The notes beneath the pieces are model-generated. The model searched no databases, was not told the origin of the DNA, and saw only the letters and a list, made by a program, of their open reading frames with translations. From Pseudomonadota bacterium (GTDB taxonomy: Bacteria; Pseudomonadota; Alphaproteobacteria; Caulobacterales; Parvularculaceae), in contig JAYZEQ010000008.1 in NCBI GenBank assembly GCA_036337175.1, positions 121,088-185,087 of the forward strand: a DNA stretch of 64,000 bases, given 5' to 3'. Every line of letters begins with the position of its first letter. Position 1 is the stretch's first letter. This document shows, in pieces, positions 1-64,000 of this stretch. The position numbers were made by a program, and so were the translations under genes.

Positions 1-519
1 GATCTTGAAAGAGTCGTCGCGGTGCGTGACGGCGCGCCCGATGCGCGCATTATCGTCGACGCCAATGAAAGCTGGACCATCGATGATTACCGCACGTTGA
101 CGCCGCATCTCGATGAAATTGGCGTCAGCCTGATCGAGCAGCCCTTCCCTGCGAACGATGACGACGCCCTGCGCTCGCTTCCGCGCCCGATCCCGATCTG
201 CGCCGACGAATCCTGCCATACGCGCGCCGAGCTTCCCCGCCTCGTCGGTCTTTACGACATGATAAACATCAAGCTCGACAAGACCGGCGGACTTACCGAG
301 GCCATCGCCCTGATGGAGGCCGGTCGGGCGCACGGCATGTCGATCATGATCGGCTGCATGCTCGGAAGTTCTCTCGCCGTGGCGCCGGCGCGGCTCATCG
401 CTCCCTACGCTGATATTGTCGATCTCGACGGCCCTCTTCTCCTCGCACTCGACCGCGAACCGGCGATCCGTTTCAAGGGAAACAGAATGGAAAACCCCGC
501 CCCCGCGCTCTGGGGATAG
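1..519 (+). CDS. Enolase-superfamily dipeptide epimerase / N-acetyl-D-Glu racemase (DgcA/AEE-like), 5' end outside window
   Basis: Frame open from base 1; motifs IVDANE, LIEQP, ICADES, NIKLDKTGG, DLDGP of the muconate-cycloisomerase/L-Ala-D/L-Glu epimerase subgroup. Confidence 0.85.
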   Translation, partial: DLERVVAVRDGAPDARIIVDANESWTIDDYRTLTPHLDEIGVSLIEQPFPANDDDALRSLPRPIPICADESCHTRAELPRLVGLYDMINIKLDKTGGLTEAIALMEAGRAHGMSIMIGCMLGSSLAVAPARLIAPYADIVDLDGPLLLALDREPAIRFKGNRMENPAPALWG

Positions 520-558
520 CTGGAACCTATTCGCCGCTATTCCTCTTCATTGTCGCGG

Positions 559-2805
559 TCAGAATCCGCCGAACTTCTTGTTTGACGGAAAGCCTTTCGG
601 AGCGATTTTGCCGGCTTGCGCACGCTTGCCGACATAGCCCTTCCAGTCGTCGACTGTCTGGGTGCGCCCCGAACGGTCGATCCAAGTAAGCCCGTCGCGC
701 TTCGAAAACGTCTTGGCGTCGGAAAGGCCGCCGGAGGCGAATTTCTGAAGCACGACGCCCTTGCCGCGCGCCATTTCGGGAAGCTCCGCAGCCGGGAACA
801 CCAGAAACTTCTTGTTGTCGCCCACGCAGGCCAGCATGTCGCCCTCGACCGGCCGGCAAACGACCGCTTCGGCGCCTTCCGGCACGTTGAGCACCTGCTT
901 GCCTTTCTTGGTGGTCGCCACGCAGTCATCTTCCGCGACGAAAAATCCGTGTCCGGAGGTGGAGGCGACGAGAAATTTGCGTCCTCCTTGCAGGATGAAC
1001 GCCGCTGTCACCGCCTGATCGTTCGGCAAATCGATGGTGAGGCGGATCGGCTCGCCATGCCCGCGGCCGCCGGGAAGCGACCCCACATCCATCGTGTAGA
1101 ACTTGCCGTCGGTCGCGAAAAGCATCAGCTTGTCGGTGGACATCGCCGGAATGACGAAGCCCTGATCGTCGCCTTCCTTGTATTTTATGTCGGCGGCGTT
1201 CTCGACATGGCCCTTCATCGTCCGTATCCAGCCCTTTTCCGACAGGATGACGGTGACGGGCTCCTTCTCGACGAGGCTTTCGAGATCGATCTCCTCTTCG
1301 GCGGGCGCATCGGCGAATTGCGTGCGGCGGCGGCCGAGGGGCGACTTCGGATCGAAGGCTTTCTTCACTTCCTTCAGTTCGTCGGCGATGCGCGTCCATT
1401 GCGCATCGTCGGAGGAAAGCAACGCCTTCAACTCTTTTTGTTCCTTTTTCAGGGCCGCATGCTCGGCCTTGATCTCCATTTCCTCAAGCTTGCGCAGCGA
1501 TCTGAGCCGCATGTTGAGGATCGCCTCGGCCTGAACGTCCGAAAGCTTGAACGCCTTCATCAGTTCGGCCTTCGGATCGTCCTCGTAGCGGATGATGCGG
1601 ATCACCTCGTCGAGATTGAGGTAGGCGACGAGAAAGCCGTCGAGAATTTCGAGCCGCCGGGCGATCGCCGCCAGCCGGAAATTGGTGCGGCGGACCAGCA
1701 CGTCCTTGCGATGATCGAGATAGGCCCGGAGCGCCTCGCGCAAGCCCATGACGCGCGGCGCGCCGTCGGCGCCGAGCACGTTCATGTTGAGCGGGAAACG
1801 GGATTCAAGTTCGGTCGAACGGAACAGCGTCTCCATGAACAGCGCCGGATCGACCGTGCCGGCGCGGGGCTCGAGCACGAGACGGATATCCTCGGCGCTC
1901 TCGTCGCGCACGTCGCCGAGCAGCGGCAGTTTTTTCGCCTGCATCAGTTCGGCGATCTTTTCGATCAGTTTCGATTTCTGGACCTGATAGGGAATTTCGG
2001 TGACCACCACCTGATAGCGGCCGCGCCCGAGATCCTCCGTCGTCCATCGGGCGCGCACGCGGAAGCCGCCGCGGCCCGTGGCGTAGGCTTCCTCCATCGC
2101 TTCCGGGGATTCGATGCACACGCCGCCGGTCGGGAAATCGGGGCCCTTCACATACTTCAGCAGGGTCGATGTGCGCGCGTCAGGCGTCTTGATGAGATGC
2201 AACGAGGCGTCGATCAATTCCGCGACATTGTGCGGCGGAATGGAGGTCGCCATGCCCACGGCGATTCCCGACGCGCCGTTCGCCAGCAGGTTTGGAAACG
2301 CCGCCGGAAGAACCACCGGCTCAGAGCCCAGCGCGTCGTAGGTGTCGCGGAAATCAACCGTGTCCTCGTCGATGCCGTCGAGCAGCAGCGAAGCCGCGTC
2401 GGTGAGGCGGCTCTCGGTGTAGCGCATCGCCGCCGGATTATCGCCGTCGATGTTGCCGAAGTTGCCCTGACCGTCGATCAACGGAACGCGCACGGAGAAA
2501 TCCTGCACGAGGCGCACCATGGCGTCGTAGATCGCCTGGTCGCCGTGCGGGTGATATTTGCCCATCACTTCGCCGACGACGCCGGCCGATTTGCGGAAGG
2601 CGCCGCCGGGATTGAGCCGCATCTGCCGCATCGCATAGAGAATGCGTCGATGCACCGGCTTCAGCCCGTCGCGCACGTCTGGCAGAGCGCGCGCGGTGAT
2701 GGTCGACAGTGCATAGGCGAGATAGCGACGCGACAGCGCCTCCTCGAGCGGTTCGAGGAAAATCTCTTCGGGTTTTTGCGGCGGGGGCGTTTTCGTCTTG
2801 GCCAT
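559..2805 (-). CDS. parC: DNA topoisomerase IV subunit A
   Basis: [51 protein letters not shown], degenerate beta-pinwheel CTD; start placed at ATG 2805 (MAKTK). Confidence 0.95.
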
Positions 2806-2862
2806 AGGCGGCCCGTATAGCCGCAGTCGCGCCGGGCTCGCCAGCGTCGAAATGTCCAAACT

Positions 2863-3438
2863 TCAGCTTTGGGCGGCCTCAAACCCCTCTTTATCGATCC
2901 TGTAGAGGGCGAATCGCTTGAGCGGCCCTGGCGAAATATTGGGATGGTCGAAGCCGCCGTCATGGCGCATCCCGAGCCGCCGCATGACGGCGACCGAACG
3001 CAGATTTACTTCCGGCGTGAAGGCGACGACTTCCGAGGCGCCGGCCCGCTCAAATGCGAAATGAAGCGCCGCGCGCGCCGCCTCTGTGGCGTAACCCTTG
3101 CCCCAGAAACGACGGGCGAGTCGCCAGCCCAGTTCGACCGCGCCGGAAAAGTCGCTCCGGAACGTCGTCCGCGACAAGCCGACGAAGCCGATGAACGGCG
3201 CATCCACTGTCTCCACCGCCCAGAAACCGAATCCGTAGGCGCGGAACCGGTCCTGGATCGACTGGGCGACGCGGTCGCTACCGGCGCGGTCGTGACGGAA
3301 CGGAAAATACCGCATCACCTCCGGTGAGGCGCCCATCGCCGCGAACGGCGCAAGGTCCGCCTCGCGCCAGCCCCGCATCAGCAGGCGGCGCGTCGCCAGC
3401 ATCGGCGCAGGCGCGAACCTGACGCGAACCTCAGCCAT
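2863..3438 (-). CDS. RimJ/RimL-family GNAT N-acetyltransferase
   Basis: TRRLLMRGW..ADL, ELGWRLARRFWGKGYATEAA, N.RSVAVMRRLGM. Confidence 0.88.
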   Translation of the reverse strand: MAEVRVRFAPAPMLATRRLLMRGWREADLAPFAAMGASPEVMRYFPFRHDRAGSDRVAQSIQDRFRAYGFGFWAVETVDAPFIGFVGLSRTTFRSDFSGAVELGWRLARRFWGKGYATEAARAALHFAFERAGASEVVAFTPEVNLRSVAVMRRLGMRHDGGFDHPNISPGPLKRFALYRIDKEGFEAAQS

Positions 3439-4165
3439 CGCCCGTCCGCCTGCGGAGCAGTTCGAGAAGATTCGCCCGCGCTTCGGGCAACGGCCGGTTG
3501 GCGAGATGCAGGATGCGCGTTTCGATGAAATAGCCGGTGGTGGTCAGCGCTGCGACGGCCTCGTCGAGACTCGCCTCGCGCGCGGCGCCGCGCAGGAAGG
3601 CCGGCAGCGGCAGCAGCTTCTCCTTATAGGGCTCGCCAGCCGCCGCCGAGACGGCCGAGGCCGAGCGCGGCGATACATAAACGAGATTTTCGCGCGCGCC
3701 CGTCGCGGCGCAGCGGTCGAGAGTCAGCCCGAAGCCGAGTTCGGCGAGAAGCCCGAGCTCCCAGCGCGCCATCAGCGCCGGCCACACTTCGGGATCGTCG
3801 AGAACCCCGAGCAGGACCGTCATCGCGTGATAGAGGGGCGCATGCGGCTCGCGCTCCGGCAGCGCCGCTGACGCCATGGCGCACACGGCCGAGAGCGCAG
3901 CGAGCGACAGCCGGTCGTGCATCAGCTCGGCGGCGCGGGCGTGGACAAGCTCCAGCGCGAAATGACCAAGACTCTCGTCGAGCCGGCCTTTCCACTCCGC
4001 CCGCACTTCGTTGCCGGACTGAAGAAGGGGCTGGGCGCGTCGCCCCTGTCCGCCGTAGACGAGCCCGGACCACCGCCCGCGCGTCGGCGTGAAAATCTCC
4101 GCCACTGCGTGCGTTTCGCCATAGGCGCGCGCCCCGAGAATGACGCCTTCGTCGATGAACTCCAT
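3431..4165 (-). CDS. recO: DNA repair protein RecO
   Basis: MEFIDEGVILGAR.YGE, LQSGN.V...W.GRLDESLG, LGFGLTLDRCAATG..ENL.YVSPRS. Confidence 0.95.
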   Translation of the reverse strand: MEFIDEGVILGARAYGETHAVAEIFTPTRGRWSGLVYGGQGRRAQPLLQSGNEVRAEWKGRLDESLGHFALELVHARAAELMHDRLSLAALSAVCAMASAALPEREPHAPLYHAMTVLLGVLDDPEVWPALMARWELGLLAELGFGLTLDRCAATGARENLVYVSPRSASAVSAAAGEPYKEKLLPLPAFLRGAAREASLDEAVAALTTTGYFIETRILHLANRPLPEARANLLELLRRRTGDG

Positions 4166-4323
4166 GACCGCCTAGCTTAAAAAGTTTCGTCGAGACAGCG
4201 GTTTGCCTATACTGACATCGGCCCAAGCCTTCTGTTTCGCAAGACCTGAAGATCTTGGTCGAAGGAGGGCCGCATGGAAACGCCTCCACCCCGTGCGGGC
4301 GCTCGGGCCCGCCTGGAGCCTCA

Positions 4324-4890
4324 ATGGGCAACAACATAAAAGAGCTGCGGCTCGCCTTCCTGCTGACGCCGAAGGAACTGGCGGCGCGCATGGGGACCTA
4401 TCCCCAGCAGGTACGGCGCCTCGAGGACGCCGGCCGCAAGCTCAGCGACGAATGGATCGAGGCGGTCGCGGAGGCGTTCGGGGTGCCCAAGGCCGCCGTC
4501 ACCGATCCGTCCGCGGACATTCCGGCGATCGTCGCGGCGGCTCACCCCGCTGCGCCGCATTTCCGCACTTGCCCCATCGCCGCGCGCTTCGCCATCCAGG
4601 CGATGGCGGCGCGTCTCGGGGGCATGAAACTGGCGCTGGAATTGTCGGAAGACGACCTCGCGACGGCGGTCAGGAACCTCGTCGCCTATGTCGATGCGGC
4701 GCCCAAGGAGGAGCCGGAGGAAACGCGCGCTATTCGTCTCTCTCAAGCTCTTCAAATAGTTGTCTTAGCAATCCTTCAATCCCACGGGGTCTGGCTCGAT
4801 CCTCATCAGCTTCAGGCGATATCGTTTGCCGATCGGGGAGCGTCGTCGCTGATCCGCTGGTTCTCTGAGATTGATGAGACGGACTTTTGA
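4324..4890 (+). CDS. XRE/Cro-C1-type HTH transcriptional regulator with an unrecognised C-terminal helical domain (188 aa)
   Basis: NNIKELRLAFLLTPKELAARMGTYPQQVRRLE..GRKLSDEWIEAVAEAFGV fits HTH_3; start placed at ATG 4324. Confidence 0.8.
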   Translation: MGNNIKELRLAFLLTPKELAARMGTYPQQVRRLEDAGRKLSDEWIEAVAEAFGVPKAAVTDPSADIPAIVAAAHPAAPHFRTCPIAARFAIQAMAARLGGMKLALELSEDDLATAVRNLVAYVDAAPKEEPEETRAIRLSQALQIVVLAILQSHGVWLDPHQLQAISFADRGASSLIRWFSEIDETDF

Positions 4891-5166
4891 CCGGCAGCGG
4901 CACGATCTTGCCCCCGGCGCCGGCGCGGGATTCCCCTGAGAAGAGAGCCAGCGTCCGCCGATAGAGGCTTTCAGCGCGTTTACGCTCCTCGTCTTCCACG
5001 GCTGTTCCTTCCCCCAGTCCCACGCCCTTAGAGCGTTAACGGCAAGCATAACCGGCGTCTCTCTTGGGGCGCAAGAGACCGGATTATCAATCTGTTAAGA
5101 GAGGTAAGCGGATTCTATGCGACGCGCCGTCAAGAGGGGCGGCCGGCAGCATGGGAGACAACCGCT

Positions 5167-5472
5167 GTGAAAAAGTCGCTGAAAAAAGAGCAGGTCGGGC
5201 TGCTCCAGCTTGAAAAGAAAGTCATTGGAGTCGGGGCGGGGCTCGCAACCCTGACGAGCGCGGCGCACGCCGAATCCGTTCTCGGAGAGGCCTATCTCAA
5301 CCATTCGGCCAAGGTGACCGACGCCTACCTCAACCTTGTCCAGGCTTTGCAGGCCGCGCATGATGCCTTGGGCGAGCAGGCCGCGACCGTCGGCGCCGAG
5401 CTGATGCAGGACCGGGGCGTGCCGAAAACGACCCTCCTGGAGGCGGCCAAATCGGTACTTGGGATTGGATAA
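5167..5472 (+). CDS. Hypothetical 101-aa helical protein (possible peptide precursor)
   Basis: GTG start with GGGAG about 9 nt upstream; protein-like composition; no recognised family. Confidence 0.7.
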   Translation: MKKSLKKEQVGLLQLEKKVIGVGAGLATLTSAAHAESVLGEAYLNHSAKVTDAYLNLVQALQAAHDALGEQAATVGAELMQDRGVPKTTLLEAAKSVLGIG

Positions 5473-6008
5473 TCCTCGGCTTCTATGCGGCCTCTGTCGC
5501 TGTTGCGGTCGCGGCGGGCTACTGGTCGCGCTCTAGATACATATCAGGAGCGGCGAGCGTTGTCGGTTTTCTCTGGATCGGCTCGGTGCTCCTGTATTTT
5601 CTCGGCCGGGGAGCGACGCCAGCATGGCAGTTTGCAACCATCGATCTGCTGGCTCTGATTTATTTTTACCGGCGTTGGTCGGCGCCCAGCCCGCAACATC
5701 GGCAGTTTCACTTCCTGCTGATGTGCAGCTATCTCATAACCACCGCCTTCTACGCCTACCAGATCGCGTTGAAGCGTTTCGCGCCGGAAGCGCTGATGAT
5801 GTCAGGCTGGTGGTTCGAGCTGTTCAGCAACATTCTTTACGAAGCCGAGCTGATCGGCATCACCGTCTACGCTCTTCTCTTCCGGCGGGCGAAAGCCGAC
5901 AGGCGCAAGTTCCGCGCGGACGTCAATCGCTGGTTCGACGGCATGAGCGCCATGAAGCAATCGCTGCTGCGCGAAGACCGCAAGGTTCCGCGTCCTGATG
6001 AGAAATGA
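5451..6008 (+). CDS. Hypothetical polytopic membrane protein (~5 TM); probable ATC start at 5451, first canonical start is GTG 5586
   Basis: Frame open 5364-6008; hydrophobic helices start at WDWIILGFY (5460), upstream of GTG 5586; GGAGG (5439-5443) lies 7 nt before the in-frame ATC. Confidence 0.7.
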   Translation: MGTWDWIILGFYAASVAVAVAAGYWSRSRYISGAASVVGFLWIGSVLLYFLGRGATPAWQFATIDLLALIYFYRRWSAPSPQHRQFHFLLMCSYLITTAFYAYQIALKRFAPEALMMSGWWFELFSNILYEAELIGITVYALLFRRAKADRRKFRADVNRWFDGMSAMKQSLLREDRKVPRPDEK

Positions 6009-6026
6009 GCGGAAAGAAATCCGCCG

Positions 6027-6968
6027 CTATTGCACATTGTCGAGCCCGAGAGCGCGCAGCCGCGCCGCCTCGTCCGCCCAGCCCTCTCGCACCTTGACGT
6101 GCAGGAAGAGGTGCGCCGGTTCGCCGAGCAGCGCCGTCAGCTCCTCGCGCGCCGCAGCGCCGATGGCTTTTAGCGTCTGGCCGCCCTTGCCGAGCACGAT
6201 CCCCTTCTGGCCCTCGCGCGCCACATAGATCGTCTGCTCCACGCGCAGTTCGCCTTTTTTCGTCCGGGTCCAGCTTTCAGTCTCCACCGTCGCCTCGTAC
6301 GGCAGCTCCTGATGCAGGCGCAGATAGAGTTTCTCGCGCGTGACTTCCGCCGCCATCAGGCGCTCGGAGATATCCGAAAGCTGGTCTTCAGGATACATCC
6401 AGGCGCCTTCCGGCGCGCGTTGTGCGAGGAAGGTTTTCAGATCCTGCACGCCGTCGCCGCGCGTCGCCGAAACGAGAAACGTATCGCTGAAAACGCCGTG
6501 GCTGTTCAGATCGGCGATCAGCGCCAGCAGTTTTTGACGGGCGAGCGCGTCTGTCTTGTTGATGACGAGGATCGCTCGGGCGTTCTTTTCCTTCAGCGCC
6601 GCGACAATCGCATCGGTGTCGGCGGCCGCTCGGCGCGCCGCAGCGTCGGCGCGTTCGGCGCCGTTGCCGGCGAGATAGCTCGGCGCGTCGACGACGAGCA
6701 GCACCGTATCCGCGCCTTCGAGCCCTTCCCAGGCGGCCGCCACCATGGCGCGGTCGAGCTTGCGCTTCGGAGTGAAAATACCGGGCGTATCGATGAATAC
6801 GAGCTGCGCGCCGCCTTCGATGGCGACGCCGCGCACGCGGGCGCGGGTGGTCTGCACCTTGTGGGTGACGATCGAGACTTTCGCGCCGACCATCGCGTTA
6901 ACGAGGCTCGACTTGCCGGCGTTCGGCGCGCCGATGACAGCGATGAAGGCGCAGCGTTGCTCACTCAT
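6027..6968 (-). CDS. era: GTPase Era
   Basis: GAPNAGKSSL, VTHKVQTTR, DTPG, NKTD, KH domain EELPY/GQKGIVLGKGG. Confidence 0.97.
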   Translation of the reverse strand: MSEQRCAFIAVIGAPNAGKSSLVNAMVGAKVSIVTHKVQTTRARVRGVAIEGGAQLVFIDTPGIFTPKRKLDRAMVAAAWEGLEGADTVLLVVDAPSYLAGNGAERADAAARRAAADTDAIVAALKEKNARAILVINKTDALARQKLLALIADLNSHGVFSDTFLVSATRGDGVQDLKTFLAQRAPEGAWMYPEDQLSDISERLMAAEVTREKLYLRLHQELPYEATVETESWTRTKKGELRVEQTIYVAREGQKGIVLGKGGQTLKAIGAAAREELTALLGEPAHLFLHVKVREGWADEAARLRALGLDNVQ

Positions 6969-7656
6969 CTTCGCTCCATACGCCTTCGCGCACAAGAAAA
7001 GCGGCCGCCGCCATCATCTGCGCCTCGCGCTTCGAGCGACCTTCGCCGCGCGTCGGTTTATACCCGTCGATGCTGACTTCCACCTCGAATGCAGGCGCAT
7101 GCGCGGGACCGCCCGAGCCGACGACCGTGTAATGCGGCGCGCCCTTCTTGCGCTCCTGACTCCATTCCTGCAACGCCGTCTTGGCGTCGCGGTGGGCTTT
7201 CGAAAGAGCCTCGAGATTGGGCGTCCAGAAAAGATCGTAGGCGCGCCGCGCCGCCTCAAGCCCCCCGTCGATATAGAGCGCGCCGAGCAGCGCCTCGCAG
7301 GCGTCGCCGAGGATTGCTTTCTTCTTCCGGCCGCCAGCTTCTTCCTCATGCGGAGACATGCGGATAAGCTTGTCGAGACCGAAGGCGACCGCCGCCTTGG
7401 CGCATGTTTCCTTGCGCACTAGCGCGTTCAGCATCGGCGCGAGATCGCCTTCCTCATGGCCGGGATAATTGCGCCACAGCGCCTCGGCGGTCAGAAGACC
7501 GAGCACGCGGTCGCCGAGAAACTCCAGGCGTTCGAGATCGCGAACCTTGCCGCCGGCCGAGAGGCTAGAATGCGTCAGCGCCCGGTCGAGCAAGGTCGTA
7601 TCGGAAAAACGGTGGCCGATGCGCGCCTGAAGCGCCTCAACGTCGGCGCGGCTCAT
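6961..7656 (-). CDS. rnc: Ribonuclease III
   Basis: ERLEFLGDRVLG signature; DACEALLGALYIDGG; dsRBD DAKTALQEW. Confidence 0.97.
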   Translation of the reverse strand: MSRADVEALQARIGHRFSDTTLLDRALTHSSLSAGGKVRDLERLEFLGDRVLGLLTAEALWRNYPGHEEGDLAPMLNALVRKETCAKAAVAFGLDKLIRMSPHEEEAGGRKKKAILGDACEALLGALYIDGGLEAARRAYDLFWTPNLEALSKAHRDAKTALQEWSQERKKGAPHYTVVGSGGPAHAPAFEVEVSIDGYKPTRGEGRSKREAQMMAAAAFLVREGVWSEDE

Positions 7657-8459
7657 TCAACCCGATGCAGAATGCGGCCGTAACGGATGGCGAACGGCCA
7701 TTTCCACACTTCCCATATATGGGCCTTTTCTCCGTTGACGGAGAAAAACAGCCGCTCGGCTTTACCGACGATATCTTCGGCCGGAATGTAGCCGACCGCG
7801 GTGAGCACCCGGCTGTCCTGGCTCTCGTCTCGATTATCGCCCATCATGAAGAAGTGGCCCGGCGGCACATAGTAGGTCTCGGTGTTGTCGAGACCGCCAT
7901 TGTCGCCCGAAGCCTCCTCGACGATGTAGCTGACTCCGTTGTCGAGCGTTTCGCGATAGATCGGGATTTCGATCTCGCTGCCGAAGCGCGTCGAGGACCG
8001 CACGCCGACATATTCCTTCTTCACCGGCTGACCGTTGATAAGGAGATGGCCGCGTTCAACGCGAATCTGGTCGCCCGGCAACCCGATCACGCGCTTGATG
8101 TAATCCTTATTATGGTCCTTGCGGTTCTTGAAAACGACGACGTCGCCGCGCTTCGGCTCATGGGCGAAGATGCGGCCCTCTATGGGCAGGCGCGTCAGCG
8201 GCCAGATCAGCGAGGCGCGTGAATAGCCGTAGGTCGGCTTCGAGACGAACAGGAAATCCCCGACCAGCAGGTTGGGCTTCATGGAGCCCGATGGAATATT
8301 GAACGGCTGAAAGATGATGATGCGCAGGACGATGGCGATCGCCACCGCATAAAAGACGGTTTTGGCCAGATCCCACGCCTCCTCGGCGGGGGTCAGCTTC
8401 TTCTTTTCCTTCAACACGTCCCCCTCGGCGCCAGCGCCGTTCCTGAACCAAAACACCAT
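7653..8459 (-). CDS. lepB: Signal peptidase I
   Basis: FNIPSGSM.P.LLVGD, YIKRVIGLPGD, MMGDNRDESQDSR. Confidence 0.96.
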   Translation of the reverse strand: MVFWFRNGAGAEGDVLKEKKKLTPAEEAWDLAKTVFYAVAIAIVLRIIIFQPFNIPSGSMKPNLLVGDFLFVSKPTYGYSRASLIWPLTRLPIEGRIFAHEPKRGDVVVFKNRKDHNKDYIKRVIGLPGDQIRVERGHLLINGQPVKKEYVGVRSSTRFGSEIEIPIYRETLDNGVSYIVEEASGDNGGLDNTETYYVPPGHFFMMGDNRDESQDSRVLTAVGYIPAEDIVGKAERLFFSVNGEKAHIWEVWKWPFAIRYGRILHRVE

Positions 8460-8534
8460 CTACCGCTTCCTTCGACCGTCTGCCCGGGCCTTTATTATCG
8501 CCCCCGCCCAAAGCCGGCCTTCCGGCCGACCCGT

Positions 8535-8933
8535 TCATATAGGCCTAGCGTAAATAATGACAATCGCCTGGGCGAGCGGGAATTCGTCTGTGATGGTCAG
8601 ATGAATGTCGGCTGCATGCCCTTTCGGGACGATATCGGCAAGCCTTTCGGCCGCTCCGCCGGTCAGCGCCATGGTCGGTTTGCCGCCCGGCAGGTTGACG
8701 ACTCCCATGTCGCGCCAGAAGACGCCCCGCGACAGGCCCGTTCCGAGAGCCTTGGCGCAGGCCTCCTTGGCGGCGAATCGCTTGGCGTAGGAGGCGGCGC
8801 GCATCCGGCGGCGATCGGACTTCGCCCGCTCGATATCAGTGAAGACGCGATTGGTGAAGCGCTCGCCGTGACGCTCGAGGGTCTTCTCGATGCGGCGGAT
8901 GTCGATGAGGTCGTTGCCGATGCCGATAATCAT
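8535..8933 (-). CDS. acpS: Holo-ACP synthase
   Basis: [31 protein letters not shown]; ATG at 8933. Confidence 0.96.
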
Positions 8934-8941
8934 CGCGCGAC

Positions 8942-9700
8942 TTAAACCGTCACCGTTATCGGCCCGCGCTTCGGCGGCCCTTCGACAAGATAAGACTTCT
9001 CCGTCAGCGGAACGCCGAGTTCGCGCGCCTTGGCGCGTTGCTCCGGCACCGGCGTCTTGATCATGCCGTCGGCCCATGCGGTCGAGCGGGCGAGCGCCCT
9101 GTGCATCTCGGCGCGCTCTATCCAGGCGGCGGTCTTGGGCCATCGCTTTTCGTCGGGCGTCCATCGCGCGTACCGCATGTTGCGGAACATCACGGCGACG
9201 GAGATGTCGGCGAGGCCGATGTCGCCGAACAAGAAGCCGTCCGCCGGCGCTTCGCCTTCGAGCCAGTCCATGATCTCGACGACGGGTCCGGCGAGCGTCG
9301 CGCGGAAACCATCGAGATCGCGCTCCTCTCCCCACAGACCCGGCTTGATGATGACGGCGTTGAAGCAGCGCCACAGGAATATGTCGGCCATGCGCGTATC
9401 GGCGTATTCCTCAAGCCATCGCGCTTTCGCCCGGTCAGCGGGCGAAGCCGGCAGGATCGGCGTCTGCGGATGCTTTTCTTCGAGATAGGCGGCGATCACC
9501 GAACTGTCGACAATGGTCGTTCCGCCGTCGATCAGCACAGGTATGCGTCGCAACGGGTTAAGGCGCGAAAATTCCTCGCCCGTGAAGAAAGCGACGACGG
9601 GATCGATCTCGAAATCCAGCCCCTTCAGTTCAAGGATTGCGAGAATCTTGCGCACATAGGGCGAGATCGGCGTGCCGAGAACGGTGAAACGCTGACTCAT
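8942..9700 (-). CDS. Glutathione S-transferase family protein
   Basis: [36 protein letters not shown]. Confidence 0.9.
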
Positions 9701-9710
9701 ATCCAGACCC

Positions 9711-10466
9711 TTAATAATGTCCGCCCGTTCTGGCGTCCTGCATCAACCGTTTCATCTCCTTGACGGATTCCGCAAGTCCCATGAACAGCGCCTCGCCGAC
9801 AAGGAAATGACCGATGTTAAGCTCGACGATTTCGGGAATGGCGGCGACCGGCTGCACGTTATGGAACGTCAGTCCGTGACCGGCGTGCACTTCGAGGCCG
9901 AGCGACGCCGCATGATGCGCGCCGGCTCGGATCAGCTCGAACTCCTGCTGAATGCGGTCAGGATCAGTGGCGAGACAAGCTTCGTGATAGGCGCCCGTAT
10001 GAATCTCGATCACAGGCGCGCCGGTTGCCTTCGCCGCCTCTATCTGCCTGTCGAGAGGATCGATGAACAGTGACACGCGGATTCCCATGCCCATCAGATC
10101 ACGGACGAAAGAAGCGAGAAAATCTTTCTGGCCGTCGACGTCGAGACCGCCTTCCGTCGTGCGCTCCTCGCGATTCTCGGGCACAAGACAGCAGGCGTGC
10201 GGCCTGATCTCGCCGGCCAGCGTGTGCATCTCCGACGTCGCCGCCATTTCGAAATTCAGCGGCAGGTCGATCTCTTCCTTCAGGCGGCGCATGTCTTCGT
10301 CGCGGATATGCCGGCGGTCGCCGCGAAGGTGCGCCGTGATGCCGTCGGCGCCGGCGCTGGCGACGATTTCCGCCGCACGCACCGGATCGGGATGCGCGCC
10401 GCCGCGCGCGTTCCTCAAGGTCGCCACATGGTCGATATTGACCCCGAGACGGATCGGTTTCTTCAC
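9711..10466 (-). CDS. pdxJ: Pyridoxine 5'-phosphate synthase
   Basis: LGVNIDHVATLRNARG, GITAHLR.DRRHI, LVPENREERTTEGGLD, HAGHGL, ELNIGH. Confidence 0.97.
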   Translation of the reverse strand: MKKPIRLGVNIDHVATLRNARGGAHPDPVRAAEIVASAGADGITAHLRGDRRHIRDEDMRRLKEEIDLPLNFEMAATSEMHTLAGEIRPHACCLVPENREERTTEGGLDVDGQKDFLASFVRDLMGMGIRVSLFIDPLDRQIEAAKATGAPVIEIHTGAYHEACLATDPDRIQQEFELIRAGAHHAASLGLEVHAGHGLTFHNVQPVAAIPEIVELNIGHFLVGEALFMGLAESVKEMKRLMQDARTGGHY

Positions 10467-11050
10467 TGGCTGGTTCCGCGGCTGCCGGGTTTCACCGCCG
10501 GCATTGATAGCAGGTGCGGAGGCAGCGCGTCCGCCGGCCAGGCTTCAACTTTCAGCGAGGCGAGCGAGGCGACCGGCGCGCCGACATCCGCCGCGCCGTT
10601 GGAGCGGTCGATAAGGCAGGCGAGACCGAGCACCTCCGCTCCCGTCTGGCGCACCGCATCGATGCATTCTCGTGCCGAAAGCCCTGTCGAAACGATATCC
10701 TCGACCACGACAACGCGGGCGCCCGGTTTCAGCGAGAAGCCGCGCCGCAGTCTGAACTCGCCGTCGACGCGCTCCACGAACATGAACGGAACGCCGAGAT
10801 GACGCGCCGTCTCGTAGCCATAGATGATCGCGCCCATCGCCGGCGACACGACGAAATCGATCTCCGTCCCAAACGCGGCTCGCGCCTTGCCCGCGAGCGC
10901 CCGGCACAGCCGCTCGGTGCGGTCGGGAAACATCGAGACGATGGACTTGTTAAGGTACGTGTCGCTGTGCAGGCCCGACGACAGGATGAAGTGGCCCTTC
11001 TGCAGGGCGCCCGCTTCCTCGAATTCCTTCAATACTTCAGAGTTGTTCAT
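10463..11050 (-). CDS. pyrE: Orotate phosphoribosyltransferase
   Basis: GHFILSSGLHS, PRPP loop VVVVEDIVSTGLS; ATG 11050 with GAGG. Confidence 0.95.
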   Translation of the reverse strand: MNNSEVLKEFEEAGALQKGHFILSSGLHSDTYLNKSIVSMFPDRTERLCRALAGKARAAFGTEIDFVVSPAMGAIIYGYETARHLGVPFMFVERVDGEFRLRRGFSLKPGARVVVVEDIVSTGLSARECIDAVRQTGAEVLGLACLIDRSNGAADVGAPVASLASLKVEAWPADALPPHLLSMPAVKPGSRGTSQ

Positions 11051-13436
11051 CCTCGCCCGCATCCACTCTTTCCGCCGACAAAACATGCGCGGAGGCGCGA
11101 AGTCCCGTCAACATCTGCACCAGTTGCCGCGCGTCCTTCACCTCAACGTCGATGGATAGTTCGACGAACTCCGGCGAACGGCTTTTGAACTTGATGTTGG
11201 TGATCGACACGCCGTAGCGCGCGATGATGCCCGCGACATCGGACAGCACGCCCACTTCGTTGCGCACGGTGACGGCGACATGAGCGAAGGCGCTTACATT
11301 CTCGCTTTCGCGGCGCCACTTGAGATCGAGCCAGCGCTCTTGCGGCGGATCGTCGAACGCGAGCGTCTCGCAGTCGATGGCGTGCACGCGGATCGACCCG
11401 TCGTCCTGGCGGATGCCGACGATGCGCTCGCCGGGCAGCGGCGTGCAGCAGGGCGCCATCTTCACCGACACGCCGGGCGTCAGTCCTTCGATGGCGACGC
11501 GCGGCCGGAACGGCCTCTTCGCGCCGGCGCGAATTTCGCCTTCCGCCTCGTGGCTCGCGCCCGGATAGACAGCGTCGATGAGCTGGTTCACTGAAAGATC
11601 GCCGCGCCCCACCTTGGCGAGCACGTCCTCGACCGATTTCTCGCCAAGCCGCGTCAGCGCGGCGCGCACCGCCTTCGGCGAAAAGTCGAGATGCGCGCCA
11701 GTGAACACGCCTTCTGCGATGGAGCGGCCGAGCGCCGCCTGCTCCGCATGCTGCATCTTCTTGATGCGGCGGCGGATCGCCGACCGGGCGCGGCCCGTGA
11801 CGGCGAGCGTCTCCCACTCCGCGGGAGGCGGGGCGTTCTCCGATTTCAGGATCTGCACGACGTCGCCGTTCTTCAGCGGCGTCCGCAGCGGACGCTGCGT
11901 GCCGTTTATCTTCGCGCCGATGGTCTGGTCGCCGATATCGGTGTGCACGGCATACGCGAAGTCGATCGCCGTCGAGCCTTTGGGAAGCGCGATCACCCTG
12001 CCCTTCGGCGTGAAGCAGAACACCTGGTCCTGAAACAGCTCAAGCTTGGCGTAGCGCAGCGCTTCGTCGAGATCCTCGCCCTGCGCGAACATTTCGACGA
12101 GCCGGCGCGGCGTCTCGTAGGGGTCGTGGCCGACAATCTCGACGCCGCCGCCGTTCGAGGCTTCCTTGTATTGCCAGTGCGCCGCAACGCCGCGCTCGGC
12201 TGTCTCGTGCATCTCGCGGGTTCGAATCTGGATTTCGATGCGCTGCCGGCCGCCGTCGGCTCGCGGCGGCCCGATCACCGCCGTATGGATCGAGCGATAG
12301 TTGTTCGGCTTGGGGGCGGAGATGTAGTCATCGAACTCCGACGGAATCATTCGCCAGCCGGTATGAATGACGGCGAGCGCGCGATAGCAGTCCTCGACCT
12401 TGTCGACGATGACGCGGAACGCGTAGATGTCGGCGAGTTCGTCGAAGGAGACGTTCTTCGTCGACATCTTCCGCCAGATCGAATACGGGCGCTTTTCCCG
12501 GCTGTAGACGTCCGCCTTGACGCCGGCGTCCTGCAGACGCTTGCGCAACTGCTGCGACAGTTCGACGACTCCGGCCACAGTCGTCGCCTGCAGGTCGTCG
12601 AGACGCTGACGGATGGACGCATGCGCCTGCGGCGAAAGCTCCTGAAACGACAGCTCCTCAAGCTCCTCGCGGAAACGCTGCACGCCGATGCGCCCCGCAA
12701 GCGGGGCGTAGATTTCCATAGTCTCGAGCGCGATGCGCTGACGCTTCGTCGGATCGGTGAAATAATGCAGCGTGCGCATGTTGTGCAGACGGTCCGCGAG
12801 CTTCACGAGTAGCACGCGCACATCGTCGGCCATCGCCAGCACGAATTTGCGGAAGTCCTCGGCCTGTTTCGAGGCTTCGCTTTTCAGTTCGAGCTTGGAT
12901 AGCTTGGTGACCCCGTCCACCAGGCGCGCGATCTCGTCGCCGAAAAGCCGCCTTATGTCGTCTACGGTCGTCGACGTATCCTCGACGACGTCATGAAGGA
13001 GCGCGGTCGCCACCGTCGCCGGATCGGCCTTGAGTTCGGTCAGGATGCTGGCGACGGCCAGCGGATGGGTGAAATACGGATCGCCGGACTTGCGCGTCTG
13101 GCCGCCATGCGCCTTCATCGCGAAGACGTATGCGCGATTCAGCAGGTCTTCGTCCGCTTGCGGATCGTATGCCTTGACGCGATCGACCAGTTCATACTGC
13201 CGGATGAAGCCAACCGGATGCGCCGCAGCAGGCGCCGCCGCCACACCCTGAGCATCCTGAGTTTCGCCGTTCGCCGGCGCCGGTCCGCCAGACGCAGCTT
13301 GCGACGCCCCCGCGCGCGGCTGGCGAGCCGCCTGCGGATCAGCCTCGTCCGGCTTTTTCGCATTTGAAGAATCGCCCTTCTTGTCGGGACGCTTTTTTTC
13401 GGCCGGCTCGCGATATCCGTGGGTGGACTCGGCCAT
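11037..13436 (-). CDS. spoT: Bifunctional (p)ppGpp synthetase/hydrolase (long RSH)
   Basis: LLHDVVEDT (HD domain), KLADRLHNMRTL, EIQIRT, TGS, ZFD (CCTPLPG), ACT. Confidence 0.96.
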   Translation of the reverse strand: MAESTHGYREPAEKKRPDKKGDSSNAKKPDEADPQAARQPRAGASQAASGGPAPANGETQDAQGVAAAPAAAHPVGFIRQYELVDRVKAYDPQADEDLLNRAYVFAMKAHGGQTRKSGDPYFTHPLAVASILTELKADPATVATALLHDVVEDTSTTVDDIRRLFGDEIARLVDGVTKLSKLELKSEASKQAEDFRKFVLAMADDVRVLLVKLADRLHNMRTLHYFTDPTKRQRIALETMEIYAPLAGRIGVQRFREELEELSFQELSPQAHASIRQRLDDLQATTVAGVVELSQQLRKRLQDAGVKADVYSREKRPYSIWRKMSTKNVSFDELADIYAFRVIVDKVEDCYRALAVIHTGWRMIPSEFDDYISAPKPNNYRSIHTAVIGPPRADGGRQRIEIQIRTREMHETAERGVAAHWQYKEASNGGGVEIVGHDPYETPRRLVEMFAQGEDLDEALRYAKLELFQDQVFCFTPKGRVIALPKGSTAIDFAYAVHTDIGDQTIGAKINGTQRPLRTPLKNGDVVQILKSENAPPPAEWETLAVTGRARSAIRRRIKKMQHAEQAALGRSIAEGVFTGAHLDFSPKAVRAALTRLGEKSVEDVLAKVGRGDLSVNQLIDAVYPGASHEAEGEIRAGAKRPFRPRVAIEGLTPGVSVKMAPCCTPLPGERIVGIRQDDGSIRVHAIDCETLAFDDPPQERWLDLKWRRESENVSAFAHVAVTVRNEVGVLSDVAGIIARYGVSITNIKFKSRSPEFVELSIDVEVKDARQLVQMLTGLRASAHVLSAERVDAGEDEQL

Positions 13437-13460
13437 GTCGCCCTAAGGCGCCTCCGCGCG

Positions 13461-13826
13461 TCAGCCTTTCGGCAGGGATTGCGGCGTCGTCATCCCCGAC
13501 GCCTTGAGCGCCCGAATGTACTCGTCCTCGCTCATCCTGTCGAATTCCGGCAGGTCGGCTTTCTCCGAAGCGGCTTCGCCTTCGGCTGCGTCGTCCGTGT
13601 CGATCTGCTTCTGCAGCGAGCTGACGAGATCCTCGGCGACCGCGTCCGGTTCAAGCATGCCGTCGGCGATTTCGCGCAGCGCCACCACGGGATTCTTGTC
13701 CTTGTCGCGGTCGACGAGAAGCGGCGCGCCGGAGGCGAGAATGCGCGCGCGATGTCCCGCCAGCAGAACGAGCTGGAAGCGGTTGGGGACTTTCTCGACG
13801 CAATCTTCGACGGTGACGCGAGCCAT
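13461..13826 (-). CDS. rpoZ: RNA polymerase omega subunit
   Basis: [35 protein letters not shown]. Confidence 0.97.
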
Positions 13827-13882
13827 TGGCTTCTCCTGAAAGGCGGCGGAGCCCGGTCACATATCGCCGCCGGGCTGCGATT

Positions 13883-14413
13883 TCAACTGTTGCGTTGCAA
13901 AAGAGGCGCACCCGCGTCGACCGCTAGCGGCCGGGCGCCGCGGATCTGACAGGCGGCAAGCAACGCCTCAACGCCCAAGCCCGAGATGGGGTGAACCCAG
14001 AAAGGCGCAACCTCGGCGAGCGGGGCCAGCACGAAATCCCGTTCAGCGACACCCGGATGCGGCAACGCGAGCGGCGAGACATCATCCGGCGCCCGGATTA
14101 TCCCTTTATAATCAATGATATCGAGATCCAGCGTCCGCGGCCTGTTGCGCTCGGCCGATCGCCGGCGGCCGAATCCGGCCTCGATCGCCTGCAGCGCCTC
14201 CAGCAGAACGAGGGGCGGATAAGCCGTGGAAATCGACGCGACGGCGTTCACGAAAGGAGGATCGGATGGGTCCGGCCAGGCCGGCGAGGCATAAAGCCGC
14301 GACCTGGCGTTAACCTCGCCCACTCGCCCAAGCGCACCAAGCGCGCTTAAAATTATCCGGTCCGGCGCTTCGCCGGCGAAGGAAAGACTTGACCCAAGCG
14401 CGATAAGAATCAT
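13883..14413 (-). CDS. folK: 6-hydroxymethyl-7,8-dihydropterin pyrophosphokinase
   Basis: IALGSSL, FVNAV, GRRRS..RNRPRTLDLDII, LPHP...ERDFVLAPL. Confidence 0.93.
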   Translation of the reverse strand: MILIALGSSLSFAGEAPDRIILSALGALGRVGEVNARSRLYASPAWPDPSDPPFVNAVASISTAYPPLVLLEALQAIEAGFGRRRSAERNRPRTLDLDIIDYKGIIRAPDDVSPLALPHPGVAERDFVLAPLAEVAPFWVHPISGLGVEALLAACQIRGARPLAVDAGAPLLQRNS

Positions 14414-14481
14414 GTCTTTAAGTATGTTGGCTTAACCGATGTTCGAACGGATTTCGGACTTTTGCATAGAGCGAGACGATA

Positions 14482-15114
14482 ATGACGACTTTTTTGGGCT
14501 TGCGCCCTGACGAGCGCACCGCGCTCTTCATCGACGGAGCCAATCTTTACAAGGCGGCGCGAAACCTCGGCTTCGACATGGACTACAAGAGCCTGCTGGC
14601 CAAGGCGCAGGGCTCCTGCAGGCTGGTCCGGGCCTATTACTACACCGCCATTCAGGAAGATAAGTCGCAGGATTACTCGCCGCTCCGTCCGCTGGTCGAC
14701 TGGCTCGACTACAATGGCTACACGATGGTGACCAAGCTCTCGCGAGAGTTCACCGACGCGACGGGCAAGCGCCGCTTCAAGGGCTCGGTCGATATCGAGC
14801 TTGTCGTCGATATGCTCGTGCTGGCGCAAAAGCTCGACCATATCGTGCTGTTCACCGGAAACGGCGACTTCCGGCGGGCGATCGAGGCGGTGCAGGCGCA
14901 GGGCGTGCGCGTCACGGTCGTTTCCACCGTCAAGTCGCAGCCGCCCATGGCTTCCGACGAACTGCGGCGCCAAGCCGACCGCTTCATCGACCTCGCCGAT
15001 CTCGGCAACATCATTGGCCGAGCCGCCGGCGCCCGGAAGCCGCGTCCGGCTGATGACGACGTCGAAGACGAATTCGAAGACGATTTCGAAGACGATTACG
15101 AGGATGTCGACTAG
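14482..15114 (+). CDS. NYN-domain (LabA/DUF88) protein
   Basis: FIDGANLY, KGSVDIELVVD, FTGNGDF, ELRRQADRFIDL; acidic tail. Confidence 0.9.
   Translation: MTTFLGLRPDERTALFIDGANLYKAARNLGFDMDYKSLLAKAQGSCRLVRAYYYTAIQEDKSQDYSPLRPLVDWLDYNGYTMVTKLSREFTDATGKRRFKGSVDIELVVDMLVLAQKLDHIVLFTGNGDFRRAIEAVQAQGVRVTVVSTVKSQPPMASDELRRQADRFIDLADLGNIIGRAAGARKPRPADDDVEDEFEDDFEDDYEDVD
15062..15097 (+). repeat. 3 x 12-nt tandem repeat TCGAAGACGA(A/T)T encoding the acidic tail
   Basis: tcgaagacgaat-tcgaagacgatt-tcgaagacgatt read directly. Confidence 0.8.
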
Positions 15115-15790
15115 CCGCATGGCGGCGGCCGCCCCTGCTCCCGCCTCAAAGCCCGAACCCCCGCGCGACTGTCCGCTCTGTCCGCGTCTGACGGCTTTTC
15201 GCGCCGCCAATATCGCCGCACACCCGGATTGGTACAACGGACCGGCGCCGTCCTTCGGCGGCGACGACGCCCGTCTGCTCGTGGTGGGCCTCGCGCCGGG
15301 CCTGCAAGGCGCCAATCGCACCGGCCGGCCGTTCACCGGCGATTACGCCGGCGACCTTCTCTATGCGACCCTGAAAAAGTTCGGTTTCGCCAAAGGAACG
15401 TACGCGGCGCGGCCCGACGACGGCCTGACGCTCGAAAGCGCGATGATCTCCAACGCCGTGCGCTGCGTCCCGCCTCAGAACAAGCCGACTCCGGCGGAGA
15501 TCAGAACCTGCCGGCCGTTCCTCGCCGCCCGCATGGCGAGCCTGCCGGACCTTCGCGCCATCGTCTGCCTGGGGCGCATCGCCCATGAGTCAACGCTCGC
15601 CGCCATGGGTCTGAAGCAAAAGGACTTTCCCTTTTCTCACGGAGCCCGCCATGAAGTCGGGAAGAGCCGCCTTTCGCTGTTCGACAGCTATCATTGCTCG
15701 CGCTACAACACGAACACCGGCCGACTGACCGTCGACATGTTCGAGTCTGTATTTGCGGACGTGAAGGACTTTCTGGAAGCGAAGGGCTGA
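15104..15790 (+). CDS. Uracil-DNA glycosylase, family 5 (UdgB-like, Fe-S)
   Basis: CPLCPRL, VGLAPGLQGANRTGRPFTGD, AVRCVPPQNKP, YHCSRYNTNTGRLT. Confidence 0.92.
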   Translation: MSTSRMAAAAPAPASKPEPPRDCPLCPRLTAFRAANIAAHPDWYNGPAPSFGGDDARLLVVGLAPGLQGANRTGRPFTGDYAGDLLYATLKKFGFAKGTYAARPDDGLTLESAMISNAVRCVPPQNKPTPAEIRTCRPFLAARMASLPDLRAIVCLGRIAHESTLAAMGLKQKDFPFSHGARHEVGKSRLSLFDSYHCSRYNTNTGRLTVDMFESVFADVKDFLEAKG

Positions 15791-15841
15791 CTTCCGCCGG
15801 CGCGCGGAAACGCGGCGCCCGGACCCGATCAAGCGGAGATA

Positions 15842-16327
15842 TTGATGTCGCGTAACTGGGGCATTCCGACCAAGACCGACGACGGCGCCTTCGGGCAGGC
15901 GCGCCGGGAGAGGCCGGTTGCGACGCTCGGCGTGACCACTGTGTTCGGCGTCATCGGCGCCGCGGTCGCCGCCATCAGCTTCAACGACGCGCGCGACGTC
16001 ATCGAAAACGTGTTTCATGGCTGGTCGCTGGTGCTGGCAGTCGTCGCCGCCGGCGTGGGCTGCTGGACCTATGTGTGGGTGGCCCGGCCGCGCTTCGCGG
16101 CGCATTTCACCGGCGCGGGCGACGCCTTTTCCGATCTGCTCCGGTTTTACGCCAAAGCCGCTTTCGCGCTGGTCGGCGTGCTCGGGCTCGCCAAGTTCGC
16201 TCATGCGGCGGTCGGCGACCAGGTCGCCGTTCTGCTTCTCTGCCTCGCCGGCGGCGCAGGCGCGGCGGCGGCGTTCCAGACTGTTCTTGCATTCGTGCCC
16301 GCCTATCGGACCGACGAGAAGGCGTAG
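15842..16327 (+). CDS. Hypothetical ~4-TM membrane protein
   Basis: Four hydrophobic segments; GGAG upstream; fills the UDG-smpB gap. Confidence 0.65.
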   Translation: MMSRNWGIPTKTDDGAFGQARRERPVATLGVTTVFGVIGAAVAAISFNDARDVIENVFHGWSLVLAVVAAGVGCWTYVWVARPRFAAHFTGAGDAFSDLLRFYAKAAFALVGVLGLAKFAHAAVGDQVAVLLLCLAGGAGAAAAFQTVLAFVPAYRTDEKA

Positions 16328-16353
16328 GTCTCTGCAAGCGAAGCGGCTTCGGC

Positions 16354-16830
16354 TCAGCCCCTGTCGCGCAGCAGCCTTTGCTTCTGGCGCGCCCAGTCGC
16401 GGTTCTTCTCGGTGTCGCGCTTGTCCGGCGCCTTTTTGCCGATGGCCAGCGCGATCTCCAGCTTGGCGATGCCGCGATCGTTGAAGTAGAGCCTGAGCGG
16501 CGCGAGCGTGTAGCCCTTACGTTCGATGGCCTGTCTCAGCCGGTCGATCTCGCGGGCCCGCAGAAGCAGTTTCCGGGGCCGCTTCGGCTCGTGATTCTGC
16601 CGGTTGCCCGCCGAATATTCGGGGATGTTGGCGTTGATGAGGTAGATGCCGTCGCCTTCCGACGTCGCATAGGCTTCGGCGATGGTCGCCTTGCCCTCGC
16701 GCAGCGCCTTCACTTCCGTGCCGGTCAGCACCAGCCCCGCCTCGACCACGTCCTCGATATGATAATCGAAGCGGGCGCGGCGGTTCTCGGCGACGATCTT
16801 GCGGTTGTCGTCGGCTTTCTTCGCCGCCAT
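16354..16830 (-). CDS. smpB: SsrA-binding protein
   Basis: NRRARFDY.I...[34 protein letters not shown]. Confidence 0.97.
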
Positions 16831-17711
16831 CAGCCGATCAGCCCGAGGCCTTCGAGCGCCTCGCGCACCTTCTGTTTCACCGGCTCGGGCGGCGCGACGA
16901 GCGGCAGCCGCAGATCGGCGGGCATCAGGCCGAGAAGCGACATGGCGTATTTCACCGGACCTGGCGACGTGTCTCGGAAAAGCGCGTCATGCAGCGGCGC
17001 GAGCTTGTCCTGCAGCGCCAGCGCCGAAGCGAAATCGCCCTTGAGACAGGCGTTCTGCATTTTCGCGCAAAGGTCCGGCGCGACATTGGAAGTGACGCCG
17101 ATGCAACCTTTGCCGCCCATGGCGTTGAAGCCGACGGCGGTCATGTCCTCGCCCGAAAGCTGGATGAAATCCTCGCCGCAGGCGAGACGCTGCAGGGCGA
17201 CCCGGGCGAGATCGCCGGTCGCATCCTTGACGCCGATAATGCGCGGCAGCCTTGCGAGCGTCGCGAGCGTGTCGACCGAAAGGTTGGCGACCGTCCGTCC
17301 GGGAACATTGTAAACGATGATCGGCAGCCGGCAGGCGTCGTGCAGCGCAGTGAAATGCGCGATCAGTCCCGCCTGGCTCGGCTTGTTGTAATAGCCGGTC
17401 ACAGTGAGAAGCGCGTCGGCCCCCGCGTCTTCCGCAAACTTCGCCAGTTCCAGCGCCTCGGCCGTGGCGTTGGAGCCGGCGCCGGCGATCACCGGAATGC
17501 GGCCCGCCGCCGCTTCGACGCAAAGCTCGATGACCCGTTTGTGCTCGCCGTGGGTGAGAGTCGCGGATTCGCCCGTGGTCCCCACCGGAACGACGCCGTG
17601 AACGCCCGCCTTGACCTGGCGGTCGACAAGGTTCTGGAAGCCTTTCTCGTCAACCGCGCCATTGCGGAACGGCGTGACGAGCGCCGTAATGCAGCCTTGA
17701 ATTCTGGTCAT
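16830..17711 (-). CDS. dapA: 4-hydroxy-tetrahydrodipicolinate synthase
   Basis: [35 protein letters not shown]. Confidence 0.96.
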
Positions 17712-17848
17712 TTTCTCAGCTTCTGCCCAAACTTTAATGGTCGATACTCCGGTTAACCGGCCCCGGCAAGCTGGCCTGCATTTTGAACCGGAGGCAAATG
17801 CGATAGGCTCGGATGCATCGAAGGGGACCAGCAGGAGAGCTGACGACT

Positions 17849-20443
17849 ATGGCGCGTGCGCGGCGCGGATGGGGAGTATTTGCAGCAGCGGCGTTCACCA
17901 TGCTGTGGATGGCCGCCGCGCCGGCTGTGGCGATTTCGGCGACGCCGCGCATCAAGCCTCCGCCTCCCGGTCCCGAATTCGCCGCTCCGTCCGACCTCGT
18001 CCGGCTCGAAAACGTTCAGGATGCGATCTCGAAACGCGACTGGACCCGCGCCCGCGCGCTCGCCCGCGATCTTTCCGATCCCGTCGCCCAGAGCCTTGCG
18101 CAGTGGATGTATTTCTATGCGGAAGATCCGCTCGTCAGCATTCCCGATGTCGACGCCTTCCTCGACGCTCACCCCGACTGGCCGGCGTCCACCAAGATCC
18201 AGCTTCATGCCGAGAAGCGGATGGCGTCGAACCTTTCCCCCGAAATCGTCCTTGCGTTTTTCGATACGCGCGATCCGATCAGCGGCGAAGGATCTCTGGC
18301 GCTCGCCCGCGCGCAGTTCGCGACCGGCGCACGCGAGGCGGCGGAACTGAGGCTGCGCGAAGCCTGGGTGAACCAGAACTTCACCGTCGGCGACGAGCAG
18401 AGGCTTTTGTCCCAGTACGGCCGGCTGTTCACGCCTGAAGATCATGCGGCGCGCGTCGATCGCCTGTTATGGTCGCGCGAGGTGACGGCGGCGCGACGGG
18501 TGTTTTCGCGCCTCACCTCCAGCGAACGGCGCAAGGCGGAAGCGCGCGCCGCCCTGTTGCTCGGCGCCGCCAGCGGACCGGAGCTTTACCGCGGGCTCGA
18601 CGACGAAGATCGCGCCGATCCCGGCGTCATGCTCGCCGCCGTCCGCTATTATCGCCGCACCGATTCCGAACCGATCGCCGTGATGATCGCCCGCCAGGCG
18701 TCGGGCGACCCCGCTCTCCTGCGCAATCCGTCGCGCTGGTGGGAGGAGCGCCAGCTCTTGATGCGCTGGGCGCTGACAGAAGGTCAGTATGCGGACGCCT
18801 ACGCCATGGCCGCCGGCCACGGGCTTGAGCCGGGCGGCAACGATTTCGCCGAAGCCGAATTCGACGCCGGCTGGATCGCGCTGCGTTTCCTCAACGCGCC
18901 GGAACGGGCGGAGACGCATTTTTCCGCCCTCGCCGCCAGCGTCAGCGCGCCGATCTCGCTGTCGCGCGCGTTCTACTGGCTCGCCCGCGCCGCGGAAGCG
19001 CGCGGCGAAGCCGACATCGCGAAAGCCCGCTACGGCCAGGCGGCGGAATTCATCTACACTTATTACGGCCAGCTCGCGGCCGAGAAGCTCGGCGGGGCGG
19101 CGGCGGCGCGGGGCTTCGCCCCGCCGATCACCCCGACGCCGGAGGAAGTCGCGCGCTTCGAGGCGCGCCCCACCGTCGCCGCCCTGCGGATTCTTTCCGA
19201 TCTCAAGGCCGACCAGCCGTTCCTGATCTTCGCCTATCAGGTCGACGACCAGCTCGACTCCGCGGGCGAATATGTGGAGCTGATGCGGCTCGCCGAGCGC
19301 CTCGGCGCCACGCATGTGACGGTCAGGGCCGGCAAGGTCGGCATCGGCCGCGGCGCCTTCGCGCCGGAAGTCGCCTATCCGCTCATCGCCGTGCCGGCGG
19401 AAGCGGCGCGCTTCGTTTCGCCCGAATTCATTCTCGGTCTCGCGCGCCAGGAGAGCGAGTTCAACCCCCGCGCCTTCTCGCACGCCGGCGCGCGCGGCCT
19501 GATGCAGCTTATTCCGTCCACGGCGCAGCTCACGGCGCGCAAGGAAAAGCTCCGCTACGACCGCAATGCGCTGCTCAACGATCCGTTCTACAACATGATC
19601 ATCGGCTCGGCGCACCTGTCGCATCTGATGGAGCGCTTCAACGGCTCGCTGGTGATGACCTTCGCCGCCTACAACGCCGGCGTGAACCGCGTCGATCAAT
19701 GGGTCGGACGCTATGGCGATCCGCGCAGTCCCGAGGTCGATCCGATAGACTGGGTCGAGCAGATCCCCTTCTCGGAAACACGCAACTATGTGCAGCGCGT
19801 GCTCGAAAACGCACAGGTCTATCGAAGCCGTCTCTCGGACAGCGCCATCGCCGGCCGTCTCGCGGCGGACATCGAGATCGGCGGGCCGCGCGGACGCGCC
19901 GGGGCGCTCGCCGCCATCGGCGACGGCGGCGCGTCGCTGCCGCCGATTTCCGACCGCATCCTGCGCATCGCAGCCACCGGGCCGCATCTGCCGCCGCCGG
20001 AAACCGCCGTCGCCGACACCGCGCCGGCTGCGAATGACGGCGTTCTCGCCCAGCCGCCGGCGCGCGGACAAAAACGACCGGGGCGCGACACGCCAGCGAA
20101 AGAAAAGCCCGCGCCGAAACCGGCTTCAAAGACCAAGACCGTCCCAGCCGCGGGCGCCAAACCCATCGCCGGCGATGCGGCAGTCGACTCCGGCGAAACG
20201 CCGGCCGCGATCCTCAACGCGGAGATCCTGGCTGAACGCGCCGCGGACGAGGCGGAAGCAGAAGGCGCGCCGGCGGGCGACAGCGTTCCCATGCTCGGCG
20301 CGCTGGTCGAGCCGGAAGTCACCGCCGAAGAGTGCAAGAGTTACCGCGACTACATCGCCGAGACGGACAAGCAGGAAGCCTCAGCCGACGATCTCAACGC
20401 CGGCATGCGCGCCGAACTGGCGAGCGGCGGGCCGAGCTGCTAG
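17849..20443 (+). CDS. Soluble lytic murein transglycosylase (Slt70-like) with long C-terminal extension
   Basis: Signal peptide; helical superhelix; ARQESEF, GARGLMQLIPSTA, AYNAG, ETRNYVQRV. Confidence 0.9.
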   Translation: MARARRGWGVFAAAAFTMLWMAAAPAVAISATPRIKPPPPGPEFAAPSDLVRLENVQDAISKRDWTRARALARDLSDPVAQSLAQWMYFYAEDPLVSIPDVDAFLDAHPDWPASTKIQLHAEKRMASNLSPEIVLAFFDTRDPISGEGSLALARAQFATGAREAAELRLREAWVNQNFTVGDEQRLLSQYGRLFTPEDHAARVDRLLWSREVTAARRVFSRLTSSERRKAEARAALLLGAASGPELYRGLDDEDRADPGVMLAAVRYYRRTDSEPIAVMIARQASGDPALLRNPSRWWEERQLLMRWALTEGQYADAYAMAAGHGLEPGGNDFAEAEFDAGWIALRFLNAPERAETHFSALAASVSAPISLSRAFYWLARAAEARGEADIAKARYGQAAEFIYTYYGQLAAEKLGGAAAARGFAPPITPTPEEVARFEARPTVAALRILSDLKADQPFLIFAYQVDDQLDSAGEYVELMRLAERLGATHVTVRAGKVGIGRGAFAPEVAYPLIAVPAEAARFVSPEFILGLARQESEFNPRAFSHAGARGLMQLIPSTAQLTARKEKLRYDRNALLNDPFYNMIIGSAHLSHLMERFNGSLVMTFAAYNAGVNRVDQWVGRYGDPRSPEVDPIDWVEQIPFSETRNYVQRVLENAQVYRSRLSDSAIAGRLAADIEIGGPRGRAGALAAIGDGGASLPPISDRILRIAATGPHLPPPETAVADTAPAANDGVLAQPPARGQKRPGRDTPAKEKPAPKPASKTKTVPAAGAKPIAGDAAVDSGETPAAILNAEILAERAADEAEAEGAPAGDSVPMLGALVEPEVTAEECKSYRDYIAETDKQEASADDLNAGMRAELASGGPSC

Positions 20444-20567
20444 CCGGGCCCGCGGGCCGCAGTCGGGCGATCTTTTTCGGATTTCCTCGGGCGCAAGCCT
20501 TGCCTTCGCCGCTAAATGCCGACATTTTCCCGCCCTCCGGAGACGGGCGCGCCCGCCTCCGGCGCGC

Positions 20568-20659
20568 GGAGACGTGGCCGAGTGGCTGAAGGCAACGGTT
20601 TGCTAAATCGTCATACCTGGAAACGGGTATCGAGGGTTCGAATCCCTCCGTCTCCGCCA
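20568..20659 (+). tRNA. tRNA-Ser (GCT)
   Basis: Acceptor GGAGACG/CGTCTCC+GCCA, D arm TGGCCGAGTGGCTGAAGGC, anticodon loop TTGCTAA, long variable arm, GGTTCGAATCC. Confidence 0.96.
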
Positions 20660-20729
20660 GCTTCGCTTTAATTTGCAGAACGCAAGCCCGCAGTTCCGAT
20701 GAACGCCGGCGCATGCATGAGCGGAAGTT

Positions 20730-21014
20730 TCAGCCGTGCAGCCTGGGCCGGTGGGTCGAGAGATATTCCCGCGCCAGTCGCTGGGCCTCGGCGATCTCGT
20801 CCGGCGTCATTTCCTTCGACAGCTCGGCGCGGTAGGCGCGCGCTTCGAGATTGCCCTGCATGGCGGCGAGATTGAACCATTTGTGCGCGTTGATCAGATC
20901 AAACGATCCGTCGTCGCCCCCCGTCGAGGCGGCGAGCCCCAGACGATACATTTCTTCCCCGCTCAGGATCGGTTCAGCCGAGATCAGAGCTTCGGCCTGA
21001 ATCGAAATAGACAT
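20730..21014 (-). CDS. Small Sel1-like repeat protein
   Basis: MYRLGLAASTG...DLINAHKWFNLAAMQG..EA...R..L..EMTPDEIAEAQRLAR. Confidence 0.85.
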   Translation of the reverse strand: MSISIQAEALISAEPILSGEEMYRLGLAASTGGDDGSFDLINAHKWFNLAAMQGNLEARAYRAELSKEMTPDEIAEAQRLAREYLSTHRPRLHG

Positions 21015-21062
21015 GTCGCGACCTCTCATTGTTCCCCCCGTCGCGTTCGAAAGACGCCGGGC

Positions 21063-21108
21063 TTAACCATGAAGAGGATGTAAGGGCTTAGACTAACATC
21101 CCGTAAAC
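21063..21108. promoter_or_regulatory. Putative CtrA-type sites upstream of the Sel1 gene
   Basis: TTAACCAT (21063-21070) and CTAA-N7-TAAAC (21093-21108) against consensus TTAA-N7-TTAAC. Confidence 0.4.
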
Positions 21109-21224
21109 GACAGATTACCCAAGTGTTGACGCCGCAGTAGCGACTCGTTAACCGGCGCGCGCCGCGCCGTTTCAGGAATTATCCGTGCAGGGATAAACCA
21201 TCCGCGACGAGAAACCCGCCGCCT

Positions 21225-22772
21225 TTATCGGGGAGAGCGCGCTCTGGCGCACCAACGGTCGTAGTCCGGTCCGTCTGGGTCGATTGCGGCGATGGTCCAG
21301 TTGGTCATGCGCCGTTTTCCCGCCAGCGGGCGCGTCAGGCTTACGACCGAAGACGCTTGCGCCTCGCCAATGCCGGCGGAGAGAGTTTCCGGCGCGGCGG
21401 GCCCGAGGTCAAGCGACCAGACGAAAAAGCACTCGGCGCTCTTCGCCCGCGGCGGCGCATAGGCCGGCAGGCTGGCGTAAAGCACGCGCGCCGCGGGAAA
21501 CAGCCGCCGGAGATTGCCCGCCGTCGTTTCGTCGAAGGCGACCAGGGTTCCCTCGCCGCCGAAACCGCGCGCCAGAAGCCCGTCTCGCACCGGTTCGAAA
21601 TCCACGAACTGGCGGCAGTCGTCGCAGAAAGGCGGACCGGGGCGAAACACCGTGACCGCCTTAAAGCCAAGACAGAACAAGGCGAACGAAGCGGCGCAAG
21701 CGACGAGAATTTTGGCGTTCGCCCGGCGCGCGTCAGAGTCCTTGAGCGCCGCCGTCAGAACGAACATCGCCGGATAGAGGAAGGGAATGACGTAGCGGTC
21801 CTCCATCCGCTCCATGCCGATGACGGCGACGGCCGCGAGAAGGCCCGCGGCGCCGATCAGCGCCGCGTCGCGCGCGACCTTCAGGACGGGCACCGGGCGC
21901 GCCGCCAGCCTGCCCGCGTCCTTGCGGAGCAGGACCGCCGCCACGAGGCCGAACGGCAGGAAGAAGGCGATCATCACGCCGGCGGCGTTGGGCAGCCCCT
22001 CCGCGACGCGCCGCCAGTGCGGCTCGGCCCCGCCGCCGGACAACCGGGCGGCCATGATGTCCGCTGCCCCGGCGTTGTGGGCCATGAGCCAGTACGCGTG
22101 CGGCGCGAAGATCGCGGCGGCGAGGACGAAGGACAGAACGAGGCGCGGATCGGCGAGAAGCCGGCGGCCTTCGCGCTGCAAGGCGAGCGCCGCGAAGGCG
22201 GCGAAGGCGGCGCCGGCGAAGGAATATTTCGCCAGCACGCCGACTCCGAGCGCCAGGCCGAGCAACGCGTAGCCGGCTGTCGTCCTTGCACGGAATAGGC
22301 GCGCCAGCGCGAACCAGAACAACGAAACGGCGGCGATGAGCGCCGTCGTGTGCGTGTAAGCCTGATGGAAATTCCAACCGAACTGAAACAGCAGCAGCAG
22401 CGACAGCGCCGACAGGAACGCCCATCGCCGGTCGGCGAGCATCTCTTTCGCCGCCAGATAGGCGAATGCGCCGAGCGCGCCGAAGAAGAACGACTTCGTC
22501 AACGCGAACCCGAGCGGTCCAAAGCCGGCGGCGTGCTGGGCGACGATCAGCGTCCACTCGAACAGGGGCGGGTTCGACGGCAGATAACCGCGCTGGAAGG
22601 ATTGCGCGACGACGTTGAGCTTGGCGTCGTCAAGCGCGAGGACAGGACCGGCGAGCCGCGCGATGACGGCGTGCGCCATCGCGAAGGCCGTGAACAGCAG
22701 CGCCGCGGCGAACGCCGTCGCCCGACCGCCGGCGCCGCGGGCCGACGCCCCTGATCGCGCTGGGGCGCCCAT
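21225..22772 (-). CDS. GT-C fold glycosyltransferase (GT39/ArnT/PMT-like)
   Basis: Polytopic; LDDAK loop, NPPLFEW, GVLAKYS, PH.YWL. Confidence 0.75.
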   Translation of the reverse strand: MGAPARSGASARGAGGRATAFAAALLFTAFAMAHAVIARLAGPVLALDDAKLNVVAQSFQRGYLPSNPPLFEWTLIVAQHAAGFGPLGFALTKSFFFGALGAFAYLAAKEMLADRRWAFLSALSLLLLFQFGWNFHQAYTHTTALIAAVSLFWFALARLFRARTTAGYALLGLALGVGVLAKYSFAGAAFAAFAALALQREGRRLLADPRLVLSFVLAAAIFAPHAYWLMAHNAGAADIMAARLSGGGAEPHWRRVAEGLPNAAGVMIAFFLPFGLVAAVLLRKDAGRLAARPVPVLKVARDAALIGAAGLLAAVAVIGMERMEDRYVIPFLYPAMFVLTAALKDSDARRANAKILVACAASFALFCLGFKAVTVFRPGPPFCDDCRQFVDFEPVRDGLLARGFGGEGTLVAFDETTAGNLRRLFPAARVLYASLPAYAPPRAKSAECFFVWSLDLGPAAPETLSAGIGEAQASSVVSLTRPLAGKRRMTNWTIAAIDPDGPDYDRWCARARSPR

Positions 22773-22781
22773 CGACCGCGT

Positions 22782-23189
22782 TTATTCCGCAGCTTCCGAT
22801 TTAGGCTCAAGCTCCTCGAACACGCCGAGCGAACAGGTGCCGTTGATGAAACCGCTGCTGTCGACGACGTTGATGATGTCGATTGAGCAGAGCTGCGCCG
22901 TCGACACCCTGTATTCGAAGCGGTTGGAGGCGAGCGTCGCGCCGTTGCAGCGGCCCTTCACCTTGTTGACGTAATAGTCGTTGACGCCGGTGCGGAACAG
23001 CAGCGTGTTCTCGTCCACCGCCGTCATCTGGCTGATGCGCGAGGTGCTGATGCAGCGTTCGGTCTTGCCGGTCGGCTGATGTTCGGCGAGGGTTTGGGCG
23101 GCGGCCTTGTTCACCCGCTCGCTGCCCGCCGTCGTCGCGCAGGCGGCGGCCGCGACGGCGGCGACGCCCACAACCATGAATTTGCGCAT
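22782..23189 (-). CDS. Hypothetical lipoprotein (DUF6491-like)
   Basis: Lipobox AAAAC; GAGGAG RBS; four Cys, RCI...I....VDENTLLF, LCSIDII...G.CSLG.FE. Confidence 0.75.
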   Translation of the reverse strand: MRKFMVVGVAAVAAAACATTAGSERVNKAAAQTLAEHQPTGKTERCISTSRISQMTAVDENTLLFRTGVNDYYVNKVKGRCNGATLASNRFEYRVSTAQLCSIDIINVVDSSGFINGTCSLGVFEELEPKSEAAE

Positions 23190-23284
23190 GATGGTTCTCC
23201 TCATTCCCGTCATGACGCGCGCCCCAGCCCGCACGCGGTCCGTACGACAACGACTATATGTCGGCTTTCTTCCTGCGCCCAAGC

Positions 23285-23326
23285 CTAAAATCCGCGTGAT
23301 CGGGCCGGGAGGCGGCGGAAGATCAT
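23285..23326 (-). pseudogene. Decayed N-terminal remnant of an array paralogue (MIFRRL..., 13 aa)
   Basis: CGGCGCGG-ATGATCTTCCGCCGCCTC matches the junction of the first array gene at 24/26 nt. Confidence 0.5.
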
Positions 23327-23370
23327 CCGCGCCGTCCCTCCCCTTCAAGAACCTCAAGCACGCGCTCCAA

Positions 23371-23442
23371 CTAAATCTGATCGCCCACCCCGGCGGTCCG
23401 GTTCTGCGCTTTCATATGCTCTATGACGCGGCGAAGGAGCAT
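23371..23442 (-). pseudogene. Truncated sixth array paralogue (MLLRRVIEHMKAQNRTAGVGDQI*)
   Basis: First 17 codons match the array N-terminus; TAATG overlap with the upstream paralogue; stops before the TM helix. Confidence 0.75.
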
Positions 23443-24152
23443 TACGGTTCCTCTCCGCTCAACGGTAACGTGATCAGGGAATTGTTTTTAATGGAGTCAT
23501 CTGAACGCAAGCAGCTTTGCTCAGGCCGCTCGCCGGACGCGAGGCGTCGCGTTAAGCAAGCCGCCCACTCGGATAGCCGCAAAATTTCACCGCGATGCTC
23601 GCGCAAGCGTTCCATGCTCGCCAGATACTCGGGTTTTAGCTGCGCGCCATCCGGCGTATAAAAATGGAACGGGTCAGCCTTTTCGTAAGGCAATATTTCG
23701 TCCTCAACAAAGCGCACATAGCGGATGTATTTCCGCCCGACGCCGTCGAGTTCCGAATAATAAAAGTTCAGGTCGAAGATCATGACCGGATCAAACAGCC
23801 CGGCGATGTCCATCTGTTGCAGGACGGTCCATGTATTCGGCGCCGTGTCGGAGCCTTCGATCCTGAAATAGAACGGCGCCGGATGTTCGCCGCGTGCGCG
23901 CGCGGCTTCCCAGGAGGCGAGGCCGTCACTGATGGCGCGCGCCTGCCTGTTCTCCTGGACATAGACCGCATCCTTAAGGTCGGTGACAAGCGCGGCGATG
24001 ATTTCCGTTTTACGGGCGTTGGCCGCCCGCATTTCATTCCAGTTCGCGACCTGAATGCCGATGAAGACGCCGACGACGACGATGACGAAGTCGAGCGCGA
24101 CGGCGGTCCAGTTCTGCGCTTTCACATGCTCGACGACGCGGCGGAGGATCAT
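23442..24152 (-). CDS. Array paralogue E, single N-terminal TM protein (DUF6090-like), 236 aa
   Basis: MILRRVVEHVKAQNWTAVALDFVIVVVGVFIGIQVANWN; ATGA overlap. Confidence 0.85.
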   Translation of the reverse strand: MILRRVVEHVKAQNWTAVALDFVIVVVGVFIGIQVANWNEMRAANARKTEIIAALVTDLKDAVYVQENRQARAISDGLASWEAARARGEHPAPFYFRIEGSDTAPNTWTVLQQMDIAGLFDPVMIFDLNFYYSELDGVGRKYIRYVRFVEDEILPYEKADPFHFYTPDGAQLKPEYLASMERLREHRGEILRLSEWAACLTRRLASGERPEQSCLRSDDSIKNNSLITLPLSGEEP

Positions 24153-24916
24153 CGTTTGGCCTCCATGAGCGCGATCAGCGCACGCGCGCGTTCAAGGTCG
24201 AATTCGGCGAGCTCCGTCGCGACCCTTTGCGTGTCAACCCAATAGCGAAGGGCGTGGATGAGCGGCGCGTCAGAAGCCAGTTGTTGCAGTATGCCCGCGA
24301 TGTCTGACCCCCCCGGCGGCGCCGGACAAGCAATGAATTCCTGCACGCCGGCTTCCTGTCTGAAACAGTTCAGCCAGTAATAACGCATGATGTCGGAGCG
24401 TATGCGCCCACGAACCATTTCCCGATATTTCGGCATCAGCGAGTAGTGACCGCCGCCGCCCCGCCGCGCGATGGTGGCGACATAGTAATCGGCGAGCGCG
24501 CTTTGCAGTTCCGCATCGGCGATCAGCCCCAGCTCGCCGGCGCTGCGCAATTCCGAATAGGTGGTGTCGACGAAATTGAACGTCCATGACTGGCTCGCAT
24601 GCAGGAACGAGCGCAGGATTTCCCAGTCCGTCGCGCCATTGGTCTCGCCGATTTCGGCGTATTCGATGGCGGCGTATCCTTCGACGGCGACTCTTTGCCA
24701 GACGTCCTTGTGGCGTTGCAGCTCATGCATGTCGCTCTCCAGGTCGGTGCGGATGCGCGACAGATAATTCTCGGATCGCCGGTGGTCCGCCCGGGCGTCA
24801 TTCCAGTTCGCGACCTGAATGCCGATGAAGACGCCCATGACGACAATGACGAAGTCGAGCGCGATCGCTGTCCAGTTTTGATGTTTCACATGCTCAATGA
24901 CGCGGCGGAGGATCAT
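24149..24916 (-). CDS. Array paralogue D (DUF6090-like), 255 aa
   Basis: Same N-terminal module; TTYSELRSAGELGLI motif. Confidence 0.85.
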   Translation of the reverse strand: MILRRVIEHVKHQNWTAIALDFVIVVMGVFIGIQVANWNDARADHRRSENYLSRIRTDLESDMHELQRHKDVWQRVAVEGYAAIEYAEIGETNGATDWEILRSFLHASQSWTFNFVDTTYSELRSAGELGLIADAELQSALADYYVATIARRGGGGHYSLMPKYREMVRGRIRSDIMRYYWLNCFRQEAGVQEFIACPAPPGGSDIAGILQQLASDAPLIHALRYWVDTQRVATELAEFDLERARALIALMEAKR

Positions 24917-25680
24917 TTGCGGCGCTCCAGTTCGGCGTCGATCGCTGAAATGGCGCGCATTGCAGCGTCGTTTTGGTCGTCGAGCTCGCCCGCCGTCGGC
25001 GTAATTTCGCTGAACCAGAAGGTCAGATACGGCCTTGTATCCGGATGGCGGATGATGGCGTCTACGGCTTGCGCGGCCGCCGCGTTCGAGAGTGCGGGCG
25101 GGCAGTCATCGAACTTGATCGTCTCAATCCCGTCTATCAAATCGTAGCAAGTCGTCCAGTAAGCTTCGTGCGCGGCGGCGGGGATTAATCCGCGCACATG
25201 CGCGCGATAGGCGGGAGGATCCGCAAGGACGATCATCGTGATGTAATTCTGCGACAGATAGGCCTCAACGAGAGAGACGATTTCTCGTGATCGCGGCAAT
25301 CCCTGACGCCGCATCTCGTCAAAGGTCGTTCGGTCGACATTGACCGGCTGCCACTGAGAGGCGTGGAAAAAATCGGCGAGCACGGGCCAGCAGGCGTCGC
25401 CGCAATCACCGCCGCTATCCATGAATTCGATGGAACGCTTCGCCGCCGCATGAACATCAGCGTGAAACTTGTTCAGATATTCTGCGTGCCTCACCGATTC
25501 GCTAATTTCGACTTTGAGCTCCGCCAGCAATTCTCTTTCTCTGGCGTTGTCGGCGCGCGCCGCGTTCCAGTTCGAAACCTGAATACCGATGAAAACGCCG
25601 ACCACGACGATCAGGAAATCCAGCGCAACCGCTGTCCAGTTCTGGGCTTTCACATGGTCGATAACGCGGCGGAGGATCAT
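24913..25680 (-). CDS. Array paralogue C (DUF6090-like), 255 aa
   Basis: Same N-terminal module; TTFDEMRRQGL motif. Confidence 0.85.
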   Translation of the reverse strand: MILRRVIDHVKAQNWTAVALDFLIVVVGVFIGIQVSNWNAARADNARERELLAELKVEISESVRHAEYLNKFHADVHAAAKRSIEFMDSGGDCGDACWPVLADFFHASQWQPVNVDRTTFDEMRRQGLPRSREIVSLVEAYLSQNYITMIVLADPPAYRAHVRGLIPAAAHEAYWTTCYDLIDGIETIKFDDCPPALSNAAAAQAVDAIIRHPDTRPYLTFWFSEITPTAGELDDQNDAAMRAISAIDAELERRK

Positions 25681-26444
25681 GGCGAAACTCCGAGTTCAGC
25701 CTGCCGCTCTCTGATGAGCTCGGCGATCTTGCGGTAGCGCTCTAGAATAAGATGCAAACTGTCGAGGCGCGTTTGCGTAAAGATCGAGCGATAAAGCACC
25801 GCGTTGCTGAACCGCGCCGACTTCATCGAGGCCGGCGCACTCATCGCTGGTCGGGCTTTCGTCAACCAGGGAAGTCGCTTCCGGCCCTGCATGTCATCAA
25901 GCAGGAACGCCGCTCCCATATCGAAGTCTTCGATCAGAATAGGATCTGAAAAAAGATAGGTGACTTCTTCTTCGTCATTCTGGCTGGTGATCGCCTCATC
26001 GAGCTGGGCGGACAGCGCCTGCAGGCCGGAGACGAGTTTGGCGCTGCGGATCGTGCCGAGGCGGCCCGAACTCTTAAGCGATTCAAACGTGGTCTGATTA
26101 ATCGACAGGCGCGGCAACTGGAATAGCCCGTGATAGACAAGGCGATCTCTCTCCTCCGGTTCAAGGACGGCCGCCGGGTCGATCGAGTAGTTGTAAAGCG
26201 CTGCGCGAACTTCCTGCTGCCGGTTCATATCTCCGATCGTGGTCTCAAGACTGTCGATCGAGAAGGCGGTATCCTCGCCGAGGGCCTCGAGATAAGTGAT
26301 TTCATCCGCCCGGTCGCCGCGCGCTTCGTTCCAGTTGTTGACCTGCAAACCGACGAAAACGCCGACAACGACAATGACAAAGTCGAGCGCCACCGCGGTC
26401 CAGTTCTGCGCCTTCACATGCTCGATGACGCGGCGGAGGATCAT
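25677..26444 (-). CDS. Array paralogue B (DUF6090-like), 255 aa
   Basis: Same N-terminal module; TTFESLKSSGRLGTI motif. Confidence 0.85.
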   Translation of the reverse strand: MILRRVIEHVKAQNWTAVALDFVIVVVGVFVGLQVNNWNEARGDRADEITYLEALGEDTAFSIDSLETTIGDMNRQQEVRAALYNYSIDPAAVLEPEERDRLVYHGLFQLPRLSINQTTFESLKSSGRLGTIRSAKLVSGLQALSAQLDEAITSQNDEEEVTYLFSDPILIEDFDMGAAFLLDDMQGRKRLPWLTKARPAMSAPASMKSARFSNAVLYRSIFTQTRLDSLHLILERYRKIAELIRERQAELGVSP

Positions 26445-27250
26445 GGCGCGCGCTTTTCAAGCCGGCTCGCGATTTTCGCCTCCAGGTCTTCCGTCGCCGC
26501 GCTCAATCTCTGTGCGAGGCTTTCATTGTTGAAGGCGATCAGACCGCGCCAGGCGACTTGGGGAACGATCTCCTTCCAGATCTCGGCGTCCGGCGGAGCG
26601 GCGAGAAAGCCGCCGCCTGCGGCGTAGAGCGGACTTTGTTCTGCCTTTTCCTTGAATGCAGATGAAACGTTGGCGGAGGCCGGCAATTGCGCGTTCATCA
26701 GGGCGCTGTCCCAGCGGCGCGGCGGAACATTCTTGCTCAGAACAAAGGCGACAAACGCCTGATCGACGAAAAACGTGTTGTTCTTGTCGAGCGCGGCCTC
26801 AAGACGGCTGGTGCGGAAGAAATAGGAAATGATCTCTGCGCGCAACGCGGGATCGGAAATGATCTCGAGTTTGCCGGAGCCCTGAAGATCGAGAAAGGTC
26901 GGACTTTGCGTCCTCAGCGTGCGGCGCACGGTCAGTTCGTTCAGGCCCATATTGATTTTCCGAGCCCGCTGCGCGGAGACGTCATTCTGAATCAGGTCGT
27001 AGATATCGTTCGCAAGATTGGCGTGAAACTGTTCGAACTCGATCTGCGCCGCGACTTCTTCCTGAATGTTGCGAAGGTCGCCCTGCAATTGCTTGAGATA
27101 CGCCGTCTCGGTCCGGCGGTCGGCGATTTCGGCGTTCCAGTTCGACACCTGAATGCCGATGAAGACGCCCAGGACGACAATGACGAAGTCGAGCGCGACC
27201 GCCGTCCAGTGCTGCGCCTTCACATGTTCGATGACGCGGCGGAGGATCAT
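26441..27250 (-). CDS. Array paralogue A (DUF6090-like), 269 aa
   Basis: Start placed at ATG 27250 (MILRRV); PTFLDLQGSGKLEII motif. Confidence 0.85.
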   Translation of the reverse strand: MILRRVIEHVKAQHWTAVALDFVIVVLGVFIGIQVSNWNAEIADRRTETAYLKQLQGDLRNIQEEVAAQIEFEQFHANLANDIYDLIQNDVSAQRARKINMGLNELTVRRTLRTQSPTFLDLQGSGKLEIISDPALRAEIISYFFRTSRLEAALDKNNTFFVDQAFVAFVLSKNVPPRRWDSALMNAQLPASANVSSAFKEKAEQSPLYAAGGGFLAAPPDAEIWKEIVPQVAWRGLIAFNNESLAQRLSAATEDLEAKIASRLEKRAP

Positions 27251-27294
27251 CCGCGCCGCACGCCGGAGATGCTCCGGCCGCCGCCAGCCGTCAT
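27247..27294 (-). other. 15-aa leader mini-ORF (MTAGGGRSISGVRRG) coupled to array gene A
   Basis: GGAGAGGG RBS then ATG 27294; its TGA overlaps the ATG of gene A (ATGA). Confidence 0.5.
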
Positions 27295-27356
27295 GGTTTC
27301 CCCTCTCCGCCCGGCGCGAAGGGCGGCGACGCAACAGGCGCGTGGAAAGGGCGACC

Positions 27357-28832
27357 CTACTCGACGCCGAGCTTCTTCTTCAAGATGTCATTCACCGCGG
27401 CCGGATTGGCCTTGCCGCCGGTCGCCTTCATCACCTGGCCGACGAACCAGCCGAAGGTTTTCGGCTTTTCCTTCACCTGCGCGACCTGATCGGGATTGGC
27501 GGCGATGATGTCGTCGACCGCCTTCTCGATGGCGCCCGTATCGGTCACCTGCTTGAGGCCGCGCTTTTCGACGATCTCGGCGGGCGCGCCCTTCTCCTCG
27601 CCGGAGAACATCAGCGCGAAGACGTCCTTGGCGATCTTGCCGGAAATGGTGCCGTCCCTGATGAGATCGATGAGGCCGCCGAGACGCGCCGCCTCGATCG
27701 GCGTCTCCCCGATTTCGAGGCCCGCCTTGTTGAGCGCGCCGAACAGCTCCTGCGTCACCCAGTTCGCGGCGAGCTTGCCGTCGCGGCCTTTCGCGACCGT
27801 CTCGAAATAGTCGGACTTCTCCTTGTCGGCGGCGAGCACCGAGGCGTCGTAGGGCGACAGGCCGTAGGCTTCCATGAAGCGGTGCTTCTTGGCGTCGGGA
27901 AGCTCGGGCAGACTGGCGCGGATCTTCTCCACGAACGCCTCGTCTAGCTCCAGCGGCAGAAGATCCGGGTCCGGAAAATAGCGATAGTCGTGCGCGTCCT
28001 CCTTGGAGCGCATGGTGCGCGTCTCGCCGGTCGTCGGGTTGAAGAGGCGCGTCTCCTGATCGATCCGGCCGCCCGCCTCCAGCACTTCGATCTGGCGGCG
28101 CGCTTCGTAATCGATGACCTGCCGCACGAAGCGGATGGAGTTGACGTTCTTGGTTTCCGTCCGTGTACCGAGCTTTTCGCCGGGCCGGCGCACCGAGACG
28201 TTGACGTCGGCGCGCATCGAGCCTTCCTCCATGTTGCCGTCGCAGGTGCCGAGATAGCGCAGGATCGTCCGCAGCTTGGAGAAATACGCCGCCCCCTCCT
28301 CCGCCGAGCGCATGTCGGGCTTCGAGACGATCTCCATCAACGCCACGCCGGAGCGATTCAAATCGACATAGGACTCCTTCGGCGCAAGGTCGTGGATCGA
28401 CTTGCCTGCGTCCTGTTCGAGATGCAGCCGTTCGATGCCGACGGTGATGGTCTCGCCGCCCTCAAGCTCGACCTCGATCGCCCCCTCGCCGACCACCGGG
28501 TCTTTATACTGCGAGATCTGATAGCCCTGCGGCAGGTCGGGATAGAAATAGTTCTTGCGGTCGAAGCGCGACCAGAGATTGATCCTGGCGTTGAGCCCGA
28601 GCCCGGTCTTCACCGCCTGCTCGACGCAATATTTGTTGATGACCGGCAGCATCCCCGGCATCGCCGCATCGACCAGCGACACGTTCTCGTTCGGCCCCGC
28701 GCCGTATTCCGCCGAGGCGCCCGAGAACAGCTTCGCCTTCGAGGTCACCTGCGCATGCACTTCGAGGCCGATCACGACCTCCCAGTCGCCGGTGGAGCCT
28801 TTGAGCAGTTTGCGGGGTTCGGCGGCGGTCAT
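27357..28832 (-). CDS. gatB: Asp/Glu-tRNA amidotransferase subunit B
   Basis: [59 protein letters not shown]-like. Confidence 0.97.
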
Positions 28833-28877
28833 CGAGCGTCCTTGATCCGGGTTTGAAGCATCCAGACCCTAAAGCAC

Positions 28878-28953
28878 TTTCGCGCGGAATTGGGAACCGG
28901 GAAATCGGCCTCCGCCAGCCCCGGCGCGGGCTCCAGCCTGCTTTCGCGCGAAA
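28878..28953. repeat. Left copy of a degenerate direct repeat carrying two TTTCGCGCGAAA-like palindromes
   Basis: 28915-28953 vs 29392-29430 match 31/39 ungapped; palindromes at 28878 and 28942. Confidence 0.6.
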
Positions 28954-28981
28954 CGGAAGAGCGCCCGGCGCGGCGGCGGGC

Positions 28982-29012
28982 AAACTTATCCCCGCCCCGG
29001 AGGGCGGGCTTA
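28982..29012. repeat. Left 31-nt inverted repeat with internal hairpin
   Basis: AAACTTATCCCCGCCC-N5-GGCGGGCTTA; 25/31 identical to the reverse complement of 29533-29563, first 16 nt exact. Confidence 0.7.
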
Positions 29013-29048
29013 GGCTCGAAAGCCGCAGTCAGCCGAAAGGAGCCTTCC

Positions 29049-29345
29049 ATGCTGTCCGTTCTCACCGCCGACGAGGCCAAGCGCCGGTTCGGCGCCCTTC
29101 TGAAACAGGCCGATGATTCCCCGGTCATTCTCACCCGCCACGGACGCCCGCGCTGCGTCGTCCTGTCGGCGCAACTGTTCCAGGCGCTGCTGTTCGTGGC
29201 GCGGGCGAACGAGGCGCGCAAAATCGGAGTGGCGGCGAAAACCGCCATGGTGCGTTTCGCGCGGCAGGACATCGAGGGCGGCGCGGCGATCATTAGCGAG
29301 GCGCACGGCCAGATGCGCCGCCTCGACCGCCTGTCGGTCCGCTGA
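29049..29345 (+). CDS. Phd/YefM-family antitoxin-like protein (no adjacent toxin)
   Basis: TADEAKRRFGALL..A..SPVILTRHGRP..VVLS; AAGGAG RBS before ATG 29049. Confidence 0.75.
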   Translation: MLSVLTADEAKRRFGALLKQADDSPVILTRHGRPRCVVLSAQLFQALLFVARANEARKIGVAAKTAMVRFARQDIEGGAAIISEAHGQMRRLDRLSVR

Positions 29346-29354
29346 CGGCGCCGG

Positions 29355-29430
29355 AATCGCGCGAAACGCGGTCGCCGGCGCGTCGACCTTTCCAGCGCCG
29401 GCGCGGCCCGCAGTCCGGTTTCGCACGAAA
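29355..29430. repeat. Right copy of the degenerate direct repeat
   Basis: Palindrome-like sites at 29355 and 29419, 64 nt apart as in the left copy. Confidence 0.6.
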
Positions 29431-29532
29431 GACGGGCGGGCGCGCAGGCGCCCGCCCCCTCCGCCGCGACAGTCGCCGCGACGGGGCCGAACGCCGCCTT
29501 CTGATGAATGTCTTCGATCATGCAGAAGAATA

Positions 29533-29563
29533 TAGGCCCGCCTAAAAGGGCGGGGATAAGTTT
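29533..29563. repeat. Right 31-nt inverted repeat
   Basis: TAGGCCCGCCTAAAAGGGCGGGGATAAGTTT. Confidence 0.7.
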
Positions 29564-29664
29564 CCGCGCAGTTTTTTTGCGAGAGCCGCACGGACTCCCC
29601 TCTCTCGTTTGCAGGAAAGGGAACGCACAGTGAGTCTGGAAACGACCCGCGCCACTGTGAAGCG

Positions 29665-30435
29665 TTAGTGAGACGGGCCCTTCTCCGCCCGCTCGATCGT
29701 CCGCCGGATCGCCTTGTAGAGGCGTTGCGGCAGTTGCAGTTCGAGATAGTGAGTGCCGCCCCTGACCAGTTCGAACTCCTTGTCGGCGTCGGGCGCGAGG
29801 TAGGTCTGCAGCTCGCTCGCCGCTTCGAGCGGCACGAGCGTGTCGAGATCGCCGTGCAGGATGGTGACCGGAACCTTGAGGTCTTTCAGCCGCGCGAACA
29901 GCGGGCCGATCTGTTCGCGGCGCCCCGCCACCTCGGCTCGCGCGTTGTGCAGATAGCCCGGCAGCACGTCGCGGACGACCGGCCACGCCGCGATCTTCGT
30001 CGAGGCGTTCACATAGGAGCGCGGTTCGGAGACCAGCATCGCCACGGTGACGACGCCGGCGACGCGGCGCGGAAAGTCGAGCGCCGTCTTCAGCGCCAGC
30101 GCCCCGCCATAGGAAACGCCGATGACGATGGTCCGCTTCCCGTCGTCCTTGTCGATGAGCGGCGCGAAGGCCCGCACCTGATCGTCGAACGACAGCACCG
30201 GCGCGCGCCGCCCGGCGCCCCACATCGGCCCGCCATAGCCGGCGCGGTTCGGCACCACGATCTCCAGATCTTCCGGCGCCTGTTCGAGAAACCGCCGGAA
30301 CATGTGCGGCCGCGACGGCGTGCCGGGAATCGCCAGCACCCGCCACGCGCCGTCCGACGGCGCATGGTCGTAGGTCATCTCGTAACCGCCGAGGATCGGG
30401 GCCGTGTAGGCGAGCCTGCTATAGTTGCGCTTCAT
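29665..30435 (-). CDS. Alpha/beta hydrolase
   Basis: GVSYGG nucleophile elbow; HGDLDTLVP; GGTHY. Confidence 0.88.
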   Translation of the reverse strand: MKRNYSRLAYTAPILGGYEMTYDHAPSDGAWRVLAIPGTPSRPHMFRRFLEQAPEDLEIVVPNRAGYGGPMWGAGRRAPVLSFDDQVRAFAPLIDKDDGKRTIVIGVSYGGALALKTALDFPRRVAGVVTVAMLVSEPRSYVNASTKIAAWPVVRDVLPGYLHNARAEVAGRREQIGPLFARLKDLKVPVTILHGDLDTLVPLEAASELQTYLAPDADKEFELVRGGTHYLELQLPQRLYKAIRRTIERAEKGPSH

Positions 30436-30559
30436 GCTTTTCTAACCGGGAATTTGTATTTTTACCCTACCGGGTTTTCGCGCTCGGCTAAGCCCCTGCG
30501 GGCGATATAAATCAACAAAAACGGACCGCCGAAGGCGGCCGCGAAAGGGGTGGGAAAGA

Positions 30560-31426
30560 GTGTCGGCGGGCGACATCGCGACTTTGCGCGATCTGAAGAT
30601 TTCGGCTTTGTCGGAACGCGGCGGCCTGTGCTGGCCGACGCTGATCCTCGCGAACGTCATCTTTGCGGCGCTGGTCGTCCAGACATGGCTCGCCGCGACC
30701 GGCGTCATTCCCCTGTGGGCGGGAACCCTGCTCAACACCTTCTGGATGATCCAGGGCTACGCCCCCGGGCACGAAGCCGTGCACCGGAACATTCACGGCC
30801 GCGACGAGCGCTTCCGCTGGATCAACGGCGTCATCGGCCGCTCGGTGTTCTTCTGCGCGCTGCATTCCTTCACCATGCACGAGCATGTGCACCGCATGCA
30901 TCACGCGCATCTCAACGACCCGGAAAAGGATATCGACGAGGCGGTGATCCATGCGCCGGGCTTCTGGTCGGCGTTCCTGCGCTCCTTCCTGTTCTATCCG
31001 CATACGAAGTACCACGGCCTGCGCATCGCCAAATACCATCCGCGCCCAAAGGCCTTCCTCGCGGCCGTCGCGGCGGAGCTCGCCGTTCCCTACGCCATCC
31101 TCATCGCGCTGGTCGTCATGGGCTACGGGAAGGAAGTCCTGTTCCTGTGGATTTTGCCGACCATTCTCACCTTTTCAGGTGTCGTCATGTTCGTCGGCTG
31201 GCTGCCGCACCATCTCGAAAAGACCGACAACCCCTTGCGCGCGACGCGCGTCATCGAGGCGCCGCAGACCGTGAAGGGCCGGCTCGCGACATGGCTCTAC
31301 AACTATCACAACTACCATCTCGTTCATCACCTCTTCCCCGCCGTTCCTTGGACGCGGCTCGAGCGCGTCTACCGGCGCGGCAAGCATGTGCTGGAGAAGG
31401 AAGGCGCGCTGATCTCGCCGCTCTAG
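30560..31426 (+). CDS. Membrane di-iron desaturase/hydroxylase (fatty-acid desaturase / CrtR-like)
   Basis: Three His boxes HEAVH, HVHRMHH, HNYHLVHH plus TM segments. Confidence 0.88.
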   Translation: MSAGDIATLRDLKISALSERGGLCWPTLILANVIFAALVVQTWLAATGVIPLWAGTLLNTFWMIQGYAPGHEAVHRNIHGRDERFRWINGVIGRSVFFCALHSFTMHEHVHRMHHAHLNDPEKDIDEAVIHAPGFWSAFLRSFLFYPHTKYHGLRIAKYHPRPKAFLAAVAAELAVPYAILIALVVMGYGKEVLFLWILPTILTFSGVVMFVGWLPHHLEKTDNPLRATRVIEAPQTVKGRLATWLYNYHNYHLVHHLFPAVPWTRLERVYRRGKHVLEKEGALISPL

Positions 31427-31521
31427 GCGCGCGGCCGATGCGGCCAAAGCGCTTGCAGAGCGGCGGCTCATGGCCGATCTTCACGCCGCCTGATCTTCGC
31501 ATATTGAAGGAACGCGATCGT

Positions 31522-32169
31522 ATGAGCGAGACTCTGACCATCTGGACCTATGACTGGGTGCCCGAGGGCCCGCGAGGATTCGTCCGCGACTTGCGTTTGC
31601 GCTGGGCGGCGGAAGAAGCAGGGCTTCGTTACGAAGTCGGCGCGGTTCCGTTCGAAGACCGGCAAGCCGCCCATTTCGACCGCCAGCCGTTCGGGCAGAC
31701 GCCCTTTCTGACGGACGGCGACATCGCCGTCTTCGAGAGCGGCGCGTGCCTGCTGCACCTGGCGCGCAAGAGCGACATCCTGATGCCGCGCACGCCGGGC
31801 GGCGAGGCCGGAACGATGCAGTGGATCGTCGCGGCGCTCAACTCGATCGAGATGGTCAGCGTGCCGTGGTGGTTCCTTGGACTCTCCGGCGACGATGAAA
31901 ACGGCCTCTCCGGCTGGCTCGACAGCCGGCTCGCCCGCATGGAGGCCGTATTGAGCGAACGCGACTGGCTCGTGGATGGCCGGTTCACCGTCGCCGATCT
32001 CTTAATGGCGGACGTGCTGCGCGTTCCCAAGGTTCGCGCGCGCGGGAACCGCCCTGCGACCGAAGCCTATATCCGGCGTCTTGTTTCCCGGCCGGCCTTC
32101 AAGAAGGCGCACGCCGACCAACTGGCGCATTTTGCGGCCGCCGATGAAAGGCGCGCGCGCGACCGCTGA
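31522..32169 (+). CDS. Glutathione S-transferase family protein
   Basis: RDLRLRWAAEEAG, QPFGQTPFL, FESGACLLHL, FTVADLLMADVL; ATG 31522. Confidence 0.9.
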   Translation: MSETLTIWTYDWVPEGPRGFVRDLRLRWAAEEAGLRYEVGAVPFEDRQAAHFDRQPFGQTPFLTDGDIAVFESGACLLHLARKSDILMPRTPGGEAGTMQWIVAALNSIEMVSVPWWFLGLSGDDENGLSGWLDSRLARMEAVLSERDWLVDGRFTVADLLMADVLRVPKVRARGNRPATEAYIRRLVSRPAFKKAHADQLAHFAAADERRARDR

Positions 32170-32201
32170 TCGAATCCGTCGATGCGGCCGGGCGCGGCGC
32201 T

Positions 32202-33044
32202 TCACCCGGCGAGCGGCGCCCAGATCTCGACGCCGCCGCGTCCTGTCGCCGGGTTGAAGCTCTCGCCGTAATGCTCGATCAGCATCAAGGGCCCCTCGCC
32301 GACTTTCACACCGGCCTTCGGCTGCCATTCGCTATAGATCGCAGCGCAGGTCGCGCCGATGGTCGAGACGTGATCCTCGTGCCGGAACACCGCGTAGCGG
32401 CGGCGCGGGATGCGCGCGCCCGACAGCCCTTCCGGCAGGTCGTCGAGCGAGGTGACGGCGACGGCCGGCATGTAGTCGAACCCCTCCTCGCCCGACGATG
32501 GCGCGAAGCACACGCCGTAGGCGTCGCGCCCGATCTGGCCGGGCGTCCGGCCGATATGGGGCGCGAAACGCTGCCACTGGCCGGGAATCCCGGCGCGCTC
32601 CTCGAAAGTGCGGAACTCCCTGATCCCGGCCATGAAGAAGGGCCCTTCCTCGCGGATGACGGGATCGGCGAGGCCTGCTGCTTTGACGTCGGACATTTTG
32701 AACGGCTCCGTAAGATCGAGACTGTCGAGGCTGCGCCGTGTACGGACCGTTTCTGGCGTGACGCCGAACTGATCGCGGAAGGCGCGGGTGAACGCTTCGT
32801 GGGAGCCGTAACCGACGGCGAGCGCGACAGGGAGAATCTCGCCGCCCTCCCCAGCCAGCGTCTTCGCCGCCTCGCTGAGGCGACGGGCGCGCAGATAGGC
32901 GGTGACCGAGCGGCCCGTCGCCTGCGCGAAGATACGCGACAGGTGGAACCGCGACAGGCCGCTGGCGCCCGCCACGTCGTCGAGCCCTATCGGTTCGGCG
33001 AAATGGCTTTCGATATACCAGACGGCGCGGCGGATCGGTTCCAT
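32202..33044 (-). CDS. AraC-family regulator with GyrI-like effector domain
   Basis: YLRARRLSEAA, YGSHEAFTRAFR.QFG.TP; C-terminal YAVFRH..HVSTI. Confidence 0.92.
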   Translation of the reverse strand: MEPIRRAVWYIESHFAEPIGLDDVAGASGLSRFHLSRIFAQATGRSVTAYLRARRLSEAAKTLAGEGGEILPVALAVGYGSHEAFTRAFRDQFGVTPETVRTRRSLDSLDLTEPFKMSDVKAAGLADPVIREEGPFFMAGIREFRTFEERAGIPGQWQRFAPHIGRTPGQIGRDAYGVCFAPSSGEEGFDYMPAVAVTSLDDLPEGLSGARIPRRRYAVFRHEDHVSTIGATCAAIYSEWQPKAGVKVGEGPLMLIEHYGESFNPATGRGGVEIWAPLAG

Positions 33045-33163
33045 GAACGACTCCGATGAAGCGAGGCGACTTTACCGCCGCCGCCCGACGCCCGCTTGAT
33101 CGGGCTTGCTGAAATCATCTCGCGCCGGGATAGTCTCCGCCGCAGCAACGCCTCAGGCCAGCC

Positions 33164-33787
33164 GTGCTACAGATTTTCGGGAAGGCCGAGTCCATCAACG
33201 TCGCCAAGGTTCTGTGGACCTGCGCCGAGCTTGGCCTCGATTTCGAACGGGAGGACTGGGGCGCAGGCTATCGCTCGCCGAAAGATCCCGCCTTCCTCGC
33301 CGTCAATCCGAACGGCATGGTCCCCGCCATACGCGACGGCGATTTCACGCTCTGGGAATCGAACAGCATCATCCGCTACCTCGCCTCGCAATATGGCGGC
33401 GACGGGCTTTACCCGCGCGATCCCAAAAAGCGGGCGCGCATCGATCAGTGGATAGACTGGCAGGCGTCCGATCTCAACGCGTCGTGGCGCTACGCCTTCT
33501 CCGCGCTCGTGCGGAAACTTCCGGGCTTCGCGGACGAGACTGAAATCGCCAAATCGCTCGAAAGCTGGGGCCGCAACATGGCGATCCTCGACCGCCAGCT
33601 TGCGGCGACCGGCGCCTATGTCGCCGGGGCGGGTTTCACGCTGGCTGACATTCCGATCGGCCTGTCGGTGCTGCGCTGGCGGCGAACGCCGATCGATCAC
33701 GGCGACCTCTCCTTCGTCGGCGCCTATTACCAGCGCCTTCTTGACCGAGACGGATTCCGGCGCTTCGGCGCGGACGGGATGAAGTAG
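33164..33787 (+). CDS. Glutathione S-transferase (GstB-like)
   Basis: [38 protein letters not shown]. Confidence 0.9.
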
Positions 33788-33807
33788 AAGCGCGCCTCAG
33801 TCGCCGC

Positions 33808-34224
33808 CTATCGCGGCAGCAGCGGGTTCGGGTTTTTCGCGTCGAGTCCGCCGGAGCCGTAGGGGCGAGTAATGACTTCGAGCAGGTGTCCGTTCGGATC
33901 GTCGAAATAGACGCCGCGTCCGTCGTCATAGGTGTTGATCGCGCCCGGCTGCCTGCGGAACGGGTCGGCCCAGTAGTGCAGGCCGCGCTCCTTGATCCGC
34001 GCGAAGATCGCGTCGAATTCCTCTTCGCTCGCGAGGAACGCGAAATGCCGCTGCTCGATCCCGCCGTCGGTCGAGACGTAATCGAGCGACGCGTCGCCGA
34101 CCTGCACGACGACGAAATGGCCGAGCCGTTTCGCCGGCGCGAGGCCGAGAAGTTCGGTCATGAACTTCGCCGTCGCTTCGGCGTCCCGCGCGACGACGAT
34201 GGTGTGATTGAGGGTGATGGTCAT
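33808..34224 (-). CDS. VOC/glyoxalase family protein
   Basis: LNHTIV, HFAFL.SEEEFDAIF.RI, GRGVYF.DP.GHLLEVIT. Confidence 0.9.
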   Translation of the reverse strand: MTITLNHTIVVARDAEATAKFMTELLGLAPAKRLGHFVVVQVGDASLDYVSTDGGIEQRHFAFLASEEEFDAIFARIKERGLHYWADPFRRQPGAINTYDDGRGVYFDDPNGHLLEVITRPYGSGGLDAKNPNPLLPR

Positions 34225-34282
34225 GGGCGCATCGCCAGCAAAGCACACATCCGGGCCCTTCGCATCTCTTCCTCATGCAGCT

Positions 34283-34348
34283 CAATACTTAAGAATATGC
34301 TTGACTATTGGGTGCGCCGCCAATACTAAAGCATATGCTTGACCAATC
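34283..34348. promoter_or_regulatory. Tandem palindromic operator for the ArsR regulator
   Basis: CAATACTTAAGAATATGCTTGACTATTG (34283-34310) and CAATACTAAAGCATATGCTTGACCAATC (34321-34348); the second covers ATG 34335. Confidence 0.65.
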
Positions 34349-34700
34349 GCCGCAGCTCGATCGACTCTTTCACGCTTTGTCCGACCCGACGCGGCGCGCG
34401 GTTCTCGACCGGCTCACCCGGGGACCCGCCTCCGTGAGCGAGCTCGCCGCGCCGTTCAGCGCGACCCTTGCGAGCGTCGTCCAGCATGTTCAGGTGCTTG
34501 AGGCGAGCGGCCTCATTGCGACCGAAAAGATCGGCCGGACGCGGACCTGCCGCCTTTCCGCCGACGCCGTCGCGCGCGCCGAGCGCTGGCTGAGCGAGCG
34601 GCGCAAACTCTGGGAAGCTCGGTTCGATCGGCTCGGCGCGCTTCTGGAGGCGGAAGCGCCGCCGAACAAAAATGCAGCCAAACGAAAGAGGACCTCATGA
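34335..34700 (+). CDS. ArsR/SmtB-family regulator
   Basis: FHALSDPTRRA.L.RL, SVSELA, QHVQVLE.SGLI...K.GR.R. Confidence 0.92.
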   Translation: MLDQSPQLDRLFHALSDPTRRAVLDRLTRGPASVSELAAPFSATLASVVQHVQVLEASGLIATEKIGRTRTCRLSADAVARAERWLSERRKLWEARFDRLGALLEAEAPPNKNAAKRKRTS

Positions 34701-35182
34701 CCGCGGCCGCGCCGAAATACGCCTACGGAACTTTCACCCTGGAGCGGAGATGGGCGACGACGCCTGCGCGCGTCTTCGAGGCCTGGGCGGACGCCGACAT
34801 CAAGGCGCTATGGTTTCCCGGCGTGGACGAGGAGACGATGCGCGTCGTTCGCCGCGATCTCGATCTTCGTCGCGGCGGGATCGAGGTCCTCGAAGGAAAG
34901 TTCCACGCCAGCGGGATGACGGCGATCTACGAGGCGCGCTACCATCTCGTCGAACCCAATCGCCGGCTGGTCTACGACTATGATCTTCACCACGACGACC
35001 GGTTCCACTCGGTCACCTTGTCGAGTCTCTTCATCGAGCCCGACGGCGCGCATACGCGCGTGGCCTACACAGAGCAGATCGTGTTCCTCAACGGCGAGGA
35101 CGGCACGGCGAGCCGCAGGCACGGCACCGAGCTTCAGTGGGAGAAGCTTGAAACCGTCATGTTGCGCGCAGGGACGGCGTGA
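34697..35182 (+). CDS. SRPBCC/AHSA1-family protein
   Basis: FTLERR...TPARVFEAWAD...KA.WF, DL..GG; ATGA-coupled to the ArsR gene. Confidence 0.88.
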   Translation: MTAAAPKYAYGTFTLERRWATTPARVFEAWADADIKALWFPGVDEETMRVVRRDLDLRRGGIEVLEGKFHASGMTAIYEARYHLVEPNRRLVYDYDLHHDDRFHSVTLSSLFIEPDGAHTRVAYTEQIVFLNGEDGTASRRHGTELQWEKLETVMLRAGTA

Positions 35183-35246
35183 TGACGCTGGCGCTCTGGT
35201 CCCATCCGACCACAAAACGCCGCCGCATTAGCGACTGAAGCCGCTT

Positions 35247-35618
35247 TCAACCGTCCTCCCGGTTTTCCGCCCACAACAGGATCGCGTCGAGCGCCGGGCA
35301 TAGCGACTGTCCCCAGTCCGTCAGTCCGTACTCGACGCGCGGCGGCACTTCCGGATGCGCGATGCGGCGGACGACGCCATCAGTTTCCAGTTGCCGCAAT
35401 TGCTGGATCAGCATTTTCTGGGAAATCGCCGGGATGGCGCGCTCAAGCTCGGAAAAGCGTTTCAGCTCGCCGCCGAACAGGTGAAACAGGATGAGCAGCT
35501 TCCAGCGCCCTTCGAGGATTTTCAGCGCCGCCTCGACGTCCGCCGCGGCGGTCGCCGGCGTGTAGTCCGGACGCTTACTTTTCGGTGCGTCCCTTACTTT
35601 TTTGTCTGTTCTTGTCAT
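35247..35618 (-). CDS. HxlR-family winged-helix regulator
   Basis: GRWKLLIL, RFSELERAIPAISQKML.QQLRQLE.DG, PPRVEYGLT; start uncertain. Confidence 0.9.
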   Translation of the reverse strand: MTRTDKKVRDAPKSKRPDYTPATAAADVEAALKILEGRWKLLILFHLFGGELKRFSELERAIPAISQKMLIQQLRQLETDGVVRRIAHPEVPPRVEYGLTDWGQSLCPALDAILLWAENREDG

Positions 35619-35692
35619 TTTCGCAGCATGCGCCAAATCATCCGCAACGGGCAAGCGACGCGCTTTCCGCCCGCTTTAACAGGAGATGACGC

Positions 35693-36022
35693 ATGGCGAC
35701 CGAGCTTTCCGGAACCGTAAAGGCTTATTTCGACGCCGAGCGGCGCGACGACATCGATGCGCGGGCGGCGTGTTTCGCCGACAACGGCGTGGTGCGCGAC
35801 GAAAACAAAAGCATAGAAGGGCGGACGGCGATCAAGGAATGGATGGCGGACGCCAAAAGGAAATATGCGTATACGGCCGAACCGCTTAAAACGCAGACGC
35901 GCGACGACGGCGCCGTCATCGTCACCGCGAAAGTCGCAGGAACGTTTCCGAACTCGCCGATCACGCTGGACTATGCGTTCACGCTTGAAGGCGGAAAGAT
36001 CGCCGCGCTGGAGATCGGTTGA
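35693..36022 (+). CDS. NTF2/SnoaL-like protein
   Basis: CFADNGVVRDE...EGR.AI..W, GTFPNSP.TL.Y.FTL..GKI..LEI. Confidence 0.85.
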   Translation: MATELSGTVKAYFDAERRDDIDARAACFADNGVVRDENKSIEGRTAIKEWMADAKRKYAYTAEPLKTQTRDDGAVIVTAKVAGTFPNSPITLDYAFTLEGGKIAALEIG

Positions 36023-36045
36023 CGACTTCTGATCTGCGGGCGGCT

Positions 36046-36684
36046 TTAGCGGACCGCATACCCGTCCATAAAGACCGCGACGGCGGTTTCGACCTGCGCG
36101 GCGATTTCATCCGCAGACGGCGGATCTTCGAGGCCCCAGAGAACCTTGCGCGCGCGCCAGCCGAGGCAGAGTTCGAGAAAGTGCTCCGCCGCCTGTTCCG
36201 GCGGGGCGCGGCGGATCAGTCCCTTCCGCATCGCCGCTGCGAACATCGGCGAGAATTTCGCGAACGCCGGCGCGACGCCGCCCTCGTAGCAGGCGCGCCC
36301 GACCTCGGGCATGCGGACCGCTTCGGCTACGGCGAGGCGTTGCAGGGACAAAAGCTCGTAAGACGTTAGCCGCGCCAGATTGTCGGCCCCGAAGCGGCGC
36401 AGCCAGGCGCGGAAAGCCGCTTCGTCCCGCGTCGCCTCCTCGGGCGGCGCCCCCGCCCCTTGCGGCATGCGCCGCGCCTGCACGGCGGCGATTACCGCCA
36501 ACAGCAACTCCTCCTTCGAGCGGAAATGGTTGTAGAGCGTGCCCTTCGAGCCGCCGACCCGCGCGGCGATCTCGGCCATCGACGCCCCGGCGTAACCTTC
36601 GGTGAAGAAAACTTTTTCCGCAACGGCGACGATTTCCGCGCGCTTCCGCTCCCTCCGGCTGATTTTCCCTGCTGATTCAGACAC
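36046..36684 (-). CDS. TetR/AcrR-family regulator (start uncertain)
   Basis: F..EGY..ASMAEIAARVGGSKGTLYNHF.SKEEL. Confidence 0.9.
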   Translation of the reverse strand: MSESAGKISRRERKRAEIVAVAEKVFFTEGYAGASMAEIAARVGGSKGTLYNHFRSKEELLLAVIAAVQARRMPQGAGAPPEEATRDEAAFRAWLRRFGADNLARLTSYELLSLQRLAVAEAVRMPEVGRACYEGGVAPAFAKFSPMFAAAMRKGLIRRAPPEQAAEHFLELCLGWRARKVLWGLEDPPSADEIAAQVETAVAVFMDGYAVR

Positions 36685-36736
36685 CTGACCGACCTGTACG
36701 ATTCCTGTTGACACAAGGGCTGCAAGCAATTATTTG

Positions 36737-36769
36737 ACCGTACTGTACGGTATAACCATACAGTACGGT
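36737..36769. promoter_or_regulatory. Two tandem TetR-type palindromic operators
   Basis: ACCGTACTGTACGGT (36737-36751) and ACCATACAGTACGGT (36755-36769) between the divergent genes. Confidence 0.7.
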
Positions 36770-36854
36770 TCTATAACAGATCGGCGGCGCGCGCAAGGCG
36801 GCGGAAACGGGTTTCCGCGCGTCGGACGGCGGCCATCCGGAAAAGGAGAGACCC

Positions 36855-38057
36855 ATGACAGCCAACAGCAGCCTTCCCGAAAAAACCGACGCGCTCATCG
36901 TCGGCGCCGGTCCAACCGGCCTCGCCCTCGCCGTTTCGCTCGGCCAGGCGGGCGTGGATCATGTGCTGGTCGACCGGCTGACCGCCGGCCACTCCGCCTC
37001 GCGCGCCGCCGTCATCCACGCCCACACGCTCGAAGCGCTGGACGGGCTCGGCGTCGCCGCCCCGCTCGTCGATGCCGGCCTGAAGCTCTCGCGCTTCTCG
37101 CTCAGGGACCGCGACCGCACGCTGATGACCCTCTCCTTCGACGATCTTCCCTCCCCCTTCTCGCATCTGCTGATGATCCCGCAGAACGTCACCGAGGAAA
37201 TCCTGGCGCGCCGGCTCGAGGCGCTCGGCGGGCGCGTCCGCCGGAGCGTTTCCGCCGAAGGCTTCGAGCAGACGCGAGAGGGCGTTCGCGTGACGCTCGA
37301 CGACAATGGCGAGCGTCGCGTCGTCCAGGCGCGCTACGTGATCGGCGCCGACGGCATGCGCAGCGCCGTCAGGACCGCCGCCGGCATCGCGTTTGAGGGC
37401 GGAAGCGACGCGCATTCCTTCGTGCTCGCCGACGTAACGATGGACTGGGCGCTCGGGCGCGAGGAAGTCATGCTGTTCTTTTCTCCCGCCGGCCTCGTCG
37501 TCGTCGCGCCCCTGCCGGACGGCCAGTTCCGCATCGTCGCGGCGATGAAGGACGCGCCTGAAAATCCGACGGCGGAGGATATCGCCGCGCTGATGGCGGC
37601 GAGCGGCCCCTCGGACGGCGCGACAATCCGCGCCGTGAGCTGGAGCTCGCGCTTCCGCATCCATCACAGCCTCGCGAAATCCTACCGCAAGGGGCGGATG
37701 CTGGTGATGGGCGACGCCGCCCATGTGCACAGCCCGGCGGGCGGTCAGGGCATGAACACCGGCCTCGTCGACGCGACGGTGCTCGGCGAACTCCTCGCCG
37801 ACGTGCTGAAGGGAAGGCGCGCCGAAGCCGATCTCGATCTCTACGAAAAACTGCGGCGGCCCGCGGCGGCGAAAGTCATGCGGCTCGCCGGCGCGCTCTC
37901 CGACATGGCGATGACCGAGGGCAGGCTCGCCCGCGCGGCGCGCAACGCCAGGCTTTCGGCGGCTGGCCATCTGCCCTTCGTCCGGCGCAAGCTGGCGATG
38001 AACCTCTCCGGTCTCGCCCGGCGCGAGGCGGCGCATCCGCCCCAGCCGCACCGCTGA
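36855..38057 (+). CDS. FAD-dependent monooxygenase (group A, FAD_binding_3)
   Basis: GAGPTG, GADGMRSAVR, GDAAHVHSPAGGQGMNTG. Confidence 0.92.
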   Translation: MTANSSLPEKTDALIVGAGPTGLALAVSLGQAGVDHVLVDRLTAGHSASRAAVIHAHTLEALDGLGVAAPLVDAGLKLSRFSLRDRDRTLMTLSFDDLPSPFSHLLMIPQNVTEEILARRLEALGGRVRRSVSAEGFEQTREGVRVTLDDNGERRVVQARYVIGADGMRSAVRTAAGIAFEGGSDAHSFVLADVTMDWALGREEVMLFFSPAGLVVVAPLPDGQFRIVAAMKDAPENPTAEDIAALMAASGPSDGATIRAVSWSSRFRIHHSLAKSYRKGRMLVMGDAAHVHSPAGGQGMNTGLVDATVLGELLADVLKGRRAEADLDLYEKLRRPAAAKVMRLAGALSDMAMTEGRLARAARNARLSAAGHLPFVRRKLAMNLSGLARREAAHPPQPHR

Positions 38058-38075
38058 ATTTGAAAGGCGCACGCC

Positions 38076-38507
38076 ATGCAACAAGCCATGCAAAACGTCT
38101 CTTCCGCCCGAGAAGCGCGGCTGATGCAGTATCTGATCGCCTCGGTGTTCCTGACGCTCGGCGGCTGGTGCGTCATCGCCCCGGCGAGCATCATTCATCT
38201 CGGCGTCCGCCCCCAGTATCAGACGGACGCGCTGATCGCCCTCGTCGCCATCGGCGCATTCGGCGCGCAGGCGATTCTCGCCGGCCTCTTCGCCGCCTTT
38301 TCGATTTTCACGCGGCGGACATTCCTCGTCTACGGCGTCGCGCTGCTGCCGTTCTTCGTTTTCGACTGGTGGTTCTACGCCAGAGTTCCGCTCGTCAACG
38401 AGCTGATGCTCATCGACGTCGCCGGCAACGTCGCGATGCTAGCCATGTGCGCAAGGGGGTATCGGGCGCTGCGCCCTACCCCCACCACTCCTCGGCCCGC
38501 GCCTTGA
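38076..38507 (+). CDS. Hypothetical ~4-TM membrane protein
   Basis: Hydrophobic helices; directly downstream of the monooxygenase. Confidence 0.7.
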
Positions 38508-39954
38508 AGCCGGCGGCTTTTTCGAGCGCCGCCATGCCCTTGAACATGGTCTCCTCGTCGAAAGGACGCGCGAGGAGCTGGAGGCCGAGCGGCAGGCCGT
38601 CCTTGTCGAGGCCGGCGGGGACGGAGGCGCCCGGGAGCCCGGCGAGGTTGGCGGTGACCGTGAAGACGTCGTTGAGATACATCTGCACCGGGTCGTTCGC
38701 CTTTTCGCCGAGGGCGAAGGCGGCGGACGGCGCGGACGGCGTCAGGATCAGGTCGCACTTCTCATAGGCCGCCTGGAACTCGTCGAAAATCCGCTTACGG
38801 ACTTTCTGGGCGCGCAGATAGTAGGCGTCGTAATACCCCGCCGACAGCACGTAGGTGCCGATCAGGATGCGGCGCTGCACCTCGCGCCCGAACCCTTCGG
38901 CGCGAGTGTTCTCGTACATCGAGAGAATGTCGGAATGCTGTTTCGAGCGGTGGCCGTAGCGCACGCCGTCGTAGCGCGCGAGGTTGGAGGAGGCCTCCGC
39001 CGGCGCGACGATGTAATAGACAGGCAGCGCGTATTTGGTCAGCGGCAGCGAGATGTCGACGATCTCGCAGCCCGCGTCCTTCATCCACCGGATGCCCTCG
39101 GCCCAGAGCTTTTCGATTTCCTCGGGCATGCCGTCGATGCGGTATTCCTTCGGCACGCCGATGCGAAGGCCCTTTACCGACGCGCCTATAGCTTTCTCAT
39201 AGTCCGGGACCGGACGGTCGACGCAGGTCGAATCTTTCGGGTCGGGGCCCGCCATCGACTTCAGCATGATCGCCGCGTCGCGGACGTCCTGGGCGATCGG
39301 GCCCGCCTGGTCGAGGGAGGAGGCGAAGGCGACGATGCCCCACCGCGACACGCGCCCGTAGGTCGGTTTGACGCCGACCGTAGCGGTGAGCGACGCGGGC
39401 TGACGGATCGAGCCCCCCGTATCGGTCGCCGTCGTCGCGGCGCAGAGGCGCGCCGCCGTCGCGGCCGCTGAGCCGCCCGACGAGCCGCCCGGCGTCAGTT
39501 GCGCGTTCCCGCTCTTCTTGCGCCACGGATTGACGACCGGCCCGTAATAGGAAGTCTCGTTCGACGAGCCCATGGCGAACTCGTCCATGTTGAGCTTGCC
39601 GAGCATGACCGCGCCGTCGCGCCACAGATTGCCCGTGACGGTCGATTCGTATTTCGGCTTGAAGCCGTCGAGAATGTGCGAGCCGGCCGTGGTCAGCACG
39701 TCTTCGGTGCAGAACAGATCCTTGATCCCGAGCGGAATCCCCTCGATAGGGCCGCCCTCGCCTTTCGCAAGCTTCGCATCCGAGGCTTTCGCCATGGCGC
39801 GCGCCTTGTCGGCGGTGACCGTGACGAAGGCGTTCAGCGCCTTCGCCTTCTCGATACGCGCGAGATAGGCGTCCGTCGCCTCGAGCGAGGAGACTTTCTT
39901 CGCCTTGAGCGCGTCGCGAAGTTCGGCGAGGGTCATGTCGGCGGGAGAAGCCAT
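38476..39954 (-). CDS. gatA: Asp/Glu-tRNA amidotransferase subunit A
   Basis: [36 protein letters not shown]; ATG 39954. Confidence 0.97.
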
Positions 39955-40253
39955 CACTCCACCACCTTCGGCACGACGAAGAAGTGATCTTCGGTCTTCG
40001 GCGCGTTGGCGACGACATTGTCGGGCTGGCCGCCCCCGGTCGGGCCTGACTGCAAAACGTCCTCGCGCATCGGGAGCTGCATGTCGACGGTCGAGGTCAT
40101 CGCCTCGACGCCCTCGACATCGACCTCGTTGAGCTGCTCGATCCATTTCAGGATGCCGTTCAGTTCGCCGGCCAGCGGCTCGAGCCGCTCCTCGGGAACC
40201 GCGAGGCGGGCGAGGCGGGCGACCTTGCGTACGGTGTCTTTATCTACGGCCAT
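39954..40253 (-). CDS. gatC: Asp/Glu-tRNA amidotransferase subunit C
   Basis: [27 protein letters not shown]; TGATG overlap with gatA. Confidence 0.96.
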
Positions 40254-40455
40254 GAAACGTCTCTCGAAAGCAGGCGCGAAGCCCTATCAACCAGCGCCGA
40301 AAGCATCAAGGGGCGCGGCCTTCCCCGGCGGCGGGCAGATGGCCGGAAACCTGACAAACCGGACAAGAGGGTCCGGACCGCCTTCAATACCGGCGGGCAT
40401 GGCTTTACAGCTAGCCGGTCTCCCGGACAGTAATTTTCGCTCAGGAGAAACCACG

Positions 40456-41109
40456 ATGACCATCACCATCACCGCCTTTGAAAGCTCGCCCGATCGCGGC
40501 GCGGGACTTGCGCGCGATACGCGCGTTCGCTGGGCGCTCGAAGAAACCGGCCAGCCCTATGAGGTTCGCCTTGTTTCGTTCAAGGCGATGAAGGAGCCCG
40601 CCCATCTGGCGCTCAATCCGTTCGGACAGATTCCGACCTACGAAGAAGACGGTCTCGCCCTTTTCGAGACGGGGGCGATCATATTCCATATCGCCGAGCG
40701 TCATGCGGGCCTCTTGCCCGAGGACGCCAACGCAAGAGCGCGGGCGATCATGTGGATGTTCGCGGCGGTCAATACGGTGGAGCCGCCGATCCTCGACCTC
40801 GCGACCGCCAAACTCCTCGAGTCGGACAAGCCCTGGTCCGCCGAGCGCCTGCCGCTCGTCGAGGATCGCGTCCGTCAGCGGCTGGGCCAGCTCTCCCGCC
40901 GCCTTGGCGACGCCGAGTGGCTGGAGGGCGCCTTCAGCGCCGGCGATCTGATGATGGTGCATGTGCTGCAGCGGCTGAAAAGGTCGGGCCTGCTGGATGA
41001 GTATGCGAACCTCGCCGCCTATGTGGCGCGCGGCGAGGCGCGGCCCGCCTTCAAGCGCGCCTTCGACGCTCAGTTCGCGGTTTTCAAGGCCGCGCAAACG
41101 CCGGGCTAG
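40456..41109 (+). CDS. Glutathione S-transferase family protein
   Basis: ARDTRVRWALEE, NPFGQIPTY, LFETGAI, FSAGDL; AGGAG RBS. Confidence 0.92.
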   Translation: MTITITAFESSPDRGAGLARDTRVRWALEETGQPYEVRLVSFKAMKEPAHLALNPFGQIPTYEEDGLALFETGAIIFHIAERHAGLLPEDANARARAIMWMFAAVNTVEPPILDLATAKLLESDKPWSAERLPLVEDRVRQRLGQLSRRLGDAEWLEGAFSAGDLMMVHVLQRLKRSGLLDEYANLAAYVARGEARPAFKRAFDAQFAVFKAAQTPG

Positions 41110-41127
41110 ACGGGCGCGCCGGCGCGT

Positions 41128-42450
41128 TCATTCCTCTCGCGCCAGCGCCGCGAGCTCGCGCGCCGGCTGCGCATAACGCGAGAAGGCGAACCGCCTGATC
41201 CCCTCGGCGACGTCGCGGCCGCCCTTCGCCTCGATCAAAGAGAGAAACAGCGGCAGGTCGTACCCTCTGTTGTCGGCGGAGGCGGCGACGAAGTCGCGCC
41301 ACAACGCGGCGACGGAGCCTTGCGGATTTTCGGCGCGGGCCGCGGCGACGGCGAGCGCGTCGCCGCAGGCGTAGACGGCGCGCCAGCGCCCGGCGGTTTC
41401 GGCCTGATCGAGCGAAAGACCGGAGAGCTCGCGTTCGCACTCGTAACGGGCGCCGATTCGCGCCGCTTCCGCTTCCGCTGGAGTAATGAGGCCGATCCCG
41501 TCCAGCGCCTCGTTGGCGAGGGCGTCGGCGCCGCCTTCGTGAATCCAGTCGGGAACGTCCGCCCCCGCCGGGCGGGCCCGCGACTGCCACAGATGCGCCG
41601 CTTCGTGCGCCGTGGCGCGGCGCAGAAGCGCGCGCGCGCCGTTGTCCGGCGTCTCCCAGCCGCCGCCCGACAGCGCGATCATGAACTGGCCCGGCAGCGC
41701 GTCGCCGTGATAGCGCAGGCGGCCGGCCTCGGCGGCTCCGCCCATCGCGAGAAACATGTCGGGCGGCGCGTCGAGCGGCGCGCCGAGCGCCTTCGCGTAC
41801 CAGTCGAACAGCGCCGGCAGCAGCGTCTCCAGCTCGTCGCGTATCCATCCGGGCGCTGACGGATCGGCATAAACGGCCGCCGCGCCCTGTCGCGGCGGCG
41901 CCGGCCCGACATATATAAAGGCCGGATGGCGAAAAGGACTGCGCCAGCCTTTGAATTGCGCTCTGGTTTCGCCGAACGCAGAGACGGCGACGCCCGCCCG
42001 CGGACGGATATCGACGAGCGCGTCGGAGCGCCGGCCTTTATCTGTGAACGGAATGAAATGACCGGTGTAGAGCACGACGCCGGACCCGAGCGGCGCGGCG
42101 GTTTCGTAGTCCTTGGCGAGCCCGTTGGGGCGCGGCGCCACGGCGATGTCGATTTGAGACAGTTTTGCGCCGCGCCTCGACGGAACCAGATAGTCCCGCC
42201 CCTTTTCGCTGACGAGCGCGACGCCGTCCGTCAGCACAAGCCAGTCGCGGGCCCGCGCGCCGCCGAGCGACGGGCCGAGATCGAGCCGTTTTTGCGCGGC
42301 CCCCAACTCGTAACGAACCCGCCAGTCGCCGTCCTGCCGCTGCTCGAGAGAGATCCCGACCGCCGGGTCCGGCACGCGCGCCCCCGCGCCGAACAGGGCG
42401 AAGGCCAGCGCGACGGCGAGAGCGGAGAGAATTCGGGCGGTCTGGGTCAA
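41128..42450 (-). CDS. Exported hypothetical protein with HEXXH motif (putative gluzincin metallopeptidase)
   Basis: Signal peptide; AHEAAHLWQ followed by WIHEGGAD. Confidence 0.65.
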   Translation of the reverse strand: MTQTARILSALAVALAFALFGAGARVPDPAVGISLEQRQDGDWRVRYELGAAQKRLDLGPSLGGARARDWLVLTDGVALVSEKGRDYLVPSRRGAKLSQIDIAVAPRPNGLAKDYETAAPLGSGVVLYTGHFIPFTDKGRRSDALVDIRPRAGVAVSAFGETRAQFKGWRSPFRHPAFIYVGPAPPRQGAAAVYADPSAPGWIRDELETLLPALFDWYAKALGAPLDAPPDMFLAMGGAAEAGRLRYHGDALPGQFMIALSGGGWETPDNGARALLRRATAHEAAHLWQSRARPAGADVPDWIHEGGADALANEALDGIGLITPAEAEAARIGARYECERELSGLSLDQAETAGRWRAVYACGDALAVAAARAENPQGSVAALWRDFVAASADNRGYDLPLFLSLIEAKGGRDVAEGIRRFAFSRYAQPARELAALAREE

Positions 42451-42515
42451 GCTGCTGATACTGCCGGCGCGTTCTACCTTGTCCCCGGCGCGGCGGGGCG
42501 TGCTACCATTCGGGC

Positions 42516-42983
42516 ATGAAAACGGCTTTCGAACAACAGGCCGAGGCGTTCGGCCCGGCGGGCGCGCTTCTCGGCCTCGATCTCGGCGAGAAAACCATCG
42601 GCGTCGCGGTGTGCGATCCGGCGCGGCGGGTGGCGACCCCGGTCGAGACCGTCGCCCGCAAGAAGTTCACGCAAGACGCCGAGCGCCTCGCCCGTCTCGC
42701 CGGCGAACGCGGCGTCGTGGGCATCGTCATCGGCCTGCCGCTCAATATGGACGGCAGCGAAGGTCCGCGCGCCCAGTCGACCCGCAGTTTCGTCAGGAAT
42801 CTGCCCCGCGTCCTGCCCCTGCCGGTCGCCTTCTGGGACGAGCGGCTCTCGACCGCCGCCATGGAGCGCGATCTGATCGCTCTCGACACAAGCCGCGCCC
42901 GGCGCGCCGAACTGATCGACGAATCGGCGGCCGCCTTTATATTGCAGGGTGCGATCGACCGGCTGAGGAACATGAAGCCATGA
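42516..42983 (+). CDS. ruvX: Holliday-junction-resolvase-like / pre-16S rRNA nuclease YqgF (RuvX)
   Basis: LGLDLGEKTIGVA, GLPLNMDG, WDERLST, AAAFILQG. Confidence 0.95.
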   Translation: MKTAFEQQAEAFGPAGALLGLDLGEKTIGVAVCDPARRVATPVETVARKKFTQDAERLARLAGERGVVGIVIGLPLNMDGSEGPRAQSTRSFVRNLPRVLPLPVAFWDERLSTAAMERDLIALDTSRARRAELIDESAAAFILQGAIDRLRNMKP

Positions 42984-43342
42984 AAAAGAAAACGCCGAAA
43001 GGCATCGATGCGCCGACCCTCAATTACCTGATTTCCGGACTGCTCGTGCTCACCGCCATCCTGCATCTGGGCGCAGGGGCGCTGATGGGCGAGAGCGAGT
43101 TGAAAGTTCCCATTCTCGTCTTCGGCGTCCTGTTTCTCGGCGCCGGCGTGTGGGTGCGCAAGGGCGGAAGGCCCGCGGTGCTCGGCGTCATGGGCCTCAG
43201 CGCCCTCGGCCTGGCGCTCGGCGGAAGCAAATACCTGCAACAGGGCGGGCCGGTGTCGATGCCGCTGATGTTCCTCATCGACGTGCTGGTGATCGCCGCC
43301 GGCGCCGCGTGGCTCAATCTGACAAGAAAGAAGAAGGCGTAA
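42980..43342 (+). CDS. Hypothetical ~4-TM membrane protein
   Basis: ATGA overlap with ruvX; hydrophobic helices. Confidence 0.7.
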   Translation: MKKKTPKGIDAPTLNYLISGLLVLTAILHLGAGALMGESELKVPILVFGVLFLGAGVWVRKGGRPAVLGVMGLSALGLALGGSKYLQQGGPVSMPLMFLIDVLVIAAGAAWLNLTRKKKA

Positions 43343-43394
43343 AGCGTCAAATCGAATGCGCGCGCGCCGAGAACGGCCTATAGAGCCCTCCCTG

Positions 43395-44354
43395 ATGCCA
43401 GACTCACGACGCCCCGCCCCGCCCGCCGCCGGCTGGAAAGCCAGGAACCTCGTCAGCGTCGACGACCTGACGGTCGACGAAATCCGTTTCGTGCTCGACC
43501 TCGCCGAGCACTATGCCGGGTTCCTCAAGGAAGGCGCACGCCCGCCGCAGCGACTCGCCGGCAAGACGCAGATCAACCTATTCTATGAGGACTCGACCCG
43601 CACCAACCTCTCCTTCGCTCTCGCCGGACAGAAGCTCGGCGCCGACGTCATCAACGTGCCGGTCGCCGCGTCGTCGGTGAACAAGGGCGAGACCGAGCTC
43701 GACACGGCGCAGACGCTGACGGCGATGGGCGCGCACGCGCTCATCCTGCGCCACAAGCAGCCGCGCATCCACGAACAGCTCGCGACGCACATCCCCTGCC
43801 CTATCGTCAACGCCGGCGACGGGGTGCGCGAGCACCCGACGCAGGCGCTGCTCGACGCCGCCGCCATCCGCTCCGTGTACGGCGAAGTGAAAGGCCGCGT
43901 CATCGCCATCTGCGGCGACGTCAGACATTCGCGCGTCGCCGGCTCCGACGCGCATCTTTTCTCGAAGCTCGGCGCCGAAGTGCGGTTCGTCGGCCCGGCG
44001 CACCTGATGCCCGAGGCGAACGACTTCCCGCACATAAAGCGCTACGGCTCGCTGAAAACGGGCCTCGCCGGCGCCGACATCGTCATGGGGCTAAGGATGC
44101 AGTTCGAGCGCATGGGCGCGGAAGGAAAGGACGCCGCCCAGGGCTATTACGAAACCTTCGGCCTCACCCACGAAACGCTGAAACTGGCGAAGCAAGGCGC
44201 CTGGGTGATGCATCCCGGCCCGATGAACCGCGGCGTCGAAATCGACGGCGCGCTTGCGGACGATCCCGAGCGCTCGCTTATCTTACGGCAGGTGTTCTAC
44301 GGAGTCGCGGTGCGGATGGCGTGTCTCGACGCGCTGATTACGGGAGGCGCGTGA
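43395..44354 (+). CDS. pyrB: Aspartate carbamoyltransferase catalytic subunit
   Basis: [39 protein letters not shown]. Confidence 0.95.
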
Positions 44355-44944
44355 TGGATTATTTTCTACCCCTAGTCCTCGGCTATCTCCTTGGCTCCGT
44401 CCCGTTCGGGCTCGTCATCACCAAAATGGCGGGGCTCGGCGATATCCGCGCCATCGGGTCGGGCAATATCGGCGCGACCAATGTGCTCCGCACCGGGAGG
44501 AAAGACCTGGCGCTGGCGACGCTCCTTCTCGACGGCGGCAAGGGGGCGATCGCCGTGCTCGTCGCCTACGGGCTCGGCTGGCGTCCCGAGATCGCCGGCG
44601 CGGCGGCGTTTCTCGGCCACTGCTTCCCGGTCTGGCTTTCGTTCAAGGGCGGCAAGGGCGTCGCGACGTTTCTCGGCACGCTTCTCGCGCTGTGGTTCCC
44701 GGCGGGCCTTTTCGCCTGCGCTGCATGGGCGGCGACCGCCTTCGTGACGCGCTACTCGTCGCTCTCCGCGCTGCTCGCCGCCGCCGCGACGCCGTTCGTT
44801 CTCTACGCCATGGGCAAGCCAGCCTTCGCGCTCGCCGCCGCGTTCATGTGCTTTCTCATCTATATCCGCCACCGCGCCAACATCTCGCGGCTGCTGAAGG
44901 GCGAGGAGCCGAAAATCGGCGCGAAGAAAGAAGCGGCGGCGTGA
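44354..44944 (+). CDS. plsY: Glycerol-3-phosphate acyltransferase
   Basis: [24 protein letters not shown]...[17 protein letters not shown]. Confidence 0.96.
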
Positions 44945-46044
44945 GCCTCTCCGCCGACGCGCGCCTCGACTGGCTGCAGCTCATCCGTACCGAGACGATA
45001 GGGCCGGTGAGTTTCTACCGCCTCGTCGAACGCTTCGGATCGGCGGGCGAAGCGCTGGCGCGGCTCCCCTCGCTCGCCCGCGCGGCCGGGCGCAAGGCGG
45101 CGATGAAGATCGCCGACCGCGAGGCTTGCGCGCGCGAGCTTGAGCATGCGGCCGAAATCGGCGCGCGCTTTATCGCCGCCAGCGAAGAAGAGTATCCGGC
45201 GATGCTGGCGCCGATCCCCGATCGTCCGCCGCTGCTTTGCATCAAGGGAGATACGGCGCTGTTTGAAAAGCGGGCGGTCGCGATTATCGGCGCGCGCAAC
45301 GCCTCTGGCGCCGGACGCAAGATGGCGCGCCTTCTCGCCGAAGGACTGGGCGCGGCGGGTTTCGCCGTTGTTTCCGGCCTTGCGCGCGGCATCGACGGCG
45401 CCGCTCACGACGCCTCCCTGTCGACGGGAACCGTCGCCGTCGTCGCCGGCGGGATCGACATTATTTACCCGCCGGAGCATGAGGCGCTGACCGCCGAGAT
45501 CGCCGCGCGCGGCCTCATCCTCTCAGAGCGTCCGCTCGGCCAGCAGCCGACGGCGCGCGACTTCCCCCGCCGCAACCGTCTGATCTCCGGCCTGTCGCTC
45601 GGCGTCGTGGTGGTCGAAGCGGCGGCGCGCTCCGGCACGCTGATCACCGCCCGCTTCGCTCTCGAACAGGGGCGCGACGTGTTCGCGGTGCCGGGGTCGC
45701 CGCTCGACCCGCGCTGTCAGGGCGCGAACCGCCTGATCCGCGACGGCGCGACGCTGGTCGAAACGGCGGAAGACATTATCGAGGCGCTTGCAACCCCTCG
45801 GCGCGTCGCTTTCGCCGGCCCTTCCGGCGGCGACTTCACGCTCAGGGAAGACGATCCCGCCAAGCTCGCCGCGATTCGCGCGCGCGTCTTCGAGGCGCTG
45901 AGCTTCACCCCTCTCCATCGCGACGAGATCTTGCGCGAGGTCGAGGCGCCGGCCGGCGCCGTCATCGACGCGCTGGTCGATCTGGTGCTCTCTGGCGAAG
46001 CCGAAGAGCATTCCGGCGGGCGCTTCGCCCTTGCAACGAAATAA
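44941..46044 (+). CDS. dprA: DNA-processing protein DprA
   Basis: [47 protein letters not shown]. Confidence 0.95.
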
Positions 46045-46064
46045 AGAATGCCCAGATGGGCCGC

Positions 46065-46295
46065 TCAGCCCGCCTGTTCGATGACCTGCCGCCGCGCTTC
46101 CTGCTTGGCGAGCTTCAGGAGATCGCGCAGCCGTTCCAGGCTCGGGCCCGCCGCCAGCCGCTCAAGCTCGCCGACCAGCTCTTCTATATAACCGGCGGTC
46201 TGCGCCGGGCTTGCTCCCCGGAAAGGGACTTCATCGATAGGCAACTCCCCGGATGGCGCTACCGCAAGCGCCGCTTTCTGCCCTGTCGCCGTCAT
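46065..46295 (-). CDS. Small hypothetical protein (76 aa)
   Basis: AAAAGGGG RBS before ATG 46295; helical-hairpin pattern YI.ELV.EL.RLA....L..L..LL.LA..EA. Confidence 0.6.
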   Translation of the reverse strand: MTATGQKAALAVAPSGELPIDEVPFRGASPAQTAGYIEELVGELERLAAGPSLERLRDLLKLAKQEARRQVIEQAG

Positions 46296-46475
46296 TCGCA
46301 CCCCTTTTGCGCCGAAAAGTTAAACAACCTGAGATAAATTATACAAATGAAACTATACCACAAGTTGTATCTTGCGCAAAGTCTTGCAGTTGACAGGCCG
46401 GGGGCGCTCGCCGCAGGTTCCGCCCCCGCTGCGGGCCAGGGGGGCCCACAGACCCATGTCGGAGCTTAACGGCGC

Positions 46476-49109
46476 ATGCAGGTTGTAATCGTCGAGTCGC
46501 CGTCGAAAGCGAAGACCATCAACAAGTATCTGGGGTCGGGCTTCAAGGTCCTCGCCTCTTACGGGCATATCCGCGACCTGCCGTCGAAGGACGGATCGGT
46601 CGATCCCGAGCACGACTTCAAGATGGTGTGGGAGCTGGACGCCGCCTCCAGAAAGCGCGTCAACGAGATCGCCGAGGCTGTGAAGGGCGCAGACCGGCTC
46701 GTCCTCGCCACCGACCCGGACCGCGAGGGCGAGGCCATCTCCTGGCACATCCTCGAAGTGCTCAACCAGAAGAAGGCGCTGAAAGACAAGCGGATCGACC
46801 GCGTCGCCTTCAACGCCATCACCAAGTCGGCGGTTTCAGAGGCGATGGCGCATCCGCGTCAGGTGGACCAGGATCTTGTCGACGCCTATCTCGCCCGCCG
46901 CGCTCTCGACTATCTCGTCGGTTTCACCCTGTCGCCGGTGCTGTGGCGGAAACTGCCGGGCGCCCGCTCGGCGGGGCGCGTGCAGTCGGTGGCGCTGCGG
47001 CTCATCTGCGAGCGCGAGATCGAGATCGAGCTGTTCAAGCCGGAAGAATACTGGACCGTCGCGGCGCAGGCGACGTCGGAAGGCGGCGCCCCGTTCGAGG
47101 CGCGGCTCGTCCTCCACGAAGGCGAGAAGCTCAAGAAATTCACCCTTAACAATGAAGCCTCTGCGATGGCGGCGAAGCGCGCCGTCGAGACGGCGTCGTT
47201 CGCCATCGACGCGGTCGAGGCCAAGCCGGCGAAACGCAATCCGCCGCCGCCGTTCACCACGTCGACCTTGCAGCAGGAAGCGGCGCGCAAGCTCGGCTTC
47301 AACGCCCAGCGCACCATGCGCACCGCCCAGCGTCTTTATGAAGGCGTCGACATCGGCGGCGAGACCACCGGCCTCATCACCTATATGCGGACCGACGGCG
47401 TCGACATGGCGGGCGAAGCCATCGCCGAGGCGCGCCGGGTCATCGGCGGCGAGTTCGGCGCGACCTACGTTCCGGACTCTCCGCGAGTCTACAAGACCAA
47501 GGCTAAGAACGCGCAGGAAGCGCATGAATGCATCCGACCGACCTCCTTCGCGCGCCTGCCCGGCAAGATCCGCGGCCTCGACGAAGACCAGCACCGTCTC
47601 TACGAGCTGATCTGGAAGCGCGCCATGGCTTGCCAGATGAGCGAGGCGCGGCTCGAAAACACGACGATCGATCTTCTGTCCTCGGACAAGAAGACGGGGC
47701 TCAGGGCCACCGGTTCCGTCATTCTCTTCGACGGCTTCCTCGCGCTTTATGAGGAAGGCCGCGACGATCCCGACGGCGAGAACGGCGACGGCGTGCTGCC
47801 GAAAGTGCGCCAGGGCGCGAAAGCCGAAGCGAAAGACGCCAAGGCCGACCAGCATTTCACCCAGCCGCCGCCGCGCTTTTCGGAAGCCTCGCTCGTCAAG
47901 CGCCTCGAGGAGCTCGGCATCGGCCGGCCCTCGACCTACGCCTCGATCCTGACGACGCTGCGCGACCGCGGTTACGTGACGATGGACAAGAACCGGTTCA
48001 TCCCGGATTCGAAGGGCCGCATCGTCACGGCGTTCCTCGAGAACTTCTTCCGCCGTTACGTCGAATACGATTTCACGGCCAACCTCGAAGAGACTCTCGA
48101 CAGGATTTCCGCCGGCGAGGTCGACTGGAAGGCGTTCTTGCGCGACTTCTGGAAAGAGTTCCACGCCGCCATCGAGGACACGGCGGAACTGCGCATCACC
48201 GAGGTTCTCGAAGCGCTGAACGTCGCCCTGGCGCCGCTGATCTTTCCGCCCAAGGAAGACGGTTCAGACCCGCGCCTTTGCCCGAATTGCGGCGATGGTC
48301 AGCTCTCCCTGAAAACAGGCAAGTTCGGCGCCTTCATCGGCTGCTCGAACTATCCCGACTGCAATTATACGCGCCAGCTTTCCGCTTCGCCCGACGACGA
48401 GAACGGCGGCGGCGACCGCGTGCTCGGCGAGGACCCGGAGACGGGCCTCGAAGTGTGGCTGAAAATCGGCCGCTTCGGCCCCTACGTGCAGCTCGGCGAA
48501 CCGGAGAAAGGCTCCGACGAAAAACCCAAGCGCTCGGGCGTGCCGAAAAGCTGGAAGGTCGAGGACGTCGACCTCGAAAAGGCGCTGATGCTGCTTTCGC
48601 TGCCGCGCATAGTCGGCCCGCACCCCGAGGACGGCGAACCGATCGAGGCCAATCTCGGCCGTTTCGGCCCTTACGTGAAGCATGGCAAGACCTACGCCAA
48701 CCTTCCCTCCGTGGACGAACTGTTCGAGATCGGCCTCAACCGCGCCGTGACGCTGATCGCCGAGAAACGCGCCAATCCCCGCGCCGGCCGCGGCGGCGCA
48801 GGCGCAAAGCCGCTCAAGGAGCTCGGCGCGCACCCCGAGAACGGCGAGCCCGTGAACGTCATGAACGGCCGCTATGGTCCCTACGTGAAGAACGGCAAGA
48901 CCAACGCGACCCTTCCCGCCGGCACGGCGCCTGAAAGCGTGACGCTCGAAGAAGCGCTGACGCTCCTCGCCGCCAGGGAGAAAAAGGGCGCCCCGCGCAA
49001 GAAAGCCGCGCCGAAGAAAAAGACGACGAAGAAAGCCGCCGCCGAAAAAAAACCGGCGGCGAAAAAGGCGGCCAAGAAAGCGACGAAGAAAAAGGCCGCC
49101 GCAAAATAG
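46476..49109 (+). CDS. topA: DNA topoisomerase I
   Basis: IVESPSKAKTI, LATDPDREGE, SAGRVQS, ITYMRTD, EAHECIRP; Zn ribbon; Lys/Ala-rich tail. Confidence 0.97.
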   Translation: MQVVIVESPSKAKTINKYLGSGFKVLASYGHIRDLPSKDGSVDPEHDFKMVWELDAASRKRVNEIAEAVKGADRLVLATDPDREGEAISWHILEVLNQKKALKDKRIDRVAFNAITKSAVSEAMAHPRQVDQDLVDAYLARRALDYLVGFTLSPVLWRKLPGARSAGRVQSVALRLICEREIEIELFKPEEYWTVAAQATSEGGAPFEARLVLHEGEKLKKFTLNNEASAMAAKRAVETASFAIDAVEAKPAKRNPPPPFTTSTLQQEAARKLGFNAQRTMRTAQRLYEGVDIGGETTGLITYMRTDGVDMAGEAIAEARRVIGGEFGATYVPDSPRVYKTKAKNAQEAHECIRPTSFARLPGKIRGLDEDQHRLYELIWKRAMACQMSEARLENTTIDLLSSDKKTGLRATGSVILFDGFLALYEEGRDDPDGENGDGVLPKVRQGAKAEAKDAKADQHFTQPPPRFSEASLVKRLEELGIGRPSTYASILTTLRDRGYVTMDKNRFIPDSKGRIVTAFLENFFRRYVEYDFTANLEETLDRISAGEVDWKAFLRDFWKEFHAAIEDTAELRITEVLEALNVALAPLIFPPKEDGSDPRLCPNCGDGQLSLKTGKFGAFIGCSNYPDCNYTRQLSASPDDENGGGDRVLGEDPETGLEVWLKIGRFGPYVQLGEPEKGSDEKPKRSGVPKSWKVEDVDLEKALMLLSLPRIVGPHPEDGEPIEANLGRFGPYVKHGKTYANLPSVDELFEIGLNRAVTLIAEKRANPRAGRGGAGAKPLKELGAHPENGEPVNVMNGRYGPYVKNGKTNATLPAGTAPESVTLEEALTLLAAREKKGAPRKKAAPKKKTTKKAAAEKKPAAKKAAKKATKKKAAAK

Positions 49110-49199
49110 CTTTCTAAAAAGTCACCCCGGCGTCTCCCATTTCCGCCGCAATTTTTCCGGAGGATTCGCCCGGGTGCAGGGCGTGGAGGGAGACCCGTC

Positions 49200-49967
49200 A
49201 TGAGACTGGCGATCGCGGCCGCCTGCGCAGCGGCCCTAGCGCTCGGCGCCTGCAATTCGTTCGTACAAACCACTTCCGGCGAGGAATATCTGGCGCGCGC
49301 CGCGGCGAGCGGCGTCGATATCAGCGACGAACTGAAAGCCGCCGCCGGCGTAGAACCGATCCTCGCCTTTCCGGCCCGCATCGGCGTTGCGCGCATCGAA
49401 TACGGCAAGCTGACCGACATTCCGGGCGACGAATGGGAAGCGCTCGCCGCAGCGCTCGACGGCGAGCCCGCCGCGCGCAACGAATACGTTCCGGTCAGCC
49501 TTTTCGTCACCGACCTGGTCGCGCCGCGCGAGCCCGACTTCGGGCGCGGCGTAATGAACCGCAGCGATATCCGGCGCGACATCATTCAGCGTTTGCAGAT
49601 TGGCGGCGCGCGCCAGCATCTCGACGCCATTCTCGTTTACGAGGTCTACGGGCGAAGCGATACGCGCAGGAACGATCTCGCCGTCGCCGATCTCACTATT
49701 ATCGGCGCGTATCTCGCGCCGGGCCGGAAAGCGACCGCCGAGGCTCACGCTTCCGCGCTGCTGTTCGACGTGCGCAACGGCTATCCCTACGGCGCGGCCT
49801 CGGCGACGGTCGAACGCGGCGAGCGGGCGCCCGCCGTCTACGCGGGGAAGCGCGCCGACGATCTGTTGCGCGAAACGCAAGGCGCCGCGGTCGCCGATCT
49901 CGCGCCGAAGCTTGCGGATATGATGACCGAGCTGGAGCGCGACCTGGCGCGCAAACGCCAGGGCTGA
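49200..49967 (+). CDS. Hypothetical lipoprotein
   Basis: Lipobox LGAC; GGGAG RBS. Confidence 0.75.
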   Translation: MRLAIAAACAAALALGACNSFVQTTSGEEYLARAAASGVDISDELKAAAGVEPILAFPARIGVARIEYGKLTDIPGDEWEALAAALDGEPAARNEYVPVSLFVTDLVAPREPDFGRGVMNRSDIRRDIIQRLQIGGARQHLDAILVYEVYGRSDTRRNDLAVADLTIIGAYLAPGRKATAEAHASALLFDVRNGYPYGAASATVERGERAPAVYAGKRADDLLRETQGAAVADLAPKLADMMTELERDLARKRQG

Positions 49968-49982
49968 ACCGAGGGCCGGCTC

Positions 49983-50501
49983 CTACTCCGCCAGATATTC
50001 TTCCGGCACCGGATTATCCGGCGTTTCGGCCTGCCAGAAGATCGTCACGACCCGCCAGCGCCCTTCATGCTTCATGAGCTGGAACGAGTTGATGCCGCGC
50101 ATGAACGGCTCGGCGTCGTCGGCGTTGCGTTTCGCCGCATAGGCGCTGAACACCTGCGCGATGTCGCCGTACTGGTCGACCTTGCGGCCGATCTCCTGTT
50201 CGAAAAAGCCGTCGCGCTCCAGCACCGGGCCGGAGCGGGTTATGTAATCCTCAGGAGTCAGAACGACGGCGCCGGCCGGGTTCTTCGGCGCGCGCGGAAT
50301 AAGCCTCGCGCCGTCGATGAACAGCGCCCGGAAGCGATCCCAGTCGCGCGCCTCGCCGGCGGGGCCGGAAATCACGTCGTAAACCGCGTTCATGATCGAA
50401 TCGATCGACTCGCCGTCCTTCGGATCGGCGCCGGCGCGGGCGGGCCCGGCGAAGACGACAGCGACGAGAAGCGCGGCGGCGGCGCGCTGGAAACCGTTCA
50501 T
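49983..50501 (-). CDS. Exported NTF2-like hypothetical protein
   Basis: Signal peptide; RDWDRFRALF...A, GFFEQE, RGINSFQL....GRW. Confidence 0.8.
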   Translation of the reverse strand: MNGFQRAAAALLVAVVFAGPARAGADPKDGESIDSIMNAVYDVISGPAGEARDWDRFRALFIDGARLIPRAPKNPAGAVVLTPEDYITRSGPVLERDGFFEQEIGRKVDQYGDIAQVFSAYAAKRNADDAEPFMRGINSFQLMKHEGRWRVVTIFWQAETPDNPVPEEYLAE

Positions 50502-50652
50502 GCGAAATCCTCCCGATCAGTGTTGGCGCGAGAATGCCGGGTCGCGACGGGGAGAACAAGCAGCCTGCGGCGGAAATCCGGCGGCGGTTAACTTCCCGTC
50601 CGCGCTTCCTCGGCTAAGGTGTCCCGTCCGTTGAACCAGCCCCGCGTCTGTC

Positions 50653-51228
50653 ATGTTGCGTCGCATCGTTCCGTTTCTCGCCTTCGCCGCGCTCGCCGGC
50701 TGCGCCACCGCGCCGCCCGCCCGCGTCAGCGGCGACTTTTCGCGCGCGCTGCATCTCTGCCCCGGCATGGGGATCAGCAACGCCCCCGCCGCCGACTCGA
50801 GCCGCCGCATCGTCGGGTTCGATCAGCTGATCGTCGTCCGCGGCGTGATGCTGGCGCGGGCGCCGGTCGAGGCGTGCCTGTCGTCGGGCTACGGCGCACG
50901 GAACGGCGGCGCCGGCGCGTTCCATCACGGCGTCGATCTCTACACCGGCTCGCCGCGTCCGGTTCTCGCCGCCGGCGACGGCGTGGTCGTCAGGGCCGGC
51001 CGGCAGAACGGTTACGGCAATGTCGTCTCCATCCGCCACGGCGCCGGCGTCGAGACGCGCTACGCGCATCTTTCCTCTTTCGCGTCTGCGGTCAGTAAAG
51101 GCGCCCGCGTTTCCGCAGGCGACGTCATCGGCATGACCGGAAAAACCGGCAACGCGACTGCGATTCATCTGCATTACGAAGTGATTATTGATGGAAAAAC
51201 AGTGAATCCTCTTACAGTCGGGCAATAG
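50653..51228 (+). CDS. M23-family metallopeptidase lipoprotein
   Basis: Lipobox LAGC; HHGVD, TRYAHL, IHLHYEV. Confidence 0.9.
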   Translation: MLRRIVPFLAFAALAGCATAPPARVSGDFSRALHLCPGMGISNAPAADSSRRIVGFDQLIVVRGVMLARAPVEACLSSGYGARNGGAGAFHHGVDLYTGSPRPVLAAGDGVVVRAGRQNGYGNVVSIRHGAGVETRYAHLSSFASAVSKGARVSAGDVIGMTGKTGNATAIHLHYEVIIDGKTVNPLTVGQ

Positions 51229-51282
51229 GCGCGGCTTGCGCTTTCCTCTACTACGGAGGAAAGTTTCAACAGAGGACGATTC

Positions 51283-53562
51283 TTGGCTAAAACCCCCCGC
51301 GTGCGCCAGCTTCCCACCCGGCAGCAAATTCTCGACTATCTGAAATCGCACCCTGGCGAGGCGGCGCGGCGCGACATCGTGCGCGCCTTCAGCGTCAAGA
51401 ACGAACAGCGAGCAGAACTGCGCGCGCTCCTCAAGGAGCTTGAAGGCGACGGCAAGCTGCAGCGCACGCGCGGCAAGCGCGTGGTGACGACGGAAACGCT
51501 CCCCCCGGTCACCGTCATCGACGTCATGTCGGTCGACGACGACGGCGACATGCTGTGCATGCCGGCGGAATGGAAGGGCGACGGCAAGCCGCCGCTCATC
51601 ACTCTCTCGGCGCGCGCCGCGGCGAAGTTCAAGCCGGCGCCCGGCGTCGGCGACAGGCTGCTCGCGCGCCTGAAGCCCGCCGGCGACGACGGCTACTCCG
51701 CGCAGATCATGAAGGCGCTCGGCAAGGGCGCGCACCGCTTCCTCGCGGTGTTCCGTTCGAACAAGTTCGGCGGAACCGCCGATCCGGTCGAGCGGCGCGC
51801 GCGCAACGTCTTCCAGATCGACAAGGGCGACACGGGCGGCGCGAAGGACGGCGATCTCGTCTGGGTCGAGACCAAGAACGCGCGCGGCTACGGCGCGGCG
51901 AAAGCGCGGGTGCGCGACATCGCCGGCCATATCGACGACAAGGGCTCCTATTCGCTGATCGCCGTCGCCAGCCACGGCATTCCGATCGAGTTTCCGAAGG
52001 AAGTCGCCGAGGAAGCCGAACGCGCGAAGCTTCCCGATCTCGGCAAGCGCGACGATTTGCGCGATACGCCGCTCGTCACCATCGACCCGGAAGACGCCCG
52101 CGACCATGACGACGCGGTATGGGCGGCGCCCGACGACGACGAAACCAACAAGGACGGCTGGAAAGTCATCGTCGCCATCGCCGACGTGAGCTGGTTCGTG
52201 ACGCCCGGTTCGGCTCTCGACAAGGAGGCGCAGCGGCGCGGAAACTCCGTATACCTCCCCGACCGCGTCGTGCCGATGCTGCCCGAGCGGCTGTCCAACG
52301 ATCTCTGCTCGCTGAAGGAAGGCGTCGACCGGCCCTGCCTGTACGTCGAAATGAAACTCGACGCTGGAGGACGCAAGAAATCGCACCGCTTCGGACGCGC
52401 CCTGATGCGGTCGGCGGCCAAGCTCGCCTATGGCGACGCGCAGGCGATCATCGACGGCGGGAAACAGGCGCCGGAAACCGTCGCCGCCGTGGTGAAGAAT
52501 CTCTACGCCGCCTTCCGCACGCGCTGGGAGGAGCGCAAGCACCGCGCCCCGCTCGATCTCGATCTGCCGGAGCGGCGCGTCGTGCTCGGGCCGGACGGCG
52601 GGGTCGTGCGCGTCGAGATGCGCGAACGCTTCGACGCGCACCGGCTCATCGAGGAGTTCATGATCCTCGCCAACATCGCGGCGGCCGAGACGCTGGAGCA
52701 GAAGCGGCTCGATCTGATCTACCGCATTCACGACACGCCGGACCCGGAGAAACTCGACTCCTCGCGCGACTATCTCGAAAGCCTCGGCTATTCGCTCATC
52801 AAGTCCGACGCGGTGCGGCCGCAGCATTTCAACCGAATCCTCGAACTCGCGGAAGAGCGCGGCGAGAAGGAAATGATTTCCGACGTCGTGCTCCGGACCC
52901 AGCGGCAGGCGGTGTACGCCACCGACAATGTCGGACATTTCGGCCTCAACATTCCGCGCTACGCCCACTTCACCTCGCCGATCCGCCGCTACGCCGACCT
53001 GACCGTTCACCGCGCGCTGGTGACGGCGAACAAGCTCGGACCCGGCGGGCAGACGGGCGAGGAAGCGAAAGACCTTTCGAAGATCGCCGAGAAGATTTCC
53101 GATTTCGAGCGCCGCGCCATGGCGGCGGAACGCGAGTCGAAGGACCGCTATCTCGCCGGCTATCTGTCCGACCGCGTCGGGGTCGAATTCGAAGGACGGA
53201 TTCGCGGCGTCACCCGCTTCGGCCTTTTCGTCATGCTGGACGAAACCGGCGCCGACGGCTTCGTGCCGATGCGTTCTTTAGGGCCCGACCGCTGGCGGTT
53301 CGAGGAGGGCTCGCACGCCGTCGTCAGCGAAACCACCGGCGCCTTCTACCGGCTCGGCCAGCCGGTTCGGGTGAAGCTGCTCGAAGCGACGCCGCTCACC
53401 GGGGGACTAAGGTTCGAAATGCTCTCCGACCCGATGGAGGGCGAGCGCCCGCCGCGCGGCAGGCCCTCCCGTCCCGGCGGAAAGGGCGGGCGCCGCGGCA
53501 AGCCGCCCTCCAAAAAAACGGGCAAGAAGGCGGCGAAGAAGAAAGGCAAGCGGCGGCGCTGA
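51283..53562 (+). CDS. rnr: Ribonuclease R
   Basis: TIDPEDARDHDDA, VAIADVS, RGNSVY, YAHFTSPIRRYADL, S1 domain, basic tail. Confidence 0.96.
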   Translation: MAKTPRVRQLPTRQQILDYLKSHPGEAARRDIVRAFSVKNEQRAELRALLKELEGDGKLQRTRGKRVVTTETLPPVTVIDVMSVDDDGDMLCMPAEWKGDGKPPLITLSARAAAKFKPAPGVGDRLLARLKPAGDDGYSAQIMKALGKGAHRFLAVFRSNKFGGTADPVERRARNVFQIDKGDTGGAKDGDLVWVETKNARGYGAAKARVRDIAGHIDDKGSYSLIAVASHGIPIEFPKEVAEEAERAKLPDLGKRDDLRDTPLVTIDPEDARDHDDAVWAAPDDDETNKDGWKVIVAIADVSWFVTPGSALDKEAQRRGNSVYLPDRVVPMLPERLSNDLCSLKEGVDRPCLYVEMKLDAGGRKKSHRFGRALMRSAAKLAYGDAQAIIDGGKQAPETVAAVVKNLYAAFRTRWEERKHRAPLDLDLPERRVVLGPDGGVVRVEMRERFDAHRLIEEFMILANIAAAETLEQKRLDLIYRIHDTPDPEKLDSSRDYLESLGYSLIKSDAVRPQHFNRILELAEERGEKEMISDVVLRTQRQAVYATDNVGHFGLNIPRYAHFTSPIRRYADLTVHRALVTANKLGPGGQTGEEAKDLSKIAEKISDFERRAMAAERESKDRYLAGYLSDRVGVEFEGRIRGVTRFGLFVMLDETGADGFVPMRSLGPDRWRFEEGSHAVVSETTGAFYRLGQPVRVKLLEATPLTGGLRFEMLSDPMEGERPPRGRPSRPGGKGGRRGKPPSKKTGKKAAKKKGKRRR

Positions 53563-53598
53563 TTTGACAGAAACCGCGAAAGCCGGACAACTGGTCCG

Positions 53599-54486
53599 AT
53601 GACCGACGACCTCAAAACCGTCCGCGATTTCCTGCGCTACGCCGTCACAGAGTTCCGCAAGGCGAACCTCGCTTTCGGACACGGCGCGTCGAGCGCCGTC
53701 GATGAGGCGGCGTTCATGGTGCTCGAGGCGCTCAACCTGCCCATCGACGACGTCAATCCGTGGCTCGGCGCGCGCCTCACGGCGCCGGAGCGCAAGCGCC
53801 TCGCCGAACTCATCGCGGCGCGGGTCGAGACGCGAAAGCCGGCCGCCTATCTGCTCAACAAGGCCTATGTGCAGGGCGTGCCCTTCTACGTGGACGAGCG
53901 GGTGATCGTGCCGCGCTCCTATATCGGCGAGCTGCTGATGGGCGAAGACGCCTTCCCGCTCGCCGTCGACCCGGAAGACGTGACGTCGGTTCTCGATCTC
54001 TGCACCGGCTCGGGATGCCTCGCCATCCTCGCCGCCTATGTGTTCCCGAACGCCGAGATCGACGGAGTCGATCTTTCCATCGACGCGCTGGAAGTCGCCC
54101 GCCGCAACGTCGCCGAACATGGACTCGAAGAGCGTATCGCCCTGCATCACGGCGATCTCTTCGCGCCGGTGAAGACCAAGCGCTACGACCTCATCATCAC
54201 CAACCCGCCTTACGTGGACGCCGAGGCGATGGCCGGGCTCTCGCCCGAATACCGCGCCGAGCCGGAAATGGCCCTCGCCGGCGGCGACGACGGCCTCGAT
54301 ATCGTGCGCCGCATTCTCGAAGAGACGCCGAAACACCTGACGCCGACCGGCGGCATCCTCTGCGAGATCGGCACGGGGCTCGAGATTCTCGAAGCCGACT
54401 ATCCGGAGCTCGATTTCATCTGGCCGGATACGGAAGAAAGCGAAGGCGAGGTGTTCTGGCTCACGGCGGAGGATTTCGCGGGGTGA
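53599..54486 (+). CDS. prmB: Ribosomal protein L3 glutamine methyltransferase
   Basis: FGHG...A.DEA, FYVDERVIVPRS, DLCTGSGC, TNPPY. Confidence 0.95.
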   Translation: MTDDLKTVRDFLRYAVTEFRKANLAFGHGASSAVDEAAFMVLEALNLPIDDVNPWLGARLTAPERKRLAELIAARVETRKPAAYLLNKAYVQGVPFYVDERVIVPRSYIGELLMGEDAFPLAVDPEDVTSVLDLCTGSGCLAILAAYVFPNAEIDGVDLSIDALEVARRNVAEHGLEERIALHHGDLFAPVKTKRYDLIITNPPYVDAEAMAGLSPEYRAEPEMALAGGDDGLDIVRRILEETPKHLTPTGGILCEIGTGLEILEADYPELDFIWPDTEESEGEVFWLTAEDFAG

Positions 54487-54609
54487 CTTCGTCATCCCGT
54501 GCGCGATGCGGTATTTAACGCCGCCGCGCAGACACAGGATCTTTCTCAGATATCAAACAAGCGGCTGGCGAACGCCAGACAGGGATAGCTTTCCCGGATC
54601 AGCGACGCA

Positions 54610-55749
54610 TTACGGCGCGCTGCACGCAAGAGCCTCGATCTCTCCCGCCGACAGTCCCGCCTCTTTCAGAATTTCCTCCGTATGCGCTCCGCTTTCGGGA
54701 ACCGGGCGCGGATCGGGCGGCGTCTCGCCGTCAAAGCGCGGGGCGGCGGCGGTCTGGAGGACGCCGCCGATCTCGCGATAGATGTGGCGCGCGGCGATGT
54801 GCGGCTGGCGCGCCGCCTCCGACGGGCTGAGCGCGGGCGCGTAGCAGACATCGGTTCCGAGCAGGAGGCCGTCCCAGTGGGCGCGCGGCTTCGAGGCGAA
54901 AACTTCCGCAAGCTTCGCCTTCGCCGCCGGCCATTTCCCGGCATCGAACTGGACCGCGAACAGCGGATCCCCCGCAAGCCCGAGCTTCTCCAGCAGCAGC
55001 GCATAGAATTTCGGCTCCAGCGGGCCGATGGAAATCCACTGTCCGTCCTCGCACTGGTAAGCGTCGTAAAAATGCGCGCCGTCGAGCATCGACCGGCCGC
55101 GCTCGTCCGGCAGCCCGCCGATGGCGCGCAGCGACAGAAGCAGGTTCATCATGTGCGCCGAGCCGTCGACGATGGCGGCGTCGACCACCGCTCCCTTGCC
55201 CGTTTCGCGCGCCCTGAGAACGCCGGAAAGAATCCCGATGGCGAGATAGAGCGCGCCGCCGCCGATGTCGCCGACCAGGGTCGGGGGCGGAACCGGCGCG
55301 ACGCCCGCTTGCCCCGAATACCAGGCGGCGCCCGAAAGGCTCGCATAATTGATGTCGTGCCCGGCCGACTGCGCCAGCGGCCCCGTCTGGCCCCAGCCGG
55401 TCAGCCGTCCGTACACGATCTTCGGGTTGGCGGCCATGAGAACGTCCGGGCCGAGGCCGAGACGCTCCATCACGCCGGGGCGCAAGCCTTCGATGAGCGC
55501 GTCGGCGCCGGCGCAAATCCTGATCGCCGCCTCGCGCGCGGCCGGGTTCTTAAGATCCAGCCCGATGGAGCGCTTGCCCCGGTTGAACAGCCGCGCCGCG
55601 CCGGCGCCGGCGTTGTCCGGACGCTCTATCAGAACGACGTCAGCGCCGAGATCGGCGAGGAGCATGCCGCAGAACGGTCCTGGCCCGAGCCCCTCGAATT
55701 CGACGACCTTGATTCCGCTTAAAACCGGCACGCCGCGCTCCCTCGTCAC
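54610..55749 (-). CDS. CaiB/BaiF CoA-transferase family (AMACR-like)
   Basis: GLGPGPFCGMLLADLGA, NRGKRS, GHDINY, GD.GGG. Confidence 0.92.
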   Translation of the reverse strand: MTRERGVPVLSGIKVVEFEGLGPGPFCGMLLADLGADVVLIERPDNAGAGAARLFNRGKRSIGLDLKNPAAREAAIRICAGADALIEGLRPGVMERLGLGPDVLMAANPKIVYGRLTGWGQTGPLAQSAGHDINYASLSGAAWYSGQAGVAPVPPPTLVGDIGGGALYLAIGILSGVLRARETGKGAVVDAAIVDGSAHMMNLLLSLRAIGGLPDERGRSMLDGAHFYDAYQCEDGQWISIGPLEPKFYALLLEKLGLAGDPLFAVQFDAGKWPAAKAKLAEVFASKPRAHWDGLLLGTDVCYAPALSPSEAARQPHIAARHIYREIGGVLQTAAAPRFDGETPPDPRPVPESGAHTEEILKEAGLSAGEIEALACSAP

Positions 55750-55886
55750 CGCTGAACCATGCAGGGGGTCCGCGCCGCCGGCAAGCCGCGGCGGCAGCGG
55801 CGCGGGATTTGCAGCGCCTCCACGAACCTCGTCAACGGCGGCTTGCGCCGGTGGTTTCGCTAAAACGACGGGGGCGGAGGAAAGCC

Positions 55887-56099
55887 ATGCTGAACCGCAA
55901 CCTTTGGCGCCGCGTCGGCGGCCTGTTCGGGGACCGCAAGGAAGAGTTAGCCGACGCCAAAGTCGTCGCGCCGCCCTTCCTGAAGCGGACGCCGCTCGAA
56001 GCCCTGCTGATCGACGAGGATTTCTATCTGGCGGAACGGACCGTCATTCAGCCGCGTGAAGGTGCTCCTGATCGCGCGGATTGGCGCGCCCGCCACTGA
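55887..56099 (+). CDS. Small hypothetical protein (70 aa)
   Basis: GGAGG 6 nt before ATG 55887; overlaps the 3' end of the convergent PAS gene. Confidence 0.5.
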   Translation: MLNRNLWRRVGGLFGDRKEELADAKVVAPPFLKRTPLEALLIDEDFYLAERTVIQPREGAPDRADWRARH

Positions 56100-57123
56100 A
56101 TACGAAGCCTTCGACTCCCGGCACGTAGAGCATGTTGGTGAGCCGGCCCGAGAAAGCTGCATAGGACTCATCGGCGAGCCGCAGGCAGACATGCGGCAAC
56201 GCAAGCGCCTCGCCGAGCTTCGACAGGGTCTTTTCGCCGACCGAGCGGAACAGCGGCAGATCGCTCGGATGCACGAGATCCTTGGTGGTCTTGCCGATCA
56301 GCGACCGCGCCGGCGCGCCGAGCGCCTGATTGACCGACGGGCTCGCATAGATGACGCGCCCTTCCGGCGAGAAGATGATGGTCACGTCCTGCGACGACTC
56401 GATCAGTGCGCGGTAGCGCTTCTCGGACTCGTGCGCGGCGTCGACCTGTTTCTTCAGCGCGTCGAGCAGCCGGTCGTTGCGCGAGCGCAGGCGGATCGAG
56501 CGGACGATCATCTGATGCGTCGTCCAGGCGAGATAGGCGGTGGCGATGGCGTAGAGTACGACGATCGCCGCGATGGCCGGCCCGACCGAGCCTGCCGCCA
56601 CCGCATAGGTGGCGGCGAACGGCATCAGCGCCGGAATGTTGAAGGCGAGCACGGCCCGCCACGAAGCGCCGGCGGTGGCGATGGCGGCCGCCGTCATGCC
56701 GGCGATCATGAAAGGCAGAAAGGCGTTGCCGATCAGCCCGTGCACCGCGAAGATCGGCGCCAGCGCCCCCCACAGCACGCCGTTGATCCCCATGCCGACC
56801 ACATGGAAACGGGCGAAGAGAGCAAGTCCGTGCGCCGGCGCCGCCGGACGGCGGAAACGCAGCCACATGACGAGGCGCACGAGCGCCAGCGCCAGCACGA
56901 GGCCCGCCCAGCCAAGCAGCAGCCGGCGATCGACGCTCGTCCACGCGATCGCCAGCGTGATCGCCACGTTGACGACGGTGATGCCGATGGCGGCCGGCGC
57001 GCCGCGCATCAGGAGAGCCATCCTGTCGGCCCGGATTTTGACCCGGTCAGAGTCGGTAAGCTTACTGTCTACGGGTCGGCGGATGGGGGAATTGGAAATC
57101 GCGGTCTGCAATTCCGCAATCAT
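56044..57123 (-). CDS. Polytopic membrane sensor with one C-terminal PAS domain and no output domain
   Basis: ~5-6 TM helices, linker ESEKRYRALIE, PAS (DV..I....G...YASPS...LG......G.....VHP.D); AAGGAG RBS. Confidence 0.85.
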   Translation of the reverse strand: MIAELQTAISNSPIRRPVDSKLTDSDRVKIRADRMALLMRGAPAAIGITVVNVAITLAIAWTSVDRRLLLGWAGLVLALALVRLVMWLRFRRPAAPAHGLALFARFHVVGMGINGVLWGALAPIFAVHGLIGNAFLPFMIAGMTAAAIATAGASWRAVLAFNIPALMPFAATYAVAAGSVGPAIAAIVVLYAIATAYLAWTTHQMIVRSIRLRSRNDRLLDALKKQVDAAHESEKRYRALIESSQDVTIIFSPEGRVIYASPSVNQALGAPARSLIGKTTKDLVHPSDLPLFRSVGEKTLSKLGEALALPHVCLRLADESYAAFSGRLTNMLYVPGVEGFVFSGGRANPRDQEHLHAAE

Positions 57124-57418
57124 TCGCGCTCCTTCGTTCGCTCCCCGCTGGGCCGAATGAGACCACACAGACCGGATTCAGGGAATAGCACAGACATTAC
57201 TTTGCATGATCGTCCCACGACCTTGCCATTTTGAACTAGAAGACTGTTTTTATATAAAAATCATATACTTATGCCGTGCATTCGAAGATGAACGGACAAT
57301 AACCATGTGGGAAATTCATCTCGGCGGCGGCGTTCCTTCCGCCGTGATTTTTCCGCCGGCGCTGCGTTAATCCTAATTGGTCGCTGCGGCGCAAAAGGCT
57401 ATGAAGCCGCGTAGCTGA

Positions 57419-58639
<1,221 letters not shown>

Positions 58640-58653
58640 CGGCGAAGTCTGAT

Positions 58654-58690
58654 ATCGATGTATTCGATACAAGACTTCAGGCTAATTAAT
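58654..58690. promoter_or_regulatory. Putative OxyR/LysR-type site upstream of dps
   Basis: ATCG-N7-CGAT-N7-TTCA-N7-TAAT, four-tetranucleotide spacing. Confidence 0.45.
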
Positions 58691-58746
58691 TTGCTTAATG
58701 GAAGCCGCGTCCCTATCTACGGACTGACTTCACAATCGCCAGGGAG

Positions 58747-59226
58747 ATGGAAATGACGAAGCCGCATATCGGTCTCGACGCCAACGCACGGAAGTCCGTC
58801 GCCGCGGCGCTCAATAATGTGCTTGCTGACACTTACACCCTCTACATGAAGACGCACGTCTATCACTGGAACGTCACCGGTCCGCAATTCCACACGCTGC
58901 ACGTCATGTTCGAAGAGCAGTATCGCGAAATGTGGGCTGCGCTCGACGAGCTAGCTGAAAGAGTGCGCGCGCTCGGCGTTTTCGCCCCCGCCGGCGGCAA
59001 GGCGTTCGCCGATCTGACTGCCGTCGAGAGCGCCGACAAGGAGCCGCCCGCCGCCGAGCAGATGGTCAAGAACCTGCTCGCCGACCACGAAACGCTCGTC
59101 CGGCGCGCGCGCGAAGCGCTTGAAACGGCGAGCGACGCCGGCGACGTCGCCAGCGAAGACTTGCTGACGCAGCGCATCCAGACCCATGAAAAAACCGCGT
59201 GGATGCTGCGCGCGATGACCGAGTAA
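58747..59226 (+). CDS. dps: Dps-family ferritin-like protein
   Basis: LADTYTLY.KTH.YHWNVTGP.F..LH..FEEQY, DELAER, HEK.AWML. Confidence 0.96.
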   Translation: MEMTKPHIGLDANARKSVAAALNNVLADTYTLYMKTHVYHWNVTGPQFHTLHVMFEEQYREMWAALDELAERVRALGVFAPAGGKAFADLTAVESADKEPPAAEQMVKNLLADHETLVRRAREALETASDAGDVASEDLLTQRIQTHEKTAWMLRAMTE

Positions 59227-59242
59227 AAATTCCGCGAACGTG

Positions 59243-59273
59243 AAAAGGCCGGACCCGCGTGGCGGGCCCGGCC
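59243..59273 (-). terminator. Probable intrinsic terminator for the minus-strand transcript
   Basis: GGCCGGACCCGC-GTG-GCGGGCCCGGCC stem preceded by AAAA (U tract on the minus strand). Confidence 0.5.
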
Positions 59274-59524
59274 GGAATCTCGAGCAAGCAAGGGGGCTCG
59301 CCTTTTTTGCTCGAAGGGACAACGCAGTCGTTGCGGCGGCGTTCGGCGGGTTAGGCTGGATCTCCTATACGGCCCGCGTCGCGGTCGCCGATCGACCGCC
59401 TTAATACAATAATGCGTATGCGGCGCGATTCGAAGCCGGTTTATCGCGCGGGAACATCATCTCATCGCTATTAATCGCGGGCGCGCGCAGCGAAATTGCG
59501 CGATTTTATGGCGTGCGCGCCATT

Positions 59525-60565
59525 TCATCGCGTTTCGACAGCGCGCGATTGCAGTCGCCTTATGACTTCATCGGCGGCGCGAGCCGTTTCATCGAGCGGC
59601 GCATACGACCAGCGACGCAGCCGGTCGCTGAAGAAACGCGCGATGCGGCGCTCCCGAAGCTCTTTCTGGAAACGCGCGAATTTTTCCGCCGCCGCCGCAT
59701 CGGCCGTATCGAGCGCCAGGATTTGCACGGGCTTGCCGGTGAGCGCCGCTTCGACGGTCATGTTGACGCTGTCGGCGGTGACGAGGACATGATCGGCGAG
59801 GCCGAGCATGCCGAAATAGGGATTGTCAAGACCGGCGACCGGCGCGCCGTCCCATAGAAAATACGAACGCCCGGCGAGCGCTTCAGCGATGGCGCGGATC
59901 GTTTCCGGTTCGGTGCGGCGCGACGGGGTGATCATCAGGCCGGCGCCGTTCTCGGAGAGGCTTCGCAACGTCGCGGCGATTTTCTCGCGACGTTTCCTTG
60001 TAAAGCGGTACGCCTTGTTTGCGCCGCCGAGCAGAACAGCGACGCGCGGTTTCGGAACATGATCGAGCGCAGGCGCGAGACGCGCCGCGTCCGACTGAAG
60101 CCTTTCGCGCGTCACGCGGCCAGGCGACCCGACGATCGAGAAAACATTGTCGCCCCTGACCCCGTCATGAGTCGGCGGAATGACGAGATCGAAGGCGCCA
60201 AGCGGCGCGCGCGGATTCTGCACATGCACTGTGAAGGTCGAAGGATTGCGTTCTTTCGCGGCCATGGTGAACGGAACGCTGGCGCGTCCGCAGGCGATCC
60301 ACAGATCCGGATAGGGCGGACGCAACAGCGCGCCTTCGCTCGACAGTTTCGAGAAAGGCTCGCCCCACAATTGCCGCGGCAGCGACCGCCACGGCGCTTT
60401 CACGACGATTCGCTTGGTGACGATGTGCAGCGGCAGCTTGCGGGCGATCGCCTCGGCGAGACCGAGCGCCGGGATCTCGATGCCGGCGCGCCCGTCGCTG
60501 ACGACCCAGCAATCGAGCTTTTGCGCTGATGAGTGAGCCGGATCAGAATCCAAGGAGAGCGCCAC
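59525..60565 (-). CDS. ELM1/GtrOC1-like (mitochondrial fission ELM1 family) putative glycosyltransferase
   Basis: WVVSDGRAG, PDLWIACGR, FDLVIPP.HD, VAVLLGG, ITPSRRT, NPYFGML, VTADSVNM. Confidence 0.88.
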   Translation of the reverse strand: MALSLDSDPAHSSAQKLDCWVVSDGRAGIEIPALGLAEAIARKLPLHIVTKRIVVKAPWRSLPRQLWGEPFSKLSSEGALLRPPYPDLWIACGRASVPFTMAAKERNPSTFTVHVQNPRAPLGAFDLVIPPTHDGVRGDNVFSIVGSPGRVTRERLQSDAARLAPALDHVPKPRVAVLLGGANKAYRFTRKRREKIAATLRSLSENGAGLMITPSRRTEPETIRAIAEALAGRSYFLWDGAPVAGLDNPYFGMLGLADHVLVTADSVNMTVEAALTGKPVQILALDTADAAAAEKFARFQKELRERRIARFFSDRLRRWSYAPLDETARAADEVIRRLQSRAVETR

Positions 60566-60667
60566 CGCTGCGGAAAGACACCCGGCGCAGTCAGGCTGGC
60601 GGCGCCGGCGTGACGTGTCTTGCCAGAACTCGCCGCGGTCATCAACGCGCGAGGGGCGCGCGCCGGA

Positions 60668-62806
60668 TCAGCCCACCGAGGTGAGGCGCAAGTCCGCGCC
60701 CTGACGAACCCGGCTTGCAAGCGCCCGCCGGCGAAGCGTCTGGCGCACGGCGGCGAGCGCGTCCGGGGCGTTGAGGAGCGCCAGCTTCTCCGCTTTTGGA
60801 AGCGCCGCCGCATAAGCCGCCGGATCGTCATGGAGGTCGGCCCGCGCGACGGCGAGCGCCAACGGCGCGTGCACGTCCCCTTCGGCGAGGGGCCAGCGCG
60901 GATCGGCGAGCGCTGAGCGTTCCTTGTCGGCGCTTTCGCTGGCGAGGAGGTCGACAAAACGCGGAGGCGCGACATCCCGGTAGGCCTCGGCGGCGCGGCG
61001 CGCGGCTCCGAAAGAAGAAGGCGCGTCAATCTCCTCGGGCGTTGCGAGAAGTCCGGCGCGCGCGAAGGCGGCGCCGAGTTCGTTCGAACCCGTCCAGTAC
61101 GACAGCGGCCCGGCCAGGATCAGTCCGACCATCGCGGGCGCCAGCCAGGCGGCGAAGATGGGTGATATGAGCAGCGCCGAGACGAGAAGAACCACGCCCA
61201 GCATCATCGCCTGCCCGTGCCGGCGGAACGCGTCCTTCGCGGAATAACCGCCGGCGTCGCGCTGCTGCGGCGTCCAGCCGGCGTCGCGTCCGAAGAGGAT
61301 GGAGGCGACGGCGGAGGTCTGCGCCGCCATCAGGATCGGCGCGACCAGAACCGAGAGCAGGGTCTCCACCAGGACGCCGAGCGTCGTGCGCGTTACGCCG
61401 ACTGAACGCCGCCAGCGCTTCGACAGCCATCCCGCGACGAGGCCGTAGAGTTTCGGCGCGAACAGGATCGCCATGGTGGCGCCGAACAGCGCCAGCGCCC
61501 GCGCCGAGTCGATCACCGGCCAGTTGGGAAAAAGCACCGCCTCGTCGCCGAAATATTGCGGCTGCAGGAACTTGCCCTGCAGCGACAGCGCCATGCCGAC
61601 AAGAATCAGCAGCAGCCATGTCGGCGAGGCGAGATACGACATGACGCCGATCATCAGATGCAGGCGGTTGGTCCATTTCAGCCCGCCCATGCGCGCCAGC
61701 ACGCCGGCGTGCTGCATGTTGCCCTGGCACCAGCGACGGTCGCGGATGGTGAGGTCGATGATCGTTGGCGGACATTCTTCATAGGAGCCCGAAAGATCGT
61801 CGGCGATCTTCACACGCCAGCCGGCGCGGCGCAGCAGCGCCGCCTCGACGAAGTCGTGGCTCAGGATCGGGCCGCCGAACGGCGCCTTGCCGGGAATGAC
61901 GGGCAGGCCCGCCGATTCGGCGAAAGCCCGTATGCGGATAATCGCGTTGTGGCCCCAGAAATTGCCCTCGTCCTGCGCCCACCACGAAACGCCGGCCCCC
62001 AGCAGCGGCCCGTAAAGCCCGGCGGCGAACTGCTGGGCGCGCGCGAACAGCGTCTTGCCGCCGACGAGGCGCGGCACCGTCTGGATGAGGCCCGTCGCGG
62101 GCTCCCGGTCCATGCGGCGCGCCAGTTCGAGCAGCGTCTCCGTCTCCATGTAGCTGTCGGCGTCGTAGACGATCATGTAGTCGTAGCGGCCGCCCCAGCG
62201 GGTGACGAAATCCTCGACATTGCCGGACTTCCTCGCGCGGTTGACGGTCCGGCGCCGGTAATAAGCCGGCGCATCGTCGCCCAGCCGCTGCTTCAGCCGC
62301 GTGAAAGCGGCTTCTTCGAGAAGCGCGACGTCGGGATCGGTGCTGTCGCTCAGAATGAAACATTCGAAGCGGCCGGGCGCGGCGTCGGCGAGGCTCGCAG
62401 CGGCGCTTTCGACAGTCGCGAAAACCCGCCGCACATCCTCGTTATAGATCGGAAACAGCACCGCGGTGCGCCCTTGCGGCGGCTCGCGGCCGGCCGGCCG
62501 GGAGTGCAAGAGTTCGCGGACGGCGACGACGGCGAACCCGACCGACGCGCTGGCGAAGGCGAAGGCGATCCAGCAGATGTTGAGACAGAAGATCGCCAAC
62601 AGCGCCCATTCAAGGCCGGTCATTCCGGCGACGTTCAGTACCATGAACATTTCCCGCCCGGCCCACAGCGTCACCGCCGTCGCGGCCGCTCCGACGAACG
62701 CCTTGCGCCATAAGCGCGAGGTGGTGCCGGCGCGCGCCGTCTTGGGCGGCGCGGCGAAACTCTGCGCCGGCATGGCGAGGGGGCTTTCGGACGGGCGAAC
62801 GGTCAC
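60668..62806 (-). CDS. opgH: Glucans biosynthesis glucosyltransferase H
   Basis: PIYNED, ILSDS, RKSGN, DADS, NFWGHNAIIR, ILSHDFVEAA, RDRRWCQGNMQH; start GTG 62806 or ATG 62773. Confidence 0.95.
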   Translation of the reverse strand: MTVRPSESPLAMPAQSFAAPPKTARAGTTSRLWRKAFVGAAATAVTLWAGREMFMVLNVAGMTGLEWALLAIFCLNICWIAFAFASASVGFAVVAVRELLHSRPAGREPPQGRTAVLFPIYNEDVRRVFATVESAAASLADAAPGRFECFILSDSTDPDVALLEEAAFTRLKQRLGDDAPAYYRRRTVNRARKSGNVEDFVTRWGGRYDYMIVYDADSYMETETLLELARRMDREPATGLIQTVPRLVGGKTLFARAQQFAAGLYGPLLGAGVSWWAQDEGNFWGHNAIIRIRAFAESAGLPVIPGKAPFGGPILSHDFVEAALLRRAGWRVKIADDLSGSYEECPPTIIDLTIRDRRWCQGNMQHAGVLARMGGLKWTNRLHLMIGVMSYLASPTWLLLILVGMALSLQGKFLQPQYFGDEAVLFPNWPVIDSARALALFGATMAILFAPKLYGLVAGWLSKRWRRSVGVTRTTLGVLVETLLSVLVAPILMAAQTSAVASILFGRDAGWTPQQRDAGGYSAKDAFRRHGQAMMLGVVLLVSALLISPIFAAWLAPAMVGLILAGPLSYWTGSNELGAAFARAGLLATPEEIDAPSSFGAARRAAEAYRDVAPPRFVDLLASESADKERSALADPRWPLAEGDVHAPLALAVARADLHDDPAAYAAALPKAEKLALLNAPDALAAVRQTLRRRALASRVRQGADLRLTSVG

Positions 62807-64000
62807 GAGGCGCTCCAGCGATAGAGCCAGGTTTCGCTCACTGCGCGGTCGCCGCGGTTGAGCACGGCGCGCAGTTCCGCCGCCGCGCCGGCGTTCTCCA
62901 GTTCGAAACTGAGCCGCGCGCCGCCCGTATGCGCGTTGCGGGTCAGCGTGACGTTGGCGACGCCGCCCTGAGATGTGGTCACCGAGGCGGCGGCGCCGTC
63001 GAACAGCGAAGCGTTCTCCGACTCGAAATCGACGATGAACAGACGCGCGCCCGAAGACGCGACGCCCGTCTTGGTCGACTGCACCCGCGCCACCGTCGGC
63101 TGCACGGGCGTTTCCAGACCCCAGTACATCGTGTAGGCGAGGCGCACCTCCTCGCCTTTTTTCCACGGGGTTTCGGGACGCCAGAAAGCGACGATATTGT
63201 CGTTGAACTCGTTCGCCGTCGGAATTTCGATCAGCATCAGCCGACCCCGGCCCCAATCGCCCTTCGGGGCGACCCAGATGCTCGGGCGCTTTTCGTATTG
63301 CGCCTCGAGATCGTCATAGGCGGAGAACCGGCGTTCGCGCTGCACGAGCCCGAAGCCGATCGGCGTCTGCTCGGCGAAACTCGACACTTCAAGCCGCGCC
63401 GGATTGATGAGCGGCCGCCAGGCCCACTCGCCATTGCGCAGACGGAACATGAAGCCGTCGGAATCGTGCACGCGGGGACGAAAATCCTGGCGCCCGTTGG
63501 CGGGATCCTGCGGTCCGAAGTCGAACATCGAGGTCAGCGGCGCGACGCCCGCTTCGGCGACGTCGCGGCGCGGAAACAGGGTCGCCTCGACGTCGACCAC
63601 GGTCTGCGCGCCCGGCGTCACCTCGAAACGGAAAGCGCCGGCGAGACTCGGGCTGTCGAGCAGCGCATAGATCGAGAATTTGTTGTCTCCGGTCTTCGGA
63701 CGCTCCAGCCAGAACTCGCGGAAGGCCGGAAACTCCTCGCCGTTCGGCGACGCGGTGGAAATCGCAAGCCCGCGCGCCGAGGCGCCGTAGGCGTTTCCCG
63801 CCCCGAGCGCGCGGAAGAAACTCGCGCCCTTGAAATTGATGATGTCGTCGAACTTGCCGGCGGAATTGAGCGGCGAAGTTACGTGGAAGCCGGCGAAGCC
63901 AAGCGTCGTTTTGTCTTCGGCGGAAAGCGGCAGGTCGAAAAAATTGAAATCCGACGGATCGAACGGCCGCTGCAGCGTCTCCCCGCTCTCGACCAGATTG
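62803..64000 (-). CDS. Glucans biosynthesis protein G/D (OpgG/OpgD), 5' end outside window
   Basis: FKGASFFRA, YGASARGLAI, EEFP.FREFWL, GVAPLTSMF, FRPRVHDSDG, ETWLYRW; frame open to the window edge. Confidence 0.93.
   Translation of the reverse strand, partial: NLVESGETLQRPFDPSDFNFFDLPLSAEDKTTLGFAGFHVTSPLNSAGKFDDIINFKGASFFRALGAGNAYGASARGLAISTASPNGEEFPAFREFWLERPKTGDNKFSIYALLDSPSLAGAFRFEVTPGAQTVVDVEATLFPRRDVAEAGVAPLTSMFDFGPQDPANGRQDFRPRVHDSDGFMFRLRNGEWAWRPLINPARLEVSSFAEQTPIGFGLVQRERRFSAYDDLEAQYEKRPSIWVAPKGDWGRGRLMLIEIPTANEFNDNIVAFWRPETPWKKGEEVRLAYTMYWGLETPVQPTVARVQSTKTGVASSGARLFIVDFESENASLFDGAAASVTTSQGGVANVTLTRNAHTGGARLSFELENAGAAAELRAVLNRGDRAVSETWLYRWSAS

Follow-up and report, generated by a model that had tools for sequence, protein, structure and literature searches.

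Between recO and era, the window (the whole 64,000-nucleotide stretch analysed) carries a cassette that we tentatively read, at somewhat less than an even chance, as a self-contained four-gene module related to mobile elements, R-A-S-M, in which a repressor/anti-repressor switch is coupled to a membrane complex. The same tentative reading has such modules settled at housekeeping gene junctions in the Parvularculaceae. R, S, and M are co-oriented plus-strand open reading frames, and the ORF map bears out the first-pass annotation in placing them on the strand opposite to era and recO. Its three genes are real; it overlooked a fourth, conserved gene on the minus strand, here called A. The features are:

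3431–4165, minus strand: recO, one flank of the cassette (ORF map).
4166–4323: divergent intergenic region between recO and R, presumed R promoter region (ORF map).
4324–4890, plus strand: R, XRE-family helix-turn-helix (HTH) regulator, 188 aa (HTH_3 match, AF2).
4730–4999, minus strand (start 4999, end 4730): A, 89 aa, previously unlisted, convergent with R (conserved reading frame).
4730–4890: convergent dual-coding overlap of the R and A 3′ ends, about 160 nt (entropy of codon positions).
5084–5099, plus strand: direct repeat TTAT-N7-TTAAG, CtrA-box-like, in the divergent A/S promoter region.
5167–5472, plus strand: S, 101-aa helical protein, GTG start (alignments).
5439–5443, plus strand: GGAGG, Shine-Dalgarno sequence of M within S codons, 7 nt before the ATC.
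5451–5453, plus strand: ATC start codon of M, −1 relative to the S frame and 19 nt ahead of the stop codon of S.
5451–6008, plus strand: M, 185-aa inner-membrane protein (AF2, homology).
6027–6995, minus strand: era, the other flank of the cassette (ORF map).

The membrane gene is A/T-richer, as had been noticed, with a GC content of 0.57–0.60 across 5400–6000 against 0.62–0.70 in the flanks; more distant relatives of the triad have 51–57% GC. A sigma-70 scan of the cassette region called no promoter, terminator-like sites there are weak, and an Rfam scan of 4000–6200 gave no match. A repeat search around the cassette found neither flanking direct repeats nor att-like sites, and phage or integrase genes are absent near the window copy. 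LexA control of the module was considered and rejected, as no GTTC-N7-GTTC box occurs in it and the 76 genomic matches equal the chance expectation.

The expectation that the three plus-strand genes would co-occur was upheld by a neighbourhood check, in which the triad was found together in every locus examined. The order R-S-M is likewise the same in every triad locus examined, including 13 group A loci (the search for related loci used the group A alignment). This synteny confirms the proposed conserved module of an HTH regulator, a small signal-peptide-like protein, and a polytopic membrane protein. The module was also rightly called uncharacterised, since searches of Pfam, NCBIfam, PHROGs, and PADLOC gave no match beyond the HTH domain of R, with A, S, and M all unmatched. 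The same genome holds a paralogous module at C2:874705–876182 (group B). Cassettes occupy at least four junctions (recO/era, the radA region, uvrC/pgsA, and ABC-F/deoxyhypusine synthase-like); at a second insertion site, used in other genomes, R is divergent from radA. Many genomes of the genus lack the cassette; between their recO and era there is a P450 gene, a methyltransferase, or nothing at all. Group B is syntenic and widespread in the genus and adjoins an ABC-F ATPase; its synteny and spread fit a host housekeeping role as well as defence. In group C, M stands alone without S and begins with ATG. Reading frames stay open across identities of 25–80%, and the codon-position signatures of the module genes are of the coding type.

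R belongs to the XRE type of DNA-binding proteins, and its helical C-terminal domain is novel. Residues 5–57 form an HTH_3/HTH_31 domain (HTH_3 E 7.8e-7), the sole family match in R; the C-terminal domain matches no family. The AF2 model (pLDDT 91.5) has 11 helices and an all-helical C-terminal domain of ~125 aa, a bundle of 5–6 helices. Family search and AF2 thereby confirm the first-pass description of an XRE HTH followed by an unrecognised helical C-terminus free of S24: R has no match to Peptidase_S24 (the Ser-Lys dyad domain), and its model has no S24-type beta fold. No TPR match was found in Pfam. Foldseek against the PDB returned only the HTH domain, besides weak matches to Stl complexes (TM-scores 0.27–0.29, E ~0.4; the best full-length matches, and weak ones) and to ComR (TM-score 0.30–0.33, E 0.6–0.7). 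Homologues of R comprise 42 clusters, all unnamed. When group A and group B regulators were compared by hhalign, the HTH domain alone aligned (42% probability), and the putative homology of their C-terminal domains rests on a common RLxQAL..V...IL motif together with position. The regulator of one distant locus, L080, is missed by the R HMMs and is treated as an analogue.

Gene A starts at a GTG at 4999, preceded by GGGGAAGGA. Its product begins with a helix, continues with an NVIxLP-like strand and a linker, and closes with an acidic C-terminal helix that is invariant (RGIEGLLRQLFEELERDE). It is kept in all group A loci, with 78–89 aa from the start homologous to GTG 4999, and in all group B loci (82–93 aa); L014 and L015 have no start at the equivalent of GTG 4999, and there the frame reads 99–109 aa. 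In the N-terminal part of A that does not overlap R, codon-position entropy is 1.12/0.78/1.57, a coding-type pattern. The remainder of A covers the last 53 codons of R. Within R codons 136–156, third-position entropy falls to 0.29, compared with 1.37–1.56 elsewhere in R, and the C-terminal codons of A inside the overlap are nearly invariant. These entropies show the shared stretch to be under dual-coding constraint, and the acidic C-terminal helix of A lies antisense to a helix that R conserves. The cassette thus supplies a clean natural example of unusual coding, two convergent protein genes that overlap by 160 nt under a dual-coding constraint that can be measured. At L080 no antisense gene was found, and the C-terminal motif of A is instead fused to the C-terminus of the local M homologue (P0072), which ends ...RRLLRQLFDEIGTDD; the A protein of L014 ends ...GLLRQLFEEIETDD.

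The motif at 5084–5099 is the sole conserved block in an otherwise diverged intergenic alignment of 13 loci. Inverted repeats are the usual target of XRE dimers, and this conserved direct repeat may be the site of a regulator other than R. The window motif agrees with the CtrA box consensus, TTAA-N7-TTAAC (PMC9437464), at 7 of 9 positions. A CtrA-box-like repeat occurs upstream of S in 19 of the 20 scanned loci with a group-A-type regulator, and L080, with its analogue regulator, has none. Six loci (L081, L085, L087, L088, L090, and L091) carry TTAA-N7-TT[ATC]AC 80–115 nt upstream of S, in L081 as a perfect CtrA box. Perfect boxes are ~9-fold enriched in this genome, while the relaxed motif is near chance genome-wide (71 observed vs ~52 expected).

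S is small and helical, and one of its segments is signal- or anchor-like. Its N-terminus is conserved, basic, and amphipathic (KKEQxxLLxxEKK); an Ala/Gly-rich middle part, resembling a signal peptide or a weak TM segment, ends in AHA and leads into a helical hairpin. The 101-aa helical protein with a turn that was first described is thus confirmed, as S is conserved and its GxPK turn invariant. Export of S is no more than suggested, since the segment is weakly hydrophobic, with a peak Kyte-Doolittle hydropathy of only 1.6. A variable stretch of just 2–4 residues and an S-[ILV]-[LF]-G-x-G tail follow the turn. The tail is common to groups A and B of the same genome and is also found in L080 and distant relatives (the S homologue of L080 scores E 1e-21 against the HMM). 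Cys is absent from S.

M was predicted by AF2 with high confidence (pLDDT 92.9, pTM 0.81) as five TM helices followed by a basic cytoplasmic C-terminal helix. The model agrees with the five-TM protein of the first-pass annotation; the ORF listed for it, 5586–6008, is a truncation, with homology beginning at ~5451–5469. Residues S28, D65, F72, W121, and N127 are invariant or nearly so across the family. Among the intramembrane polar residues singled out earlier, Asp65 and Asn127 are indeed conserved in this way; the His of QHRQFHF is invariant in group A only, and across the family no His or Cys such as AgrB has is invariant in M. Foldseek found no relative of the M fold in the PDB (best E 1.4). 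At 50% identity, a set of 1.84 billion proteins yields only 174 clusters of M homologues, many of them called N-terminally truncated. Within the order, M is restricted to the window's own family, with 1–5 copies per genome.

Comparison gives good support to initiation of M at a conserved AUC behind a strong Shine-Dalgarno sequence. Apart from the ATG of L084, no locus where M overlaps S has an ATG, GTG, or TTG ahead of TM1 of M. The start position reads ATC in 30 loci (GGAG-N7-ATC), ATT in L083, and ATG in L084, and the spacing from GGAGG to the start is the same in all overlapping loci. M combines an AUY start at a conserved position with a Shine-Dalgarno sequence inside the expected 5–9 nt and no canonical alternative, as looked for in genes initiated at such codons. 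The reading frame of S bends to the same signals. Its codon columns 98–99 are NNG GAG in 20 of 21 sequences; the codon giving the A of ATC is AAA, CTA, TTA, CGA, AGA, GCA, or CAA, which amounts to five amino acids and always NNA, where third-position A stands at 10.3% genome-wide; and the next codon is always TCN. A canonical start at this position would force Cys or Trp upon the conserved Ser of S, as is seen in L084, whose S has Trp there. In L081 and L085 an in-frame TAA immediately precedes the ATC. In L087, M is uncoupled from S and starts with ATG, and the NNA-TCN constraint is gone. In E. coli, AUC supports 1–2% of AUG initiation and an N-terminal Met is produced (10.1101/063800). An ATA, CTG, or CTA at the 4-nt stop overlap was also considered as the M start and rejected, as it is not conserved and L023 differs again. 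A conserved near-cognate start codon is familiar from the AUU of E. coli infC. Like infC, M appears to keep AUY and a proper Shine-Dalgarno sequence over a long evolutionary distance as its only possible start; in contrast to infC, the M start is embedded in the upstream gene S, and IF3-type autoregulation of M finds no evidence. The AUC start, kept over such a time, is a second clean natural example of unusual coding, and its ATT and ATG variants and the uncoupled relative serve as controls.

Several relatives lie in phage-like or mobile surroundings, a context limited to a few loci. In L080, genes for an HTH protein of 189 aa, an S of 103 aa, and M are transcribed divergently from a cro-sized gene, RusA, GcrA, and MT-A70, a setting that resembles a prophage immunity region. 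L083 adjoins a Phage_integrase gene, and group C copies of M have DUF736, TraF-type peptidase, and XRE genes as neighbours (ICE-like DNA). Foldseek also matched the M fold to phage proteins in BFVD with probability 1.0 and TM-scores of 0.54–0.72, among them an uncultured Caudovirales protein (A0A6J5NI52, TM-score 0.63/0.72) and phiCbK K4JPZ4, which is CbK_gp289. The M HMM matches phiCbK gp289, with the Asp and Asn motifs kept. Both phage proteins share the five-helix membrane fold and the Asp/Asn motifs with M at ~20% identity, and both are uncharacterised. phiCbK differs from the module in being lytic and in having no R or A gene nearby; its gp288 (86 aa, upstream of gp289) is not detectably related to S. 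Searches of phage (50,697 genomes) and plasmid collections with S, M, and group C M by tblastn gave no match, and a pattern scan of IMG/VR gave no confirmed locus.

The closest likenesses in layout are to phage and mobile-element switches. The lambda cI-rexA-rexB block consists of a repressor followed by exclusion genes expressed in the lysogen, one of them encoding a polytopic membrane protein. The cassette similarly has a gene for an HTH repressor, then on the same strand one for a small or soluble protein and one for a multi-pass membrane protein, and in L080 these genes run divergently from a cro-sized gene and from early genes, RusA among them. However, S and M have no sequence or fold similarity to RexA and RexB and match no PADLOC model, R lacks the S24 autocleavage domain of cI, the convergent antisense gene A is additional, and the window copy and most loci sit at housekeeping junctions outside prophages. 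Mobile-element repressors can also be inactivated by protein anti-repressors, as SaPI Stl is by phage dUTPase and coliphage 186 CI by Tum. R, an HTH with a helical domain and no protease, accompanied by a small protein A encoded alongside, is reminiscent of these pairs. It departs from them in that A is encoded antisense to the 3′ end of the repressor's own gene and that the A motif can sit in a membrane protein; the likeness to Stl itself is weak, and binding of A to R is conjectural.

In the mechanism that we favour, S and M would form a membrane complex. M would have its N-terminus outside and its C-terminus inside, and S would have its N-terminus inside and its helical hairpin in the periplasm. 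M would be produced at a small fraction of the S level, because AUC is a poor initiator and has to compete with ribosomes completing S. A would connect the cytoplasmic side of M to R; since one distant relative has the C-terminal helix of A within M itself, A is proposed to be an anti-repressor or adaptor. An envelope event would then alter the hold of R on the divergent A/S promoter region, which also bears the putative CtrA-box-like repeat. The most likely role would be immunity or exclusion for a mobile element, in the form of envelope phage defence, now kept by the host, because relatives are found in a prophage-like immunity region, beside an integrase gene, in ICE-like DNA, and in the lytic phage phiCbK. 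Counting against this role, searches of PADLOC and PHROGs gave no homologue among known exclusion or defence proteins. If this wiring is true, it is an undescribed coupling of a membrane complex to a phage-type repressor and a candidate envelope-level immunity system of marine Alphaproteobacteria with relatives in Caulobacter phages.

A more specific version, which we consider quite unlikely, is a trans-envelope switch. Here phage attack or another envelope event would be picked up by an S-M complex facing the periplasm and relayed to R by A as adaptor, with partners encoded antisense to each other, stoichiometry set by the AUC start, and CtrA gating that may restrict the module to the phage-susceptible cell type. 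The effector helix of A and the R helix it would contact lie, on this version, on opposite strands of the same ~60 bp, so that the partners would be mutationally locked together. If true, sense and antisense peptides would here interact in a natural system.

The first-pass proposal of a precursor/processor/receptor signalling module finds no specific support in these data. It would have S as a secreted precursor, M as its processor or exporter, and the C-terminal domain of R as sensor of the mature peptide. The conserved triad, the signal-peptide-like segment of S ending in AxA, the 2–4 variable residues after GxPK, and a C-terminal domain of R that does not bind DNA all speak for it, and the grouping of an HTH gene with genes for a membrane protein and for a small protein that has a secretion-like segment recalls RRNPP and Agr systems. 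RRNPP regulators, however, fuse the HTH to a TPR-type peptide-binding domain and reach about 250–350 aa in all, whereas R has 188 aa and no TPR repeats, and its C-terminal domain of ~125 aa is not TPR-like (ComR TM-score 0.33, E 0.6). M lacks the catalytic His/Cys of AgrB, S lacks the thiolactone Cys of AgrD, and neither Pfam family is matched. The hypervariable segment expected in the small protein is absent: S has no system-specific variable C-terminus, and since its tail is conserved between the paralogous systems of one genome, and in distant relatives too, the tail carries no system-specific peptide information. The proposal also has no role for gene A or the A-M fusion and fits poorly with relatives in a lytic phage and a prophage-like immunity region. 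We consider it very unlikely. Still less credence, to the point of being highly improbable, goes to an S-M fusion made by programmed −1 ribosomal frameshifting near the S end in place of AUC initiation. M is indeed shifted by −1 against S wherever the two overlap, the topology would suit a fusion (the signal-like part of S and a periplasmic domain ahead of an M with outward N-terminus), and a Shine-Dalgarno-like GGAGG precedes the junction, as one does where dnaX frameshifts. However, no locus has an X XXY YYZ slippery heptamer between the ATC and the stop codon of S; the in-frame TAA of L081 and L085 leaves a shift window of only 18 nt; ATG substitutes for ATC in L084; M is independently initiated in L087 and group C; and 7 nt between GGAGG and ATC is the spacing of an initiation site.

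A toxin-antitoxin-like or abortive-infection unit, in which M damages the membrane, S and/or A neutralise it, and R autoregulates, strikes us as unlikely. M would be kept very low by its AUC start and by occlusion from ribosomes translating S. A near-cognate, inefficient start conserved in 30 loci, a mobile, accessory, multi-copy module, relatives in phage and ICE contexts, and the polar Asp and Asn of M in the membrane are all in line with such a unit. Against this, the ATG-start relatives (L084, L087, and group C) indicate that high expression is tolerated, group C M stands alone without its supposed antidote S, and neither known membrane toxins and holins nor PADLOC systems show any similarity. 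Slightly less likely still is a function in the host envelope linked to the cell cycle or DNA damage, such as a CtrA-controlled division or envelope factor. The CtrA-box-like repeat in 19 of 20 loci, the enrichment of CtrA boxes in the genome, independent insertions beside recO, radA, and uvrC, and group B beside the ABC-F ATPase with synteny across the genus would suit it. The window motif nevertheless falls short of the consensus, its relaxed form occurs genome-wide at close to the chance rate, a LexA box is missing from the module, and adjacency to repair genes amounts to three junctions, of which era-recO and uvrC-pgsA are conserved operon boundaries that tolerate insertions. Phages also use CtrA sites (PMC9437464), so the motif does not separate this function from a mobile-element-related switch. 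Finally, the L080 context, the lower GC over M, and the patchy distribution in the genus could point to a non-functional remnant of a degraded prophage immunity region, a notion scarcely credible and already contradicted by four frames intact in more than 30 loci diverged to 25–50% identity, by coding-type codon-position patterns with dual-coding constraint, and by paralogous copies kept within a genome. The first-pass annotation had named phage repressor debris as a possible undoing of its proposal; the phage-like settings of relatives go part of the way towards this, but the module is under purifying selection and so is not debris.

The cassette, read as a mobile-element-related switch coupled to a membrane complex, does not touch a long-standing open question, and its function is one that we infer. 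It has a practical consequence for annotation: gene callers truncate M in most public records and miss the antisense gene A entirely, so that the family is misdescribed wherever it is found.

The first-pass annotation had described three plus-strand genes between recO and era, a reading that proved correct: the open reading frame (ORF) map holds all three, GC drops to 0.57-0.60 across the membrane gene M, and searches of Pfam, NCBIfam, PHROGs and PADLOC matched the HTH domain of the XRE-type regulator R, no other part of R, and neither the small helical protein S nor M. A fourth gene, A, converges on R from the minus strand. The four-gene unit R-A-S-M is conserved, and its gene models include a convergent dual-coding overlap; we hold these gene-structure claims with high confidence, much more firmly than the mechanism proposed below.

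Features of the cassette and its flanks (window coordinates)
3431-4165, minus strand: recO, one flank of the cassette
4324-4890, plus strand: R, XRE-type regulator, 188 aa (ORF map; HTH family match)
4999 to 4730, minus strand: A, 89 aa, GTG start (conserved ORF, 3' end antisense to R)
5084-5099, A/S promoter region: direct repeat TTAT-N7-TTAAG (conserved block)
5167-5472, plus strand: S, 101 aa, GTG start (ORF map)
5364 to 6008, plus strand: M frame, open without a stop (ORF map)
5451-6008, plus strand: M, 185 aa, predicted AUC start (comparative start assignment)
6027-6995, minus strand: era, the other flank

The first canonical start in the M frame of the window is GTG 5586, and M homology begins about 40 codons before it, taking in a whole transmembrane (TM) helix. 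At every locus where S and M overlap, M lies in the -1 frame of S, no ATG, GTG or TTG precedes TM1, and GGAG(G/A)-N7-ATC is present in the M frame. When 21 S genes are aligned by codon, the A of ATC comes from one of seven codons (AAA, CTA, TTA, CGA, AGA, GCA, CAA) that encode five different amino acids and end in A without exception, as compared to a third-position A frequency of only 10.3% genome-wide. The Ser codon that follows is always TCN and never AGY, and the two S codons forming the Shine-Dalgarno (SD) sequence read NNG GAG in 20 of the 21. More distant relatives (51-57% GC) serve as natural controls. GGAG-N7-ATC recurs in six of them (L080, L081, L085, L088, L090 and L091), with an in-frame TAA immediately 5' of the ATC in L081 and L085, and L083 has ATT instead. 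L084 has ATG at the start position, and the Ser of its S is replaced by Trp, a change that the overlapping ATG makes necessary. At L087, where 236 nt separate S from M, M starts at an ATG of its own behind its own SD, and the X-Ser pair of S is lost. No slippery heptamer was found at the S/M overlap. Together, the conserved GGAG-N7-ATC, the synonymous constraint, the natural controls and the lack of a heptamer support, by comparison, initiation of M at AUC. Such a start would fall in the known class of near-cognate codons; in E. coli, initiation at AUC reaches 1-2% of the AUG level, with Met still at the N-terminus (10.1101/063800).

Gene A came from protein-like conservation on the minus strand of the R-S intergenic region. 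Its GTG start (4999) is preceded by GGGGAAGGA. In most group A loci (those like the window copy) the product counted from the homologous start has 78-89 aa; that start is missing in L014 and L015, whose frames span 99-109 aa. The protein follows the pattern MGD(R/E)EKAxxLYxRLxAIF...NVIxLP..., a linker, then RG(I/L)EGLL(R/K)QLFEE(L/I)xxD(D/E) and the stop. In group B, the paralogous modules at another, syntenic site, the counterpart has 82-93 aa and ends in LREFLRRLAEEL. Codon-position entropies of 1.12, 0.78 and 1.57 in the N-terminal part, which no other gene overlaps, are a coding-sequence signature. The last ~53 codons overlap the 3' end of R in antisense, and there third-position entropy falls to 0.29 over R codons 136-156 versus 1.37-1.56 in the rest of R, a dual-coding signature. 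P0072, the distant M homologue of L080, has a C-terminal extension ending ...RRLLRQLFDEIGTDD, essentially the C-terminus of A, and L080 has no antisense gene A. Because the C-terminus of A is thus fused to M, a functional tie between A and M's cytoplasmic end is probable.

The AlphaFold2 (AF2) model of M (pLDDT 92.9, pTM 0.81) comprises five TM helices and a basic C-terminal helix, and the positive-inside rule predicts an outside N-terminus and an inside C-terminus. The PDB search returned no fold relative (best E 1.4); the top BFVD matches were an uncultured Caudovirales protein (TM-score 0.63/0.72, probability 1.0) and K4JPZ4 of phage phiCbK. The M family profile also picks the latter (CbK_gp289), with the Asp and Asn motifs aligned. 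At L094 4065-4836 (phiCbK 189064-189835), this remote family member lies just after gp288, an 86-aa helical protein not detectably related to S; both phage genes are annotated as hypothetical. R is modelled (pLDDT 91.5) as an HTH domain plus a helical bundle; Foldseek recognised the HTH domain alone, with weak full-length matches to Stl and ComR (TM-score 0.27-0.33). The N-terminus of S is conserved, basic and amphipathic; an Ala/Gly-rich segment of weak hydrophobicity follows, ending AxA, and after it come a helical hairpin, the invariant GxPK and a tail that is also conserved.

Of 37 same-genus genomes, 12 carry M (42-79% identity) and many more have weaker paralogues, and the order R, S, M was the same in 11/11 relatives. 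The taxonomic range is narrow. In 1.84 billion representative proteins, a search with the family profile recovered only 174 clusters, many lacking the first helix as called, and among 201 genomes of the order the family is limited to the window's own family (24 genomes, 6 of 45 genera sampled, 1-5 copies each). Group B modules encode a 185-aa HTH protein, a 104-aa S and M; one lies in the window's own genome (G000 C2:874705-876182), with GGAGA-N9-ATC at its S/M junction and a conserved inverted repeat, GGTTG-N20-23-CAACC, upstream of S. In the group B locus L032 (G028:C3, about 3960-4270), S is frameshifted mid-gene and its first ~70 codons read in frame into M; this may be a genuine fusion or pseudogene, or else an indel introduced by the assembly. 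The M homologues of group C are solitary, with an ATG start and no S gene, in ICE-like DNA with DUF736(-like), TraF-type peptidase(-like) and XRE genes; these loci (L030, L031, L034-L038, L040) also carry a relaxase-sized ORF.

Group-A-type modules occupy the recO-era site in five genomes of the genus and in L087 (regulator 56% identical), a radA-side site towards rplQ in seven genomes, and a uvrC/pgsA site in a lineage of about 51% GC. Other genomes of the genus have a P450 gene, a methyltransferase gene, or no gene at all between recO and era. With several junctions occupied and this gap differing between genomes, the cassette is accessory and has moved. The junction (window 4166-6026 versus L052-L079) is a variable spot, its alternatives being a ~1.27-kb cytochrome P450 gene and a SAM-methyltransferase gene. 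Relatives sit in phage and mobile-element settings, the phage-like context coming from a handful of loci. In L080, the regulator-S-M block diverges from a cro-sized gene, other small genes, RusA, GcrA and MT-A70, a prophage-type immunity layout, and L083 adjoins a Phage_integrase gene. The independent insertion sites adjoin repair or recombination genes: recO (divergent; window 3431-4323), radA (divergent; L017 4924-6373) and uvrC (upstream, same strand; L085 5988-8001). This adjacency may have a functional basis, or may have arisen by chance at operon boundaries. An ABC-F ATPase gene adjoins group B. The radA-region variants carry, upstream of the module, a gene for a small Phage_base_V/DUF6484 protein (L088 4474-4839; L091 976-1311), directly adjacent in L088/L089; L091 has two minus-strand genes without known function between it and R, and L088 an RPE65-type carotenoid oxygenase gene before it.

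We propose that S and M may assemble as a membrane complex, with M made in small amounts, and that A would bridge the cytoplasmic side of M to R as an anti-repressor or adaptor. The divergent A/S promoters would be under R control, and the unit would be of mobile-element origin and serve for immunity or exclusion. Taken whole, this scheme is tentative, and somewhat more apt to be wrong than right. The layout resembles those of lambda cI-rexAB and of Stl-like element repressors controlled by anti-repressors; since homology to both was tested and not found, the cassette may work like these systems and is not filed as a member of either.

Among other explanations, a low-expression membrane toxin or abortive-infection pair is unlikely. 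Less likely still is a host envelope function linked to CtrA or repair. The peptide-signalling module of precursor, processor and receptor that the first-pass annotation proposed is improbable, as membership of an RRNPP- or Agr-type system fails on the defining features of both. We give even less credence to a frameshift fusion of S and M, the overlap offering no slippery heptamer. The unit is conserved, and that it is inert debris seems the least credible of all.

Within the A/S promoter region, conservation is confined to one direct repeat, TTA(A/G/T)-N7-TT(A/T/C)AC, which reads TTAT-N7-TTAAG in the window and reaches the perfect TTAA-N7-TTAAC at L081. It fits the CtrA consensus, a site that phages of alphaproteobacteria use as well (PMC9437464). 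Perfect CtrA boxes are ~9-fold enriched in the window's genome; the relaxed pattern comes out near the chance level, and the candidate box therefore stays a lead. Just upstream of this CtrA-like box, window 5056-5081 holds a local palindrome, GTCTCTCTTG-GGGCG-CAAGAGAC, not conserved in L013. The module contains no LexA box. At the recO stop and GNAT start (window 3415-3429, minus strand) stands GTTC-N7-GTTC, the alphaproteobacterial LexA-box pattern, which occurs at chance level genome-wide (76 observed versus about 82 expected) and is carried by uvrA, an imuB-like gene and a uvrD-like gene.
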